A stretch of DNA of 64,000 bases, taken from NCBI GenBank assembly GCA_030430155.1, contig JAUIFV010000004.1:172-64171 (forward strand), read 5' to 3'. Below the pieces are notes generated by a model. That model did no database searches, was not told where the DNA came from, and saw nothing but the letters and a program-made list of their open reading frames with translations. The position numbers were made by a program, and so were the translations under genes. The stretch comes from Gammaproteobacteria bacterium. Lineage in GTDB: Bacteria; Pseudomonadota; Gammaproteobacteria; Xanthomonadales; SZUA-5. Below, piece after piece: positions 1 through 64,000 of this stretch; positions within the stretch are counted from its first letter, which is position 1, and every line of letters begins with the position of its first letter.

Positions 1-66
1 GTAATCGCTTTGGCGGTTCGTGCCGTCCCTGTGCCATGCGAGCCTGAGGCTCGCCCTTCAGCTTGA

Positions 67-152
67 GTAGGATGTGGTGAGCGGAGCGAACCGCATCGAT
101 CGCGATACGGATACCACCATTGATGCGGTTCGCTCCGCTCACCACATCCTAC
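67..152. repeat. REP doublet (REPIN-like), family A
   Basis: GTAGGATGTGGTGAGCGGAGCGAACCGCATC and its exact reverse complement flank a short spacer; GTAG end typical of REPs. Confidence 0.85.
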
Positions 153-170
153 GGGGATCGGCTGTCTTGG

Positions 171-740
171 CTAGGGCGCGCCCTTCAACCACCCAAGCAG
201 CACCGAATCCTGGATCTCCCCGGCGACCCGGTAGCGTGCCCTGAGCAATCCTTCGCGCACGAAACCCAGCTTCTCCAGCAGGCGCAGCGAAGGCGCATTG
301 CGCGGATCCACATCGGCCTCCAGTCGCGCCAGGTTCAGGTCGTCGACGGCGTGCGCAATCAGCCTCCGCACCGCCTCGCCGGCATAGCCTTGACCCTGCC
401 AGGCGCTGCCCAGGGCGAATCCGATCTCGGCGCGGCGATGCTGCGCTTCCAGTCTATACAGCGTGCAGGTGCCGATGATTTGATCGCTGTGCTCCAGCGC
501 GATCCCCCACTGATACAGCTGGCGGTCGGCGTAGAGCTGCCAGATCTGCTCCAGCAGGGCCTGTGCGGCGTCCATCGAGGTCAGCGCCGGCGAACTCCAG
601 TAGCGCATCACCGCCGGGTCGGAGAACACCGTATACAGGGCATCCCGGTCGGACTGGCGCAGCCAGCGCAGGCACAGCCGCTGCGCTTGCAGGGTCGGCA
701 GCTGCGCCGACCCCGGGTAGGGATCGGCGGTTGTACTCAT
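171..740 (-). CDS. GNAT N-acetyltransferase, RimJ/RimL family
   Basis: EIGF...WQGQGYAGEA, N..SLRLLEKLGF.REG motifs; ATGA overlap with upstream permease. Confidence 0.85.
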   Translation of the reverse strand: MSTTADPYPGSAQLPTLQAQRLCLRWLRQSDRDALYTVFSDPAVMRYWSSPALTSMDAAQALLEQIWQLYADRQLYQWGIALEHSDQIIGTCTLYRLEAQHRRAEIGFALGSAWQGQGYAGEAVRRLIAHAVDDLNLARLEADVDPRNAPSLRLLEKLGFVREGLLRARYRVAGEIQDSVLLGWLKGAP

Positions 741-1900
741 GCGCCGCGCAGGGCTACGGTCACCGGCAGGCGAGCGGCGCGGATGGCCGGCAGCAATCCG
801 CCCAAAAAGCCGAGGATGAGGGCCATGATCAAACCCAGCAGCATCAAATCCGGGGTGACCTGGAATTCGAAGGCGACCTGGGTGAAGCCCTGGCCCAGGG
901 TCGAGGCGGTGTAGCCGTTGAACAGCAGCCAGCTGACCGCGGCACCAATCACCCCGCCGAGCAGGGCCAGGGCGACCGCCTCGGCGACTACCGATACCAC
1001 CACCGCCATGCTGCCAAAGCCGATCGCGCGCAGGGTGGCAATCTCGGTGGTGCGGGTAGAGACCGCCGCGTACATGGTGTTCAGCGCAGCAAACAGCGCG
1101 CCCAGTCCCATGATCACCCCGACCACGCCAGCGAGGATGCCAATCAATCGTTTGAACTGGCCGCTCTGGCCGCTGTAGTAGTCACGTTCACGCTTGACGT
1201 CGACGTTGACCCGCGGGTCTTCCTTCAGCGCCGAAGCGAAGGCGTCGAAACCGTCCGCCGATTCCAGCTGCACCAGCACCGAAGAAGTGCCGGTGCGGCC
1301 GAAGGCGGTTTGCGCGGTGGCCAGATCAGCCCACAGCTCGCTGTCGTGCGAATCGCCAGTCTCAAACACCCCTACGACCTCCCAGTCACCGCCTCTAAAG
1401 CGCATGTTGGAGCCGATGGAGACACCCTCGAAGGAGGCCAGCGCATCCTTGCCGACGATCACCTCCTGCAGCCCAGGTTCGAACTTGCGGCCGTCGACGA
1501 TGCGGAATTCCGGGCGGATATCGAAGCCCGTTTGCTCGACGGCGCGCAGGGTCACGTTGAAGGAACCGCCGCGCGCTTTGGAGGCAAACTCGGTGATCAC
1601 GATCATTTCCGCCGAACTGGTCAGCGTGCCGCTTTCGCCGCGAGTGTCCTTGATCGCCTGCACATTGTCCGAAGAGAGCCCGGAGTTGAGCTCGGCGCTG
1701 GAGCCGCCGCGCAATACGATGGCGCGGTCGTCGCGGCCGGTGTTGCCCAGGGTGGACTCAAAGCCCTTGGACATAGCCAGCAGCGCGGTGAGCACGCCGA
1801 CCACCCCGGCGATGCCGATGACGATGACCAGACTGGACCCCAAGCGCCCGCCCAGACTGCGCAGATTCAGCGCGGTGACCGCAAAAATTTGATTGAGCAT
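737..1900 (-). CDS. ABC transporter permease, MacB/FtsX family
   Basis: N-terminal TM, large periplasmic domain, RTTEIATLRAIGF motif, three C-terminal TMs ending PAIRAARL. Confidence 0.85.
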   Translation of the reverse strand: MLNQIFAVTALNLRSLGGRLGSSLVIVIGIAGVVGVLTALLAMSKGFESTLGNTGRDDRAIVLRGGSSAELNSGLSSDNVQAIKDTRGESGTLTSSAEMIVITEFASKARGGSFNVTLRAVEQTGFDIRPEFRIVDGRKFEPGLQEVIVGKDALASFEGVSIGSNMRFRGGDWEVVGVFETGDSHDSELWADLATAQTAFGRTGTSSVLVQLESADGFDAFASALKEDPRVNVDVKRERDYYSGQSGQFKRLIGILAGVVGVIMGLGALFAALNTMYAAVSTRTTEIATLRAIGFGSMAVVVSVVAEAVALALLGGVIGAAVSWLLFNGYTASTLGQGFTQVAFEFQVTPDLMLLGLIMALILGFLGGLLPAIRAARLPVTVALRGA

Positions 1901-1913
1901 CGCTTATCGCTCC

Positions 1914-3065
1914 TTATCGTCCGGCCAAGGCATCAACGATCTTCAGCCGCCGTGCCCGCCACGCCGGCGGCAGACCGACCAGCAGCGACAGAACGATCAC
2001 GCTGACCAGCGCGTAGGCCCAGACCTGAAGATTGACTACGCTGCCCGAGCCGCCGAGAAAACCCACCATTCCCATGCCCAGCACGGTGGCGACGGCCATA
2101 CCCAGCAGCGCGCCGATACCGATCAGCACAAATGATTCGGCCAGCACCAGCATCTGCACCGTGCCGTCGGTAAAGCCCAGGGTCTTCAGCACCGCCAACT
2201 GCGGGATGCGTTCACGCACCGACTGCGCCATCGTGTTGCCGGTGAGCAGCAGAATGGTGAAGAACACCGCGCCGAGGATGGAGCTGACGATCAGATTGAT
2301 GTCGCCCAGCTGGCGCACGAAATTCAGATTGAACTCCTGCTCGGACTGCGATTTGGTCTCGTCGGTGGAGTTCTGGAACATCTGATCGATTTCCTTGGAT
2401 ACCCGCTCGGCGTCCTTGGGATCGCCCAATCGGCTGACATAGATACCGGCGCCGCCCTTGCCGAACTGACGCTCCTCATCGAAGTAGTCGAAGTTCAGAT
2501 AGGCCAGCTGCGGCTGGGTGGCCGGATCGGAACTGTCAAAGATGCCGACCACGTCCAGCGCCCAGCTCATATTGCCGTCGGACTGCGGCCAGATATTCGA
2601 CGACAGCGGCACCTTGTCACCGACCTTCCAGTCGTACTGGTCAGCCAGCGTCTTGCCGACGATCATTCCGGTGCGGGTGTTGGCAAAGGCGTCCCACTGC
2701 TCGCTGGGCAACTCCCATTCGGTGATCACCTGGCGCAATCGCCGCGGATCCACGGCGAAAGCCACCATCTGCCGGTTTGGCTCCTGGTAGTACGCCCCGA
2801 ACCACTGCTGATACATCACCGCTTCGATGCCGTCGACCGCTTCGATCTGTGGCAGTAGACGCAACGGCAGTGCCGAAGTGAAGGACACCCGGGCCTGGGT
2901 GACGATGCGTGAGGCGCCCTCGATGGAGGTGCCGCGATTGAAGGCCACATTCACTGCCTGCAGCAGTCCGAACAGCAAAAAGGCCATCAGCAGCGAGAGC
3001 ATGGTCAGGATGGTGCGGGTCTTCTTCGCAAACAGCTGCGAGAGGACCAGACGGAAGTATTTCAT
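1914..3065 (-). CDS. ABC transporter permease, MacB/FtsX family
   Basis: Same 4-TM topology; ERIPQLAVLKTLGF and PAWRARRL motifs. Confidence 0.85.
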   Translation of the reverse strand: MKYFRLVLSQLFAKKTRTILTMLSLLMAFLLFGLLQAVNVAFNRGTSIEGASRIVTQARVSFTSALPLRLLPQIEAVDGIEAVMYQQWFGAYYQEPNRQMVAFAVDPRRLRQVITEWELPSEQWDAFANTRTGMIVGKTLADQYDWKVGDKVPLSSNIWPQSDGNMSWALDVVGIFDSSDPATQPQLAYLNFDYFDEERQFGKGGAGIYVSRLGDPKDAERVSKEIDQMFQNSTDETKSQSEQEFNLNFVRQLGDINLIVSSILGAVFFTILLLTGNTMAQSVRERIPQLAVLKTLGFTDGTVQMLVLAESFVLIGIGALLGMAVATVLGMGMVGFLGGSGSVVNLQVWAYALVSVIVLSLLVGLPPAWRARRLKIVDALAGR

Positions 3066-3075
3066 TGTGCACCTC

Positions 3076-3113
3076 CAGGGCTCAGGGCCCAGGGCTCAGG
3101 GCACAGGGCCCAG
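3076..3113. repeat. Heptamer tandem array (CAGGGCN)5
   Basis: cagggct cagggcc cagggct cagggca cagggcc cag read directly. Confidence 0.9.
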
Positions 3114-3147
3114 AAAAGCGGGTTCATGCGGGCGGAGGCAGGCATGC

Positions 3148-3837
3148 TCAGGCTCCCGGTTCGTCGACCAGCTGGCCCTTGTCCAGATGCAGGGTGCGCT
3201 TGGCGTACTCGGCGGCCTTGGGATCATGGGTGACCATGACGATGGTTTTGCCCAGCTCGGTGTTCAGCGTCTGCAGCAGGGAGAGGATCTCGTCGGCGGT
3301 CTTGCGGTCCAGATCGCCGGTGGGCTCGTCGCAGACCAGCAGGGTGGGATCGGCGACGATGGCGCGGGCGATGGCCACGCGCTGCTCCTGACCGCCGGAC
3401 AGCTCGTTGGGCTTGTGGCCGGCGCGATCGGCCAGACCGACCAGCTTCAGCGCCACTTCCACTCGGCGTTTGCGATCGCCGGCCGACAGCGCGGTCAGCA
3501 GCAGCGGCAGTTCCACATTGCGCGCTGCGGTCAATACCGGCATCAGGTTGTAGAACTGGAACACGAAGCCCACGTGCTCGGCGCGCCAGGCGGCCAAGGC
3601 CTTGCTGGAGAGCTGGTCGATGCGCTTGTCGCCGATCCGAATCTCGCCGCTGCTGGGGTTGTCCAGCCCGCCGATCAGATTGAGCAGGGTGGTCTTGCCC
3701 GAACCCGAGGGGCCCATCAGGGCGACGAAATCACCTTTGGGGATGTCCAGGTCCAGCTGCTGCAGCACCTCGATCTTTTCCGGTCCGCGGGTGTAGGTCT
3801 TGGAAAGCGCGCGGCACTGAATCAACGTCTCGCTCAT
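3148..3837 (-). CDS. ABC transporter ATP-binding protein, LolD/MacB-like
   Basis: Walker A GPSGSGKT, LSGGQEQR signature, DEPTGDLD, VTHD. Confidence 0.92.
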   Translation of the reverse strand: MSETLIQCRALSKTYTRGPEKIEVLQQLDLDIPKGDFVALMGPSGSGKTTLLNLIGGLDNPSSGEIRIGDKRIDQLSSKALAAWRAEHVGFVFQFYNLMPVLTAARNVELPLLLTALSAGDRKRRVEVALKLVGLADRAGHKPNELSGGQEQRVAIARAIVADPTLLVCDEPTGDLDRKTADEILSLLQTLNTELGKTIVMVTHDPKAAEYAKRTLHLDKGQLVDEPGA

Positions 3838-3902
3838 GGCGGCCCTTCGTTTGCTGATGGCTACAGGTTGCCAATGATACGCAGGGCAGGTGACGGCTTT
3901 GA

Positions 3903-3918
3903 GGTGCCAACTGTCACC
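3903..3918 (-). promoter_or_regulatory. Putative NarL/LuxR-family operator GGTGAC-N4-GGCACC
   Basis: Minus strand reads GGTGACAGTTGGCACC, ~65 bp upstream of the ABC ATPase; same pattern as sites at 52675 and 52698. Confidence 0.5.
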
Positions 3919-3956
3919 TAGCGGGCCTGACGGGTCGGGAAGGGCCTCGTTGGAGA

Positions 3957-4093
3957 AGGGCCCAGGGCCCAGGGCCCAGGAGATCGAGCGCGGCGGGGGA
4001 TCCGGCTTTTGGTCGGCTCACGGGAATCGCGGCCTGCGAAAGCGCAGCATGCCCGACGCTCTTCTGGGCCCTGAGCCCTAAACCCTGGGCCCT
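3957..4093. repeat. Inverted pair of heptamer arrays
   Basis: (AGGGCCC)3 at 3957-3979 faces complementary (CTGGGCC-like)4 at 4064-4093. Confidence 0.8.
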
Positions 4094-4102
4094 CGACCTT
4101 CG

Positions 4103-4741
4103 CTATCCAAGGTGGTGTAGATCCTCCGAACTGTCGATATCCACCGCCAGCATGTCATTGCGCACGCAAACCAGATCGGGCTCGGCGCGCAGCCATTCGC
4201 GTGCGCCCTGATCGCCGTCCAATGTGCGCAGACGATCTCGCCAGCTGCATGGCAGCAGCGCTGGAATACCGACCGCCCCAGCGTAGGCCGAGGCTACCGG
4301 CCGTTCCGGCTGCTGGCGCCAAAGGCTGACCAGCGCCTGCAGATGCGCCGCATCCAGGTAGGGCAGGTCCACGCTCAATACCAGATAGCCCTTGAGATGG
4401 TCAGCCACGGCCCGCGCCGCAGCGCGCAGTGAAACCCCCATGCCGCCCGGCGGGGCCTGCACCAGCTGGGGTTCGAGCTTCAGGCCGGTGGGAAGCGGCC
4501 GCTGGTCGCCCCTGGCGCGCACCAGCAGCAGCTGTTCGGGTCCGGTCTCGGCGGCCAGCCGCAGCGCCCGCCGCTCCAAATCCTCGCCGTCCAGCAGCAG
4601 CGCCTGCTTGGGCTGCCCCAGCCGAGCAGAAAGACCCGCGGCAAGCACAATCGCCGCATGTGGCGATGAATTCCCCTGGGCCCTGGGCCCTGAGCCCTGT
4701 GCCCTCTTTCGATCAATCCCCATCTCGCCAACCCGACCCAT
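4103..4741 (-). CDS. Nucleotidyltransferase, MocA-like (Moco cytidylyltransferase)
   Basis: IVLAAGLSARLGQPKQ, D-LP, GDQGAR, DIDS motifs; start placed at TGATG overlap with the xdhC stop. Confidence 0.8.
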   Translation of the reverse strand: MGRVGEMGIDRKRAQGSGPRAQGNSSPHAAIVLAAGLSARLGQPKQALLLDGEDLERRALRLAAETGPEQLLLVRARGDQRPLPTGLKLEPQLVQAPPGGMGVSLRAAARAVADHLKGYLVLSVDLPYLDAAHLQALVSLWRQQPERPVASAYAGAVGIPALLPCSWRDRLRTLDGDQGAREWLRAEPDLVCVRNDMLAVDIDSSEDLHHLG

Positions 4742-5748
4742 CAACTGCGCCAACAAAACGCCTGATGCAACCCCGCGCTGATCGACATCGCCAGCGCCTC
4801 GGGTCCGTCGCCGCCCAGATTCAGGCCCACCGGGGCGTGCAATCGATCATGCAGCGCATCGGCCAGTGGCCCGAGGTCACCGAGCAGCGCTTCGCGGCGC
4901 AGTTTCGGACCGAGCAGGCCGATCCAAGGCACCGGGCTGACCGCGAGCAGGCGCAGCGCGGCGAGATCTTCGGCGTATAGATGACTCATGCAGATCACCG
5001 CGTCGAACTCGCTCAGCTGGACCTGGGGCGGACCCTGGCCGGGGCGCGCCTCGATGACCTGGTCGGCCTGATCCAGACGGGAGCCGAGGAAGCGCCCGCG
5101 GTGCTCGACGACGACGCTGTGCCAGCCCAAGGTGGCGGCGATGCGCAGCAGCGGCGGTACTTCCGGTCCGCCGCCCAGCAGCAGCACTCGCGGTGACGGC
5201 GGCAGGCGCAGCCGTACCGTCTTGCCGCCGGGATCGAAGTCGCCGTCGGCGCTGCCGGTCCAACGCTGGGACTGGCCGCTATAGCGTGCCGTCCCCGCGC
5301 CCAATCCGGGTTCATTGAGCTGCAGCTGCAGTTCGATGGTCGCGTGCAGCGCATCGGCCTGGCACAGCGCCTCGAGCAGCGGATGCGGGTGCGCCGAACG
5401 ACTCGGCCAGAGCAGGATCTCAATCTGGCCGCGGCATCCGGACTGCGAGCCAAACAGCAGATCGTCATCATCGGTGGTGTCCAGCAGCAGTCGGCGTGGC
5501 CGGCGCTGGGACAGGCAGCCGCGCGCCTGTTCAGCGATCTCGGCGTCCAGACAGCCGCCGCTGAGGCTGCCCGAGAGGCCGCCTTGGGCGTCAAACAGCG
5601 CCATTGCGCCGGGCTTGCGATAGGACGAACCCAGACTGTCCACCGCCATCGCCAGCACGCAGTCGTCGCCGCATTGCGTCCAGGCGGCGAGCAGTGCGCG
5701 GCGATGGGACTGGCTGGGCGCGGTTCGGATCAAGGCGGCGGGTTCCAC
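4741..5748 (-). CDS. xdhC: XdhC/CoxI family molybdoenzyme maturation factor
   Basis: GSSYRKPGAM, GSLSGGCLD, GCRGQI, IGLLGP, APVGLNLGGDGPEALA motifs. Confidence 0.88.
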   Translation of the reverse strand: MEPAALIRTAPSQSHRRALLAAWTQCGDDCVLAMAVDSLGSSYRKPGAMALFDAQGGLSGSLSGGCLDAEIAEQARGCLSQRRPRRLLLDTTDDDDLLFGSQSGCRGQIEILLWPSRSAHPHPLLEALCQADALHATIELQLQLNEPGLGAGTARYSGQSQRWTGSADGDFDPGGKTVRLRLPPSPRVLLLGGGPEVPPLLRIAATLGWHSVVVEHRGRFLGSRLDQADQVIEARPGQGPPQVQLSEFDAVICMSHLYAEDLAALRLLAVSPVPWIGLLGPKLRREALLGDLGPLADALHDRLHAPVGLNLGGDGPEALAMSISAGLHQAFCWRS

Positions 5749-5896
5749 TGACGATCACACATTGTCGCCGTGCCGGGGCTGCGATCTCATGGGCCAAACG
5801 GCCCAGGCTATGCTGATTCGGGGAAACTGCCTCGCGCATGCTGAGCTTCGTGCAAGCGTTGAGCATCGAAGGAATCCCGCCGATGGCCGTGCATCC

Positions 5897-5993
5897 GTAG
5901 GGTGGGCAAAGCGAAGCGTGCCCGCCATCGATACCTTGGCGAAGGCGAATTCAGCCCAAGAGCGTCGTGCACGCTGCGCTTTGCACGACCTAC
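5897..5993. repeat. REP doublet, family B
   Basis: GTAGGGTGGGCAAAGCGAAGCGTGCCCG with an imperfect inverted copy ending CCTAC. Confidence 0.8.
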
Positions 5994-6058
5994 GAAGGCG
6001 TCAAACCCATGGCGCGCGGCGCGCTTTGCTTTTTCCCTCTTGCCCAGCCAGCCGCGCA

Positions 6059-6778
6059 TCAACTGCTCGGCGCCGCGTAGAGGCCGCGTTCGGCCAGCGA
6101 CACCGGTTCGCCGTCGCCAACCACGAAGTGATCCAGCAGGCGCACATCGATCAGCGCCAGCGCCTGACCCAGTCGCCGGGTCAGGGCCACATCCTGGCGG
6201 CTGGGTTCGGCAACGCCGGACGGATGGTTGTGGGCGACGATCAGCGCCGCAGCGTGCAGCTGCAGGGCGCGCCTGGCGACCTCGCGCGGGTGCACCGTGG
6301 CCCCGTCGATGGTGCCGCGGAAGAGCTCTTCGCAGGCGATCACCCGATGCCGGGTGTCCAGAAACAGTGCGACGAAGACCTCGTGGCCGAGGCCGCGCAG
6401 GCGCCGCTGCAGGCAGCGCGCGGCGCTGGCCGGATCGGTGAGCTCGGCGCCGCGTTCCAGGACGCTGGCGTCAATCCGTCGACCCAGCTCGACCGCGGCG
6501 AGCAACAGCGCACTCTTGGCCGGGCCGATGCCGCGCTCGGCGCAGATCTGATTGGGGTCGGCGCTGGCCAGGGCACGCAGGCTGCCGAGCCGCTCTAGCA
6601 GCGCACGGGCCACGCTCAGCGCGTCACGGCCGCGTTCGCCGCTGCCCAGGAACAGGGCGATCAGCTCGGCGTCGCCCAGCACGCCCGGGCCCTGCCGCAG
6701 CAATCGTTCGCGCGGGCGGTCGGCGACCGCCCACTGATGAATGGGGCGGTGCGCAGCCAACGGCGTCGTGTCGGACAT
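6059..6778 (-). CDS. radC: RadC family protein (JAB domain)
   Basis: RPRERL, HPREV, AHNHPSG..EPSRQD, LLDHFVVG; divergent from coaBC as usual. Confidence 0.93.
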   Translation of the reverse strand: MSDTTPLAAHRPIHQWAVADRPRERLLRQGPGVLGDAELIALFLGSGERGRDALSVARALLERLGSLRALASADPNQICAERGIGPAKSALLLAAVELGRRIDASVLERGAELTDPASAARCLQRRLRGLGHEVFVALFLDTRHRVIACEELFRGTIDGATVHPREVARRALQLHAAALIVAHNHPSGVAEPSRQDVALTRRLGQALALIDVRLLDHFVVGDGEPVSLAERGLYAAPSS

Positions 6779-6898
6779 GGCGGTGGCGGTTCCTGAATGG
6801 GGTAGGTCAAAGCTACCGCGCCAGCCGGCGTCGCGCTGTCAGCAAAATGCGCGCTGTCTTGTAAGATTCTTGCTCGCATTGGTGTAGGAATTTTCCTC

Positions 6899-8122
6899 TT
6901 GACCGAGCTCAGTCCTTCCCTGAGCGGCATGCGCCTGCTGCTTGGGGTCAGCGGCGGCATTGCCGCCTACAAGAGCGCCGAGTTGGTGCGTCGCGCGCGT
7001 CAGGCCGGCGCCGAGGTGCGCGTCGTCATGACTGCTGCCGCCGAGCACTTTGTCGGCAGTGCCACTTTCCAGGCGCTTTCCGGCAATCCGGTGCGCAGCG
7101 CGCTGTGGGATCCGGCTGCCGAAGCGGCGATGGGTCACATCGAACTGGCGCGCTGGGCGACCCAGGTGCTGGTGGCGCCGGCCAGCGCCGATTTTCTGGC
7201 TCGCTACGCCGCCGGCATGGCCGACGATCTGCTGACCACCGTGCTGCTGGCCAGCGCCGCGCCGGTGGCAGTGGCGCCGGCGATGAATCAGCAGATGTGG
7301 GCCCATCCGGCCACTGCCGGCAATCTGCAGCGGCTGCGCCAGCGTGGGGTCAGCGTGCTCGGCCCGGCTGCCGGGGAGCAAGCCTGCGGCGATGTCGGGT
7401 TGGGGCGGATGCTGGAGCCCGAGGAACTGGTCGATGCGCTGATCGCGCAGCAGGCGGGCGATCGGTTGCGCGGCCTGCGCATCGTGGTCAGCGCCGGCCC
7501 CACCTTCGAAGACCTCGATCCAGTGCGCTTTATCGGCAATCGCAGTTCGGGGCGGATGGGCTTTGCGATTGCCGAGCAGGCGGCGCTGATGGGGGCGCAG
7601 ACAGTGCTGGTTGCCGGGCCGACGGCGCTGCCCACGCCGCCTGGTGTGCAGCGCCTCAACGTGCGTTCGGCCGAAGAGATGCTGCGCGCGGTGCTCGATC
7701 AGATTGACGCAGCCGATGTCTACGTCGGTGCCGCTGCGGTGGCCGACTATCGGCCGGTTGCGCCCCGATCGAACAAGATCAAGAAGGCCGCCGAGGCCAT
7801 CGAGCTGAAGCTGATCCGCAATCCCGACATCCTGGCCACCATTGCCGAGCGCGAACAGCGCCCCTTTCTGGTCGGTTTCGCCGCCGAAACCGAAGACGTG
7901 CTGCGCTACGCGCGGGGCAAGCTGGAGGCCAAGAAGCTGGATCTGATTGCCGCCAATCAGGTCGGCCTACCGGGCAGCGGCTTTGACAGCAGTGACAACG
8001 AAATCACTCTGATCTGGGCCGACGGCGAAATGGCCCTGCCGCGGGCCAGCAAGCGCGAGCTGGCCAGAGCGCTGCTGGAGCAGGTTGCCGAGCGCATGCC
8101 GACGAGGGACAACAATGACTGA
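6899..8122 (+). CDS. coaBC: Bifunctional phosphopantothenoylcysteine decarboxylase/ligase
   Basis: [47 protein letters not shown]. Confidence 0.95.
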
Positions 8123-8579
8123 GCGTACGCCGGTACAGGTGAAAATACTCGACCCGCGATTGGGCTCGCAGTTCGCGCTGCCCGACTATGCCACCGAAGG
8201 CTCGGCCGGACTGGATCTGCGCGCCTGCATCGACCAACCGCTGCAGCTGCAGCCCGGCCAGACCGAGCTGATTTCCACCGGGATGGCGATCCATCTGCAG
8301 CGCAGCGATCTGGCCGCAATGATCCTGCCGCGCTCAGGGCTCGGCAGCAAACACGGTGTGGTGCTGGGCAACCTGGTCGGCCTTATCGATTCGGATTATC
8401 AGGGCCCGCTGATGGTGGCCTGCTGGAACCGCTCGGCAAAGCCCTACACTATCGAGGTCGGAGAACGCATCGCTCAGCTGGTCATTGTGCCGGTACTGCA
8501 GGCGCAGTGGCAGGTCGTCGACGAGTTTGTCGCCAGCGAGCGCGGCTCCGGCGGCTTCGGCCACAGTGGCCAAGCTTAG
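8115..8579 (+). CDS. dut: dUTP diphosphatase
   Basis: [34 protein letters not shown]; start at ATG 8115 after GAGGG. Confidence 0.96.
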
Positions 8580-8739
8580 CCCTGCCACATCATGCTTGGG
8601 AAACCCTTGCGACGAACCAGCATGAGCAACGCGGGCTGGCACGGCTGGGCCCTGAACCGCAGCGCAGGTTACACTGCGCGTGCCTTGGGCGCTGAGTCGG
8701 GTCCTGGGGCTGAAGCAACTTAAAGCGCACGAGCAAGCT

Positions 8740-11163
8740 ATGGCCCCAAACTCCGCCAAAGATAAAGCGGCCTCCAAACTAGTCACCATCCGGTTGCCGG
8801 ATAGTCGCGCCTTGCTCAGCACCATTCTTGGCGCGCTGCTGATATTGGTGGGCTCGATCTTTTTGCGTCAAGGGTGGGATGCGTGGCGCGCCGATGGCCT
8901 GCGCCAAGGCCTGGCGAGCCAGGCACAGTCGGTCTCCAGCGCCCTGAGCGAGATCATTTCCAGTCATCAGGCCAGCCTGAATCGGGTGGTCTCCGAGCGC
9001 GACTTTCTGCAGACCTTTGCCAGTGAGTCCGATGGCGCGCACGCCGGGTCCCGCCAGCGGCTACAGGCACTGCTGCCGCAGGCCCTGGACGTACGTGTGC
9101 TGGATGCCCCGGTGCTGGACAGCGTCGGCGCTGATCTGGGTCAGTTCGGCTACGCCCGGGTTGAGATGTTGCTGCAATCCGAACGCACTCAAAATGCCGC
9201 CGAGGCGCAGGTCCACCGCGCGGTGGGTAGCGATGAGCTGCGTGTCGTGCTGGTTTCGCCGATTCTGGACAGCGGCCAGGTGGCTGGTCACGCCCTGATC
9301 GAGTTGCCGTACGCGCCGTTGAGCGAGGCGATTGCCGGACAGCGTGGCGCCAGCGGCGGATTGGATTTGGTCCAGGGTACGGTAGTGACGGAGGCGCTGT
9401 TGATTGAACGCCTGGGCAGCGAAAGCGTTGGCTTTGGTGGCAGCGTAGTCAACGTGCCGCGCACCCGGCTCAGCGTGGCCTATGACGTTCGCCCGCCGTT
9501 TGTGCTTTTCGGACCGCAATCGACGACGCTCGCCTTCATCCTTGGGCTGACCGCGCTGTTGGTGGGCCTCTGTCTGGTGGCCTTTCGCGCCAAGCTCAAA
9601 GACGTCATTGAGCGAGCGCGGGAAGGCAAAGTCGAGACCGGCCCGACCCTGGCAGAGAGCCTGGATGGTGAGCCACCCGCAGCGCTTCCGGGCGCTGCTG
9701 CGGCGTCAGAGCCGCCCGCGTCGGAGCAGCCTCCACCGCCGCCTCAACCGGAGCAGAAGGCGGCGCCGGCGGCCAAGAGCAAGGCGATCAGCATCGACCG
9801 AGCGATGTTCCGTGCCTACGATATTCGCGGTGTGGTGAAGAAGTCGCTCACCGAGGACGCTGCGGAGTTGATCGGTCGCGCCATCGGATCGGAGGTGCGT
9901 GATCGCGGCATGGGCGAGGTCGTGGTGGCGCGCGATGGCCGGCTTTCCGGTCCGGCCCTGGTCAGCGCGCTGATCGACGGACTGCGCGCGACCGGCTGCG
10001 ACGTTATCGATATAGGCGCGGTGCCCACACCCGTGCTCTATTTCGCCACCCACGAACTCAACACCGGCTGCGGCGTGATGGTTACCGGCAGCCACAACCC
10101 GCCCGACTACAACGGCTTCAAAATCATGATCGGCGGTGAGACGGTCGCCGAGGAGCGCATCCAGGCCCTCTATGCGCGTATCGCCGAGAGCCGTTTTGTG
10201 GAGGACGTTGCCGGCGGCGTGCAGCAGATCGACGTGGTCGATCGCTACATCGAGCGTATCGCCGGCGATCTGCAGGTGGAATTGCCGCTGAAGATCGTCA
10301 TCGATGCCGGCAACGGCATTGCCGGGGCCATCGCCCCACGTCTGTTTGAAGAAATCGGCTGCGAGGTCACCCCGCTGTACTGCGAGGTGGACGGCAATTT
10401 CCCCAATCACCACCCCGACCCCTCAGATCCGGCAAATCTGCGCGATCTGGGCATGAGTGTGAAGCAGCTGCAGGCTGATCTGGGTATCGCCTTTGATGGC
10501 GACGGTGACCGCCTTGGGGTGATCACGCCGGAGGGCGAAATCGTCTTCGCCGACCGGCTGCTGATGCTGTTTGCCAGCGATGTGCTGACCCGCAATCCCG
10601 GCGCGACCATCATCTACGACGTCAAATGTACCGGTCGGCTGGCGCCGGTGATCCTCACCCACGGCGGCAGTCCGGTGATGTGGAAGACCGGCCATTCGCT
10701 GATCAAGGCGCGCATGCGCGAGTTGGATGCTGCGCTGGCCGGTGAGATGAGTGGCCATTTCTTCTTCAAGGAGCGCTGGTACGGCTTCGATGACGGCCTT
10801 TATGCCGGCTGCCGGCTGTTGGAGATCCTGGCCAGCAGCGGTCAGGAGGCCGACGAGTTGTTCGCCACTCTGCCCAAGGGTGTGAGTACGCCTGAACTGA
10901 AGGTCGTGACCGAAGAGGGCGAACACTATCGCTTCATCACCCGATTTGTGGAAAAGGCGCGGCTGGACGGCGCCCGCATCACCACCATCGACGGCCTGCG
11001 CGCCGACTGGGAAGACGGCTGGGGCCTGGTCCGCGCCTCCAACACCACGCCGTCACTAGTGCTGCGTTTCGATGCCGACAACGAGCACGCCCTGACGCGC
11101 ATCCAAGACGCCTTTCGAGAGCAGATACTGGCCTTGGAGCCGGAGATGAAGCTGCCATTCTAA
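8740..11163 (+). CDS. algC: Phosphomannomutase/phosphoglucomutase, long form with N-terminal membrane/periplasmic extension
   Basis: FRAYDIRG, TGSHNP, FDGDGDR, GEMSGH; ~350 aa N-terminal part with two hydrophobic segments and a Pro/Ala linker. Confidence 0.88.
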   Translation: MAPNSAKDKAASKLVTIRLPDSRALLSTILGALLILVGSIFLRQGWDAWRADGLRQGLASQAQSVSSALSEIISSHQASLNRVVSERDFLQTFASESDGAHAGSRQRLQALLPQALDVRVLDAPVLDSVGADLGQFGYARVEMLLQSERTQNAAEAQVHRAVGSDELRVVLVSPILDSGQVAGHALIELPYAPLSEAIAGQRGASGGLDLVQGTVVTEALLIERLGSESVGFGGSVVNVPRTRLSVAYDVRPPFVLFGPQSTTLAFILGLTALLVGLCLVAFRAKLKDVIERAREGKVETGPTLAESLDGEPPAALPGAAAASEPPASEQPPPPPQPEQKAAPAAKSKAISIDRAMFRAYDIRGVVKKSLTEDAAELIGRAIGSEVRDRGMGEVVVARDGRLSGPALVSALIDGLRATGCDVIDIGAVPTPVLYFATHELNTGCGVMVTGSHNPPDYNGFKIMIGGETVAEERIQALYARIAESRFVEDVAGGVQQIDVVDRYIERIAGDLQVELPLKIVIDAGNGIAGAIAPRLFEEIGCEVTPLYCEVDGNFPNHHPDPSDPANLRDLGMSVKQLQADLGIAFDGDGDRLGVITPEGEIVFADRLLMLFASDVLTRNPGATIIYDVKCTGRLAPVILTHGGSPVMWKTGHSLIKARMRELDAALAGEMSGHFFFKERWYGFDDGLYAGCRLLEILASSGQEADELFATLPKGVSTPELKVVTEEGEHYRFITRFVEKARLDGARITTIDGLRADWEDGWGLVRASNTTPSLVLRFDADNEHALTRIQDAFREQILALEPEMKLPF

Positions 11164-11164
11164 A

Positions 11165-11234
11165 AGGGCACAGGGAACAGGGCACAGGGCCCAGGTGCCG
11201 CGAGCTGGGCCCTGTGCCCTAGGCCCTGGGCCCT
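11165..11234. repeat. Inverted heptamer arrays forming a long hairpin
   Basis: AGGGCAC/AGGGAAC/AGGGCCC units followed by complementary CTGGGCC/CTGTGCC units. Confidence 0.8.
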
Positions 11235-11249
11235 TTCTGTGGAGCACTC

Positions 11250-12068
11250 ATGAGAATAATCACCCTCAACTGCAACGGCCTGCGCTCCTCTGCCAGCAAA
11301 GGTGTCTTCGATTGGCTACAGGCGCAGGATGCGGATGTGGTTTGTCTGCAGGAAACCCGTGCGCATGCCGACCAGCGCGCCAAACACGGCGGCTTTTGCC
11401 TGCCCGGGATGGATGCCTATTTCGAAGACGCGCAGCGGCCGGGCTATAGCGGTGTGGCGCTGTATGCGCGGCGCCGCCCCGACGAGTTGGTGCGCGGTAT
11501 CGGGATCGATGCCTTTGATCAGGAAGGGCGGTGGCTGGAAGCGCGCTGGGGCGAGCTATCGGTGGTCTCGCTGTATCTGCCTTCGGGCTCGTCGGGCGAG
11601 GAGCGGCAGCAGTTCAAGTTCACCACCCTGGACTGGCTGGAGGCGCACCTGACGCAGCTGATCGCCAGCGGCCGGCAGGTTGTGGTCTGCGGCGACATCA
11701 ACATCGCCCATCGCGAGATCGACCTGAAGAATTGGCGCTCCAATCGCAAGAATTCGGGCTTCCTGCCGGAAGAGCGGGCGTGGATGGATCAGCTGCTGGA
11801 CGAGCACTGGCGCGACAGCTTCCGGCTGCTGCATCCCGATCGCGCCGAGTACACCTGGTGGAGCAATCGAGGTCGGGCCTGGGACAACAACGTTGGTTGG
11901 CGCATCGACTATCAGCTGGTCAGCGACAATCTGGCCGACAAGGTGGCTAGCGCCAGCATCTATCGGCAGCAACGCTTCTCCGACCACGCCCCTTACACCG
12001 TTGATTTCAGCCTGCCACGGCTGCGCCGGCGTCAGGCCGGGGTGGCCGGCGAACGAGCGTCGGAGTAG
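11250..12068 (+). CDS. xth: Exodeoxyribonuclease III / AP endonuclease
   Basis: N.NG.R, CLQET, GYSGVA, CGDINIAH, WRIDY, SDHAP catalytic motifs intact. Confidence 0.9.
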   Translation: MRIITLNCNGLRSSASKGVFDWLQAQDADVVCLQETRAHADQRAKHGGFCLPGMDAYFEDAQRPGYSGVALYARRRPDELVRGIGIDAFDQEGRWLEARWGELSVVSLYLPSGSSGEERQQFKFTTLDWLEAHLTQLIASGRQVVVCGDINIAHREIDLKNWRSNRKNSGFLPEERAWMDQLLDEHWRDSFRLLHPDRAEYTWWSNRGRAWDNNVGWRIDYQLVSDNLADKVASASIYRQQRFSDHAPYTVDFSLPRLRRRQAGVAGERASE

Positions 12069-12078
12069 CCGTCGACCA

Positions 12079-13440
12079 TCACCCGTTGGCTTTTTCCTGT
12101 GCTTGCTCGGTGGCTTCGGTTTTGCGCGCCGGATCGGCATAGCCGGCCTTGACCATGTAGGCGAACAGCCCCAGGCCGGGCAGGGCGACGAGGGTGGTGA
12201 GCAGATAGAAGTTCACGTAACCCAGGCCTTCGATCAGCGCCCCGGTGGTGGTGCCGGACAGAAAGCGTCCGAGCACGCTGGCGCCAGCGGAGATCAGCGC
12301 GTACTGGCTGGCAGTAAAGCGCAGGTCGCATAGCGCCGAGAAGTAGGCCACCACGGTGACCCCGCCGATACCGCTGGCAAAGTTCTCAAAGCAGATGGCG
12401 CTGGCCATCAGCGCGTTGGAATCTTCGCCAACCGCGGCCAGACCGGCAAAGCTCAGATTCGACACCGCCATCAGGAACAGGCTGAGCAGCACCGAGCGCT
12501 GCATGCCCATCTTGGTGTACAGCGCGCCGCCGGCGAAGATCCCGATCAGGAAGGCCCAGAAGCCAAAGCCGACGTCGTACAGGGCGATGTCATCGTTGCT
12601 GTAGCCCAGATCGTTGAACAGCAGGCGCAAGCTGAGGTTGGCCAGGGTGTCGCCGATCTTGTGAACCAGGATGAAGATCAGGATCAGCCAGGCGCCGCGG
12701 CGTCTAAAGAACTCGCTCAACGGTTCGATCACTCCGGCCACACGTTCGGCCATGTTCTTCGCGGCGGCCACAATCTGGTGGCGCTCCGGTTCGCCCATCA
12801 GCAGCGCGGTGAGCATTGCCGGCAGGGCAAAGGCGGCGCAAATCAGATAGCCGACCGTCCAGCCATGGCGGCCGGCGACCACCAGCGCCAGTGCCCCGGC
12901 GGCGGCCGAGCCGATGCGCCAGCCGTACTGCGACATACCCGATCCCACACCGAGCTGCTCGGGTTTGAGCAGTTCGATGCGGTAGGCGTCAATGACGATG
13001 TCGAAGGTAGCGCCGGCAACGCCCACGCAGATCGCCGCCAGCGCGGTCAGCAACAGCGCCTCGCTGGGGTCGACGCTGGCCAAAAAAGCCACCGCGGCAA
13101 TCACCAGCGCGCCGCTGAACAGCATCCACGAGACCCGCTGCCCTAGCCGCCCGAGCAGCGGCAGACGTACCCCATCCACCACCCAGGCCCACAGGAATTT
13201 CAGGTTGTAGACCAGGAAGGCGAGGGAAAACTGGGTGACCGCGCGCTTGTCGATGCCGTCCTGGGCCAGTCTGGTGGTCAGGGTGGCGCCGATCATGGCG
13301 TAGGGAAAGCCTGAGGAAATACCCAGGAACAGCGCCGCCAGCGGTGCCGACTCCAAATAGGGTCGCAGCACCGCAGGGCAGCGCGCGCGCATGCCTGCGA
13401 GCATGGATGCGCCCGCTGGGCGCGCCGACTCAGTGCTCAT
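12079..13440 (-). CDS. ampG: AmpG family muropeptide MFS permease
   Basis: LGISSGFP, LKFLWA..VD, ATFDIVIDAYRIE, TASQYAL; about 12 TMs. Confidence 0.88.
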   Translation of the reverse strand: MSTESARPAGASMLAGMRARCPAVLRPYLESAPLAALFLGISSGFPYAMIGATLTTRLAQDGIDKRAVTQFSLAFLVYNLKFLWAWVVDGVRLPLLGRLGQRVSWMLFSGALVIAAVAFLASVDPSEALLLTALAAICVGVAGATFDIVIDAYRIELLKPEQLGVGSGMSQYGWRIGSAAAGALALVVAGRHGWTVGYLICAAFALPAMLTALLMGEPERHQIVAAAKNMAERVAGVIEPLSEFFRRRGAWLILIFILVHKIGDTLANLSLRLLFNDLGYSNDDIALYDVGFGFWAFLIGIFAGGALYTKMGMQRSVLLSLFLMAVSNLSFAGLAAVGEDSNALMASAICFENFASGIGGVTVVAYFSALCDLRFTASQYALISAGASVLGRFLSGTTTGALIEGLGYVNFYLLTTLVALPGLGLFAYMVKAGYADPARKTEATEQAQEKANG

Positions 13441-13632
13441 CTGGAGCCGAATCCCACAGCTGGCTTGTACGCAGTACTGATGGACTTTTCCCGAGGCAAG
13501 GCGCGATGCGGAGTCATGCTGGTCCCAAGGCGACGACCGGCATCACCGGATCAGAGCAAAGACGCGATGTGAATCGCTGACCTGTGGGACTCACGGACCG
13601 TGCAAGTCTGGCACAGCCGGGGTGCTTTGGCG

Positions 13633-14370
13633 CTACCAGATTGAGGCAATCTGCTGACCGCTGCCGGCCGCCGCCTCGCGCCACAGCGTCTCCACCGCGG
13701 CGATGCTCTGTTGATCCTCGGCAATCATCACCAGCATGCCCGGACCCAGAGCGATGGTCTTACCAAAGGTCTTTCCCCGGCTGAATTCGCCCACCGCCTG
13801 CAGATTGGCCTCGGGGAAATAGATCAGTGATACCGGTCCGCCAGGTTGTTGGATGACCATGTGCACAGTCTTCTGCCCGTCCACCGGGCAGCGGCTGGCG
13901 TAGTTCACCGGCACCGGCCGCTGCAAGCGCAGCCCCGCATCGGCAAGCATGCTGTCAATGGTCTCAGCGGCAACCTCGCTGGTGCGCAGCAAGGCGAAGG
14001 GCTCATGACTGAGATGCGCCATGGAAATCGTCCCCAGTCGCTTGGTCGCTGGCGACGGCTCCTGCTGCAGAGTCAGCGAGGCTACACCGACCAGCAGCAG
14101 CAGCGATGCAGCCACGGCCAGCCAAGGTCCACGGGTGAACCAGGGGCGCCCTTTGCTCTGCTGCGCTGCCGGGATTGCCGCCAGACGCTGCTGCAGCTGA
14201 TCCGGGAGCGGCACCGCCAGCGCGGCACTCAAGGCCTGCTCGAAGGCCTGCGCCTGACGCAGCTGATCCTGAGCTCCGCCGCCCAGCGCCATGGCTTCGC
14301 GTTTGAGTGCCGGATCGCCAGGGTCGGCGCCGAGGCGTAGACGGAAGCTGCGCGCGTCGATGTCGCTCAT
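13633..14370 (-). CDS. Putative anti-sigma factor (DUF3379-like)
   Basis: Coupled to ECF sigma by ATGA overlap; single TM (LAVAASLLL) then a periplasmic domain. Confidence 0.65.
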   Translation of the reverse strand: MSDIDARSFRLRLGADPGDPALKREAMALGGGAQDQLRQAQAFEQALSAALAVPLPDQLQQRLAAIPAAQQSKGRPWFTRGPWLAVAASLLLLVGVASLTLQQEPSPATKRLGTISMAHLSHEPFALLRTSEVAAETIDSMLADAGLRLQRPVPVNYASRCPVDGQKTVHMVIQQPGGPVSLIYFPEANLQAVGEFSRGKTFGKTIALGPGMLVMIAEDQQSIAAVETLWREAAAGSGQQIASIW

Positions 14371-14876
14371 CGCTGGCCCTCCGCTATCGTCTCGCTGGGT
14401 TCCAACAGTTCGCGCAGCTTCTGTCGGGCTCGGAACAACTGGGTCATCACGGCGCTCTCACTGATCTCCAGGGACTGCGCAATCTCCTTGCAGCTCATCC
14501 CCATCACCACCTGCATGACCAGGGGCTCACGGTATTTTTCGGGTAACTCGGCCATCGCCGCGCGGACCAGATGCACGTCCATCTGCGCATCGGCACTCAG
14601 ATTCAACTCGTCTTCCACCGGCACTTCGTCGATATCTTCGGTGGGCAGGCGCTTGCGCTCGAATAGCCGCGCATGTTCGCGGCGCACGATGGTAATCAGC
14701 CAGGCCTTAACCGCGGCCACCTCGCGCAGCTGGGCGATCGAGCGCCAGGCGCGCAGGAAGGTTTCCTGAACCAGATCGCTGGCGACCGCTTCATCGCGGC
14801 ATAACCAGTATGCGTAGCGGTAGATTTCGGTGGAGTAGGTCTTCACGAGCTCCTCGAAGCTCTCTTGTGGGTCCAC
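14367..14876 (-). CDS. ECF RNA polymerase sigma factor
   Basis: DLVQETFLRAW, AWLITI.RRE, region 4 EIAQSL...VMTQLFRAR; GTG start after GGAGG. Confidence 0.9.
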   Translation of the reverse strand: MDPQESFEELVKTYSTEIYRYAYWLCRDEAVASDLVQETFLRAWRSIAQLREVAAVKAWLITIVRREHARLFERKRLPTEDIDEVPVEDELNLSADAQMDVHLVRAAMAELPEKYREPLVMQVVMGMSCKEIAQSLEISESAVMTQLFRARQKLRELLEPSETIAEGQR

Positions 14877-15040
14877 TGTTAAGACCTCCCCAGTGCGGGT
14901 TTGCTTTCGCTCCCAACCACGCGTGTACTCGACGACCATAGCAGTCGCCAAGTTTCGCACGGCTATCGCCGCCGTCGACAGCGCCCTGCGTCAAAGCGGG
15001 CGGCATTGACGATCAACACGGCCGGAGTCCCAAGCGCTGG

Positions 15041-15067
15041 GAACTTTGAACGATTCCTTCACTCCAA
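15041..15067 (+). promoter_or_regulatory. sigmaE/AlgU-type promoter
   Basis: GAACTT-N16-TCCAA, matching the RpoE consensus, ~85 bp upstream of the 15152 start. Confidence 0.6.
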
Positions 15068-15151
15068 GTGAACAATTGCCAAACAGACGCTTGGGTGAGT
15101 ACCCGTCTGGCGTCTGCACTCGGTCTGTATCGTTCATCGGAGCCTTTTTCG

Positions 15152-17284
15152 ATGGTGAGCCTGCGTTCGCCACGGGTGCCCGTGCGCCCGATTTTCAGCC
15201 TCGCCGGCCTTGCTGCAGGGGCCGTCGCCCTGGCCGTGGCCTTGCCGGCCAGCTCCGTGCTGGGAGAGGTCCGCTGGGAGCGCGTCTGGGAGCTGGGCGG
15301 ATGGCTGGTAGCGCTGCTCGGTTTCGGGTTGCTGTGTGCTCGCCTGCTGCGAGCCGATCCGGCGCGGGCGCTGTTGTGCCTGATTCTGCCACTGGCCCTG
15401 CTGCTGTACGGGCCGCGGGCCTGCTTGGCCGTCGCCCTGATCGCGCTGCTGGCGGCCAGCCTGGGCGGTCGGTTGGGCGTCGAGGTCAGGACTCGGCCGG
15501 GATTGGCCAGCATTGTCGGCTTGGCCGTGATCAGCGCGGTCGCGGGCTGGCTGCAGGGGGCCAAGGGCATCGATCCGGGGCCGCTGCTGCTGATCCTGCT
15601 GGTTGCGCAATGGCTGCTCCGCGGGCAGCTCGGCGAGGTGTACGCCGGCTACCTCAACGCCGCGCGATCGGTACGCGTCGGCGGCCGGATCGGACTCCTG
15701 CCCCTGGCGCTGCTGATCGCCGCGCTGCTGGTCAGCGGCCATCCCACCCTGCACTTCGACGATCTGGCCTATCACGCCGCGCTGCCCACCCAGCTGCTCG
15801 AGCTGGGCTACAACCGGCTGGATGCACGGAGCCAGATCTGGGCCTTGGCGCCCTGGTCCGGCGATGTGCTGCAGGCTCTGGCGGCGGTGCTCGCCGGTGC
15901 CGATGCGCGAGGTGCGCTGAACGGACTATGGTGGCTGCTGCTGGCGCTGGCTGTAGTGGAGGTGCTGCCGCGCATGTCCGATAGCGCCGCGCAGGCCGAG
16001 CATGACGCTGGCCGTGGCGTCCAGATCGCGCTGCTGCTCATCGCCAGCCTGCCGATGAGCTGGATGCTGCTGGCCGGGATGCAAACCGAATTGCCTACTG
16101 CGGCGGTATTGCTCGCCCTGCTTGGCCTGCTGCAGTCGCCTGCCGGAGATGCCGCTCAGAGCAGACGCCAGGCCGTCTTGTTGGGCGTGCTGGTCGGATT
16201 GCTGTTGGGTCTGAAGGTCAGCAATGTGGTCTTTGTAGCGGCGTTGGCGGTCGCAGCCCTGATTAGCGCGCCGCGGCGAACGCTGCTGGCGCTGCCGATT
16301 GCGGTGCCGGTCGCGGCGCTGATCGGCGGCTCCAGCTACGTCTACGCCTGGTGGATCAGCGGCAATCCGCTACTGCCGCTGTTCAACAGCTGGTTTGGCT
16401 CGACGCTGGTGGGGCCGGAGGATCTGGTCGATCTGCGCTATCGCGCTGGTCTGGACTTCAGCGACTTCCACGGTGCGCTGTTTGACAGCTCGCGATATCT
16501 GGAGAGCTGGGACGGCGTGGCCGGGTTTCAGTGGTTGCTCCTGGCCACCTTCCTGCCGTTGGGATTGACCAAGCATAAGCGCTCTGAGCCAGGCGCGCAG
16601 AGGCAGTGGCTGGCGCTGCCGTGGTGCTGCGTCGCGGTGCTTGCCGGCGCGCTGCTGCTGTTCGCGCAGATGCAGTATCTGCGCTATCTGTATCCGGCCA
16701 TGGTGGTCGGCAGCATCGCCATCGCCATTGGCCTGCAGCGCTGCCTTGCCACGGCTGCAGCGCGTTGGCAGCTTCGCGCAGCGCTGCACACAGCGCTGGC
16801 GTCGTGCATTGCGCTGAATCTTTGCGCGATAGGCAGCGTGCACTGGCAGCTGCGCGAGGGACTGACGCCGCGCGGGCTGTGGAGTGAGCGCGCCGAGCAG
16901 GACTGGATCAACAACGTCGCGCCTGAGCTGGCTCTGGTGCGGAACGCGCGGGAATTGGACGGGCAGGCCAATCTGCTGCTGGCCGATCCCGATCATCCCT
17001 ACATCGCCAGCGGCGCCGGCCGCAGCTACACCACTGCCTGGTATGACCCGCAGCTGCAGGCCCTGGCCGCGCGCTGCAACGCCCAAGTCAGCGGTGCGTG
17101 CTGGCGCAGTGAACTGGTTGCTCACGGCTTCGGGTGGGTGATCACCCGTCAGCAAGGCGCAACCCCGCTCACCGCGGCACTCGATGGCTGGGCGCAGCTC
17201 GCTGGCGAGCAGGGGTCGGCGCGTCTGTTCCGCCTGCCCGAGATGGCTGGCGGGCGTGATTTGTACAGCGAGCGCGGCCGATGA
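15152..17284 (+). CDS. Polytopic membrane protein, putative GT-C (GtrC-like) glycosyltransferase
   Basis: Many TMs, DDLAYH loop motif, GNPLLP, RYLYP; coupled to GtrA and GT2 genes. Confidence 0.6.
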   Translation: MVSLRSPRVPVRPIFSLAGLAAGAVALAVALPASSVLGEVRWERVWELGGWLVALLGFGLLCARLLRADPARALLCLILPLALLLYGPRACLAVALIALLAASLGGRLGVEVRTRPGLASIVGLAVISAVAGWLQGAKGIDPGPLLLILLVAQWLLRGQLGEVYAGYLNAARSVRVGGRIGLLPLALLIAALLVSGHPTLHFDDLAYHAALPTQLLELGYNRLDARSQIWALAPWSGDVLQALAAVLAGADARGALNGLWWLLLALAVVEVLPRMSDSAAQAEHDAGRGVQIALLLIASLPMSWMLLAGMQTELPTAAVLLALLGLLQSPAGDAAQSRRQAVLLGVLVGLLLGLKVSNVVFVAALAVAALISAPRRTLLALPIAVPVAALIGGSSYVYAWWISGNPLLPLFNSWFGSTLVGPEDLVDLRYRAGLDFSDFHGALFDSSRYLESWDGVAGFQWLLLATFLPLGLTKHKRSEPGAQRQWLALPWCCVAVLAGALLLFAQMQYLRYLYPAMVVGSIAIAIGLQRCLATAAARWQLRAALHTALASCIALNLCAIGSVHWQLREGLTPRGLWSERAEQDWINNVAPELALVRNARELDGQANLLLADPDHPYIASGAGRSYTTAWYDPQLQALAARCNAQVSGACWRSELVAHGFGWVITRQQGATPLTAALDGWAQLAGEQGSARLFRLPEMAGGRDLYSERGR

Positions 17285-17667
17285 GCGCGGTGTTGGCCCA
17301 GGGCGGACGCTTTGTGATGGTCGGCGTGGCGCTGCTGATCATCGACGCCGGCATCTACGCCGTCGCCATCGTCGCCGGGATGGACAACGCGGTGGCCAAT
17401 CCGCTCAGCCGAGCACTGGCTGCTGCCCTCGGTTACGCCGCCCATGGGCGTTTCACTTTCGGCGCAGACGGCACCGCGCCCGAGGCGCCGTCGCTGCTGC
17501 GCTACGTGCTGGCCTGGATCGCTCTGACCGCGCTTTCCACGCTGGCGCTGGGCTCGATCAGCGCCGCCCTGTCGCCGGCCGCCGCGGTGCTGGCCAAACC
17601 GCTGCTCGAAGCCGCTCTGGCGCTGATCAGCTTCCTCCTACTCAAAGCCTGGGTCTACCAACGATGA
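17281..17667 (+). CDS. GtrA family flippase-like protein
   Basis: 128 aa with 4 TMs; RFVMVG start, FTF motif, WVY end. Confidence 0.8.
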   Translation: MSAVLAQGGRFVMVGVALLIIDAGIYAVAIVAGMDNAVANPLSRALAAALGYAAHGRFTFGADGTAPEAPSLLRYVLAWIALTALSTLALGSISAALSPAAAVLAKPLLEAALALISFLLLKAWVYQR

Positions 17668-18716
17668 ATGTGAACGCCCACAGTGAAGAACACGCCGTGG
17701 CGGCGACGCCCGGTGCCGAGGCGCAGATCGCCGTGGTCATACCGTGCTATCGCGCCGGCGAACTGGTACTGCCGGTGATTGCGAGGATCGGCCCGGAGGT
17801 GGGCTGGATCGTGGTTGTGGACGACGCCTGTCCGCTGCATACAGCCGATCTGGTCGAACAGCGGGTCCGCGACCCCAGGGTGCGCATCGTTCGTCACGCT
17901 CAGAACCAGGGGGTAGGCGGGGCGGTGGTCAGCGGCTACAAGGCGGCGCTGCGCACCCCGGCGCAGGTGGTGGTCAAACTCGATAGCGACGGTCAGATGG
18001 ATCCGGCGCTGATCCCGCGACTGGCTCGGTCGGTGCTGGCCGGGCAGGCCGATTACAGCAAAGGCAACCGCTTCTTCCAGGTCGCCGACGTGCGCAACAT
18101 GCCCAGCCTGCGTTTGCTCGGAAACGCCGCGCTTTCTCTGCTGAGCAAGCTCTCCAGCGGCTATTGGCAGCTGTTTGACCCCACCAACGGTTTTACCGCG
18201 TTACACCGCCGCACCCTGGCCGCGCTGCCGCTGGATCATCTGGCGCCACGCTATTTCTTCGAGTCGGATCTGCTGTTTCGCCTCGGTCAGCTGCGCGCGG
18301 TGGTGCGCGAGCTGCCGATGCGCGCGGTCTACGCCGGCGAGCCTTCCAGCCTCAGTCCGCTGCGACAGATTCGGCCCTTCCTGCGCGGTCACGCGCTGAA
18401 CTTCTGCAAGCGCCTGACCTACGACTACCTGCTGCGCGGCTTCTCGGTCGCCTCCATCCAGCTGCTGCTCGGTCTGGCCTTGGTCGGCGGCGGCGGAATG
18501 TTCGGTCTGCTGCAGTGGCTGGAACATGCCCGCCAGGGCGTCACCGCCAGCGCCGGTACGGTGATGCTGGCGGCGCTGCCGGTGCTGGTCGGCGTGCAGT
18601 GCCTGCTGGCCTGGCTGGCCCACGACATGGCCAATGACCCGCGTACGCCCTACTGCCAGAATGCGGCGGAGACGGAGGCCTCGGCGTCGCTGGTTGATGT
18701 GTCTGAAGGGGCCTGA
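17664..18716 (+). CDS. Glycosyltransferase family 2 (polyprenol-phosphate glycosyltransferase, GtrB/DPM-like)
   Basis: VVIPCY, VVVDDAC, NQGVGGA, DSDGQMDP, DPTNGF; two C-terminal TMs; ATGA overlap. Confidence 0.88.
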   Translation: MNVNAHSEEHAVAATPGAEAQIAVVIPCYRAGELVLPVIARIGPEVGWIVVVDDACPLHTADLVEQRVRDPRVRIVRHAQNQGVGGAVVSGYKAALRTPAQVVVKLDSDGQMDPALIPRLARSVLAGQADYSKGNRFFQVADVRNMPSLRLLGNAALSLLSKLSSGYWQLFDPTNGFTALHRRTLAALPLDHLAPRYFFESDLLFRLGQLRAVVRELPMRAVYAGEPSSLSPLRQIRPFLRGHALNFCKRLTYDYLLRGFSVASIQLLLGLALVGGGGMFGLLQWLEHARQGVTASAGTVMLAALPVLVGVQCLLAWLAHDMANDPRTPYCQNAAETEASASLVDVSEGA

Positions 18717-18718
18717 TC

Positions 18719-18779
18719 CTAGGAGTCTGCGCGGTAGAAGGGTTGCAGCCCCGACCGCTTCTGCCGCGCAGACTCCTAG
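18719..18779. repeat. 61 bp inverted repeat bounded by CTAG (mini-MITE or terminator)
   Basis: CTAGGAGTCTGCGCGGTAGAAG ... CTTCTGCCGCGCAGACTCCTAG. Confidence 0.7.
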
Positions 18780-18950
18780 CCCGCACTATTGATCAACCTT
18801 CTACTGCGGCTGCCGCAGGCGTGTTGTGGCGCGGTTTGCTCCCTCCGATCGACTCGATGTACTACCCAGTACGCTTCGCCGATCTCCAGTGAAGCGAACC
18901 GCACCACAACACACCTGCGAAGCTACGAACGTTCATGATTAATGCGGGCT
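18778..18950. mobile_element. Structured MITE-like element, copy 1
   Basis: Terminal inverted repeats AGCCCGCA.../...TGCGGGCT, long internal stem CGCAGGCGTGTTGTGGCGCGGTTTGCT, core CTACTGCGG...TCGACTCGATGTA shared with other copies. Confidence 0.6.
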
Positions 18951-19015
18951 CGCTATCGGCAATCGGCGCGGGCAGCCAGGGCGTAGATCGCCCGCGACGC
19001 TCTCCGGCGCATTGA

Positions 19016-20368
19016 TCACGCATTGATGATGTTCAACTTGCTCGGCGCCAAACGCCCCGCCAGATCATGCGCGTCGCTGGCTTCGATGAGCACCGGCACC
19101 TTCTGTCCGGGCTTGAGCTGGTGGCCATCGTTGACCCGGACCACGCCGTCGATCTCCGGTGCGTCGCTGCGCGAGCGGCCCAGCGCGCCGTCTTCATCGA
19201 TCTCGTCGATAAGCACGGTTTCCACCTGGCCGACGCGGGCGCGCAGCCGCTCGCTGCTGATCCTGGCCTGCACTGCCATGAAGCGCTCGAAGCGCTCCTG
19301 AGCCAGCGCTTCGGGTACCGGGTTGGGCAGGTGATTGGCTTCGGCGCCGTCCACCGGTGAGTAGGTAAAGCAGCCGACCCGGTCCAGCTGGGTCTGCTCG
19401 AGGAAGTCCAGCAGCATCTGGAAGTCTTCCTCGGTTTCACCTGGGAAACCGACGATAAAGGTGCTGCGGATGGTCAGCTGTGGGCACTGACGCCGCCACT
19501 GCTGAACTCTATCGATGACTTTCTCCGCGTGTGCCGGACGCTTCATCGCCTTGAGGATGCGCGGGCTGGCGTGCTGGAAGGGAATGTCCAGATAGGGCAG
19601 CACCTTGCCTTCGGCCATCAGCGGAATGACCTGATCGACGTGCGGGTAGGGGTAGACATAATGCAGCCGCACCCAGGCGCCGAGCTGGCCCAGTTCGGCG
19701 ACCAGACTGGTCATCCGCGTTTCCACCTCGCGCCCCTGCCAGGGGTAGGCGGCGTAGCGTTGATCGACGCCGTAGGCGCTGGTGTCCTGGGACACCACCA
19801 GCAGCTCCTGCACCCCGGCGCGGACCAGCCGCTGGGCCTCGGCCAGGACCTGATTGACCGGCCGGCTGCGCAGATTGCCGCGCATCGAGGGGATGATGCA
19901 GAAGCTGCAGCGATGATTGCAGCCTTCGGAGATCTTCAAATAGGCGTAGTGCTTGGGGGTCAGCTTGATGCCCTGCGCCGGCAGCAGATCGAAAAAAGGC
20001 TCGTGCTTGGGCGGAACCTGGGCATGGATGGCGCGCATCACGCTGTCGTAATCCTGCGGGCCGGAGATCGACAGCACCTCGGGGAAGCGCTCGCTGATCA
20101 ATCCGGCGCGCTTGCCCAGACAGCCGGTGACCACCACCTTGCCGTTCTCGGCCATCGCCTCGCCAATCGCCTCCAGCGATTCTTCCACCGCGCTGTCGAT
20201 GAAGCCGCAGGTGTTGACCACCACCACATCGGCGTCGTCATATTCGGGCACCACCTGATAGCCTTCGGCGCGCAGCTGGGTCAGGATGCGCTCCGAATCC
20301 ACCAGCGCCTTGGGGCAACCTAGGGAAACGAAGCCGACCTTGGGATCGGCGGAGGGGCTGGCGGACAT
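19016..20368 (-). CDS. rimO: Ribosomal protein S12 methylthiotransferase
   Basis: [26 protein letters not shown] radical-SAM motif, C-terminal DAPEIDG TRAM domain; start trimmed to MSASPS. Confidence 0.96.
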
Positions 20369-20443
20369 GGCGGTGCTGACAAAAAATCGGGGGGCGGAGT
20401 ATAGCGCCGAGTGGGCATCTGAACTCTGGCATGGAGCAAGTCG

Positions 20444-21142
20444 ATGGCAGCAACACCCCAGGGTGAATGGATCGAACTGGCCGAAGTTGGCGGTCGGCCG
20501 CTGCGCGGCTGGCTGGCCAAGGCCGATGAACCGCCGCGCGGCGCGCTGGTGATCGTGCAGGAGATCTACGGCGTCAACGCGCACATCCAGTCGGTGGTCT
20601 GTGACTATGCCGCGGCCGGCTACACCGCCCTGGCGCCGAGCTTCTTTGATCAACTCGAGCCTGGGCTGGCGCTGGACTACAGCGAGGCGGACACCGAGCG
20701 CGGTCGGCAGTTGGTGGCGCAGCTGGGCATGGACAACGCCTTGCGCACGGTGGCCCTGGCTCGCGATCGGCTGAGTGATCACGGTGCGGTCGGCGTGGTC
20801 GGCTACTGCTGGGGTGGCGCGGTGGCTTATTTGAGTGCGACCCGGCTGGGCCTGCCGGCGGTGAGCTACTACGGCCGGCTGGTGGAGCAGTATCTGCACG
20901 AGCGACCTCAGGCGCCGCTGCAGTTCCACTTCGGCGAACGGGACGCGCTGATTCCGCAGTCCAGCGTGGCGCGGGTCGCGTCAGCCTTTCCCGATGTGCC
21001 GCTGTACACCTACCCGGCTGGGCACGCCTTCAACCGTTTGGGCGACCCGCATGGTCATCGGCCCTCGGCCGAGCAGGCCAAGGGCAGAGCCCTGGAGTTT
21101 CTGGCCCGGCACCTGGGCCCATCCCCCCAAAGTCAGTCATGA
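20444..21142 (+). CDS. Dienelactone hydrolase family protein
   Basis: QEIYGVN, GYCWGG nucleophile motif, YYG, HAF. Confidence 0.9.
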
Positions 21143-21543
21143 GCTTCGCTCTCGACCCGCGCCTGGCCGCCGAATCGGTGCTGCTGCAGCGCACCGAGCA
21201 CGGCCTGATCCTGCTCCGCGACGAGGCCCGCTGGCCGTGGTGCGTGGTGGTGCCGCAAACCACCGAGGTCGAGTTCCATGCCCTGGACGTCGACTTTGCG
21301 CAGCGCCTGATGGCCGAGGTGCGCCGGGTTGCCGCAGTAATTGCCGCGCAGCCGGGGGTGAGCAAGCTCAATCTGGCCAGCTTTGGCAATGTGGTCGCGC
21401 AGCAGCACTGGCACATCATCGGTCGCTGGCCCAGTGATCCAGCCTGGCCGGGGTCGGTGATCGGGCTGCCGCGGCAGGCGATGACTGGCGTTGCTCGCGA
21501 CAGCCGGGCGGCCAGCCTGCGGGCTGCCCTGCAGTCGCTCTGA
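21139..21543 (+). CDS. HIT family protein
   Basis: FALDPRL, KLNLASFGNVVAQQHWHIIGR, DPAWPG. Confidence 0.85.
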   Translation: MSFALDPRLAAESVLLQRTEHGLILLRDEARWPWCVVVPQTTEVEFHALDVDFAQRLMAEVRRVAAVIAAQPGVSKLNLASFGNVVAQQHWHIIGRWPSDPAWPGSVIGLPRQAMTGVARDSRAASLRAALQSL

Positions 21544-21569
21544 GCCGCAGCCAAAGCCCAAGTCACAAT

Positions 21570-21655
21570 CTACTGCGGCCGCCGCATAGCCGCGGTGGCG
21601 CCACCCTCCTGCAACCGACTCGAGTTCATCGACCTGCAGTCCGCGGACCGCATAA
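21570..21655. mobile_element. Degenerate copy of the structured MITE-like element (boundaries approximate)
   Basis: CTACTGCGG...GTGGCGC...CGACTCGA...TCCGCGGACCGCA in the same order as other copies. Confidence 0.4.
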
Positions 21656-21818
21656 GGCAGCTCTCCAAGCCCTCATCAGATCAGCGCGTGCAGCCTGCCG
21701 AAGGAGCAGCCGCCGAGCGCTTCGCGGCCGCTTGCGAGCGCGCAATATCTGGGTCTTGCGCGATCGTGGGTCGCCATGCACGGTCAAAGAGCCATTTGGC
21801 AAGCAACTGGAGAAGGCA

Positions 21819-22229
21819 ATGCAACGCACGCTCATATTGATGTTCGCGGCACTGGCGATCTCGTTCGGGCCCGCCGCTCTTGCAGAGCAAACGAGCGGAA
21901 GTTCCAAGCCCATCGCGCAGACCATGACCCCGGGTCCGCAGGCGGCAGCCGACGCCGAGCCGGCGGCAGACTCGGACGTGCGCCCCGGAGACTACCCCGG
22001 CGAGCGAGCAACTACGCGGACGTTGTCCACCGTTCTGGCCAAGGGCATTGATGGCCAGGGTCTGACCATGGAGGAGAAATGGTCCAACAACGTGATCGTT
22101 TGCAAGCGGATGAACGTGACCGGAACGCGGTTCGTACGCAAGGTTTGCCATACTCGCGGCGAGTGGCAGGCGATGCGATCGAACTCTCGTGAAGTGATGG
22201 ACTACGTCAAGATCGCTGGCGCTCCCTAA
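21819..22229 (+). CDS. Secreted hypothetical protein with C-x5-TGTR-x5-C motif
   Basis: Signal peptide MQRTLILMFAALAISFGPAALA; C-terminal VCKRMNVTGTRFVRKVC. Confidence 0.7.
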   Translation: MQRTLILMFAALAISFGPAALAEQTSGSSKPIAQTMTPGPQAAADAEPAADSDVRPGDYPGERATTRTLSTVLAKGIDGQGLTMEEKWSNNVIVCKRMNVTGTRFVRKVCHTRGEWQAMRSNSREVMDYVKIAGAP

Positions 22230-22351
22230 TACGACTGGCGTTCTCAATCATCTCCATTAACCAGAGCCTGCACCACAATCAGGCATTGCAATGACATGCT
22301 CCGCGCCGCTGGTACTTATCTTCTATCAATGGCCAGCGTCGCGGAGTTCTT

Positions 22352-22774
22352 TCAGCGCAGCAGATCGCCGAGGCAATCCTCCAGCTGTGCCAATCGACCG
22401 CCATCCAGCGCTGCAAACAGCTCCCCAGCGGCGGCATCAAAGGAGACCTTTGCCTCTGCATGGGTGCGCTTTCCTGCCTTTGACAGGGCAACCAAACTGA
22501 CTCGGGCATCGCGGGGATTGGATTCCTTCTCCACCATACCGATCTTGGCCAAAGGGTTGAGCAGCCGGGTGATTCCGGATGGAGTCAATCCCACCCTTTC
22601 GGCCAGATCGCTTCGTGACAGCCGCTGTCGCGGCGCCAGCGACAGTTGATTGAGGACCAAATAGTCAGATAGCCCCAGTCCGTGAAACGAGAGCGGGCCC
22701 CCGAGGCGCTTTTGTATCCGGCTGTGCAGATTGGCAATTTCGATCACCAGCTGGCCGGCGGTTTCGGCACTCAT
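22352..22774 (-). CDS. MarR family transcriptional regulator
   Basis: DLAERVGLTPSGITRLL, DARVSLVALSKAG. Confidence 0.88.
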   Translation of the reverse strand: MSAETAGQLVIEIANLHSRIQKRLGGPLSFHGLGLSDYLVLNQLSLAPRQRLSRSDLAERVGLTPSGITRLLNPLAKIGMVEKESNPRDARVSLVALSKAGKRTHAEAKVSFDAAAGELFAALDGGRLAQLEDCLGDLLR

Positions 22775-22868
22775 TGAACATTCCTTGATCTATACTTGAT
22801 GGAGCAACTATTCACCAATTTAGTTGCATAGTCAAGGTTTACTCAAGAAAATGATCTGCGTGACCTGC

Positions 22869-23357
22869 CTAGGGCGGCCACTGCTCGCTGATGGTCAACG
22901 CCAAGGCCATCACGATGGCGTCCTCGCGACCCTGGCGAGCGGGGTAGTAGCCTGGACGGCGACCGACTTCGGAGAAGCCAAAGCTCAGATACAAATCCAT
23001 CGCTCGCGGGTTGCTGGGTCGAACTTCGAGAAAGATCCGTTCGGCATGGTGCCAGCGGGCCAGGTCGATCAAGCGGGCCAGCAATCGGCGCGCGTGACCC
23101 TGACCCTGATGCGCCGTGGCGATGCATAGATTGAGCAGATGGGCCTCGCCGCCGGCCGCCGAGAGCACGCCGTAGCCGAGCAGTTCGGCGTCGCGCTCCA
23201 GCAGCCACAGCTCGTAGCCGGCCGACAGGCAGTCGCGGAACATGCCCAGGGTCCAGGGGAACTCATAGGAGGACTGCTCGACAGCAATGACGGCCGACAG
23301 GTCGGCCTGTGAGGCGGCTCGCAAGCGAGCTAGCGGCGGCGCCGGTGCCACGCTCAT
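22869..23357 (-). CDS. rimI: Ribosomal protein S18 alanine N-acetyltransferase
   Basis: FPWT, EAHLLNLC, QGQG, FLEVRPSN, RPGYY, REDAIVM. Confidence 0.93.
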   Translation of the reverse strand: MSVAPAPPLARLRAASQADLSAVIAVEQSSYEFPWTLGMFRDCLSAGYELWLLERDAELLGYGVLSAAGGEAHLLNLCIATAHQGQGHARRLLARLIDLARWHHAERIFLEVRPSNPRAMDLYLSFGFSEVGRRPGYYPARQGREDAIVMALALTISEQWPP

Positions 23358-23394
23358 CGACGCACTCGGTTGCGCTGCGGGATTGCCCGCACGC

Positions 23395-23748
23395 TCACTG
23401 ACGACTGCGCAGCGCGGCCTTCGCAGCGCGATACAGCGCGCGCTTTTGGTCCACTTCGGGTAGCAGCGTAGACAGCGACAGCCGCGGTTGGTTGCCCAAC
23501 TGCAGTTCCACCCCGTTTTCAGTCGTACGCAGGTCGATATCGATGCCGGCCGCGAAGGCGCGCAACTGCCCGAACCACCGGGTCCGGCCCACATCGATCG
23601 CATCGATAGCGACGGCCTCCGCCACGATGGGATGCTCAGCCTCAGTCTCTTCGACAGGCCCGACGCCCCGCAGGCGGTAAAGCGGCAGCTTCATCTCCGT
23701 CAGCACCGCGCGCTGCGATCCGCTCCAGTTGGCACCGAGGTCGGACAA
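23395..23748 (-). CDS. Hypothetical protein, possible divergent DNA Pol III psi (HolD-like)
   Basis: Immediately upstream of rimI; QRAVLTEMKL.LY.LR N-terminus and KRALY C-terminus. Confidence 0.5.
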   Translation of the reverse strand: MSDLGANWSGSQRAVLTEMKLPLYRLRGVGPVEETEAEHPIVAEAVAIDAIDVGRTRWFGQLRAFAAGIDIDLRTTENGVELQLGNQPRLSLSTLLPEVDQKRALYRAAKAALRSRQ

Positions 23749-23751
23749 CGT

Positions 23752-24408
23752 CTACTCCGCCTTCTGTGCTTCCGCCACCGCGGCGACCAGATCATCGACG
23801 AAGCTGAGCAGGATCTCGTCCACCGCCACGCTGAGCTCAGCCGTGCCGTCGGTCAGGCTCTCGCCTTGAGCCGGGCGCCGCAGGGTGTATTGCTTTTCCA
23901 TCAGCGGCAGACGTGAGCCGTCGAAATCGGCGCGGATGCGCATCCCGGCGACCACTTCGCGGTTGCTGCCATCGACCCGGATCACTTCGAAGCGATTGAG
24001 CCGGATACTGACCCGGTAGGCCTCGATACGCGGATCCAGTCGATTGGTGACCAGCGGGGCCAGGTTGCGCGCGTCGAACAGCTGCAGCGCGCGGCGCTGG
24101 ATCAGCGAGGGCGGCGGATCGTTCCACACCTGGTAGTGATATTGGGAGATGCGCAGACTGTCCGGATCGGTGGCGTAGAGTATTGGCCGTTCGCCGTGGA
24201 CGCCGTCGGCCTGCACGCCGTTGACCACCAGTGGCGCCTGCAGTGGCGCCTGCTCAAAGGCCGTGGCCGTGGTCGCGGGCGACAGCCGGTAGTAGCGGAA
24301 ATCCGGCAGCGGCGCGGGTCCGCTGCAGGCCACGATGAGCCCGGCCAGCAGGCCTCCGACGAGCAGTCTGGGTCGCAGCCAGCGCTGCAGGGGTAGGCGT
24401 CCTTTCAT
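23752..24408 (-). CDS. ABC-type transport auxiliary lipoprotein (PqiC-like)
   Basis: Lipobox IVAC, YYRL, W.DPP motif; follows the MCE gene. Confidence 0.82.
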   Translation of the reverse strand: MKGRLPLQRWLRPRLLVGGLLAGLIVACSGPAPLPDFRYYRLSPATTATAFEQAPLQAPLVVNGVQADGVHGERPILYATDPDSLRISQYHYQVWNDPPPSLIQRRALQLFDARNLAPLVTNRLDPRIEAYRVSIRLNRFEVIRVDGSNREVVAGMRIRADFDGSRLPLMEKQYTLRRPAQGESLTDGTAELSVAVDEILLSFVDDLVAAVAEAQKAE

Positions 24409-24409
24409 A

Positions 24410-25348
24410 CTAATCCCTCACATCATCGGCCTGCGGCGAGAACAGCAGCCGGTTGGGCGACTTGCGGATCTCGCGACTGAACTCGTCGACATGGCGACTG
24501 GCCGACTCCAGGTTGTAGGTGATTGCGTCGATGCGCTGGGCCACCGAAGACAGGGTCACGCGCAGGTCGGCGATGGCCTGCTCCACGTCGGGCGCAGACT
24601 TATCCACGGTGCTGCCCAAATCATCGAGGATGCCGTCCAGCCGTTCGCGGGTGCCGGCGAGTTCGGCGGTGAGTTCGCGCAAATTGCCGGCGCTGGCCGC
24701 CGACTGTTCGAGGATGGTCTCCAGCCGGCCCTGATTGTCGGGCCCAAGGATCTGCTTGATCGATTCGGCGCCGTCGTTGAGCCTGCCGAGCAGCGCTTGC
24801 GCCTCGTCCAGCAGTTCCGGCGTGCTTTGCTCCAGCGCGCCGGAGAGGTTGTCCAAACGCTTGCCCAGCTTGTCGACCAGCGGGGTGAGCTTGTGGCGGG
24901 TCAGATCGGTGACCTCACCGGCCAACTCGCCGACGGCAGCGAAGATGTCGCCACCGTCCCGGCCTTCGATCTCGTCGCCAGGGTTGAGCATGCTGGTCGC
25001 TTCGCCCTCGCGGATGCCGATGTAGACGTCGGAAAGCAGCCCGCTGGAAAGCAGCGCGGCCACAGAGTCGGAGGGAATCTGCCAGTCCTTGGCTACCGAA
25101 AAGTCGACCTTGAAGCGGGTTCTGCCGTCGACCTGCTCAGGCTCCACCGACTCCACCTGGCCGACGCGGAAGCCCTGGTAATAGACCGCGCTGCCAAAGC
25201 CCAGTCCGGACACGTCGCTGTAGCGAACCACGTACTCGTCGGTGGGGCCGGAACGGCCAGTGATCACATACAGCGACCCCAGCAGCAGAAACAGTGCGAC
25301 CACAACCACCAGGCCGACCAGAAAATAATTGACGTTGTCGCGTTTCAA
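24410..25348 (-). CDS. MCE/MlaD family protein with long helical extension
   Basis: N-terminal TM, VSGL..GSAV.YQG.RVGQV, GLL.D.YI, ~170 aa heptad region ending P.RLLF. Confidence 0.88.
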   Translation of the reverse strand: MKRDNVNYFLVGLVVVVALFLLLGSLYVITGRSGPTDEYVVRYSDVSGLGFGSAVYYQGFRVGQVESVEPEQVDGRTRFKVDFSVAKDWQIPSDSVAALLSSGLLSDVYIGIREGEATSMLNPGDEIEGRDGGDIFAAVGELAGEVTDLTRHKLTPLVDKLGKRLDNLSGALEQSTPELLDEAQALLGRLNDGAESIKQILGPDNQGRLETILEQSAASAGNLRELTAELAGTRERLDGILDDLGSTVDKSAPDVEQAIADLRVTLSSVAQRIDAITYNLESASRHVDEFSREIRKSPNRLLFSPQADDVRD

Positions 25349-25412
25349 GGCGCTTCTTCCCGCTCCCCCGGGGAGCTACGTGTTAGCTAATGGTAACCGT
25401 TGACTAGCCCGA

Positions 25413-26222
25413 CTAATCTTCCCCGGCGCCGGTCAGTCGTCGTAAGTACTCGTCTACATCCACATCCTGATCGCGTGGCCGTCGATTGAGCAGATCCTGG
25501 ATCCGCTCGTTGTCGCTGGCCTTGACCTCGGCCACGCTGCCGGTCATCAGCACCTTGCCGTGGTCCAGCACGGTGATCTTGTCGGCAATCTTAAACGCGC
25601 TATCGAGCTCATGGGTGACGACCACGATGGTCATTCGCATCGCGTCGCGCAGCTTCAGGATCAGCTCATCGAGTTCGGCCGAGACCACCGGGTCCAAACC
25701 GGCCGACGGCTCATCGAAGAACAGCAGCTTGGGATCCATGACAATGGCGCGGGCCAGCGCAGCGCGCTTGATCATGCCGCCGGAAAGCTGGCTGGGCATC
25801 AAATCCTGGAAGCCGCCCAGATTGACCACCTCCAGCTTCAGCCTGGTCATGATACGGATGGTGTTCTCGTCCAGCTGGAAGTGCTCACGCAGCGGCAGCG
25901 CGACGTTCTCGCCGACGCTCATCGAGGTGAACAGCGCACCGCCCTGGAAGGACACGCCGATCTCGCGTCTAAAGGCCATGCCCTCGCGCGGATCCATTTT
26001 GGCGATATCCCGGCCGAGCAGCTTGATGTGCCCTGAGCGCGGCTGATGCAGGCCCAGCAGATGACGCATCAGAGTGCTCTTGCCAGAGCCGGAGCCGCCC
26101 ATGATGACCCGGATTTCGCCCTGGTTGACCACGAAATCGACGTCATCGAGGATCTTCCGGGGACCGTAGTAGGTCACCAGATTGCGCACGTCAATTACCG
26201 GTTCTGGCTGGGCTTGGCTCAT
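25413..26222 (-). CDS. MlaF/Mkl-like ABC ATPase
   Basis: GGSGSGKS, FQGGALF, LSGGMIKRAALARA, DEPSAGLDP, VTHE. Confidence 0.9.
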   Translation of the reverse strand: MSQAQPEPVIDVRNLVTYYGPRKILDDVDFVVNQGEIRVIMGGSGSGKSTLMRHLLGLHQPRSGHIKLLGRDIAKMDPREGMAFRREIGVSFQGGALFTSMSVGENVALPLREHFQLDENTIRIMTRLKLEVVNLGGFQDLMPSQLSGGMIKRAALARAIVMDPKLLFFDEPSAGLDPVVSAELDELILKLRDAMRMTIVVVTHELDSAFKIADKITVLDHGKVLMTGSVAEVKASDNERIQDLLNRRPRDQDVDVDEYLRRLTGAGED

Positions 26223-26250
26223 CGCTCCTGCGTCGTACTCTCGTTCTTGT

Positions 26251-27054
26251 TTATCGATTGAGGAAGAAGCTGAAGACCATGTCGGCGACCAGGATCGCAC
26301 AGATCGACATCACCACCGCACGGGTGGTGGCCTTGCCCACGCCCTCGGCACCGCCGGTCACCGCAAAGCCGGTGCCCACGCCGATCAGCACGATCAGAAT
26401 GCCGAACACCAATCCCTTGATCAGTCCCTGCATCACATCCCAGGGCTCCAGCGCTTCCAGCGACTGGTGGAAATAGCTGTACAGGCTGATGTCCAGCGGA
26501 CCGGCGCTGAACAAGCCACCGCCCAAGATGGCGAAGAAGTCGGAAATGATGGTCAGGCAGGGCAGCATGACGATTGCCGCAATCAGCGGCGGCGCGGCCA
26601 GATAGCGGGCCGGTTCCACGCCGATGACCCGCAGCGCATCCACTTCCTGAGAGACCACCATCGAGCCCAGCCGTGCGGCCAGCGCCGAGGCGGTGCGCCC
26701 GGCCACTACGATGCCGGTGATCAGCGGACCGAACTCGCGAGTCACCCCCAGGGCGACTCCGATGACGATGGCGCTCTCGGCCCCGAAGGCCTTGAGCTGG
26801 GCGATGCCGTTGATGGCCAGGGAGAGGCCGATAACCATCGACAGCAGGGCGACGATGGGAATGGCGTCGGCGCCGATCTGGCGCATCTGGTGCAGCACAT
26901 GGTGCCAGCGCACCGGCTGGCCGCGGCGCGGTCCGAAGACCAGAAAGAACAGGCTCTCGCCCAGCAGCGAGCCGATGTAGCCCAGCTCCTCGATACGCTC
27001 CAGGCTGCTGCGGCCGAGCTGGGAAACCGCGCGGTGCACGGAATTGATGCTCAT
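26251..27054 (-). CDS. MlaE family ABC permease
   Basis: REFGPLITGIVVAGRTASA, EVDAL..IG..P, GAEGVGKATTRAVV. Confidence 0.92.
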   Translation of the reverse strand: MSINSVHRAVSQLGRSSLERIEELGYIGSLLGESLFFLVFGPRRGQPVRWHHVLHQMRQIGADAIPIVALLSMVIGLSLAINGIAQLKAFGAESAIVIGVALGVTREFGPLITGIVVAGRTASALAARLGSMVVSQEVDALRVIGVEPARYLAAPPLIAAIVMLPCLTIISDFFAILGGGLFSAGPLDISLYSYFHQSLEALEPWDVMQGLIKGLVFGILIVLIGVGTGFAVTGGAEGVGKATTRAVVMSICAILVADMVFSFFLNR

Positions 27055-27085
27055 CCGCTAGACCCTCGCCCGCCGCGCAGCTGCA

Positions 27086-27424
27086 TCAGCTCTGCGCCGC
27101 CTGCTCGAGGGAGGGGAAGATCGGAAAGACGCGATCCAAACGAGCCAGCTCCAACACCGCGATGACTGGCTGACTGACTGCCACCAGGCTGAAGTGCTGA
27201 CCCTTGCCGCGGGCGCTCTGGAAGCCTTCCACCAGCGCCGCGATGCCGGAGGAATCGATGTAGCTGACCTTGGACAGATCCACCGCCACCGGTTGACTCT
27301 TGCCCAGCGCGTCCAATATGGCCTTGCGCAGCTTCTGCGACCAGGACAGGTCGACCTCTCCTTGCACCATCACCACCTGGAACCCACTCTCCTCGGTGGT
27401 AGTACAACCGTTTTCTTGCGCCAT
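27086..27424 (-). CDS. STAS domain protein (anti-sigma antagonist type)
   Basis: GEVDL, VDLSKVSYIDSSGIAALV with the SpoIIAA/RsbV phospho-Ser motif, LDRVFPIF. Confidence 0.9.
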   Translation of the reverse strand: MAQENGCTTTEESGFQVVMVQGEVDLSWSQKLRKAILDALGKSQPVAVDLSKVSYIDSSGIAALVEGFQSARGKGQHFSLVAVSQPVIAVLELARLDRVFPIFPSLEQAAQS

Positions 27425-27480
27425 TCCCCATCTCCTAGCACCGTCGCACTGCCGCGGCGGCCCATTGCGAACCCTACATT

Positions 27481-29175
27481 CTACGCCGCTACCGACGCCA
27501 CCTTGGCGGCGCTGTTGAACTGCAGTCGCTTGACCATGCGCAGCACATTGCCCTGGCCCTGCTCTGGTTTTTCAAAGCCCCATTCATCCATCACCATGTC
27601 AATCAGATTGACCCCCAGGCCCCCTGGGCGGCACTGGTTCAAATCGCGCGGCTTGATCGCCTCGGCATCGACCGCCTTGGCCCAATCGCGCAGCACGAAC
27701 TCCACTGCGTCGCCGCGGCGCCAGATGTCCAGACTCATGCGTCCGCCCGGATCGCCCTGATAGGCATGCCGGATCACGTTGGCGGTGGCCTCGTCGATAG
27801 CCAGTACCACCCGCTGGCGAACTTCGGTGGGCACCGTCAGCGCGGTGAGCTGGCGGTCCACGGTTTTGCGCACCAGGCGCAGGCATTCGGCGTCGCAGCA
27901 GATACTGATGCCGCCCAGATACTGTGCCTCCTCGCCATTCTCCTCCACCAGCATCAGCGTGGTGTCGTCGGCCAGCTGCATCCGCCGCAGCTGCGAGACC
28001 AGACCGCGCAGCCGAGCTCTGGGGCTCAGCTCCACCACCGCATCGATCAGTTCCTGGAAGCCCTCGATGCCGATGGTCTCGCTTTCTCCGGCGCGCACGT
28101 CGGTTGCGCCGTCGCTGAAGATGTAGGCACTGCCATCGCCCAGGAAGGCGCGATTGCTGGGGTAGTCGATGCCCGGCAGGATGCCCAGCGGCGGGCCGTC
28201 GGCAATGATCTGCTGAAAGCTGCCGTCCGGCTTGCGCAGCAGCAGCGGCGGCAGGCCGCCATTGGACCATTCCAGTACGCCGCTGATCGGATCGTAGTAG
28301 CCGGCCAGCACGCAAACGAAGCGGCCGCCGGTGACCGTCGTGCAGATCTCGTCATTGACCCGCTTCAGCCACAGATCCGGCGGCGTGCCTTCCTTGCCGG
28401 CCCAGCGCAACAGCGAGGAGGCGCGCACCATCAGCAGCGCTGCGTCCATGCCCTTGCCGGAGACGTCGCCGACGCAAAAGGCGACTCGTCCGTCGGGCAG
28501 GGTGAAGTGATCGTAGAAGTCGCCGGAAATCTCCCGCGCGGGCAGATTGATACCCACCACCGGGCAGTCCTTCTCGCGCTTGGGCAGCAGGTCCTTTTGC
28601 ATCTGTCTGGCGAGTTGGAACTCGCGGCGGATGCGCTCCTGCTCCATCAAATCCTCGGCCAGCCGGGCATTGGATAGGGCCAGCGTGGTAGGCACGGCAA
28701 GCAGGCGCAGGATGTCGCGGTCGTGATCGTTGAACAACTCGCCGCCGCGCTTGTTGAGCACCTGCAGAGCGCCGATCGCGCCTTCACCGCTGGTCAGCGG
28801 TGCGCACAATATCGAGCGGGTGACGAAGCCGCCGACGTCGCCGGCGTGGTCGGCATCGGTCTCCACGTTCTGCACCAGCTGCACCTTGTTCTGCTTGATC
28901 GCGCGGCCGACGATGCCGCGCCCTTTGGGCACGCGCAGGCCGGTGACATCGACCGGGCCGAAGCAGGCGCGACAGACCAACTCGCCCTTGGAGCCGTCGA
29001 TCAAGAACAGCGCCGCCGCTTCGGCGTTCATGTGCGCGGCGATCTGCTCCACGGCCTGGCGCACGGTCTGATTGACATCCAGCGTGGTGGCGAAGGCCTG
29101 GGAAAAGTCGGCCAGCACCGCGACTTCATCAGAGCCAATGCCCTGTGCCACGGCGGCGACTTTGGCCGTACTCAC
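27481..29175 (-). CDS. GAF - SpoIIE/PP2C phosphatase - RsbW-like kinase fusion
   Basis: GAF (GIVG, SILCAPL, LNKRGGELF..D); PP2C (SGDFYD, GDVSGKG, FSDG, DDTT); HATPase (DEATANVIRHAY, PGGLG); GTGA overlap with pssA. Confidence 0.88.
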   Translation of the reverse strand: MSTAKVAAVAQGIGSDEVAVLADFSQAFATTLDVNQTVRQAVEQIAAHMNAEAAALFLIDGSKGELVCRACFGPVDVTGLRVPKGRGIVGRAIKQNKVQLVQNVETDADHAGDVGGFVTRSILCAPLTSGEGAIGALQVLNKRGGELFNDHDRDILRLLAVPTTLALSNARLAEDLMEQERIRREFQLARQMQKDLLPKREKDCPVVGINLPAREISGDFYDHFTLPDGRVAFCVGDVSGKGMDAALLMVRASSLLRWAGKEGTPPDLWLKRVNDEICTTVTGGRFVCVLAGYYDPISGVLEWSNGGLPPLLLRKPDGSFQQIIADGPPLGILPGIDYPSNRAFLGDGSAYIFSDGATDVRAGESETIGIEGFQELIDAVVELSPRARLRGLVSQLRRMQLADDTTLMLVEENGEEAQYLGGISICCDAECLRLVRKTVDRQLTALTVPTEVRQRVVLAIDEATANVIRHAYQGDPGGRMSLDIWRRGDAVEFVLRDWAKAVDAEAIKPRDLNQCRPGGLGVNLIDMVMDEWGFEKPEQGQGNVLRMVKRLQFNSAAKVASVAA

Positions 29176-30008
29176 TGCGAGTCCTCGGCCGCTGAGCGCG
29201 GCGTCTCCTCGCCGCTGTCAGCGTCCCTGTTGGCAGCGCTGTGCTCCCAAACCTGCCGTCGCTGGCGACGGCGCAGGCGCCGCCACAGCCACCAGACCGG
29301 TCCGGAAGCGGCGTAGATCAAGGACAGCGTGAGCAGCACATTGGGCGGATGCGCGGCGAGCAGTGCCAGAGCCACCACCGCCACCAGGATCCACAAAAAG
29401 CGCACCCGCTCCGGCCACACCTTGAAGCTGTAGTAGGGCAGTCGAGTGACCATGGCCAGCGCCAGCCCGGTGGTCAGCAGCGGCGTCAGCCAGACCAGCG
29501 CGCGGCGATCTCCGCCGAAATCCTCCACCGCCCAGACCAGCGCCATCAGCGTGCCGGCTGCGGCCGGACTGGCCAGTCCCTGGAAGAAATGCTTATCCAC
29601 CTTGCCCGCATTGGTGTTGAAGCGGGCCAGGCGCAGCGCCGCGCAGGCAGCGTAGACGAACGCCACCAGCCAGCCCACCTTGCCCCAGAAATCGCCGTAG
29701 GCCTTCAGTCCCGACAGCGACCAGCTGTAGATCACCAGGGCCGGCGCCAGACCGAAGCTGACCAGATCGGAAAGGCTGTCATATTGAATGCCGAACTCGC
29801 TCTGGGTGTTGGTCAGACGAGCGATGCGGCCATCCAGGCCGTCGAGCAGCCCGGCGATAAAAACCGCTACCGCGGCGGTAACGAAATGGCCGTTGAAACC
29901 GGCGATGATGGCGTAGAAGCCGGCAAACATGGCGCCGGTGGTAAACAGATTGGGGAGCAAATAGATTGCTCCGGAGCGGCGCATCCGTTGTTCCACTGAA
30001 TCACCCAT
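29172..30008 (-). CDS. pssA: CDP-diacylglycerol-serine O-phosphatidyltransferase
   Basis: YLLPNLFT, DGLDGRIAR...FG.QYDSLSD, ALRLARFN, FQGL. Confidence 0.93.
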   Translation of the reverse strand: MGDSVEQRMRRSGAIYLLPNLFTTGAMFAGFYAIIAGFNGHFVTAAVAVFIAGLLDGLDGRIARLTNTQSEFGIQYDSLSDLVSFGLAPALVIYSWSLSGLKAYGDFWGKVGWLVAFVYAACAALRLARFNTNAGKVDKHFFQGLASPAAAGTLMALVWAVEDFGGDRRALVWLTPLLTTGLALAMVTRLPYYSFKVWPERVRFLWILVAVVALALLAAHPPNVLLTLSLIYAASGPVWWLWRRLRRRQRRQVWEHSAANRDADSGEETPRSAAEDSQ

Positions 30009-30195
30009 CGCTGACCTGTGGCTGCCTGGATCGGAGCGGCATTGTAGCTTGGATGGACGCCAGCATCGTCGATGGGCGTGCTCTCCGAGCGCCCATGGGT
30101 TCCGCGCTCCCGGTCGCAATCGGAGCAACCCTGCCTTGCCGATGCATTCATTGGGGCGCATCCTTAGGGAAGTCTCGGTGTACAGGAGAGTTTCG

Positions 30196-30591
30196 ATGAC
30201 TATTCGTGTCCTTGCCATCGCGTTGGCGGTCTGCGCCGCCGGTCCACTTGCTGCCGAACAGATTTACAAGTGGAAGGACGCCTCCGGGGCGACCGTGTTC
30301 TCCAAGACCCCGCCACCTGAAGGCGAAGAATCCGAACAGCTGACCCTGCGCCAGCCGCCGCCAGTGCCGGCACCGCCGGAAGAAAATGCGGCCGGGCCCG
30401 CAGCCGAGCGCGCGGCCGCTTGCGAAGCGGCGCGGCAGAATCTGGACACGCTGCGCGACAACCCGGTGGTCGAAGTGCAGCAGGCCGACGGCAGTCGCCG
30501 TACCCTGGGCACTGACGAACGCGAAGTGATGCGTGCTGCCGAGGAAAAGCGGGTGGAGATGTTCTGCGGCGACGACGCGGCCGAGCCGTAG
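30196..30591 (+). CDS. DUF4124 domain secreted protein
   Basis: Signal peptide then IYKWKDASG.TVFS.TPP; C-terminal Cys pair. Confidence 0.8.
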   Translation: MTIRVLAIALAVCAAGPLAAEQIYKWKDASGATVFSKTPPPEGEESEQLTLRQPPPVPAPPEENAAGPAAERAAACEAARQNLDTLRDNPVVEVQQADGSRRTLGTDEREVMRAAEEKRVEMFCGDDAAEP

Positions 30592-30633
30592 GGTCTTTCA
30601 TTAGCGGAATTACTGAATACGCGCCTTGGACCG

Positions 30634-30978
30634 ATGCGTACTCTAGGCTGGTTGCTGGCAATACTGCTGATCGCTGCGCTTGGCTTGCTGGCGCTGCTGC
30701 GCTGGCAACCGCAGCTGGTCCCGGCCGCGATCAGCGCAAGCGTCCCCCAGGCCATAGTCGACGCTGTGCACGCTGAGCCGGGCGCAGCACAGCAGAACGG
30801 CGAATCACCGGGTGAGCCCGCCGATCCAGCTCAGGGACCGAAGATCTACGCCTGGAAAGATGACCAGGGGCGCTGGAACTACACCGACACCCCGCCCACC
30901 GATCGCCCCTATGAGACCCGCCAATACCGCGAAGACGTCAACGTGGTCCCTGCCTACTCGCCAGATCCGGACGGCTGA
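30634..30978 (+). CDS. DUF4124 domain membrane-anchored protein
   Basis: N-terminal TM; IYAWKDDQGRWNYTDTPP. Confidence 0.8.
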   Translation: MRTLGWLLAILLIAALGLLALLRWQPQLVPAAISASVPQAIVDAVHAEPGAAQQNGESPGEPADPAQGPKIYAWKDDQGRWNYTDTPPTDRPYETRQYREDVNVVPAYSPDPDG

Positions 30979-31008
30979 GTAACTCCACAGACCGTCAGCC
31001 CCAATCCT

Positions 31009-31137
31009 TTGCACTATGCAACGGCGTGCTTGCATCGGGCGTGCATCGCGCAAGATCAGCGGCTGTCAGGCGACCATTTGAGACGCGGCGAAAGCGCATG
31101 GCAATGCGGTTTGCGACCAGTTGGCACGCGACTTGGA
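31009..31137 (+). promoter_or_regulatory. sigma54-type promoter with upstream palindromic activator sites
   Basis: TGGCACGCGACTTGGA at 31122-31137; TTGCACTATGCAA at 31009 and TGCATCGCGCA at 31042. Confidence 0.65.
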
Positions 31138-31200
31138 AGAGTTCTGGTGAGCGACGACTTCACTGTCGCCTTAGAACTCGAAGCAACCAAGGAGCGAATC

Positions 31201-32013
31201 ATGAAAAACAACAGCCTTCGCAATCTGACTGCCGCAATCGCTATCGCCTTCGCCGGCAGCGCCGTCGCCGGGGAATCCAATCTGTCGCAGGACATCAGCG
31301 ATGCCCGCTACGAGGCGCAGATCTGGACCACCTACGGATTCAACCCGCACCTGCGCGCGCTGGATCTGAGCGTCGAGGTCAACGGCAGCACCGCCGTATT
31401 GAGCGGCACCGTGGACACCGACGTGGCCCGCGATCTGGCTGAGCAGATCGCCCTCGGCACCGACGGCGTCGACAAGGTCGACAACCGGATCAAGGTCGAC
31501 AACGACTTCGTCGCCCAGGCTGCCGATACCGACAGCAGCAAGCGCCCCTTCGGCACCTACGTCGAGGACGCGACCATCACCGCGTCGGTGAAATCCAAGC
31601 TGATGTGGAATGACCACACCGATGGCCTGGAGATCAACGTCGACACGCTCTACGGCAATGTCACCCTGAGCGGCACCGCCGACAGCGCGGCCGCAATGGA
31701 ACTGGCTGAACGGCTGGCCGCCAATACTGACGGCGTGCGCTCGGTGGACAACCGTCTGAGCATCGATGCCAACCAGCCCACGCGTGAGATTGCCGGTACC
31801 GCCAGTGACGCCTGGATCACCAGCAAGGTGAAGTCGACGCTGCTGTTCTCCAGCAACGTTGACGGCCTGGACATCGACGTCGACACCAACAACGGCGTGG
31901 TGACGCTGAGCGGTGAGGTCGACAGCGGCGCCGAGCGTGACCTGGCCATCGAGCTGGCCGGCAACATCCGCGGCGTCAAGAACGTCGACGCCAGCGCACT
32001 GCGCTCCAGCTAA
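31201..32013 (+). CDS. BON domain protein (OsmY-like, three BON domains)
   Basis: Signal peptide; three repeats of D..IT..VK.L...G.V.LSG.V...GV..VDN. Confidence 0.92.
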   Translation: MKNNSLRNLTAAIAIAFAGSAVAGESNLSQDISDARYEAQIWTTYGFNPHLRALDLSVEVNGSTAVLSGTVDTDVARDLAEQIALGTDGVDKVDNRIKVDNDFVAQAADTDSSKRPFGTYVEDATITASVKSKLMWNDHTDGLEINVDTLYGNVTLSGTADSAAAMELAERLAANTDGVRSVDNRLSIDANQPTREIAGTASDAWITSKVKSTLLFSSNVDGLDIDVDTNNGVVTLSGEVDSGAERDLAIELAGNIRGVKNVDASALRSS

Positions 32014-32019
32014 CGCGCA

Positions 32020-32060
32020 GTGCCCCCTCGCCCGGCGCCCTTGGTGCCGGGCGAGTGGCA
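32020..32060 (+). terminator. GC-rich hairpin after the BON gene (stabiliser or terminator; no U-tract)
   Basis: GTGCC..CTCGCCCGGCGCC/GGTGCCGGGCGAG.GGCAC stem. Confidence 0.4.
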
Positions 32061-32104
32061 CCTATCGCACCTTCTGACCATTAACCGATGCAAGGAGCAA
32101 GACT

Positions 32105-32551
32105 ATGAGTGACTACAACACCACGCTTCGCGAGCTGATCCAGATCGCCAACGACGGCGCCGAGTTCTACGCCGACGCTGCCGAGCAGGTCAGCAATCCG
32201 CGCCTGGTTGAGCTGTTCCGCCGCATGGGCTCGCACAAGCGCGTGCTCAGCGCCGCGCTGGCCGCCAAGCTGCAGGCCAGCGGCGAGCAGATTCCGGAAT
32301 CCGGCACCGTCGCCGGGACCCTGCGCAAGGTCTACACCGACCTGCGCGCCAGCCTGTCCAGCAATGACGAGGCGATCTACGTCTCCCAGTTGGAAGAAAC
32401 CGAGGATCGATTGCTGCACCACTTCGAAGACGCCTTGGCGCAAAGCACTGATGTGTCCCTGCGCAGCACGCTGCAGATCCACATGCCCAAGGTCCGCGCC
32501 TGTCACGACGAGATGCGCAACTGGAAGCAATACCTCAAGGACGCCGCCTGA
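32105..32551 (+). CDS. PA2169 family four-helix-bundle protein (DUF2383)
   Basis: L.ELI....DG.EFY, GT.AG.L...Y.DL, LEETEDRLL. Confidence 0.85.
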   Translation: MSDYNTTLRELIQIANDGAEFYADAAEQVSNPRLVELFRRMGSHKRVLSAALAAKLQASGEQIPESGTVAGTLRKVYTDLRASLSSNDEAIYVSQLEETEDRLLHHFEDALAQSTDVSLRSTLQIHMPKVRACHDEMRNWKQYLKDAA

Positions 32552-32596
32552 ACGGCGTCTTCGCTCCCCAATTCATTCAACGCAAGGAGTATCCAC

Positions 32597-32794
32597 ATGA
32601 ACAAGGACATCATTGAAGGCAAGTGGAGCCAGCTCAAGGGCCGCATGCGCGAGCAGTGGGGCAAGCTCACTGACGACGATCTGGACGTCGCCGAAGGCAA
32701 TTCCGACTACCTCGCCGGCAAGCTGCAGGAGCGCTACGGCATGGCGCGAGACAAGGTGAAGGAGCAGATCCGCGCCTTCGAGAATTCGATCTGA
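32597..32794 (+). CDS. CsbD family stress protein
   Basis: [15 protein letters not shown]...WGKLTDDDL...GKLQERYG. Confidence 0.93.
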
Positions 32795-32963
32795 TCACAA
32801 CCCGGCCCCAGCGATCAGGACGGCTGCGCCCGCGGGCGCGGCCGTCCGCTGGTCGGGTCATCCGATGAGCCTTTTGCACGGCCGCAGCAGAACGCTGATC
32901 AGATTGCCCAATCAACGACGCACCGAGCAGCAGGCAGCGCTCGGCGCGACTCCCGGAGTCGAT

Positions 32964-34181
32964 ATGAGCGCCGAAACGCACAGTGCAAGCAAACTTCCAA
33001 CCCAGACCCGGGATAGCGACGCCGCCAATGTCCCGGCCAGTCAGACCGGCCCGGCACTGTCCTCGGCCTTGGGCCTGCTTTGGCCGCGTGCTTCGGTCGC
33101 GGTGTGGATCATGGCCAGCATTGCCGCGCTGTACTTCGCCCATTGGGCGCAGCCGCTGCTGGTTCCGCTGCTGCTCGCCGTCCTGCTCGCCCTGGTGCTG
33201 GCGCCAGCGGTGCGTTTGCTATGCGGCTGGTACATTCCGCGGACGCTGGCCGCGCTGTTGGTGGTGATCGGTACTATCGGGGCCTTCAGCAGCGGCGTTG
33301 CCTTGCTATCGGCGCCCGCCGCCGAGTGGGTGGAGCGAGCGCCGCGCGCCATCAAGCGCCTGGAGCGTGAGCTGCGCGATGTGCGCGAGCCCATCGAAGC
33401 GGCCAGCGCGGCCACCGAGAAACTGATCAATGGCGCCAGCGCCGCGCCCACCCCTTCGCCGCTGGCGGCCGGTACTTCCAACGTACTCTCCGACCTCATT
33501 GCCGAGGCGCCAGCGACCATGACCGCCCTGGTTGCGGTGGTATTCCTGGTCTTCCTGATGCTCGCCCACGGCGAGCGCATGCTGCGCAAGTGCGTCGTGC
33601 TGATGCCCAGCTTTTCCGCCAAGAAGGATCTGGTCGGTGTCGTCCGAGACGCCCAGTTCGAGCTGTCGCGCTACCTGCTGACCATCACTCTGATCAACCT
33701 GGGCTTGGGCGCGGCGACCGCGCTGGCGCTGCATCTGGTCGGCATCGACGACGCCATATTGTTCGGCTGCGTCGCCGCGCTGCTCAACTTTGCACCCTAC
33801 GTGGGCGCCTTTGTCACCGCCGCACTGTTGCTGCTGGCCGGTTTTGCCGAGCAGTCGACGCTGGAGGGCGCGCTGGTCGCGCCGGGCGTGTTTGTCACCC
33901 TGAACCTGATCGAGGGACAGGTGATCTCGCCGCTACTGGTAGGCCGTCGATTGCAGCTTGACCCGGTGCTGATCCTGCTCAGCCTCCTCGTCCTCGGCTG
34001 GCTTTGGGGCGTTTCCGGGTTGTTGATTGCGGTGCCCTTGCTGACCGCGATGCGAGTGCTGGCTCAGCGTATCGACCGCAGTGGGCGATGGGCCATACTG
34101 TTGGGCGATGTGGCCAGCGGCGAGGCGCGCGCGCCGCTATTGATCGGTGAAGTGAACAAACAGGAGCAACGGGCCCGGTGA
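32964..34181 (+). CDS. AI-2E family transporter
   Basis: SRYLLTITLIN, LLNFAPYVG, IEGQVISP, LWGVSG..IAVP. Confidence 0.9.
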   Translation: MSAETHSASKLPTQTRDSDAANVPASQTGPALSSALGLLWPRASVAVWIMASIAALYFAHWAQPLLVPLLLAVLLALVLAPAVRLLCGWYIPRTLAALLVVIGTIGAFSSGVALLSAPAAEWVERAPRAIKRLERELRDVREPIEAASAATEKLINGASAAPTPSPLAAGTSNVLSDLIAEAPATMTALVAVVFLVFLMLAHGERMLRKCVVLMPSFSAKKDLVGVVRDAQFELSRYLLTITLINLGLGAATALALHLVGIDDAILFGCVAALLNFAPYVGAFVTAALLLLAGFAEQSTLEGALVAPGVFVTLNLIEGQVISPLLVGRRLQLDPVLILLSLLVLGWLWGVSGLLIAVPLLTAMRVLAQRIDRSGRWAILLGDVASGEARAPLLIGEVNKQEQRAR

Positions 34182-35536
34182 GCAACAAGAAGAACGCGGT
34201 CGGTATGGTGCTGCTGGTCGACGACGACCCAGGCCTGATTGAAGGATTCCGTTTCGCGCTGGAAGACGCCGGTCACAGCGTGGTTTCGGCGATGGATGCC
34301 GCTGACGCCAAGACCCAGTGCGGGCGCTGCGATTTCGCCGTCTGCCTGCTCGATGTGATGCTCGGCGCCGACAGCGGCTTGGATCTGTTGCCGCAGCTGC
34401 GCGAAATGGCGCCGCAGATGCGCATCGTCATGGTCAGCGCCGAAAGCGATCTGGAGACCGCCTTTGCCGCCTTCGAAGGCGGCGCGGTGGATTATCTGGT
34501 CAAGCCCTGCTCGCCGGAACAGCTGCAGATCGCCGTTGCCCGGCAGCTGGAGCTGCGCCAGCTGACTACCCGGGTGGAGAGCCTGGAGAAGCAGGTGCGC
34601 CAGCCTGGCGACGCCGATCTGGACACCAAATCGGCCGCCATGCATACCGCCATTGAGCTGGCCAAGCAGGTGGCCGACACCGACGCCAATGTGCTGATAC
34701 TGGGCGAGAACGGTACCGGCAAGGGCGTCTTGGCGCGCGCCATACACCGTTGGAGCAAGCGCTCGGCGGCCGAGCTGGTCACCATCAACTGCCCCTCACT
34801 GTCGGCCGAGCTGCTGGAGAGCGAGCTCTTCGGTCACAACAAGGGGGCCTTCACCGGCGCCGTGCAGGCCAACGCTGGGCGCGTCGCGCAGGCCGCTGGC
34901 GGCACCCTGTTTCTGGACGAGATTGGTGACTTCCCCTTAAGTCTGCAGCCCAAACTGCTGCGCTTCATACAGGACAAGGAGTACGAGCGAGTCGGCGATC
35001 CGGTCACCCGCAAGGCCGACGTGCGTTTGCTCGCCGCCACCAACGCGGATCTGCAGAGCATGTCCAAAGACGGCCGCTTCAGACAGGACCTCTACTACCG
35101 CCTCAACGTGATCAGCATCACCTTGCCGGCGCTGCGCGAGCGTCGCGAGGACATTCCCGATCTGGCCATGCGTTTGCTGCAGCGTTTCGCCAAGGACTAT
35201 GCGCGACCGGCGCGCGGCTTTTCCGACGAGGCGATCACCCTGATGCAGCGTCACGACTGGCCCGGCAACGTGCGTGAGCTGCAGAACGCAGTGGAGCGGG
35301 CGGTCATCCTCACTCCGGAAGAGACCATCGGCAGTGCCGCATTGGGCCTGGCGGCCGCCAGCGATAGTGCCGCCGCACCGTCGTTGATTGGCAGCGACAT
35401 CAGTCTGGAGGAGTTGGAAAGGCTGCATCTGACCCAAGTGCTGGAACGCTCCGAGACGCTCGACAGCGCCGCGCGCACGCTGGGGATCGACGCCTCCACG
35501 CTGTATCGCAAGCGCAAGGCCTACGGGCTGGGCTAA
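34178..35536 (+). CDS. sigma54-dependent response regulator, AlgB-like (REC-AAA+-HTH)
   Basis: DYLVKPCSPEQL, GENGTGK, INCPSL, GAFTGA, FPLSLQPKLLRFIQDKEYERVGDP closely resemble Pseudomonas AlgB; Fis-type HTH. Confidence 0.9.
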   Translation: MSNKKNAVGMVLLVDDDPGLIEGFRFALEDAGHSVVSAMDAADAKTQCGRCDFAVCLLDVMLGADSGLDLLPQLREMAPQMRIVMVSAESDLETAFAAFEGGAVDYLVKPCSPEQLQIAVARQLELRQLTTRVESLEKQVRQPGDADLDTKSAAMHTAIELAKQVADTDANVLILGENGTGKGVLARAIHRWSKRSAAELVTINCPSLSAELLESELFGHNKGAFTGAVQANAGRVAQAAGGTLFLDEIGDFPLSLQPKLLRFIQDKEYERVGDPVTRKADVRLLAATNADLQSMSKDGRFRQDLYYRLNVISITLPALRERREDIPDLAMRLLQRFAKDYARPARGFSDEAITLMQRHDWPGNVRELQNAVERAVILTPEETIGSAALGLAAASDSAAAPSLIGSDISLEELERLHLTQVLERSETLDSAARTLGIDASTLYRKRKAYGLG

Positions 35537-35671
35537 GTCAGGATTCGGCTACCGCTGCCGCCTTCGATCCGTTGTCGCGTGAACCGCTCTCCACCATCGA
35601 CTCGACGTAGTGCTCACCTCTGGTCGGTCTTCGCATCCGTGGACCGCCCCCTCGCAACGAACATTCATGAC
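35537..35671. mobile_element. Degenerate copy of the structured MITE-like element
   Basis: TCGACTCGACGTAGTG core, TCCGTGGACCGC, and right end GCAACGAACATTCATGA similar to GCTACGAACGTTCATGA of copy 1. Confidence 0.5.
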
Positions 35672-35688
35672 AGTCAGGCTTGGCCACC

Positions 35689-35814
35689 ATGCAGTCTGCA
35701 TGATCACGTCCACGCTTTGTCGTGCGCTACACCAGCAAGTGTGCGCCTGATTCCTCGGGTTGGATCATAGGTTATTGATTTTTCGTGTTTTATAGAGCTG
35801 GCACGAAATCTGGA
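35689..35814 (+). promoter_or_regulatory. sigma54-type promoter with activator site and IHF-like site
   Basis: ATGCAGTCTGCAT at 35689; minus-strand AATCAATAACCTA at ~35768-35780; TGGCACGAAATCTGGA at 35799. Confidence 0.65.
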
Positions 35815-35864
35815 ACAGCACAGGCGAGCCGATAGGCGCTCGTACTACCTCGAAGGATTCAGCC

Positions 35865-36029
35865 ATGCTGCATTACGCGATCGTGTTTCTGATCATTGCC
35901 CTAGTCGCCGCCGTTCTGGGATTCGGTGGCCTCGCCGGCGCCGCAACCTCCATAGCCAAGATCCTGTTCCTGGTCTTCCTGGTGCTGTTCGTGGCTTCGC
36001 TGATCTTCGGCCGCAGGGCACGACTTTAG
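35865..36029 (+). CDS. DUF1328 (YtjA-like) small membrane protein; absent from the ORF track
   Basis: Hand translation [54 protein letters not shown]; AAGGA RBS. Confidence 0.92.
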
Positions 36030-36039
36030 GAGACTGCAC

Positions 36040-36180
36040 ATGTTGATGACCGCGAAGAAACTAGCCTGTCTGCTGATCGTTGCCGTCGCCCTTTGCGGCT
36101 TGAGCGGATGCAACACGATCCAGGGCCTCGGCAAGGACATCGAACGAGCTGGCGAAGAAATTCAGGACGGGGCGGATTGA
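36040..36180 (+). CDS. Entericidin EcnA/B family lipoprotein; absent from the ORF track
   Basis: Hand translation MLMTAKKLACLLIVAVALCGLSGCNTIQGLGKDIERAGEEIQDGAD; lipobox LSGC, CNT..G.GKD; AGGAG RBS. Confidence 0.9.
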   Translation: MLMTAKKLACLLIVAVALCGLSGCNTIQGLGKDIERAGEEIQDGAD

Positions 36181-36194
36181 TCCGTCCTGAGTAA

Positions 36195-36227
36195 TCCCGG
36201 GGCCGATTCAAGCCCCCGGCCCCGGGA
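36195..36227 (+). terminator. Hairpin after the entericidin gene
   Basis: TCCCGGGGCCG ... CGGCCCCGGGA perfect stem, no U-tract. Confidence 0.4.
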
Positions 36228-36239
36228 CCTGGAGGAGTA

Positions 36240-36767
36240 ATGAATAGCGTGGTTTGGACAAGCAAGGAAGAGTCGTCGTCAGCCCCAGCGGAGCGGTCTA
36301 CGCCGCTGCGCTGGGGATGGCTGTTGTTTTGGCTCGCTGCCGTGGCGATCGTGGCGGTAGGCGGTGCGCAGTTCGCGCCTGACGCCTGGTATCAGTCGTT
36401 GCGCAAGCCGTCGTTCAACCCCCCGGCTGCGATCTTCGGGCCGGTTTGGACGGTGCTGTATCTGTTGATGGCGATCGCCGCGTGGCTGGTGGCCAGACAG
36501 GTGCAGGTGGGCGCCAGGCTGCGTCGTCGAGCGCTGTGGTTGATGGGCCTGCAGCTGCTGCTCAATGGACTGTGGAGTCCGCTGTTCTTCGGTCTGCACA
36601 GCCCTGCGTTGGCTTTTGTGGACATCAGCGCGCTGTGGATCGCGCTGGTCGCCACCATTGCCAGCTTTGCTTCCGTCCGACCTTTGGCAGCCTGGCTGCT
36701 GGTGCCCTATCTGCTTTGGGTCAGCTTTGCATTGGTGCTCAACGGCTCGATCTGGCTGATGAACTGA
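36240..36767 (+). CDS. tspO: TspO/MBR family protein
   Basis: WYQSLRKPSFNPP..IFGPVWTVLY, LN.LWSPLFF, PYLLWVSFA..LN. Confidence 0.92.
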   Translation: MNSVVWTSKEESSSAPAERSTPLRWGWLLFWLAAVAIVAVGGAQFAPDAWYQSLRKPSFNPPAAIFGPVWTVLYLLMAIAAWLVARQVQVGARLRRRALWLMGLQLLLNGLWSPLFFGLHSPALAFVDISALWIALVATIASFASVRPLAAWLLVPYLLWVSFALVLNGSIWLMN

Positions 36768-36867
36768 CTGCGCATCGTCGGCGCCACACCAGTGGCTAAA
36801 TTGAACCCGGCGCCGCGCCGGCTGAACTGATCGCATAGAATCCGGCGCAGCTGGGGAGGGCGCGTTG

Positions 36868-38984
36868 ATGACTGCAGACACACCAGATCAGGGTTCTCGC
36901 CCGCAGCCCGCGTGGCTGCATCTGGGCCTGATCCTGCTAGCCGTCGTATTGGTGGCGCTCACCGCCCTGGTGTCGCTGCGCACCACGGCCGAGCTGAGCA
37001 ACTCCATCGAGTGGGTCTCGCATACCCAAACCGTGCGCCGGTTGATCAGCGAAACCGAAACCGCGCTCTCGCAGGCCCATTCCGACATGCGCGCCTACCT
37101 GCTTACCGGTCTTGCCGAATGGCGGGAATCCCATCTGAGCACCCGGCAGCGATTGAAGGAGAGCGCGGAGACCATCGTCGGGATGGTGGTGGACAGCGAA
37201 CCACAGACCGAAAGGGCGTTGTTCCTGATGGAGCTCCTGGACGAGCGCATCGCCGTTTGGGATCAGGCCATTGCGACCTTCAACGAAGCCGGCGAGGAGC
37301 AGGCCCGAGCCAAAGCCAGAAGCATGGGCGGATTGGGCCTGCTGGAGGCGCTTCAGGTTGAACTCGCCGCGATGGATCAGACCGAAGTGATGCTGCACGA
37401 AGCGCGCTGGGAGCAGTTGCAAAGCCAGCTCGACCAGACCCGCAGCACCATCATCATTGCCAATGGTTTCGCGCTGGTCGCCGGCGGACTGGGCTTATGG
37501 CTGCTGCGCCGCTCGCGGCGCTTCTGGGAGCAGCAGCCAGCGAGGAGAAGAGCCTGTTCCTGGCCAACATGAGCCACGAAATCCGCACCCCGATGAACGC
37601 GATTTTCGGCTTCACCCAACTACTCGGCGATCTGGTCACCGGGCCACGCCAACGTCAGTACGTGCAGGCCATTGCCGCTAGCGGGGAGTCGTTGCTCAAC
37701 CTGATCAACGACATTCTCGATCTGTCCAAGATCGAATCCGGCCAGTTGGAAATCGATCCCAAGCCCACTGACACCCGCGCGCTGGTCGACGGCGTGCTGA
37801 CCATGTTCAGTCAGCTCGCCGCAGACCGACAGCTTAGGCTGCGCGCCGACGTCGCCGCCGACGTGCCTTCCACCCTGGAGCTGGACGGCAATCGGGTCCG
37901 CCAGGTACTGACCAATCTGGTCAGCAACGCGATCAAGTACACCGATGAAGGCGGCGTGCTGCTGCGCGCCTGGTGCGAGCGCTCGGCAGATCAGCTGACC
38001 CTGCATCTGCTGGTTGAAGATAGCGGCATCGGCATCGCCAAGGACCAGCTAGGCCGGCTGTTCGAGCCCTTTGTACAGGGCGACGCCGACGGCAGCGGAC
38101 CGCGCGAAGGTACCGGACTGGGGTTGAGCATCGCCCGCCGTCTGGTCGACGCCATGAACGGCAGCATCCACGTCGCCAGCGAGCCGGGGCGCGGTTCGCT
38201 GTTCACGGTCAGCCTGCCCACTCGCGTGGCCGAAGGTTCTGCGTCGTCGCCCGGTGTGGCGCACAGCGAGCGCGATGTGGGTCTGCTGCCGCCCTTGAAG
38301 ATCCTGATCGTCGACGATGTAGAGCGCAACCGCGAGCTGCTGCAGGCGATCTTCGACGACGATAAGCACCAGCTGGCGCAGGCTGAGAACGGCGCCGAGG
38401 CGCTGGTGCTGGCGCAGCAGCTGCGTCCGGATCTAGTGCTGATGGACATTCGCATGCCGGTGCTCGATGGCCACTCCGCCTTGCGCCAGATGCGGGCGCA
38501 GAAAGGCCTGGAGCAGACCCGGGTGATCGCGGTGACCGCCTCCAGTCTGCGCATGGAGGAACGTTCGCTGCGTCAGGACTTCGACGGCTATGTGCGCAAG
38601 CCCTTCACCCGCGACGATCTGGTTGGCGAGATTGCCCGGGTGCTGGAGCTGGAGCCCGCCGCAGCGCAGGCCGAGCAGGCGGCCGACGACCAGCAGCCGC
38701 AAAGCGCCGACGATGCCCAGGCGCAGGCCGCCCTGGAGCAGCTGCAGGCCTGGAGCGGTGAGCGCTGGCAGGCCCTCAGCGACACCCTGTCGATGCGCGA
38801 AATCGGCGTCTTCGCCGACCAGGTGGCGGTGGAAGCGAAGATCGCCGGTAGCCGAGCGCTGCTGCAATACGCGCAGCGACTGCGCAGCGCCGTCGAGCTG
38901 TTTGACGTGCTGCAGGTGGAGTCGCTGCTGTCCCAGTACCCCAGTCACGTCGGCAGCGCTGCCGGGACCAAGGAGGCGTTGTGA
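36868..38984 (+). pseudogene. CHASE3 hybrid sensor kinase split by a frameshift
   Basis: TM-CHASE3 (WVSHT, RAYLLTG)-TM in ORF 36865-37572; HisKA (FLANMSHEIRTP), HATPase and REC in another frame (37497-38984); switch near 37530-37540. Confidence 0.8.
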
Positions 38985-40156
38985 AGACTCTGCCCGAACC
39001 GCTACAGGTGCGCGCGCCGGTAATCCTGGCGGTCGATGATCAGGAACCGAATATCCGCTTGGTCGGTACAGTGCTGAGCGCCGCCGGCTACGACGTGATT
39101 CCGGCGCTGAATGGCAAACAGGCGCTGGCGCGCAGCGCCGCGCGAACGCCGGATCTGGTGCTGCTGGACATGCGCATGCCCGGCATGGACGGATTCGAGG
39201 TGGCCGAGGAGCTGCGTCGCAATCCAGCCACCGCCAAGGTGCCGGTGATCTTCCTCACTGCGGCCAGTGAACGTGAGTCGCTGGTGCGTGCCTTCTCCAG
39301 CGGCGCGGTGGACTACATCGTCAAGCCCTTCGTGGCCGAGGAGCTGACCGCCAGGGTACGCGCGCACGTCGGCCTGAAGCTGGCCCGTGATCATCTGGAA
39401 CGGGTGGCCCGCGAGCGCGAGGAAATTGTCGCGCTGGTCGCCCATGATCTGAAGAACCCGCTGTCGTCGATACGCTTCAGCACTCAGCTGCTGCGGCGGG
39501 CCAGCGCCGACTCTGAGCGTGCTGAGCGGCTGATCGGCTCCATCGCACAGTCGGCTGACCGCGGTCTGGCCCAGATTCAGCGCTACCTGAGCAAGCGCGA
39601 GGACGTCGAATTGCGCCGCAACATGTCGCTCAGTGCGGTGCGGCTGGATGACGCTCTACGCTACGCCTGCGATCGCTTCAGCGTACAGGCCGAGGCGCGC
39701 GCGATAAGCCTGGATTGCGAAAACTTTGCCGACGTCAGCGTGATGGCTGACGTCGACGCGCTGGCCCACGTGCTCGACAACCTGATTTCCAACGCCCTCA
39801 AACACTCACCCGAGCAAACCAGCGTGGCGGTGCTGATGGGCGGCGGCTCGGCGGGCAACGCGCGCATCGCGGTGCTGGATCGCGGTCCGGGCGTGTCCAA
39901 GGAGCGGCAGCAGCAGCTGTTCCGTCGCTTCGTACGATTAGGCGATGGCGAGCAGGCGCAGCCCGAATCCACCGGGCTGGGCCTGGCGCTGGCCAAGCAG
40001 GATGTTGAGCAAATGGGCGGCTCGCTTTGGTACGAGGATCGGCCCGAAGGTGGTGCCGCATTCATCCTGGAACTGCCGCTGGCCGAGCGCGTCGCCGAGC
40101 AAGGCAATGCGGCGAGCATGCCGGCGACAGACGGTGAGTGTGGCGACTGCGAATGA
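38981..40156 (+). CDS. Cytoplasmic hybrid response regulator - histidine kinase
   Basis: VDD, LLDMRMP, KPF; AHDLKNPL; NLISNALKH, DRGPG, GLGL. Confidence 0.9.
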   Translation: MKTLPEPLQVRAPVILAVDDQEPNIRLVGTVLSAAGYDVIPALNGKQALARSAARTPDLVLLDMRMPGMDGFEVAEELRRNPATAKVPVIFLTAASERESLVRAFSSGAVDYIVKPFVAEELTARVRAHVGLKLARDHLERVAREREEIVALVAHDLKNPLSSIRFSTQLLRRASADSERAERLIGSIAQSADRGLAQIQRYLSKREDVELRRNMSLSAVRLDDALRYACDRFSVQAEARAISLDCENFADVSVMADVDALAHVLDNLISNALKHSPEQTSVAVLMGGGSAGNARIAVLDRGPGVSKERQQQLFRRFVRLGDGEQAQPESTGLGLALAKQDVEQMGGSLWYEDRPEGGAAFILELPLAERVAEQGNAASMPATDGECGDCE

Positions 40157-41270
40157 CGGCAGCTCGCCGCAGCTGGGCGCCGTACAGCGCGCCGCGCTGC
40201 GCCGGCTCGGGCTGACGCTGTACAGCAGCGGCGACGACTACTACACCGCGCTGGCCGCAGATTTGCGCAGCGCGCGCACCTACATCCGCCTGGAGTGCTA
40301 CATCTACGCCAGCGACGAGGTGGGAACGCCGCTGCTGGAAATACTCATCGATCGTGCCCGCGCCGGCTGCAGGGTGCAGCTGCGTATCGACGGCTTTGGT
40401 TCGCATGACGTCTTCGACACGGGCTGGGAAGAGCCGCTGCGCCAGGCCGGCGTGGAGCTGGAATGGTGTCGACGCTGGTCCTGGCGGCAGCCCTTTCAGT
40501 ATCACCGTCGCAACCATCGCAAGCTGGCGGTCATCGATGACCAATGCTTCTACCTCGGCGGCTTCAATATCCAACGTGAGTGCTCGCAGCGTGCGGTCGG
40601 CGCGGCGCACTGGCGGGACACCCATCTGCGCGTCACCGGCCCCCTGGTTGCTGCGGCGGCGACCGCCTTCGATCAGTATCAGGCGCGACAGCGCTGGTGG
40701 CGACGGCCGGGTCGCAACCGCGCCGATCTGGGCTACCTGGTACCCAATCTGGGGTTGCGCCGGCGTTTCCTGCTCTATCGATTGTATCGCCGGCGTATCG
40801 CGGCAGCCCGACAGCGCCTTTGGGTGACTACGCCCTACTTCGTGCCGCCGGCCAGCCTGCAGCGGGCTCTGGTCAAGGCGGCCAAACGCGGTGTGGACGT
40901 GCGGGTGCTGGTGCCCAGGCGCATCGACATTGCGCTGGTGCAGTGGGCCAGCCGTGCCGCCTATGCGAGGCTGCTGCGCGGCGGGGTCAAGGTCTACGAG
41001 TATCTGCCGCGCATGCTGCACGCCAAGATCGTGCAGATCGACGATGATTGGGTGGCGGTGGGCACGGCGAACATGGACTACCGCTCGCTATTCATCAACG
41101 ACGAGTTGGTGCTGGTGCTGCGTCAGGCCGAAGCGGGCGATGCGCTGGCCGATCACTACCAGCAGGACTTGGCGCTGTCGGAGCAGATCTGCGCCTCGGG
41201 CTGGTCGCGGCGACCCTGGCTGGGCTGGCTGGCCGAGCTGATCGGCTGGCTGGCGCGGCGCTGGCTGTAG
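40140..41270 (+). CDS. Phospholipase D family cardiolipin synthase, ClsB-like
   Basis: Two HKD motifs (HRKLAVID, HAKIVQID), GGFNI, WRDT, TPYFVP; no N-terminal TMs; start approximate. Confidence 0.85.
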   Translation: MATANDGSSPQLGAVQRAALRRLGLTLYSSGDDYYTALAADLRSARTYIRLECYIYASDEVGTPLLEILIDRARAGCRVQLRIDGFGSHDVFDTGWEEPLRQAGVELEWCRRWSWRQPFQYHRRNHRKLAVIDDQCFYLGGFNIQRECSQRAVGAAHWRDTHLRVTGPLVAAAATAFDQYQARQRWWRRPGRNRADLGYLVPNLGLRRRFLLYRLYRRRIAAARQRLWVTTPYFVPPASLQRALVKAAKRGVDVRVLVPRRIDIALVQWASRAAYARLLRGGVKVYEYLPRMLHAKIVQIDDDWVAVGTANMDYRSLFINDELVLVLRQAEAGDALADHYQQDLALSEQICASGWSRRPWLGWLAELIGWLARRWL

Positions 41271-41286
41271 CAACGGGAGAGAGTCG

Positions 41287-42291
41287 ATGACCATGCGTTT
41301 GATGCAGATCCACGTGCCCAATGAGCGCTGCGATTGGCTGGCCGAGCAGTTGGACACGTTGCAAGTGGTCGGTCGCTGGCAGGACTCCGGCGACGAGCAG
41401 CGTCAGGTGGTCCATGTGCTGGCCCGCGCCGAGCAGACCGAAGCGGTAATGGATCTGCTTGAGGAGCAGCTGGACGACGAAGAGGATCTAAGGGTTCTGC
41501 TGTTTGCGGTCGAGGCGGTGTTGCCGCGACCACAGGTCGACGACCAGCCCGAGGACGACGCCGATCCAGCAGAGAAGGTCATCGCCAGCGGTCGAGTCAG
41601 TCGCGAAGAGCTGTATGGCGATCTCTCCGACAGTCTGGGGTTGACCCGGGTGTATCTGGCTACCACCAGCCTGTCGGCGCTGGTCGCGGCGATCGGATTG
41701 CTGCGTGATGACGTGGCGGTGATCATTGGCGCGATGGTGATCGCGCCGCTGCTGGGGCCGCTGGTGGCGCTGTCGCTGGCCAGCATACTCGGCGATTTGC
41801 AGCTGTTGCGGCGCGCACTGATCACCGGCGGCAGCGGCGTGGCGCTGGCCTTTGCCCTGGCCGCGCTGATCGGGCTGCTGGTGCCGGTGGATGCGCAGAT
41901 CGAGGCAATTGCCAGGCGCAGCTCGCTGTCGATCTCCGACATCGCTCTGGCGCTGGCCGCCGGCGCCGCCGGCGCCTTTGCCTTCACTCGCGGCATCTCT
42001 GCGGCGTTGATCGGGGTGATGGTGGCGGTGGCGCTGATGCCGCCGCTGGTCGCCGCCGGGCTGCAGCTGGGCGCCGGGCTCTATACTGAGGGAGCGGGAG
42101 CGCTGGCGCTGTGCGCAGTCAATATCGCCTGCGTCAACCTGGCCGGCGTCGGCACTTTCCTCGCCCAGGGCATCCGCCCGCGGACCTGGTGGGAAGAGGA
42201 GCGGGCCAAGTCGGCGGTGCGCTGGTCCAGCGCGCTTAATCTGAGCGTACTGCTGGCCCTGATTGCGCTGCTGTACTACCTGCCGGGATAG
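41287..42291 (+). CDS. TIGR00341/DUF389 family membrane protein
   Basis: RVSREEL, IIGAMVIAPLLGP, GVMVAVALMPP. Confidence 0.85.
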   Translation: MTMRLMQIHVPNERCDWLAEQLDTLQVVGRWQDSGDEQRQVVHVLARAEQTEAVMDLLEEQLDDEEDLRVLLFAVEAVLPRPQVDDQPEDDADPAEKVIASGRVSREELYGDLSDSLGLTRVYLATTSLSALVAAIGLLRDDVAVIIGAMVIAPLLGPLVALSLASILGDLQLLRRALITGGSGVALAFALAALIGLLVPVDAQIEAIARRSSLSISDIALALAAGAAGAFAFTRGISAALIGVMVAVALMPPLVAAGLQLGAGLYTEGAGALALCAVNIACVNLAGVGTFLAQGIRPRTWWEEERAKSAVRWSSALNLSVLLALIALLYYLPG

Positions 42292-42330
42292 GCAGCATGC
42301 GCCGACAACCGCGGCTTCGGGCGATGGTCA

Positions 42331-42446
42331 TGCAGAGCGCACGAGTTGCCTCGACCAACCTTGCACGATGCCGCGCGATGTTTGCTCCAACTGCTCGCCG
42401 AAACGGCGTCGCGCCTAGGCTTGCCGCGATTGGCATGGGCCTTGCT
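42331..42446 (+). promoter_or_regulatory. sigma54 promoter with upstream activator sites
   Basis: Canonical TGGCATGGGCCTTGCT at 42431; TGCAGAGCGCA at 42331 and TGCACGATGCC at 42362. Confidence 0.7.
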
Positions 42447-42515
42447 CCATTCCTGGCGAGCCGACTGCCGGCACTCACGCCGCGCGGCCCTTCACTGGCA
42501 ACCAAGGAGAACGAC

Positions 42516-42869
42516 ATGAACGCAGAACGGAACAACGACCAGCCCACCGCGATCGATCAGACCCGTCGTCATCTGCGCAGCGCTGCCAAGCATGCAGGCG
42601 AAGCGGTGAAGAGCGCCAGCGACGCCGCTCGCGAAGAGCTGAGCCAAGGCAGCGCCAAGGTCAAGGCCGATCTGAATCAGGCCGGTCAGGCCGGTGGCGC
42701 AGCTGCCACTCAGGCCCGGCAGAGCGCCGAAGCGCAGCTGCAGGCCGCTCTTGCCCAGGGCAAGGCGCAAACCGCCAAGGTCGAAGAGCTGATACGCAAG
42801 CACCCGCTGGCCTCCTTCGGCGTCGCCCTGGGCAGCGGCTATTTGCTGGCCCGCCTGCTGCGTCGCTAG
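42516..42869 (+). CDS. ElaB/YqjD/DUF883-like protein
   Basis: Ala-rich helical body; IRKHPLASFGVALGSGYLL C-terminal anchor; AAGGAG RBS. Confidence 0.8.
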   Translation: MNAERNNDQPTAIDQTRRHLRSAAKHAGEAVKSASDAAREELSQGSAKVKADLNQAGQAGGAAATQARQSAEAQLQAALAQGKAQTAKVEELIRKHPLASFGVALGSGYLLARLLRR

Positions 42870-42875
42870 CCGGCG

Positions 42876-43307
42876 ATGGCGGTGAGCGGCCAGCCGCAGC
42901 TGTCGACTCCGGTCGAAGCACTCGGCGCGCATCCAGACCGGAGCGCGCCGAGCATCGGCCAGGAGGCCGGAATCGAAAGCCTCGGGCAAACCGCAGTCGC
43001 GCTGTATCGACTGCTGATTGCCGACCTGAGGCTCAGCGCCAACGGTCTGGCCCATGCGTTGTTCTACGCCGCGCTGGCGGTGATCGCCCTGGCCTTCGTG
43101 GCCTTGTTCGGGTCGGCACTGCTGGTGCTGAGCCTCAATGCCCTGGGGCTGTCCTGGGTGGGCGCGCTGGCGGTAACGACGGCGATGGCTGTGGCGACCA
43201 CCGTTGGCTTCTGGCTGCTGTGCAAGCGCGCCCTGGCCTTGACCGGGCTCGCTGCCAGCCAGCGCCAGTTCAATCAGATGATCGCTGCGCTGGCAGCGGA
43301 GGAGTAG
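42876..43307 (+). CDS. YqjE-like two-TM membrane protein
   Basis: Two TMs, position after the DUF883 gene as in yqjDE. Confidence 0.6.
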   Translation: MAVSGQPQLSTPVEALGAHPDRSAPSIGQEAGIESLGQTAVALYRLLIADLRLSANGLAHALFYAALAVIALAFVALFGSALLVLSLNALGLSWVGALAVTTAMAVATTVGFWLLCKRALALTGLAASQRQFNQMIAALAAEE

Positions 43308-43311
43308 CGAG

Positions 43312-43755
43312 GTGGGACTGCGCAAGCTGCAGCGCGAACTCTCTGATGCCGAGCAGGCCGTGACGGAGAAACGCCAACAGGCCGGGGCCTTTGTCGACGC
43401 CAGCACACGGCGCGTCAAGGGCTGGTTCGGACCCTGGCGTATCGTCGCCGCCGGCGGTTTGGTCGGCGCTGTCGCCGGCTGGCGTGGGAGCGACGCCTCG
43501 TCCGGTGGCGACCAGGCGACAGCGCCTGCCCCCGCACCGCGGACCGAGCCCCAAGTAGAGATGGGTGACAGGTTCTCCGCCGTGATCGAGCAGGCCACCT
43601 CGGTGGTGCAGCTGATCTCGCTGGCCGCACCGCTGGTTGCTCAATACGCGCCATTGTTCGGAGCGCATGACGCTGCCACACACGGCAGCGCTGGAGAGCC
43701 GGCCGCGGATGACCAGGGCGTCACTGCGGCGGAGACATCAGTGAGCGCTGATTAG
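43312..43755 (+). CDS. Hypothetical protein (yqjK position)
   Basis: GGAG RBS; coiled N-terminus, PWRIVAAGGLVG hydrophobic segment. Confidence 0.6.
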   Translation: MGLRKLQRELSDAEQAVTEKRQQAGAFVDASTRRVKGWFGPWRIVAAGGLVGAVAGWRGSDASSGGDQATAPAPAPRTEPQVEMGDRFSAVIEQATSVVQLISLAAPLVAQYAPLFGAHDAATHGSAGEPAADDQGVTAAETSVSAD

Positions 43756-43790
43756 GTCTTGGCCGTCAGTGTGCCGGCGCGAAGCGTCAG

Positions 43791-43874
43791 TGGCGGGCAC
43801 GCTGCGCTTTGCCCACCCTACTTAGGCGGCAATCGCGAGGAATCGTAGGTTGGGCAAAGCGCAGCGTGCCCGAC
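43791..43874. repeat. REP pair, family B
   Basis: GGGCACGCTGCGCTTTGCCCACCCTAC and GTAGGTTGGGCAAAGCGCAGCGTGCCCG; same family as 5897. Confidence 0.85.
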
Positions 43875-43932
43875 GCGCGGACTCAAAGTGCCGCGCCGCC
43901 TCAGAACGTACCAGCGAGGCGACGCTCTTGCT

Positions 43933-44040
43933 CCCTGGGCCCTAAGCCCTGGGCCCTGGGCCCTGGGCCCTTGGACGTGAGCCTACATACCCCCGAATCT
44001 GCAAAAGCCCTCAGCCCTCAGCCCTCAGCCCTCAGCCCTC
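43933..44040. repeat. Heptamer arrays (CCCTGGG)5 and (GCCCTCA)5
   Basis: 43933-43971 and 44007-44040; the second contains the stop codon of the next gene. Confidence 0.85.
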
Positions 44041-45576
44041 GTTCTCGCCCTCAGCCCCGCCTTTCCAGCGCAGCTCATACAGCTCCGGCAGTCGATCCTT
44101 GAGTATGGTTACCGTGCCGTGCTCGTGCAGCTTGTGCAGCAAATCCAGATTCACTTCGGCGACCAGCAGGGCCTCGCTGTTGGCGGCGGTCTGGCTGATG
44201 ATGGAGTCGCCGGGGAAGGCGAAATCCGACGGCGTGAACACCGCCGACTGCGCGTAGTGGGTGTCGGTGGCCTGGACCTTGGGTAAGTTGCCTACCGCAC
44301 CGGCGATGGCCACATAGCACTCGTTCTCGATCGCGCGTGCCTGGGTGCACAAGCGGACCCGCTGGTAGCCGTTCTGCATCTCGGTCAAGAACGGCACGAA
44401 CAGCATCTTCATGCCCTGCTCGGCAAGCAGCCGGGAGAGTTCGGGAAACTCGCTGTCGTAGCAGATCAGTATGCCGATCTTGCCGCAGTCGGTATCCAGC
44501 GCCTGCAGCTTGTCGCCACCCTTCATGCCCCACCAGCGCCGCTCACCCGGGGTGATGTGGATCTTGCGCTGCTCGGCACGGCTGCCGTCACGACGCAGCA
44601 GATAGGCCACGTTGTAGAGGCCGCCGTTCTCCAGCAGCGGCAGGCTGCCGGAAATGATGTTGACGTTGTAGTTGACCGCCAACTCGCTGAGCCGGTCGCA
44701 GATGGCCGGGGTGTATTCGGCCAGACGGCGTATCGCATCGGCGGGCGTGGCGGCGCCGAAGCCGGACATCATGCCCATGTGGAACAGCTCCGGGAAAAGC
44801 ACGAAATCGGCGCGCACCTCGCCCATTGCGTCAACATAGAACTCGGTCTGCTGCAGCAACGAATCCAATGAGGAAATCGGCCGCATCAGCCACTGCACCA
44901 GGCCGATGCGCACCAGCGCGTTGTGCCGCTTGAGCAGATTCGGCGAGTCCTGATAGTAGATGTTGTTCCACTCCACCAAGGTGGCGTATTCGCCGGGCTG
45001 ATCATCGAAGCGCTGGTAGTGGCTGAGCAGCTTGCGGACGTGAAAGCCGTTGCCGATCTGGAAGCTGAGCACCGGATCGTAGAGGTCCTTGCTGCTGACC
45101 TTCTCGATGTATTCCTTGGGGCTGAGGCTGTCGGCATGTTCGGTGTAGCCCGGAATCCGACCGCCGCTGATGATGGCGCGCAGCCCCAGGTTTTCGCACA
45201 GCCCTTTGCGCGCCTCATAGAGCCGACGAGCCAGGCGCATGTCGCGATACTCCGGGTCGACCATGATGTCCAGGCCGTAGAGCACGTCACCATTGCGGTC
45301 GTGATTGGAAAAGCGTCGCTGGTCGGTGATCTCGGCAAAGCTGTGCGAGTCGCCGAACTTGCCGTAGTCGACGATCATGCTCAGCGCGAAGGCCACCGCA
45401 CGATCGCCGACGGTGACGCAGAGCTGCCCTTCAGGGAACAGGTCCAGCAGCTTGCCGATCTGCTGCCTGGCCCAGGTCTTGGCGCTGGCGCGGTCGTAGG
45501 CCGCAGCGGCGACTTCACTCAGGGCGTCGTAGTCCTCGGCACGCAGATTGCGGACCTCGATGATGTCCTCGGTCAT
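44032..45576 (-). CDS. Bifunctional GNAT / carbon-nitrogen hydrolase (nitrilase superfamily)
   Basis: FPEGQ, VDPEYR..RLARRLY, GGRIPGY; nitrilase triad FPE, QRKIH, ICYD.EFPE. Confidence 0.9.
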   Translation of the reverse strand: MTEDIIEVRNLRAEDYDALSEVAAAAYDRASAKTWARQQIGKLLDLFPEGQLCVTVGDRAVAFALSMIVDYGKFGDSHSFAEITDQRRFSNHDRNGDVLYGLDIMVDPEYRDMRLARRLYEARKGLCENLGLRAIISGGRIPGYTEHADSLSPKEYIEKVSSKDLYDPVLSFQIGNGFHVRKLLSHYQRFDDQPGEYATLVEWNNIYYQDSPNLLKRHNALVRIGLVQWLMRPISSLDSLLQQTEFYVDAMGEVRADFVLFPELFHMGMMSGFGAATPADAIRRLAEYTPAICDRLSELAVNYNVNIISGSLPLLENGGLYNVAYLLRRDGSRAEQRKIHITPGERRWWGMKGGDKLQALDTDCGKIGILICYDSEFPELSRLLAEQGMKMLFVPFLTEMQNGYQRVRLCTQARAIENECYVAIAGAVGNLPKVQATDTHYAQSAVFTPSDFAFPGDSIISQTAANSEALLVAEVNLDLLHKLHEHGTVTILKDRLPELYELRWKGGAEGENEG

Positions 45577-45803
45577 GTTCGCTCCAGTAGGGCTGGCTGA
45601 CTCTCAGTATAGAGAGGCCGTCGCCAGGCACCGTCAATCCAGCCGTCAGCTGGCCGCGGTCGCCACATCACGGACCAGAAATTGCCTTTCCAACTGGGCT
45701 GACGGGGATTGGTCCCAGCAGCCGGGGGCTTGCTCCCGCGACCCAAATATCGCGATTTCCCGGCGCTAGGCTGTGCCCCGACTGACACCCACGGAGAGCC
45801 CTC

Positions 45804-46610
45804 ATGAGTACCTTACTGCCCCTACGCAGAGCCACAGCACTGTTCGCCCTGGTGGCCATAGGCGCAGCCGCGCCGCTGCAAGCGGAGATCATCGATATCT
45901 CGGTACGCAGCAACATCTTCATCCCAAACGATGTGACCATCAAAGCCGGTGATTCGCTGCGCTTCCGCAACCAGGGCGGCGGTTTTCACGACGTCGTTGC
46001 GGACGACGGCAGTTGGGGCCTGGCCCAGCCCTCAACCGCAAACTGGACGCTGACTCGCCGTTTCGACAATGTCGGCGTGGAGTTCGCCCACTGTTCGGTG
46101 CACAGCCAGCCTGGACAGCCGATCAGCTTGTCGAATATGAACATCAAGATCACCATCGAACCCGATGACACCCCGCCGCCGCCCAGCTTCGCGATAAATC
46201 AGGGCCTGTCCGGCGCCTGGTTCAATCCGGCCACCAGCGGCCAGGGCATCCTGTTCGACATCGAGCCCAACACCAGCTTCTTGTTCGGCGCCATCTTCAC
46301 CTACGAAACCGCGACTGCGGCGAAGCTGGGTGCGCCGGAACATCGCTGGCTGACCGTGCAGGGCAACTACAGCGGCAACGCCGCCCAGTTGCCGATCTTC
46401 GTCACCAGCGGGGGCGTCTTTGATCAGCCCATTGCCACCACGACTGCACCCATCGGTACCGCGACGATCACCTTCGACAGCTGCACCGCGGCGTCTATCG
46501 CCTACGTGATCGATGATCCACCGTTGACCGGCACCATCCCACTGCAGCGCGTGATCCCCGGAACCGAGGCCCTGTGCGCGCAGCTGGCTACCCCAACCGG
46601 CGCCGAATAG
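45804..46610 (+). CDS. Secreted cupredoxin (type 1 Cu) with C-terminal SGAWFNP domain
   Basis: Signal peptide; F.P..VTIKAGD, HDV, C-x2-H...M ligands; ~135 aa C-terminal domain. Confidence 0.8.
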   Translation: MSTLLPLRRATALFALVAIGAAAPLQAEIIDISVRSNIFIPNDVTIKAGDSLRFRNQGGGFHDVVADDGSWGLAQPSTANWTLTRRFDNVGVEFAHCSVHSQPGQPISLSNMNIKITIEPDDTPPPPSFAINQGLSGAWFNPATSGQGILFDIEPNTSFLFGAIFTYETATAAKLGAPEHRWLTVQGNYSGNAAQLPIFVTSGGVFDQPIATTTAPIGTATITFDSCTAASIAYVIDDPPLTGTIPLQRVIPGTEALCAQLATPTGAE

Positions 46611-46620
46611 CAAGCCTTTC

Positions 46621-46687
46621 GCGGCGCAGCGTCTGCAGCCTACCTCGCACTCCCCGTCGCACGCAGGTTGCAGGCGCTGACGCCGCG
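46621..46687. repeat. Long hairpin between the cupredoxin paralogs
   Basis: GCGGCGCAGCGTCTGCAGCCT ... AGGTTGCAGGCGCTGACGCCGC. Confidence 0.6.
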
Positions 46688-46779
46688 TTTTCATCGCCAC
46701 GGGCCCCAACTGAGACCCACCCCACTGCGCCCAGGTCACCATCGCGCTAAGCTGCAGACTGATGCAGCAGCGGGGTGGG

Positions 46780-47541
46780 ATGATGACCAAGCAAGCACTG
46801 GCCCTGGGGTTGCTGGTCGGCTGGCTCTGCGCAGGACCCTTGGCTGCTGCCGAGGTGACCGTCACCCTGCGCAATTTCGCTTTCGAACCCAACGACATCA
46901 CCATCAACGTCGGCGACACGGTTCGTTTCGTCAATCAAAGCGGCTTCCACGATGTGCAGGCCGATGACGGCAGTTTCGGCAACGCCGCCGCCGGCGCGCC
47001 ATGGGAATTCACTCAGACCTTCGACAGCGTCGGCGAGGTCTTCGTGCATTGCTCCATCCACAGCGCCGCCGGGGCCAACATCGACACCAGCATGAATGCG
47101 CGGATCGACGTTGTAGAAGCCGGCTTTGCCATCAATCAGGGACTCTCGGGCGCCTGGTTCAACCCGCTGACCAGTGGCCAGGGCATCCTGTTTGATATCG
47201 AGCCGGGCGAGCAGTTCATCTTCGGCGCGATCTTCACCTATGAAACGGCCACTGCGGCCAAGCTGGGCGCGCCGGAGCATCGCTGGCTGACCGTGCAGGG
47301 CAACTATCAGGGCAACACCGCCCAGCTGCCGATCTTTGTCACCAGCGGCGGCGTTTTTGATCAACCGGTCCCCACCAATACGGTGCCTATCGGCAATGCC
47401 ACGGTGATCTTCGATTCCTGCACTTCGGCGACGCTGGGCTATGAGCTGGACGACCCGCCCTTGAGCGGGCTGATCCGGCTGCAGCGGGTGATACCCGGCA
47501 CCGAAGCGCTGTGCCAGCAGTTGGACGGCGCCACGCGATAG
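46780..47541 (+). CDS. Secreted cupredoxin paralog with C-terminal SGAWFNP domain
   Basis: FEPNDITINVGDTV, HDV, CSIH...M; C-terminal domain nearly identical to the upstream gene. Confidence 0.8.
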   Translation: MMTKQALALGLLVGWLCAGPLAAAEVTVTLRNFAFEPNDITINVGDTVRFVNQSGFHDVQADDGSFGNAAAGAPWEFTQTFDSVGEVFVHCSIHSAAGANIDTSMNARIDVVEAGFAINQGLSGAWFNPLTSGQGILFDIEPGEQFIFGAIFTYETATAAKLGAPEHRWLTVQGNYQGNTAQLPIFVTSGGVFDQPVPTNTVPIGNATVIFDSCTSATLGYELDDPPLSGLIRLQRVIPGTEALCQQLDGATR

Positions 47542-47595
47542 CGTCTGGTAGCAGCCGGGCTGGACAAGCATGGCGCGCTGCACTGCAATCGGGCC

Positions 47596-49209
47596 ATGCA
47601 ATACGTATTTGTGGATCTGAGTATTGATCTGGACGCGCGCCGGGTCACCCGCGACGGCGTCGATCTGCAGCTGCAGGGGTTGAGCTTCGATCTGCTCGCC
47701 TATCTGCTGGCCCAGGGTGAGCGGGTGGTCGGCGCCGACGAACTGATCGCCAAGGTCTGGGCGCCGGCGCTGGTCAATGAGGAAACCGTGACCCAGCGGG
47801 TCAAGCTGCTGCGCCAGGCCTTGGGGGACGACAGTCGCCGGCCGCGCTATCTGCGCACGGTGCGTGGGCGCGGCTATCAGCTGTGCGCGGTGCCGCTAGC
47901 CCATGCTGCGGCCGACGGCGCTGATCCGACCGATGGCGCCGAGCGCTTGCTGGGGCGGCCGTGGGCCAAGGCGGCCGCCGCGGCGCTGGTGATCGCCATA
48001 TTGATGCTGGGCGCGCTGTGGTGGCCGCGTGCTGAGCAGGTCGCCGAGCGGCGTTCGCTGGCCAAGCTGCATCCCGGCGGCTCGGATACGGCGGCGGTGG
48101 GACTGCTGGAGCGAGCGCGATACTACGCCGGCATCGGCCAGCGCGATGACACCCTGCGCGCCATCGATCTGTATCGGCAAGTCTTGGCTGACGACGGTGA
48201 CAGCATCGACGCCCGCCTGGGCCTGAGCTTCGCCTGTAGCGCGATGATGTGTCAGCACAATGGCGGCAGCCAGTGGGCCTTCGAGGCCGAACAGCTGGCC
48301 CAAACGCTGATCGCGCAGGACCCAGCGCATGCCGCGGCCTACGCCGCCCGAGCCTATGCCGCCGACTGTCGCGGATTGATCGACCGGGCGATGGCCGACT
48401 ACGCACACGCGGTGAAGCTGGATCCGGCTGGCCGGCTGGATTCGCTGGCCTCGCTGGCCCATCTGCAAGCGGTGCGCGGGGAACTATCCCGCGCCTTGGC
48501 GGGCAATCTACGCGCCCGCAGCGGCCGGCACAATCTGCGCCTGGTGGATCTGCAGCTGGCCCACACCCTGGAACTGCTCGGCTATGCCGGCGCCGCCGAG
48601 CGGCTGCTGCAGCGCAGCTTTCAGCTGCATCCCGACAGCGCCTTTATCGCCGCCGCCTGGCCAGCCTATCTGTACCGGCAGGGGCGGCTGCAGCAGGCAC
48701 GTGAGGCACTCGCCCAAGCCCAGCAGCGCCCACAGCATCCCGACCTATGGCTGCTGGCCGCCGAATTGGCGCTGCTCGACGGTGACACCGCAGCCGCCGC
48801 CGATACTTACGCCAAAGCGGCCGCGCTCAAGCCGGGCAGCGGCCCGGCCGAGTCCCTGCACCGCATCCACAGCGCCACCTTGGACAGGACATGGGCGCAG
48901 GCGCGGCTGCAGCAGCTGGCGCAGGGCATCGAAGCCGGTGATCGCTGGCCCGACAACTGGTTGGAGATCGCCCAGCTGCAGCTGGCGCTCGGCGATCCGG
49001 ACTCGGCCTTGGATGCGCTGGATCAGGCGCGCCAGGCCGGCTATCGGGATCGTGCCGAGCTGACCGTGTCACCGCTGTGGCGACCGCTACGCAACCATCC
49101 GCGCTTTATCGCATTGCTCGAGAAGATCGCCACCGCCGTCGCCGCCGAACGCGAAAAAGCGCGACTGGTGCCGGGTCTGGCCGAGTTGCTTGCCGAGGGT
49201 GTCAGCTAG
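47596..49209 (+). CDS. Membrane-anchored wHTH (CadC/ToxR-like) regulator with TPR domain
   Basis: LLAYL, ELIAKVW, LRQALGDD...YLRTVRGRGY; single TM; Ala-rich TPR-like helices. Confidence 0.85.
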   Translation: MQYVFVDLSIDLDARRVTRDGVDLQLQGLSFDLLAYLLAQGERVVGADELIAKVWAPALVNEETVTQRVKLLRQALGDDSRRPRYLRTVRGRGYQLCAVPLAHAAADGADPTDGAERLLGRPWAKAAAAALVIAILMLGALWWPRAEQVAERRSLAKLHPGGSDTAAVGLLERARYYAGIGQRDDTLRAIDLYRQVLADDGDSIDARLGLSFACSAMMCQHNGGSQWAFEAEQLAQTLIAQDPAHAAAYAARAYAADCRGLIDRAMADYAHAVKLDPAGRLDSLASLAHLQAVRGELSRALAGNLRARSGRHNLRLVDLQLAHTLELLGYAGAAERLLQRSFQLHPDSAFIAAAWPAYLYRQGRLQQAREALAQAQQRPQHPDLWLLAAELALLDGDTAAAADTYAKAAALKPGSGPAESLHRIHSATLDRTWAQARLQQLAQGIEAGDRWPDNWLEIAQLQLALGDPDSALDALDQARQAGYRDRAELTVSPLWRPLRNHPRFIALLEKIATAVAAEREKARLVPGLAELLAEGVS

Positions 49210-49234
49210 ACCCATCGCCCGCCGGCAGCCTCTT

Positions 49235-49430
49235 GCAGGAGCAAGCCCCGTGCGTGAAGGCTCTTTGTTAGGAGCCAGCCTGCTGGCGATACGCAACGTT
49301 CCGACCCATGGGCGTCGTTCACGAAGGCCGATTAATCCGATCGCCTGCAGGCAGGCTCCTACATGCGAGCGATAGCTTCCGGCCCGGGGCGTAGCGCCGA
49401 TTGATCTGATCGCCTGCAAGCACGCTCTAC
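49235..49430. repeat. REP cluster, family C
   Basis: TAGGAGCCAGCCTGCTGGCGA and inverted TCGCCTGCAGGCAGGCTCCTAC plus two degenerate units between convergent genes. Confidence 0.8.
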
Positions 49431-50563
49431 CGGGAACCAGGCGCCGCGCGGTCCCCAACCAGCACCGGCAACACCATCTCGGCGAACATCTTCTGCGTGT
49501 TCGGATGCGCGTAGCGCTGGTTGTAGGCGGTGCTGGTGATAACCGCGACGCTGCCGCTTTGCGGGTGGATGTAGACGTAGTTGCCGCCGTTTCCGCTCAT
49601 TGCCCAGACCCGATGCTGCTGATCGTCAACGGTGTAGTTGAAGCGCCAGATCAGGTAGCCGTAGTCGGCGTCGTCGCGGGCGTTGACCTGCACGCTCAGG
49701 GTCTGCTCCACCCACTTGGCGGAGATCACCTGCTGCTCGCCCCAGCGTCCGCCCAGGCGCAGCAGCTCACCCAACCGGAGCAGATCCCGCGAGCGATAGC
49801 GGGTGCCGCCGCCGCCCACGCCGACGCCTAGCGGGCTTTGATTCCAACGCACGGTTTCGATACCTAACGGCCCTTCCAGGTGCTTGGCCGCGAACTCGGC
49901 CAGATTCTCACCGACGACCCGCTGCACCGCCGCACCGAGCAGGTAGACCCCGGCGGTGCAGTAGCTGAAGGAGCGACCGTAGGGACTGTCTTCGGGCTTG
50001 CTCATCCATGGCGCGAAACCCTTGATCGGCAGATCGAGCACAAAGCCGGTCCAGTCCTCGGTCACATACATGCGCTCTTCGTTGCCGCTGGAGTAGGGGT
50101 TGTCGTCGTTGCATTCCAGCAGCGAGCTCATGGTCAGCAGGTCGGCGAAGCTGGTCTGCGCCTTACGTGGGTCGGGGTTTGCCGCGCGGTGGTCGGCAAA
50201 CAGCGGCATGATGGGATCGTCCACGGCGCCGAACAGGCCCTGGTCGAAAGCGATACCGACCAGCATGCCGGTGACCGTCTTGGTCGCGCTGCGGGTGTCG
50301 CGCAGCAAAGCTACGGAGTCGCCGTCGGCATCCGTGTCCCGATAGCGCTCGTACAGCAGGTGGCCATCCCGCGCCACCAGCACCGAGCTGATCCCCGGAT
50401 ACTCCTCCCCGTCCAGCGCCTGGCGCAGCGGCGCCCATTGCTCCGCAGCCACGCCGGATTGTTCCGGGGTCAGTAGCGTCCAGGCGCCGGACCGGTCCAC
50501 CGGCTCGGGCAATGTCGCCGCATGGGCACTGAATGAAAGCAGGCAAATCAACAGGCTACGCAT
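49427..50563 (-). CDS. Serine hydrolase, beta-lactamase class C-like family
   Basis: Signal peptide; SATK (SxxK), LLTMSS, FSYCT, YGYLIW, SGNGG. Confidence 0.87.
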   Translation of the reverse strand: MRSLLICLLSFSAHAATLPEPVDRSGAWTLLTPEQSGVAAEQWAPLRQALDGEEYPGISSVLVARDGHLLYERYRDTDADGDSVALLRDTRSATKTVTGMLVGIAFDQGLFGAVDDPIMPLFADHRAANPDPRKAQTSFADLLTMSSLLECNDDNPYSSGNEERMYVTEDWTGFVLDLPIKGFAPWMSKPEDSPYGRSFSYCTAGVYLLGAAVQRVVGENLAEFAAKHLEGPLGIETVRWNQSPLGVGVGGGGTRYRSRDLLRLGELLRLGGRWGEQQVISAKWVEQTLSVQVNARDDADYGYLIWRFNYTVDDQQHRVWAMSGNGGNYVYIHPQSGSVAVITSTAYNQRYAHPNTQKMFAEMVLPVLVGDRAAPGSR

Positions 50564-50610
50564 GAACAGATCCTCTGTGAAAGGTGCCGCCATTGCGCCC
50601 AAAGCGAAGA

Positions 50611-50645
50611 TGAAGTGCCTGAAGTGGGAATGAAGAAGGGTGAAA
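50611..50645 (-). promoter_or_regulatory. Phased TGAAG direct repeats, putative wHTH operator
   Basis: TGAAG at 50611, 50620, 50631 and TGAAA at 50641, upstream of the serine hydrolase. Confidence 0.45.
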
Positions 50646-50833
50646 GATCAGATCCAGTAGCCAGGAAGAGTCAAAGCGTCGCTTCGGGCCGAGAGTGGCG
50701 AGCGGCAAACGGAGCGCCGGCGTCTCGCCGGCATGCCCCTGATCCAGTGTCGGAGCGTGCCGGCTGTTGTCCAGACCAAGCCGCGCCGAGCGCGCTCTCC
50801 TGGCTACTGGAACTGAGCTCTTAGCTACTGGAA

Positions 50834-51463
50834 CTAAATCACGCGCAGCGTGATGGCCTTCAGCACCGCCCTGGTACGATCCCGCGTCCCCAGCTTGTCG
50901 AGTATCTCGCTGACGTAGTTCTTCACCGTGCCCTCGCTCAAGTGAATGCTGCGGGCGATTTCCTTGTTCGAGTAGCCGCCGGCGAGCAGGCGCAGGATGG
51001 AGATTTCGCGCTCGTTGAAGGTGTCGGTGGGCGGGGCCTGGTCGCGGTAGGCATAGCGGGCGCGCACCGGATCGGTGGGCACCGGGGCGAGCAGGGTTTC
51101 GCCGCGGGCGACGCGGACGATGGCTTCGTAGAGATCCTCGGGCGAGGCATCCTTGAGCAGAAAGCCCTGCGCGCCGACTTCGGCCGCGCGCAGCGCGAAG
51201 TCCGCCTCGTCAAAGGTGGTGAGCAGGATCACCGGTACCGGGTTGTCCGCGCCGCGCAGCTGCTCAACCAGGGCGATACCGTCCATGCCGGGCATGCGGA
51301 TGTCGGACAGCACCAGATCCACCGGATTGGCAGCCATCTGCGCCAGCAGAGCGGCGCCGTCGTCGGCCTCCACGCTGACTTCAATATCGGCGAACTCGGC
51401 CAGCAGCGCGCGCAGGCCGGACCGAACCAGCGCCTGATCATCGGCCAGGGCTATGCGAATCAT
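50834..51463 (-). CDS. NarL/LuxR family response regulator
   Basis: ADDQALVR, DIRMP, LTTFD, FLLKD; GYSNKEIA...EGTVKNY HTH. Confidence 0.92.
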   Translation of the reverse strand: MIRIALADDQALVRSGLRALLAEFADIEVSVEADDGAALLAQMAANPVDLVLSDIRMPGMDGIALVEQLRGADNPVPVILLTTFDEADFALRAAEVGAQGFLLKDASPEDLYEAIVRVARGETLLAPVPTDPVRARYAYRDQAPPTDTFNEREISILRLLAGGYSNKEIARSIHLSEGTVKNYVSEILDKLGTRDRTRAVLKAITLRVI

Positions 51464-52623
51464 CCTTTGACTCCATCGATTGCCAGCGGAAAGCTGGCGT
51501 GTAGATTCAGCCCGCCAGCGCCGGCAGCACTGACGCTCAGATCGCCGCCCAGCTCTTCAAAACGCTCGCGCATCCCGCTCAAGCCGCCGCCCGGTCGCAC
51601 CGGGCCGCTGACTCTACCGTTGTCTTCGATACGCAGGTCTAGGCGCTCGCCGTCGGCGCGCAAGGACACCCGCAGCTGCTGGGCATTGCCGTGGCGAGCG
51701 GCATTGGTCAGCGCCTCCTGCACCGCCCGCATCACCGCCTCGACCTGGGCAAACTGCAGCGCCGGTAGCGGCTCGACGATGTCCAGGCTCAGTTTCGGCC
51801 GCGGGAAGGGCAGCGCGATGCGCTGCAGCGCCGCGCGCAGATCCAGGCCCGGTTCGGCGCGCAGCTGCTGCACCACGCGGCGCAGATTCTGCAGCAGCTC
51901 ATCGGCCAGGCCGGCGCACACTGCGATGCGCTCCGGATCGGGCTGGCGCTGATCGCGGGCCAGCACGCCCAAGTTCAGCTTCAGCGCGGTCAGGCCGTGA
52001 CCGGCCACATCGTGCAGCTCGCGCGACATCCGCAGCCGTTCCTGATCGCGCGCGCTTTCGGCCAGCAGCAGCCGGGTGGTCATCAGCTCGGCGTTGGTGG
52101 CGCGCAGGTCCTCTGCCATGCGTTCGGCCGCCTGCATGTTGCGGATCACCAGCGTGGCGAAGGCTTGAAAACTGGCGTAGGCGACCACCGCCAGCAGCGC
52201 ATCGCGCAGGGTGGCGTTGGTCTGGGTCAGCATGAACACCACGACCAGGGAGTTGGAGCCGAGCAGGATCAGTACCACCGCCCACGGCGGCAGGCGCATC
52301 GCCAGCATCACCGCAAACAACACCAGCAGGATATTGGCCGTGCCGAAGGGCCATAGGTAGATCACAAACAGCGCGCTGCTGAGCATGGCCACGTACAGCG
52401 CCGTCAGGCTGATTCTGGATGTCGAAGGCGGCACGTTGGCGCCGGCGACAAAGCTCAGCAGGAACACGATCAAGGCGGCGGTAGCCTGCGGCAGCAGCGT
52501 CGGATGCAGCTGTTCCACCGCGCTCCGGGTGGTAATCCAGACCACGCCCCAGGCCGCATAGCCGGCCAGCGACAGCGGGCTGATCAGCTCGGCGAACCAG
52601 GTTGGCAGGTTGGGCTTGCGCAT
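51460..52623 (-). CDS. Membrane sensor histidine kinase, HisKA_3 (DesK/UhpB-like)
   Basis: About 6 TMs; ERLRMSRELHDVAGH, QEALTNAARH, DNG, GLSGMRER. Confidence 0.9.
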   Translation of the reverse strand: MRKPNLPTWFAELISPLSLAGYAAWGVVWITTRSAVEQLHPTLLPQATAALIVFLLSFVAGANVPPSTSRISLTALYVAMLSSALFVIYLWPFGTANILLVLFAVMLAMRLPPWAVVLILLGSNSLVVVFMLTQTNATLRDALLAVVAYASFQAFATLVIRNMQAAERMAEDLRATNAELMTTRLLLAESARDQERLRMSRELHDVAGHGLTALKLNLGVLARDQRQPDPERIAVCAGLADELLQNLRRVVQQLRAEPGLDLRAALQRIALPFPRPKLSLDIVEPLPALQFAQVEAVMRAVQEALTNAARHGNAQQLRVSLRADGERLDLRIEDNGRVSGPVRPGGGLSGMRERFEELGGDLSVSAAGAGGLNLHASFPLAIDGVKG

Positions 52624-52674
52624 GCATTGAGCATCGCAGCCCGAATCGGCGGCGACAACCGCGCACGGCGGATT

Positions 52675-52713
52675 GGTGACTTCCGGCACCCTGGGTCGAT
52701 GACCGCCGGCACC
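52675..52713 (+). promoter_or_regulatory. Tandem operator sites between the two-component system and its divergent target
   Basis: GGTGACTTCCGGCACC (52675) and GATGACCGCCGGCACC (52698), 23 bp apart. Confidence 0.6.
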
Positions 52714-52768
52714 TGATGCGAGCCGGGTCCGCCGGCAAGCTGGTGGCGTCGGATCACAGGAGCCACCC

Positions 52769-53476
52769 ATGGACAGCTATCGCCTCGCCGTCATTGCCCA
52801 TATCAGCGCCGGCAGTATCGCGCTGATTCTATTTTGGACCGCCGGACTGATGAAGAAGGGCACGCCCGTGCACCGCAAGGTGGGTCAGGTCTATCTGCTG
52901 GCCATGCTTGGCATCCTGCTCAGCGGCGTGCCGCTGGTCAGCGCCGCCTTCGCCCGCGGCCAAGTCTATGGCGGCCTGTTCCTCGGCTACCTGCTGCTGC
53001 TGGTCAGCCACTCCTGCTGGAGCGCCTGGCGATCGATCCGCGACCGCCGCGATCGCCGGCGCTACTTCGGCCCGGTGTTCTGGTTCCTGACCGCCCTGGT
53101 CGCCACTGCCGGCGTGTCCATTTCCGCTCTGGGGCTGAGCGTGGGCTCGGGCCTGCTGAGCACCTTCGGTCTGGTCGGGCTGTCGGTAGGCATCGGCGCC
53201 TGGCGCGGTTGGAAGCGCGCTAGCAACGACCCGAAATGGTGGCTGAAGGAGCACTACGGGGCGATGATCGGCAATGGCGTGGCCACCCATATCGCTTTCT
53301 TGGGCGTCGGCCTGCGCAAGCTGCTGCCGGCGGTGGACTCGGGCAGCCTGCAGCTGTTTGCCTTCACCGCACCGCTGTTTGTGGCCATGGCAGCGGCCTG
53401 GTGGCTGAATCGCAAATACGGCGGCAAGCCGGCTCCGCGCCAGCGCGTTGACGTAACGACTGCCGTCGAAGCCTGA
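52769..53476 (+). CDS. DUF2306-like membrane protein
   Basis: H...G..AL, KKG..VHRKVG.VY, W..EH...M conserved His; 6-7 TMs. Confidence 0.7.
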   Translation: MDSYRLAVIAHISAGSIALILFWTAGLMKKGTPVHRKVGQVYLLAMLGILLSGVPLVSAAFARGQVYGGLFLGYLLLLVSHSCWSAWRSIRDRRDRRRYFGPVFWFLTALVATAGVSISALGLSVGSGLLSTFGLVGLSVGIGAWRGWKRASNDPKWWLKEHYGAMIGNGVATHIAFLGVGLRKLLPAVDSGSLQLFAFTAPLFVAMAAAWWLNRKYGGKPAPRQRVDVTTAVEA

Positions 53477-53581
53477 ATCGTTGATCGCTAGACCGTGCTG
53501 CCCCGCATCGCCGGGGCAGTTTGCGCTTCGGATGCGGCTAAACTGCCCAGCTTCATTGCTGGTCGCCGGAGCCGACTACCC

Positions 53582-54028
53582 ATGCAGCTGGAGTTTCACT
53601 GGAGTCGCCTGGACCAGCTCAGCGGCGTGCAGTTCCATCAGATCATTGCCGCGCGCGAGGCGGTGTTCATCGTCGAACAGGACTGCCCCTACCAGGATGC
53701 CGATGAGCTGGACCAGCACAGTTGGCATCTGCGCGTGCTCTCCCAGAGCAAACTGGCCGGCTATCTGCGCATCGTCGATCCCGGCTACAAGTACGCCGAA
53801 GCCTCCATCGGCCGGGTCCTGACCACCGCGCCCTTTCGCGGCACCGGCGTGGGTCAGGCGATGATGGACGAAGCGCTGGCCTACACCGCTCAGCACTACG
53901 CCAATCCGGCTGTCCGTCTCAGCGGCCAGTCCTATTTGCTGCGCTTCTACCGCAGCTTCGGCTTTGAGACGGTGGGAGAGGAATACCTGGAGGACGGGAT
54001 TCCGCATGTTGAGATGCTGCGCGGCTGA
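53582..54028 (+). CDS. ElaA-like GNAT acetyltransferase
   Basis: R.AVFIVEQDCPYQD.D, IGRV, YLEDGIPH..M. Confidence 0.9.
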   Translation: MQLEFHWSRLDQLSGVQFHQIIAAREAVFIVEQDCPYQDADELDQHSWHLRVLSQSKLAGYLRIVDPGYKYAEASIGRVLTTAPFRGTGVGQAMMDEALAYTAQHYANPAVRLSGQSYLLRFYRSFGFETVGEEYLEDGIPHVEMLRG

Positions 54029-54175
54029 GGACGCCCTGAGGCAGGGTGTTTGCTTTTTCCTTTCCATAGCGACGGATATCCTGCGCTTGTTCGTTTAGCC
54101 ATGGGCATCGGTTGAATGCGGTAGCGCGGACCGGGCCAGGCACCCACTGCAACAGCGCCAGGAGCCTTTCCTTCA

Positions 54176-55585
54176 TTGATCAGAACATTCTCCACACTCG
54201 CCTTGGCGGGTTTGCTATGCGTGGGCTGCAGCGTCGCCCCGCAGCGAGCGGCGGTCGAGCCCGAGCTGCCCGCGCAGTTCGTCGGCGCCGGTAAGCAGCT
54301 GGCGCCGGCGCTGTGGTGGCAAGCCTTTGACGATGCCGAGCTGGACCGGTTGGTTGCGCTGGCGCTGGCCGAGAACCCGTCGCTGCAGGCGGTGGCGGCA
54401 CGGCTGCGCGCCGCTCAAGCCCAGGCCAGTGGCAGCGCCGCCGGCCTGTTTCCATCGCTGAGCGCGTCTCGTTCGGTCAGCGAGGGTTTCGATGATCAGC
54501 CGGACGATCGGATCCATGCGGCCGGGCTGTCTGCTGCCTATGAGGTGGATCTGTGGGGCCGGGTACGCGCCGGGCGTGACGCCAGCCGGCTGCAGGCGCA
54601 GGCCACCGCGCAGGAGCTGGCGGCGGCGCGGATTTCGCTGGCGGCCAATGTCGCCGTGCTCTGGTACCAGATCGGCAGCAGCGCCGAGCGGCTGGGTCGC
54701 ATCGAGACCGAGCGTGAGGTTTACGAGCGCATCGGGCAGCTGGTGGAGACCCGCTATCGCTACGGCCAGGCACCGGCCAGCGACGTGCTGCGGCAGCGCC
54801 AGCTGATCGAGTCGACGCGGTCGTTGGAAGCGGCCACGCTGGCCGAGCTGGGCGTCCGACAGAACGCCCTGGCCGAGCTGTTGGGTCAGCCTGCGCTGGC
54901 CGCCGAGCTGGCCGGGCGCCTGCCCGCGCTGACAACGGCATTGCCGGCCACCGGCGTGCCGGCGGTCGCGGTCAACCGTCGTCCAGACGTGCGCGGGGCC
55001 TGGCTGCAGGTGCAGGCGGCCGACCGCACAGTGGCGGCGGCAGTGGCCAATCGCTTTCCCCAGCTCAATCTGAGCGCCAGCTACAGCAGCAGCGGCGCCG
55101 CCGGCGCGGAATTCTTCGACAGCTGGCTGGGAACGCTGATGGCCTCGCTGGGCGCGCCGTTGATTGACGGCGGCGCACGTCGAGCCGAGGTGGCGCGCAC
55201 TCAAGCGGTGCTCGATCAGCGTCTGGCCGACTACCGCGGCGCGGTGCTGGGCGCCTTCCGTGAAGTTGCCGACGCCCTGCTGCAGGACCAGCAGCTGCAG
55301 ATCCGCGTGGCCAGCCTGGAGCAGCAGCTGGCGCTCTCCGATCAGGTGGTGGATAGACTGGAACGGCAGCTGCGCAACGGCAGCGACAGCTATTTGGCCC
55401 TGCTCGATGCGCAGATCACCAACAGCGCGCTGCGCCGCGAGGTGATCAGCACCCGCCAGCTGTGGGCCGAACAGCGCATCGGCCTGTATCGCGCCCTGGC
55501 CGGGCCGCTGCCGGCAGATCCGAATCATGTCGCCACCGCTTCCGCCGCTGACCAGCAAACGACCATGGATGTCACCGTTCAATGA
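54176..55585 (+). CDS. RND efflux outer membrane lipoprotein (OprM/NodT family)
   Basis: Lipobox VGC, WWQAFDD, YEVDLWG, RRPDV, AFREVADAL, LYRAL. Confidence 0.9.
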   Translation: MIRTFSTLALAGLLCVGCSVAPQRAAVEPELPAQFVGAGKQLAPALWWQAFDDAELDRLVALALAENPSLQAVAARLRAAQAQASGSAAGLFPSLSASRSVSEGFDDQPDDRIHAAGLSAAYEVDLWGRVRAGRDASRLQAQATAQELAAARISLAANVAVLWYQIGSSAERLGRIETEREVYERIGQLVETRYRYGQAPASDVLRQRQLIESTRSLEAATLAELGVRQNALAELLGQPALAAELAGRLPALTTALPATGVPAVAVNRRPDVRGAWLQVQAADRTVAAAVANRFPQLNLSASYSSSGAAGAEFFDSWLGTLMASLGAPLIDGGARRAEVARTQAVLDQRLADYRGAVLGAFREVADALLQDQQLQIRVASLEQQLALSDQVVDRLERQLRNGSDSYLALLDAQITNSALRREVISTRQLWAEQRIGLYRALAGPLPADPNHVATASAADQQTTMDVTVQ

Positions 55586-56790
55586 ACGCCCTAACCAGCA
55601 ACCGCCGCCGCTTCGCCCTGATCATCGTTGCCGTACTGGTGGCGGCGATCATCATCAGCCGGGTGCTGATCGCCACCGCGCCCAAGGCCCAGCGCAAACC
55701 CGGCGAGCGCCAGGCCCGGCTGGTCGAAGTGGCGACCATGCAGCCGGTCGATCAACGAGTCAGCATCAGTGCCTACGGTCAGGTCGAGGCCTCGCAGCGG
55801 ATCAACCTCTCTGCGCAGGTGGCGGGCCGAGTGCTTTCGCTGTCGCCGCGTTTCGTGCCCGGGCAGCGGGTCCGCGCCGGCGAAGTGCTGCTACAGATCG
55901 ATCCGGCCGACTATCAGGTCGCGCTGGACAGCGCCAAGGCGGCGCTGGCTTCGGCGCAGGCGGCGCTGGCTCAGGAGCGTGGCAGCCAGGCGGTGGCCAA
56001 GGGCGATTTTGAGGCGCTCAAGCTGGAGGTCGACGACGCCGAACGCGCGCTGATGCTGCGCGAGCCGCAGCTGCGCGCCGCCGAGGCCAGCCTGCGCTCC
56101 GCCGAAGCCGCGGTGGCGCAGGCAGAGCTGAATCTGCAGCGCTGTACGCTACGCGCACCGATGGACGCGCTGGTGCTCAGTCGCAGTGTGGGCGTCGGCG
56201 CGCAGGTCAGCGGCGCCAACATGGCGCTGGCCGAACTGGCTGCAGCCGAGCCCTTCTGGGTCACGCTGCTGCTGCCGGTGGACGATTTGCGCTGGGTGCA
56301 ACTGCCGCAGGGCGACGTCGAAGGCTCAACGGTGGAGTTGCGCGACGTCAGCCAGCCGCAGGCGCCGGCCTGGCCGGGCCGGGTGATCCAGCTGCTCGAT
56401 GCGGTGGAGGAACAGGGTCGGCGGGCGCGGGTGCTGGTTGAGGTCAATCCCGATTCGGCCGCAGGCGGCGCGCCGCTGTTGCTGGGCAGCTACGTGCAGG
56501 CGACGATCCGCGGACGAGAGCTGCAGCAGGTGTATCGACTGGATCCGGCCTGGCTGGACGGCAACCGGGTGTGGAGCGTGCGCGATGGCCGGTTGCAGGG
56601 CGTTTCCGTCGAGGTGCTGCATCGCAGTGAAGCAGCGGCGCTGGTGCGCGCCGAGTTTCAGCCCGGCGAAAAGGTGGTGAGCAGCCTGCTGACCGCGGCC
56701 GTGGACGGCATGCGGGTGCGCAGCGCCGATGACCCGCCGCCCGAAGCCATGCAGGGCGCGCAGCGCGGCGCGCCGGAGGCAGCGCAATGA
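55582..56790 (+). CDS. RND efflux periplasmic adaptor (MFP)
   Basis: N-terminal TM, QVAGRV, GEVLLQIDPADY, LRAP lipoyl/hairpin pattern. Confidence 0.9.
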   Translation: MNALTSNRRRFALIIVAVLVAAIIISRVLIATAPKAQRKPGERQARLVEVATMQPVDQRVSISAYGQVEASQRINLSAQVAGRVLSLSPRFVPGQRVRAGEVLLQIDPADYQVALDSAKAALASAQAALAQERGSQAVAKGDFEALKLEVDDAERALMLREPQLRAAEASLRSAEAAVAQAELNLQRCTLRAPMDALVLSRSVGVGAQVSGANMALAELAAAEPFWVTLLLPVDDLRWVQLPQGDVEGSTVELRDVSQPQAPAWPGRVIQLLDAVEEQGRRARVLVEVNPDSAAGGAPLLLGSYVQATIRGRELQQVYRLDPAWLDGNRVWSVRDGRLQGVSVEVLHRSEAAALVRAEFQPGEKVVSSLLTAAVDGMRVRSADDPPPEAMQGAQRGAPEAAQ

Positions 56791-59700
56791 GCGAACCACG
56801 CCGCGGCATGATCGCCTGGATGACTCGCAACGGGGTCACCGCCAATCTGCTGATGGTGGTGCTCATGGCCGGCGGCTTCATGGCCAGCCTGCAAATCAAG
56901 AAGGAGGTCTTCCCCGAATTCGCCCTGGACGTGGTCAGCGTCAACGTCGCCTATCCCGGGGCCAGTCCGGAGGACGTCGAGCAGGGCATCGTGCTGGTGG
57001 TGGAGGAGGCGCTGCAGGGCATCGAAGGCATCGAGGAGATCACCTCGGCGGCCAACGAGGGCAGCGCGCGGATCACCGCCGAGCTGACCGCCGACGCCGA
57101 GCCCAACACGGTGTTCCAGGACATTCAGCAGGCGGTGTCGCGGATCAACACCTTCCCCGAGGACGCCGAGCAGCCCAACATCGCCCTGGCCAAGCGGGTG
57201 CGCAGCGTGCTCACCCTGCTGATCTACGGCCAAACCAGCGAGCTGGTGCTGCATCAGCTGGCCGAAACCGCGCGCGATCAGATGCTCTCCGCGCCCGGCA
57301 TCACCCAGGTCGAGCTGCAGGGCGCGCGTGACTACCGCATTCATGTCGACATCCCCACCGCGCGGCTGCAGGCCCACGGTCTGACCCTGCGCGACGTCGC
57401 CGACCGCCTCAGCGCTTCGGCCATCGACGCCAGTGGCGGCAGTCTGGAAACCCGCGGCGGCGAGATCCTGGTGAGGGTGGCCGAGCGCCGCGACTGGGCG
57501 CGCGAATTTGCCGCCCTGCCGATCATCAGCGGCGCCGATGGCTCGGTGGTGCGGCTGGGCGAAATCGCTACGGTGCGCGAGGGCTTTGACGAAACCCAGG
57601 ACATCGCCGCCAGCTACAACGGGCTTCCGGCGATTGGTCTGGAGGTGTTCCGTATCGGCGAGCAGACCCCCACCGGCGTTTCCGAGGCCGCTCGCGCCGC
57701 GCTGGAGTCGGTGCGCGAGACCCTGCCCGAAGGGGTCAACGCGGTAGTGCTCAACGACCAGTCGGAGATCTACCAGCAGCGTTTGCAGCTGTTGATGAAG
57801 AACGCCTTCATCGGCCTGGTGCTGGTATTTGCGCTGATGGCGCTGTTTCTGGAGTTCAAGCTGGCCTTCTGGGTCACCATGGGCATCCCCATCTCATTCT
57901 TGGGCGCGATGCTGTTCCTGCCCGGAATGGACGCCAGCATCAACATGGTGTCGATGTTCGCCTTCATCATTTCGCTGGGCATCGTGGTCGATGACGCGGT
58001 GGTGGTGGGCGAGAACATCTACGAGTACCGCCAGCGCGGAATGAGCTTCATGGAGGCGGCCATCGAGGGCGCCCGCGACGTCGCCGTGCCGGTGTGTTTC
58101 AGCATCATCACCAACGTGGTGGCCTTCATGCCGCTGCTGTTCGTGCCCGGTTTCCTGGGCAAGATCTGGGGGGTGATTCCGCTGGTGGTGTGCACGGTGT
58201 TCGTAATCAGCCTGGTTGAATCGCTGTTCATCCTGCCGGCCCATCTGGCCCACTCGCGGCCGCTGCGGCGCAGCTCGCCGATCCGGCAGTGGCAGCAGCG
58301 CTTTTCTGTCGGCTTTTCCGACTGGGTGGTGCATCGCTACCAGCCGCTGGTGGAAGTGGCGGTGGCCCATCGCTATCTGAGCGTAGCCATCGGCATTGCT
58401 GCGCTGATGATCGTGCTCTCCTATGCCGCCAGCGGACGGATGGGCTTCGAGCTGATGCCCAGCGTGGAGGCCGATCTGGCCGAGGCCACCGCGGTGCTGC
58501 CGGTGGGTACGCCCACCGATCGGGTCTGGGCTGTCGCCGACGAGCTGCGTCGTTCGGCACGCGCGGTGATTGAGGACAACGGCGGTGTAGAACTGTCCAG
58601 CGGCATCTACACCCGCATCACCGACAACCAGATCCGCCTGCAGGTCTTTCTCACCGACGCTGCCACCCGTCCGATCAGCACCTCGGCGATGACCGATCTG
58701 TGGCGTCAGCAGACGCCGCCAATCGCTGACGCCCAGTTCGTGCGCTTTGCCGCCGACTCCGGCGGTCCGGGCGGCGGTCCGGCGCTGACCATCGAGCTCA
58801 GCCATCGCGATGTGAGCGTGCTCGATAAGGCCAGCGCGGCGCTGGCCGCGGCGCTGGAGGAGTTTCCGGAAGTCTCCGATGTGGACGATGGCTTCCAGCC
58901 CGGAAAGGCGCAGTTCAACGTGACTCTGCTCGACGCCGGTCGCAGTCTGGGGCTGTCCGCCCGCGACATTGCCAGCCAGGTGCGCAGCGCCTTCTTTGGC
59001 GCCGAGGTGTTGCGCCAGCAGCGCGGCCGCAACGAGGTGAGGGTGCTGGTCCGCCTGCCTGAAGCTGAGCGGGCGCAGAGCGGCGACGTGGACAGCCTGC
59101 TGATCCGCACCCCAGCCGGCACCTACGTGCCGCTGAGCACCGTCGCCGACGTGGAAGTGGGGCACGCCTACGACAGCATCTCCCGGCGCGACGGTCGGCG
59201 CACCGTACAGGTCAGCGGCAACGTCACCCCGCGCAGCGCCGCCAATCAGGTGCTGGCCACGGTGCAGGAGGAGAATCTGCCCCAGCTGCAGCAGGACTAT
59301 GTGGGCCTCACCTATAGTCTGGAAGGCCGCCAGGCGGCGATGATCGATGCCATAAGCGCCCTGGCGCTGGGCTTCGTGCTGGCACTGGCGCTGATCTATC
59401 TGCTGCTGGCGATTCCCTTTGCCAGCTACATCCAGCCCGCCATCGTGATGTTCGCCATTCCCTTCGGCGTCTTCGGCGCGATCATCGGTCACCTGCTGAT
59501 GGGCTATTCGATGTCGATCATCTCGATGATGGGGGTGGTTGCGCTGTCCGGCGTGGTGGTCAACGACTCGCTGGTGATGGTGCACTACGCCAACCAGCGC
59601 CGCGCCGCCGGCGACAGCGCCTTCGACGCCATCGTCCACTCCGGCGCGCGGCGCTTCCGCCCGATCATGCTCACCACCCTGTCCACCTTCGGTGGGCTGG

Positions 59701-59921
59701 CGCCGATGATCTTCGAAACCTCCCGCCAGGCCCGCTTCATGATCCCGATGGCCATCTCGGTCGGCTACGGCATCCTCTTCGCCACCGCCATCACCCTGCT
59801 GCTGGTCCCGTGTTTGTATCTGATTATTGAGGATCTGCGGCAGAAGTTGGGTTTTGGCGAGGATGACATTGCGCCGGTCCCGGGATTGGGTCAGGACAGT
59901 GCCAGTGGCCAGTTCCAGTAG
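56787..59921 (+). CDS. RND efflux permease (AcrB/AcrD/AcrF family)
   Basis: YPGASPEDVE, GIVVDDAVVVGENI, RFRPIMLTT; 1044 aa. Confidence 0.93.
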   Translation: MSEPRRGMIAWMTRNGVTANLLMVVLMAGGFMASLQIKKEVFPEFALDVVSVNVAYPGASPEDVEQGIVLVVEEALQGIEGIEEITSAANEGSARITAELTADAEPNTVFQDIQQAVSRINTFPEDAEQPNIALAKRVRSVLTLLIYGQTSELVLHQLAETARDQMLSAPGITQVELQGARDYRIHVDIPTARLQAHGLTLRDVADRLSASAIDASGGSLETRGGEILVRVAERRDWAREFAALPIISGADGSVVRLGEIATVREGFDETQDIAASYNGLPAIGLEVFRIGEQTPTGVSEAARAALESVRETLPEGVNAVVLNDQSEIYQQRLQLLMKNAFIGLVLVFALMALFLEFKLAFWVTMGIPISFLGAMLFLPGMDASINMVSMFAFIISLGIVVDDAVVVGENIYEYRQRGMSFMEAAIEGARDVAVPVCFSIITNVVAFMPLLFVPGFLGKIWGVIPLVVCTVFVISLVESLFILPAHLAHSRPLRRSSPIRQWQQRFSVGFSDWVVHRYQPLVEVAVAHRYLSVAIGIAALMIVLSYAASGRMGFELMPSVEADLAEATAVLPVGTPTDRVWAVADELRRSARAVIEDNGGVELSSGIYTRITDNQIRLQVFLTDAATRPISTSAMTDLWRQQTPPIADAQFVRFAADSGGPGGGPALTIELSHRDVSVLDKASAALAAALEEFPEVSDVDDGFQPGKAQFNVTLLDAGRSLGLSARDIASQVRSAFFGAEVLRQQRGRNEVRVLVRLPEAERAQSGDVDSLLIRTPAGTYVPLSTVADVEVGHAYDSISRRDGRRTVQVSGNVTPRSAANQVLATVQEENLPQLQQDYVGLTYSLEGRQAAMIDAISALALGFVLALALIYLLLAIPFASYIQPAIVMFAIPFGVFGAIIGHLLMGYSMSIISMMGVVALSGVVVNDSLVMVHYANQRRAAGDSAFDAIVHSGARRFRPIMLTTLSTFGGLAPMIFETSRQARFMIPMAISVGYGILFATAITLLLVPCLYLIIEDLRQKLGFGEDDIAPVPGLGQDSASGQFQ

Positions 59922-59958
59922 CCATCAGGGCAGTCGTTTCGCGATGCTCAGCTGCTTG

Positions 59959-60253
59959 GTAGGAGGGTGCTCGCACGCGACCGTGGCACGTTGGCATACC
60001 GCTGTTTTGCCGGTAACCGCGACATCTGATCGCTTGCAAGCAAGCTCCTACAAAAGCGCGCGGGACCGGTGATTACAGGTACGCACCGTTCATAGCGTTT
60101 GTAGGAGCCAGCCTGCTGGCGATCCGCTGCCTGGCGGCACACCGTAAGAATGGTCGGTGCCTGTAGTTCCGATCGCCTGCAGGCAGGCTCCTACACAAGG
60201 CAGGAAACGATCGGCGTGGTGCCTAGGATGCGGTGAGCGCAGCTAACCGCATC
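59959..60253. repeat. REP cluster: two family C doublets plus one family A unit
   Basis: GTAGGAG...CTCCTAC pairs at 59959-60051 and 60101-60194; TAGGATGCGGTGAGCGCAGCTAACCGCATC at 60224. Confidence 0.8.
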
Positions 60254-60265
60254 ATTGACCGAAGC

Positions 60266-60658
60266 TCAACGCCCCGCTTTCGCGCTCCGCTCCAAGGCCC
60301 AAACCGTCGGCGGGAAGGTCATCCACGGGGTGAAATAGAACAGGGTCAGATACCAGTATTTCCACAGATAGCTCTCGCCGTGGCCCAGATAGACCCCGCA
60401 ATACAGCGTGTCCAGAATGGCGAAGGGCACCGTGTAGTAGAGCGAGATCCAGAACGCCCGCGAGCGCCGCGTCGCCGGCTTGGCGCGGGCCAGGATGTAT
60501 ACAGCGCCCAACGAGATCAGCACCGACAGCAGACTGCAGCCGATCGCCAGCAGCAGCGTCGAGTACTGCTGGTAGTAGTGCGGCAGTCCGGCCAGCCAGA
60601 AGCCAAACCAAACCAGCACCGCCTGCCAAAGCATTTTCCAGTGTCGTGCCGGGGTCAT
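60266..60658 (-). CDS. Small four-TM hypothetical membrane protein
   Basis: ATGA overlap with upstream gene; aromatic-rich TMs. Confidence 0.65.
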   Translation of the reverse strand: MTPARHWKMLWQAVLVWFGFWLAGLPHYYQQYSTLLLAIGCSLLSVLISLGAVYILARAKPATRRSRAFWISLYYTVPFAILDTLYCGVYLGHGESYLWKYWYLTLFYFTPWMTFPPTVWALERSAKAGR

Positions 60659-61095
60659 TCCGCTACTTTGGCGTAAGTCCCGCGCAACGCCACCCCGGAC
60701 ATGATGTTGCCGGCGTGGCATTCATAGTTTTCGGGGTCAGAGTATTCGCGTTTCTTGTAGTAGCTGGTGATGCCGATGACCGCGTTGGCGCCGCGCGCCT
60801 TGGCCGACTGCTGCAGCGCCACCAGAGCCGAGAGCATCACCCACTGGCAAGACTCCTCGTCGCTCTTGCCGACGCCGTTGGTCTTGCGATTGCTGATGCC
60901 TTCGCCCAGCTCTTTAATCACGGTCGGCGTGGACTGGCCGGCCATGTAAAAGCGCACCGAACCGTCAAGGTGCCCGCCCGAATAGGAATCGTCCAGCACC
61001 TGCTCCACAGGCAAATGCAGCACCGTATCGCGGGCCCAGACCGGCGCGGCGCCGAGCAATACGACGACCAGGACGAATAGCAGATTGTGCTTCAT
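60655..61095 (-). CDS. Secreted protein of the type found at the end of aryl polyene clusters
   Basis: Signal peptide ending A-RD; NRKTN..GKSDEESC, GANAV..I.SYYK, ECHAG. Confidence 0.75.
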   Translation of the reverse strand: MKHNLLFVLVVVLLGAAPVWARDTVLHLPVEQVLDDSYSGGHLDGSVRFYMAGQSTPTVIKELGEGISNRKTNGVGKSDEESCQWVMLSALVALQQSAKARGANAVIGITSYYKKREYSDPENYECHAGNIMSGVALRGTYAKVAE

Positions 61096-61180
61096 GGATG
61101 CTTCCTTCACCGATGTGATGGGCGCAATCTAAGCCACCGGCGCTGAACAATCCATGGTCATGAAATGCATCTGCCGGCTG

Positions 61181-62410
61181 TCAATCCACCCAACGCCGCA
61201 GCACCAGCGAGGTGTTGATGCCGCCAAAGGCGAAGTTGTTGCTCATGCAGTATTCGGTGTCGATGGCTCTGCCGTCGCCCATCAGGTAATCGAGCTCACC
61301 GCACTGCGGATCCACTGTGCGCAGGTTGACGGTGGGCGCGAACCAGCCCTCGCGCATCATCTCGCAGGTGATCCAGGCCTCCAGCGCGCCACAGGCGCCC
61401 AGAGTATGCCCGGTGTAGCTCTTCAGCGAGCTGATCGGCATGCGATTGCCGAAGATCCGCGCGGTGGCCTGGCTTTCGGCGATGTCGCCGTGGTCGGTGG
61501 CGGTGCCGTGGGCGTTGACGTAGGCGATCGCGTCGGCCGGCAGCTGCGCATCGGCCAGGGCCAGCTGCATGGCCACCGCCATGGTGTCGACGTTGGGCTG
61601 GGTGACGTGGCGGCCATCGCTGTTGGTCCCAAATCCAACGATTTCAGCCAGGATCTTTGCGCCGCGGGCCTGGGCGTGTTCCAAGTCCTCCAGGATCAGC
61701 GTGCAGGCGCCTTCGCCAATCACCAGGCCGTCGCGATCGACGTCGAACGGGCGCGGGGTGGATTCGGGGCGGTCATTGGCCGAGCTGGTGGCAAACAGGG
61801 TGTCGAAGACTGTCGCCGCGGTGACGTGCATCTCCTCGGCACCGCCGGCAATCATCGCCACCTGCCGACCGGCCTTGATGGTCTCGTAGGCATAGCCCAG
61901 CCCCTGGCTGCCGGAGGTGCAGGCGCTGGAGGTGGTGATCACCCGGCCGGTGACGCCGAAGAACACGCCGATGTTGACCGGCGCGGTGTGGCTCATCATC
62001 TTGATGTAGGTGGTGGCGTTGATGGACTGGGTGTCCATCTCGGTGAGCATGCGGCCGAAGTCGCTCATCGACGAGGGCGTACCAGCCGATGAACCGTAGG
62101 AGATGCCGACCTTGCCGCTGCGCAATAGCGGGTCGTCCAGCAATCCGGCATCGATCAGCGCCAGCTCGCTGGCCCGCGTCGCCATCACCGCGATCCGGCC
62201 CATCGAGCGGGTGGCTTTGCGGTTGTAGTGAGCGGGCAGCTCGAAGTCCTTGGCAGCGGCGCCCAGACGGGTGTTGAGGCCCTTGTACTGGTCCCACTCG
62301 GTGAAGTGCTGCACGGCGTTGCGGCCGCTGCGCAGATGCGCCAGCACCTCGTCCCAGCTGTGGCCCAGCGGACTGATGGCGCCGCTGCCGGTGATCACTA
62401 CGCGGCGCAT
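61181..62410 (-). CDS. Beta-ketoacyl-ACP synthase (ApeR-like)
   Basis: RRVVITG, TSSACTSGSQ, NAHGTAT, KSYTGHTLGA, NNFAFGG. Confidence 0.92.
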   Translation of the reverse strand: MRRVVITGSGAISPLGHSWDEVLAHLRSGRNAVQHFTEWDQYKGLNTRLGAAAKDFELPAHYNRKATRSMGRIAVMATRASELALIDAGLLDDPLLRSGKVGISYGSSAGTPSSMSDFGRMLTEMDTQSINATTYIKMMSHTAPVNIGVFFGVTGRVITTSSACTSGSQGLGYAYETIKAGRQVAMIAGGAEEMHVTAATVFDTLFATSSANDRPESTPRPFDVDRDGLVIGEGACTLILEDLEHAQARGAKILAEIVGFGTNSDGRHVTQPNVDTMAVAMQLALADAQLPADAIAYVNAHGTATDHGDIAESQATARIFGNRMPISSLKSYTGHTLGACGALEAWITCEMMREGWFAPTVNLRTVDPQCGELDYLMGDGRAIDTEYCMSNNFAFGGINTSLVLRRWVD

Positions 62411-63147
62411 CAGGCCAGTCCTCCGTTGACCGAGATGACTTGGCGGGTGATATAGGCGGCGTCAGCCGAGAGCAAAAAGGCCACCGTGGCGGCCACTTCC
62501 TCTGGTTTGCCGATGCGTCGCAGCGGGATCATCTTCAGCGCCTCGGCCTGCACTTCATCGCTGACCATCTCGGTAGCTATCAGACCGGGCGCCACGCAGT
62601 TGACGGTGATCTGGCGCTTGGCCAGCTCCACGGCCAGGGCCTTGGTGGCGCCGATGATGCCGGCTTTGGCGGCGCTGTAGTTGGTCTGACCGCGGTTGCC
62701 GATGAGTCCGGACACCGAGGCCAGCGTGACGATACGGCCGGGCTGGCGACGGCGCACCATCGGCATCACCAGCGGCTGCAGCACGTTGTAGAAGCCGTCC
62801 AGATTGGTGTGGATGACCTGATCCCAGTCCTCGCCGCTGAGCGCCGGAAAGGCGCCGTCGCGGGCGATGCCGGCATTGCAGACCGCGCCGTAGTAGGCGC
62901 CGTGCTCGGCGATATCGGTCTCTATCGCCGCCGCTGCCGCGGCGCGATCGCCGACGTCAAAGGCCATCAAGCGGGCCTGAGCACCCATCTGGCGAATCTG
63001 CGCAGCCACCGCTTCGGCCTGTTCCCTGCCGCTGCGGTAGTGCACTACCACGCTGTAGCCGGCGGCGGCCAGGCGCAGCGCGATGGCGCGGCCGATGCCG
63101 CGACTGGCGCCGGTGACCAGCACGCTTTGAGGGTGGCTGGCCTGCAT
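62410..63147 (-). CDS. fabG: 3-oxoacyl-ACP reductase (ApeQ-like)
   Basis: TGASRGIG, NAGIARD, NYSAAK, VAPGLI; current ATG lies inside the adjacent element's terminal repeat. Confidence 0.9.
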   Translation of the reverse strand: MQASHPQSVLVTGASRGIGRAIALRLAAAGYSVVVHYRSGREQAEAVAAQIRQMGAQARLMAFDVGDRAAAAAAIETDIAEHGAYYGAVCNAGIARDGAFPALSGEDWDQVIHTNLDGFYNVLQPLVMPMVRRRQPGRIVTLASVSGLIGNRGQTNYSAAKAGIIGATKALAVELAKRQITVNCVAPGLIATEMVSDEVQAEALKMIPLRRIGKPEEVAATVAFLLSADAAYITRQVISVNGGLA

Positions 63148-63318
63148 TTCTTATGCCCCTCCGTAGCGAGGGCGCCGAGAACGCGGCGTGGTGCGGTCCG
63201 CGGACCCAAAGGGCGGCGACGGCATAGTTCCACTACGTTGAGCCGACCGACGGGAGCAGACTGCGCCACGCCGCGGAGATCGGCGTCCGCAGTAGGAGGG
63301 GTATGAGAAATGCAGGCC
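63139..63318. mobile_element. 180 bp structured MITE-like element inserted in the 5' end of fabG
   Basis: 24 bp terminal inverted repeats (GGCCTGCATTTCTTATGCCCCTCC vs GGCCTGCATTTCTCATACCCCTCC), internal stem, core shared with the 18778 copy. Confidence 0.75.
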
Positions 63319-63329
63319 TTGGGTTTCAC

Positions 63330-63788
63330 TCATTGCTGGGGGTGCTCCAGAAAAGTCTTCGGGTCGGGTGGTTCATAGACCGACACATTGGCTGCGGCCC
63401 ACTGTTGCTGCTGATCGTAAATGCGACAGCTGAACAAGCCCAGACCGTTGTCGCCGAACAGCTCGCAGCGCGCCTCGATGCTCAGCCGCTGGCCCAGCCA
63501 AAAGTGCTCGCAGTCGCAGCTGTAGCGCCTGGAGCCGAGCAGAAAACCGGGTTTGATCGGCTCGCCACGCTGCAGCGCCCGTACCCCGGCCCAGACCGCA
63601 ATGGCCTGGGCCATCAGCTCAATGCCGGCCCAGCCGGGCAGGCCCGCGCTCTGTACCAGCGGCTGCTCCGGGTGGATCTGCGCCTGCACCGTGACTTGGT
63701 CCGCATCGGCGGCGGTCAGACTATCCAGCCAGCACATTGGCCCACGATGTGGGACCAGCGACTCGATGCTCAGCTGCAGGAAATCCAT
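63330..63788 (-). CDS. Hotdog-fold dehydratase (ApeP-like)
   Basis: LVPHRGPM..LD, GIELMAQ, GFLLGSR; TGATG overlap with upstream KS. Confidence 0.88.
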   Translation of the reverse strand: MDFLQLSIESLVPHRGPMCWLDSLTAADADQVTVQAQIHPEQPLVQSAGLPGWAGIELMAQAIAVWAGVRALQRGEPIKPGFLLGSRRYSCDCEHFWLGQRLSIEARCELFGDNGLGLFSCRIYDQQQQWAAANVSVYEPPDPKTFLEHPQQ

Positions 63789-64000
63789 CAAATCGTCCCG
63801 AAAACGAGTGCGGCGTTGCTGCCGCCGAAGGCGAAGGACTGGCTGATTATGCGCCGCAGCGGCCCTTGGGTGCCGGGGGCGACCAGGTTCAGCTCGGCCA
63901 GCTGCGGATCGGTTTCGCCATCCCACCAGTGCGGCGGCAGTTGGCTGTCCGTATTGCCGCTCAGACTCAGCCAGCACAGCGCCGCTTCAATGGCGCCGGC
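63788..64000 (-). CDS. Beta-ketoacyl synthase (ApeO-like), C-terminal fragment cut by the window edge
   Basis: Hand translation AGAIEAALCWLSL...LPPHWWDG..DP...SQSFAFGGSNAALVFGTI*. Confidence 0.85.
   Translation of the reverse strand, partial: AGAIEAALCWLSLSGNTDSQLPPHWWDGETDPQLAELNLVAPGTQGPLRRIISQSFAFGGSNAALVFGTI

Follow-up and report, generated by a model that had tools for sequence, protein, structure and literature searches.

STAS elements in lipid transporters and partner switches

The MlaFEDB complex of Escherichia coli (PDB 6XGY, 6XBD, 6ZY2) is built on an MlaE/MlaF ABC core with an MCE protein, and its operon also encodes MlaB, a small STAS protein of the cytoplasm. Excerpts of the published work locate MlaB Thr52 at the MlaF interface, and report that T52E weakens binding and that T52A abolishes ATPase activity (PMC7367683, PMC5016091). 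The same excerpts hypothesize phosphorylation of MlaB and name no kinase (Thong 2016, PMC5016091; Kolich 2020, PMC7367683). [quoted passage not shown] In the Mpc type, MlaE2F2, an MCE needle and a PqiC-like cap together make up a lipid transporter that spans the envelope.

In the Bacillus modules SpoIIE/SpoIIAB/SpoIIAA and RsbU/RsbW/RsbV, a PP2C phosphatase is combined with a GHKL serine kinase and with a STAS protein that has a DSSG phosphorylation site. Rv1364c of Mycobacterium tuberculosis joins RsbU-like and RsbW-like domains in one polypeptide, to which a STAS domain is also fused, and is linked to SigF control. SypE of Vibrio fischeri unites a kinase and a phosphatase domain in a single polypeptide, as does the fusion described below. 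Published excerpts describe SypE/SypA as a sigma-independent STAS switch (PMC10120452), and the Anabaena phosphatase HenR together with a STAS protein as controlling a glycosyltransferase (PMC13555669).

The operon analysed here lies in a 64,000-nucleotide stretch of gammaproteobacterial DNA (the window). It resembles the Brucella system (PMC12436622) in several ways: the permease is MlaE-like and the ATPase MlaF-like, the MCE protein has about double the length of MlaD, the operon ends with the gene of a PqiC-like lipoprotein, there is no MlaC, and a STAS element is tied to the permease. Its STAS protein, however, is of the anti-sigma-antagonist type and has a gene to itself, alongside that of a GAF-PP2C-kinase fusion. 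With MlaFEDB it shares the core, the MCE protein and the small operon-encoded STAS protein; in both, a conserved Ser/Thr of the STAS lies where it meets the ATPase, as seen in structures for MlaB Thr52 and in a model for Ser58 of the window STAS. Unlike in MlaFEDB, this STAS is a full-length SpoIIAA/RsbV-type protein with its own predicted kinase and phosphatase, and the operon has a long MCE protein and closes with a PqiC-like lipoprotein; neither MlaC nor MlaA was found in the source genome. The phosphatase, kinase and STAS belong to families homologous to those of the Bacillus modules, from which the operon differs in that phosphatase and kinase are fused behind a GAF domain, no sigma factor is encoded in it, and the genes conserved alongside encode an ABC lipid transporter. 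In contrast to Rv1364c, the STAS is free and remains with MlaE. As in the SypE/SypA and HenR systems, the proposed phospho-STAS output would be a non-sigma target, whereas those systems act on polysaccharide or biofilm synthesis rather than on an ABC/MCE transporter and have different input domains. Full-text literature searches returned no described example of this arrangement, in line with the preliminary description of this DNA, which knew of none.

Composition of the operon

Seven closely spaced genes form a minus-strand block at 23752-30008 (Table 1), in the order and tight packing given in the preliminary description. Three further details of that description, a GTGA overlap, a Y-I-D-S-S-G motif in the STAS protein and the lack of a sigma factor, also hold: the coordinates of the GTG start of the fusion (29175-29173) and the pssA stop (29174-29172) produce the overlap, the motif is read directly in the translation, and a domain scan of the seven operon genes and three flanking ORFs detected no sigma-factor domain.

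Table 1 Features of the operon and the domains of the fusion protein
Feature	Coordinates	Strand	Support
pssA-like CDP-alcohol phosphatidyltransferase, first gene	29172-30008	-	PF01066 E 1e-19
GAF-SpoIIE(PP2C)-HATPase_c_2 fusion, 564 aa	27481-29175	-	PF13185 4.1e-16, PF07228 6.2e-39, PF13581 1e-22
GAF sensor domain of fusion	about 28675-29082	-	PF13185 4.1e-16
SpoIIE/PP2C phosphatase domain of fusion	about 27943-28497	-	PF07228 6.2e-39
RsbW/SpoIIAB-type serine kinase domain of fusion (predicted)	about 27529-27891	-	PF13581 1e-22
Free single-domain STAS, 112 aa	27086-27424	-	PF01740 1.8e-19
Codon of Ser58, predicted phospho-acceptor	27251-27253	-	
MlaE-type ABC permease, 267 aa	26251-27054	-	PF02405 1.4e-69, residues 54-263
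MlaF-type ABC ATPase, 269 aa from ATG at 26222	25413-26222	-	best NCBIfam match MlaF NF008809
Long MCE protein, 312 aa	24410-25348	-	one MlaD domain PF02470 2e-14, residues 36-115
PqiC/MpcA-like outer-membrane lipoprotein (ABC_trans_aux), last gene	23752-24408	-	PF03886 1.3e-9

The first gene scores 103.2 bits against TIGR00473 (pssA), slightly below the cut-off of 107; its product is probably a phosphatidylserine synthase, and tblastn found no second copy in the genome. MlaE exceeds the cut-off of TIGR00056 (219.5 bits) and carries no fused STAS domain. MlaF reaches 202 bits with NF008809, below the equivalog cut-off of 441, and has a conserved C-terminal tail in which R247, Y259, R262 and L263 are invariant (56 sequences). 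A GTG start at 26300 was rejected for MlaF as an over-long call, since the orthologues begin at the Met of the ATG. The MCE protein (TIGR00996 E 2.7e-26) is composed of an N-terminal membrane anchor, an MCE/MlaD domain and a long helical C-terminal extension reminiscent of MpcD; outside the MlaD domain its matches, to helical-repeat families, are all weak. The PqiC-like lipoprotein has, close to its N-terminus, the sequence LIVAC, which we take to be lipobox-like. A 126-aa ORF at 27051-27431 lacks a Pfam match and was discarded as a spurious frame overlapping the true STAS frame (27086-27424).

The STAS protein scores 73.5 bits against the anti-sigma-factor antagonist model TIGR00377 (cut-off 53.45), and 26.5 bits against the MlaB model NF033618 (cut-off 90). 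Among solved chains, it matches TM1442 with 78 bits, RsbV and SpoIIAA with 50-52 and MlaB with 19.7, and its DSSG aligns with the DSSG of the first three. Judged by sequence, the window STAS is of the SpoIIAA/RsbV type and not a member of the MlaB family. In a paralogous transporter of the same genome (contig C162), MlaE begins with a fused STAS-like domain, the arrangement also described for MpcE. This domain aligns with the free STAS family in hhalign (probability 92.5%, E 4.9e-7), its LD(T/S)AG motif coinciding with IDSSG, and its best solved matches are weak ones to MlaB (E 0.011-0.023).

In the fusion protein, the PP2C part aligns to RssB (PDB 3ES2, E 1.6e-12) and Rv1364c (PDB 3KE6, E 1.1e-8), and the kinase part to RsbW (PDB 6M36, E 8.5e-6) and SpoIIAB. 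The N-box and GGLG box of the kinase are retained in 98 orthologues. The G1 box reads R-D-x-A instead of D-x-G-x-G in 98/98, with the Asp retained; kinase activity is a prediction, and this box counts against the reading that we favour below.

A candidate phospho-switch on the transporter ATPase

We consider it probable (roughly 0.6) that the STAS protein serves an Mpc-type transporter, on its cytoplasmic side, as a phospho-switchable equivalent of MlaB, either a subunit or a regulator. Unphosphorylated STAS would dock through its Ser58 face on the helical subdomain of MlaF, stabilizing or activating the ATPase. Phosphorylation of Ser58 by the RsbW-type kinase domain would break this contact, and the PP2C domain, controlled by the GAF sensor at the N-terminus, would take the phosphate off again, so that STAS-MlaF association is switched reversibly. 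In such a switch, the ABC ATPase would thus replace the sigma/anti-sigma factor of classical partner switching. The gene content, conserved linkage, co-occurrence, and conserved serine and catalytic motifs are established here, together with a supportive complex model; from these we infer Ser58 phosphorylation, the direction of its effect, the GAF input and the lipid substrate. The sensor phosphatase/kinase encoded with STAS in one operon would supply the missing enzymes for the long-standing hypothesis of transporters switched by a phosphorylated STAS protein.

The association between STAS and MlaF suggested in the preliminary description is supported by complex prediction, which gave a score of 0.77 in three runs and 0.00 for the best of three controls, although the score may be biased by the solved MlaFB structures. 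This mark is attained by 58 of 80 solved complexes and by 2 of 110 mismatched pairs. At least 97% of the contacts are common to the three runs, and the partner pLDDT is 91. Ser58 is central in the modelled interface, contacting MlaF residues 125, 128, 129, 161 and 163. The modelled contacts involve STAS residues 55, 57-59, 61-63, 65-66 and 89-95, and MlaF residues 115-132, 161-163 and 190-196; conservation of STAS is 94% at the interface vs 67% overall. The computational checks proposed in the preliminary description support each part of its inference.

Conservation of the linkage and alternative explanations

The survey of the order to which the source genome belongs covers 201 genomes (the source and 200 others), mostly related and therefore not independent. 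As best place per genome with E <= 3.6e-64, 94 loci were taken; a further eight, whose best matches were weaker (E 1e-31 to 1e-43), were left out, and two of them (G084 and G116) also have kinase-STAS-MlaE. The kinase-STAS-mla linkage is conserved: STAS lies directly upstream of MlaE in 93/93 informative loci and directly downstream of the kinase in 63/94. MlaE adjoins STAS in 62 of these 63, the remaining one being truncated by the contig. Beyond the order, kinase-STAS-MlaE occurs in Acidiferrobacteraceae, Rhodospirillaceae and Phycisphaera records and in all four genomes that offer usable context and a relative at 40% identity or more. It is also present in 58 of 65 informative metagenome contigs, which were chosen from the STAS side. 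Some 90 genomes of the order share the arrangement, as do members of other classes and phyla, which puts it far beyond chance.

A less likely explanation, to which we give a minor share, is a classical partner switch with its output elsewhere, on a sigma factor bound by the RsbW-type domain or on another STAS target, for example a cyclase, the mla-type genes being co-transcribed neighbours or members of the regulon. It agrees with the TIGR00377 score and nearest solved relatives of STAS. Families f4 and f9 encode the kinase on its own, in a gene of RsbW size, so an anti-sigma role is conceivable there. Moreover, the PP2C-kinase-STAS triad lacks a downstream MlaE in 7 of the 65 metagenome contigs, and three of the seven have a CHASE2 adenylate/guanylate cyclase downstream, so that STAS may have other partners, either instead or in addition. 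The source genome also encodes other RsbW-like kinases (C278, 70.8 bits; C280, 45.6 bits) and five further STAS matches, making cross-talk possible. However, the operon is frequently broken across the order, and STAS then goes with MlaE rather than with the kinase: in all 29 genomes in which the two are apart, STAS is placed elsewhere, directly upstream of MlaE (29/29), and it remains there in 5/5 examined genomes with relocated MlaF-MCE-PqiC or MCE-PqiC genes. The lack of an operon sigma factor, the tethering of kinase to phosphatase in the fused form, the related STAS domain physically joined to MlaE in the paralogue, and a STAS:MlaF model that beats its controls all argue in the same direction.

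Even less probable is that STAS is a constitutive structural subunit like MlaB and that the fusion acts mainly in a different process, such as controlling PssA or the synthesis of phospholipids, any STAS phosphorylation leaving transport unaffected. Within the order, pssA is directly upstream of the kinase/phosphatase in 92/94 loci, a pair retained even where STAS and the mla genes are about 55 kb away, and the median gap of -4 nt (with heuristic start choices) suggests translational coupling. Against this reading, pssA linkage outside the order was found in 0/9 loci (L004-L007, L252-L256), whereas kinase-STAS-MlaE are linked in them. The previously suggested coupling to phosphatidylserine synthesis therefore stands as a linkage inside the order and fails outside it; pssA coupling is confined to the order. 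Presence and absence of the kinase/phosphatase and STAS also match, with both in 92 of the 200 other genomes and neither in 104; two have only the kinase/phosphatase, at contig ends, and two have STAS without a strong fusion match. In addition, Y55, D57, S58, S59 and G60 of STAS are invariant in 73/73 sequences. The MlaE-linked STAS type is single-copy per genome, and in five f10 genomes, themselves small, it is the one small free STAS ORF, which leaves no other STAS substrate there for the one full-length HATPase_c_2 match (69-77 bits; all others at most 36) and the one strong SpoIIE match (119-133 bits; all others at most 32) in each.

Inherited synteny within one order, with no functional coupling, is very improbable: most counted loci do come from related genomes, but the linkage recurs, with its genes ordered and its domains divided differently, in Alphaproteobacteria, Acidiferrobacteraceae and a Phycisphaera MAG, survives repeated operon rearrangements, and kinase/phosphatase and STAS are gained and lost together within families f12 (7/24), f5 (2/4) and f2 (1/25).

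Layout of the operon and its partner-switching module

The operon occupies window positions 23752-30008 on the minus strand and is composed of seven closely spaced genes, leading from a pssA-like gene through a GAF-PP2C-kinase fusion (hereafter the fusion) and a free STAS protein to the components of an MCE-type lipid transporter. The seven-gene unit of the preliminary description was recovered together with its domains, the GTGA overlap, in which the GTG start of the fusion lies on the pssA stop, and the YIDSSG motif. The first gene product scores slightly under the cut-off of TIGR00473, and the runners-up among its matches are archaetidylserine synthases. The median gaps in the loci of the window's order, calculated with heuristically chosen start codons, are -4 nt between pssA and the fusion, -4 nt between kinase and STAS, and 11 nt between STAS and MlaE. 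A Pfam scan of the seven genes and three flanking ORFs detected no sigma-factor domain. This observation agrees with the earlier claim of an operon without a sigma factor, and it distinguishes the operon from the RsbU/SpoIIE, RsbW/SpoIIAB and RsbV/SpoIIAA modules, in which a sigma factor is the partner.

Genes of the operon on the minus strand of the window
Gene product	Positions	Strand	Evidence
pssA-like CDP-alcohol phosphatidyltransferase	29172-30008	-	TIGR00473, 103.2 bits (cut-off 107)
GAF-SpoIIE(PP2C)-HATPase_c_2 fusion, 564 aa	27481-29175	-	PF07228, E 6.2e-39; PF13581, E 1e-22
STAS protein, 112 aa	27086-27424	-	PF01740, coverage 5-106 of 106; reads Y-I-D-S-S-G
MlaE, 267 aa	26251-27054	-	PF02405; MlaE domain from residue 54
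MlaF	25413-26222	-	PF00005; best match MlaF
MCE protein, 312 aa	24410-25348	-	PF02470
PqiC-type (ABC_trans_aux) lipoprotein, last gene	23752-24408	-	PF03886

A 126-aa Gly/Arg-rich ORF (27051-27431, minus strand) was rejected: it runs across the STAS gene in a different reading frame, has no family match, and is considered spurious because of the high G+C content. Scanning of 22500-31000 yielded one promoter-like site (1.2 expected) and nine terminator-like sites (4.8 +/- 2.9 expected), none of them at an informative intergenic place. The G+C content dips to 0.567 at 22000-22999, just downstream of a GNAT gene, with 0.61-0.68 in the surroundings.

The PP2C part of the fusion aligns with P. aeruginosa RssB (3ES2, E 1.6e-12) and also with Rv1364c (3KE6). 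It retains the GDF.D, DVSG.G and SDG motifs in the alignment to 3ES2, D-D-T-T is read in its sequence, and we take these acidic motifs to be metal-binding. The kinase part covers positions 5-127 of the 127 positions of PF13581 and aligns with RsbW (6M36, E 8.5e-6) and SpoIIAB. Its N-box (E-A-x-x-N-x-x-R-H-A-Y) and GGLG box are kept across 98 orthologous kinase domains. The G1 box, which reads D-x-G-x-G in typical GHKL kinases, is R-D-x-A throughout the family (window 27529-27891 and the 98 orthologues), with the Asp conserved.

The free STAS protein exceeds the cut-off of the anti-sigma-factor antagonist model TIGR00377 (73.5 bits), whereas its 26.5 bits for the MlaB model NF033618 fall short of the cut-off (90), which places it outside MlaB by sequence. 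A profile of its family, built from 73 sequences, matches TM1442 with 78 bits, SpoIIAA with 52, RsbV with 50 and the solved MlaB chains with 19.7 (E 0.006). Residues Y55, D57, S58, S59 and G60 are invariant in all 73 sequences. In alignments Ser58 falls on the first Ser of DSSG, within the DS(S/A/T)G motif that SpoIIAA, TM1442 and RsbV carry, and presumably corresponds to the residue that is phosphorylated in SpoIIAA and RsbV. Judged by sequence, the module comprises a putative PP2C phosphatase, a GHKL kinase of the RsbW/SpoIIAB type and a single-domain STAS protein with a predicted phosphorylation site, all of the partner-switching type. MlaB, the STAS subunit of the E. coli transporter, is described in the excerpted text of Kolich 2020 (PMC7367683) as a minimal STAS domain without the last strand and helix; in contrast, the window STAS appears full-length, covering TM1442 residues 6-109 in sequence coverage. 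Like MlaB, it is encoded together with MlaE and MlaF genes, directly upstream of MlaE.

Transporter class and a paralogue with a STAS-like extension

The genome of the window (96.6% complete) contains two MCE systems, both in the order MlaE, MlaF, long MCE, PqiC-like lipoprotein. No match to PF05494 or PF04333, the families searched for MlaC and MlaA, was found in it. In these features the window operon resembles Mpc, the Mla-Pqi chimeric transporter of Brucella abortus, with which it shares an MlaE-like permease, an MlaF-like ATPase, an MCE protein roughly double the length of MlaD, a terminal PqiC-like lipoprotein and the lack of an MlaC/MlaA partner. According to the excerpted text of PMC12436622, the Mpc permease has at its N-terminus a STAS domain with homology to MlaB, whereas the STAS of the window operon is encoded by a separate gene. 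We class the operon as a transporter of the Mpc/Mla type joined to a partner-switching module.

The second system, a paralogous Mpc-type operon on contig C162 of the same genome (L016:1017-4617), encodes MlaE, MlaF, an MCE protein of 321 aa and a lipoprotein of the ABC_trans_aux type. Its MlaE has a STAS-like N-terminal extension of about 140 residues. The N-terminal 181 residues match no Pfam family even at E <= 10, a database search with this region returned four close matches, none annotated as STAS, and the best solved matches of the extension are MlaB chains, which are weak (E 0.011-0.023). Compared with the free-STAS family by hhalign, the region gives a probability of 0.2% as a single sequence and 92.5% (E 4.9e-7) as a 30-sequence alignment, and the relation is visible only with the latter. 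In this alignment L-D-(T/S)-A-G of the extension falls on I-D-S-S-G; 18 of the 30 sequences have T and 12 have S. On this evidence the predicted STAS of the sister system is a physical part of the permease, and the window operon keeps the STAS-then-MlaE order with STAS as a gene of its own.

The C162-type paralogue occurs in 85 of 101 sampled genomes of the order, and in none of the ten from family f10. A hand cross-tabulation of the free STAS and MlaC among 200 other genomes of the order gives 78 with STAS only, 93 with MlaC only, 16 with both and 13 with neither; family f10 has STAS in 24/24 and MlaC in 0/24, and the reverse holds in families f7 and f8. The distributions of STAS and canonical Mla (MlaC) across the order are thus largely complementary.

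Linkage of the STAS gene to MlaE and to the kinase/phosphatase

A search of 201 genomes of the order with the fusion matched 103 at E <= 1e-30. The gene context was taken from the best locus of 94 other genomes (E <= 3.6e-64), leaving out eight genomes with weaker matches (G019, G043, G083, G084, G103, G116, G131 and G177). pssA is located directly upstream of the fusion in 92 of the 94 loci, and the remaining two contigs begin less than 300 nt from it. STAS lies directly downstream in 63 loci; in four of the 31 loci without it, the contig ends within 600 nt. The GAF-PP2C and kinase parts are separate genes in families f4 and f9. Downstream, the full operon is present in 29 loci and its content extends through MCE in three, through MlaF in 17 (in 13 of them the downstream sequence is at least 5.9 kb long) and through MlaE only in 13 (11 with at least 5.4 kb), while one contig-truncated locus contains STAS only. 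Orthologues of MlaF-MCE-PqiC lie elsewhere in both genomes examined for them (82-83%, 61% and 46-51% identity), and those of MCE-PqiC do so in all three.

In 29 genomes (24 of f10 and five of one f1 genus) STAS is located away from the kinase, in f10 typically with STAS-MlaE about 55 kb from the kinase/phosphatase, and in each of the 29 it is directly upstream of MlaE. Counting two of the weaker-match genomes, G084 and G116, STAS adjoins MlaE in 93/93 informative loci of the order, so that the gene-neighbourhood survey proposed in the preliminary description finds the linkage conserved. The splits recur at constant seams, [pssA-kinase/phosphatase], [STAS-MlaE], [MlaF] and [MCE-PqiC] (L024-L035, L087-L112, L114, L132-L137), and within the order STAS never leaves MlaE.

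At E <= 1e-15, 95 of the 201 genomes contain STAS, each in a single copy. Omitting the window's genome, both fusion and STAS are present in 92 genomes, the fusion only in two, STAS without a strong fusion match in two and neither in 104, in a hand cross-tabulation whose related genomes are not independent. Both fusion-only cases (G179 and G190) lie at contig ends. The two genomes with STAS but without a strong fusion match, G084 (L304) and G116 (L305), have pssA-kinase-STAS-MlaE with the GAF-PP2C not in line; elsewhere they contain only weaker GAF-PP2C paralogues. Moreover, fusion and STAS co-vary inside f12 (the same 7/24 genomes), f5 (2/4) and f2 (1/25). Five f10 genomes (G117, G021, G140, G085 and G154) were inspected for competing parts. 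Each has only one small free STAS ORF (103-125 aa, linked to MlaE), the remaining STAS matches lying in open frames 509-600 aa long. Each also has a single full-length match to HATPase_c_2 (69-77 bits, all others <=36) and a single strong SpoIIE match (119-133 bits, all others <=32). The single small free STAS therefore leaves no other evident STAS substrate for the kinase/phosphatase in these five genomes.

Outside the order, STAS, MlaE and MlaF are present in seven of nine loci found with the fusion among genome contigs; these records include Acidiferrobacteraceae, Rhodospirillaceae (two) and Phycisphaera, the last with kinase-STAS-MlaE-MlaF on the strand opposite to the PP2C. The fusion matched 33 genomes of a 401-genome phylum sample at E <= 1e-40. 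Among genomes outside the order whose match reaches 40% identity or more, the four with usable context (G212, G470, G334 and G512) all have kinase-STAS-MlaE; a fifth, G415, is contig-truncated. The 23 phylum loci at 30-39% identity (GAF-PP2C) were set aside as a different family, as kinase, STAS and MlaE are all absent within 1.5 kb.

From the STAS side, among the best 80 of 567 metagenomic relatives, MlaE comes next after STAS in 58 of 65 contigs with at least 500 nt downstream (once after a 470-nt gap). Of this same set, 56 contigs extend 600 nt or more upstream of STAS; in 53 of them the kinase domain directly precedes it under the adjacency rule applied, and in a 54th (L201) the kinase overlaps by 2 nt. 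The seven contigs that lack MlaE speak against a strict STAS-MlaE coupling. In three of them (L201:2604-4847, L202:1668-3911 and L209:2650-4902) a CHASE2 adenylate/guanylate cyclase takes the place of MlaE after GAF-PP2C, kinase and STAS. The STAS proteins of these contigs are 55-58% identical, and the cyclase may represent an alternative output of this switch. Two others (L188:7732-9296 and L197:1069-2672) have, after kinase-STAS and without MlaE, an FHA protein and a eukaryote-type PP2C on the opposite strand; of the remaining two, one has thymidine kinase and the other is L195.

A possible switch at the MlaF interface

A model of the STAS-MlaF complex, built with a separate alignment for each chain, reached 0.77 in three runs (best of three controls, 0.00). 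This mark is reached by 58/80 solved complexes and 2/110 mismatched pairs, and the pass may partly reflect likeness, because MlaFB complexes have already been solved. The runs share at least 97% of contacts, with a partner pLDDT of 91. The modelled interface is formed by STAS residues 55, 57-59, 61-63, 65-66 and 89-95 and by MlaF residues 115-132, 161-163 and 190-196, with Ser58 predicted to contact MlaF residues 125, 128, 129, 161 and 163. Conservation at the interface is 94% in STAS (67% overall) and 85% in MlaF (80% overall). The model supports binding of STAS to MlaF, and to this extent the structure prediction suggested earlier is in line with the proposed contact, with the serine in the modelled interface.

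The predicted placement of Ser58 mirrors that of Thr52 in E. coli MlaB, which binds the helical subdomain of MlaF. In the excerpted text of PMC7367683 and PMC5016091, Thr52 sits at the centre of the contact with MlaF, binding is weaker in the T52E variant and ATPase activity is abolished in T52A, and phosphorylation of MlaB at the ATPase-contacting residue was raised as an open question in 2016 (PMC5016091) and again in 2020 (PMC7367683). Unphosphorylated STAS may dock on MlaF and support assembly or activity, the RsbW-type domain would phosphorylate Ser58 and release STAS, and the GAF-controlled PP2C domain would reverse the phosphorylation. The direction of the effect is suggested by analogy with MlaB T52E and SpoIIAA.

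A more far-reaching reading is that the operon encodes a true partner switch with an ABC-transporter ATPase in the place of the sigma factor. One face of STAS, centred on Ser58, would bind the kinase domain or MlaF alternately, GAF would read a lipid-precursor or envelope-state signal, and an envelope-spanning lipid bridge might be opened or closed within seconds. In this order, co-expression of the switch with phosphatidylserine synthase would match phospholipid synthesis and export, and the switchable Mpc-type system could substitute for the canonical MlaA/MlaC pathway in these lineages. Taken jointly, these elements remain tentative, with a probability of about 0.3.

The main alternative is a classical partner switch whose output lies elsewhere. 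The antagonist-like sequence of STAS, the free kinase genes in f4 and f9 and the existence of the CHASE2 contigs are in line with it; however, STAS accompanies MlaE, not the kinase. Alternatively, STAS could be a constitutive transporter subunit, with the kinase/phosphatase serving pssA, a scheme against which the co-occurrence of fusion and STAS and the invariance of Ser58 speak. Synteny alone is made unlikely by the recurrence across classes and the persistence through rearrangements. The coupling to pssA proposed in the preliminary description was found inside the order and is absent outside it. Since the link is strong in the order and vanishes elsewhere, we read it as lineage-specific co-expression and not as core mechanism, and rank pssA low as the primary functional partner of the kinase/phosphatase.

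To our knowledge, the post-translational regulation of lipid traffic between the two membranes of bacteria is largely unknown, and we know of no kinase or phosphatase found for MlaB. Searches in the main text of open-access articles for Mla/MCE with partner switching, kinase or phosphatase returned only the two E. coli papers that pose the hypothesis and unrelated work, in keeping with the earlier remark that no characterised example was known to its author. In a review of STAS-only proteins, the words 'Mla', 'MCE', 'ABC transporter' and 'lipid' are all absent. The operon family is a natural system tying together a sensor phosphatase, a kinase, an invariant-serine STAS and a transporter. As these parts are genetically tied, purified proteins and point mutants would allow a direct test of the MlaB-phosphorylation hypothesis. 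If the ATPase-directed switch is true, partner switching would reach beyond the control of transcription and act directly on a membrane machine, and a regulated route of envelope lipid transport would be indicated in lineages where canonical MlaA/MlaC are not found.

The genome of the window contains further partner-switch parts. On contig C280 (5320-6066) an RsbW-like ORF adjoins a STAS, another RsbW-like ORF is located on C278, and C78 and C241 carry PP2C-STAS pairs. Cross-talk may occur between these parts and the window module.
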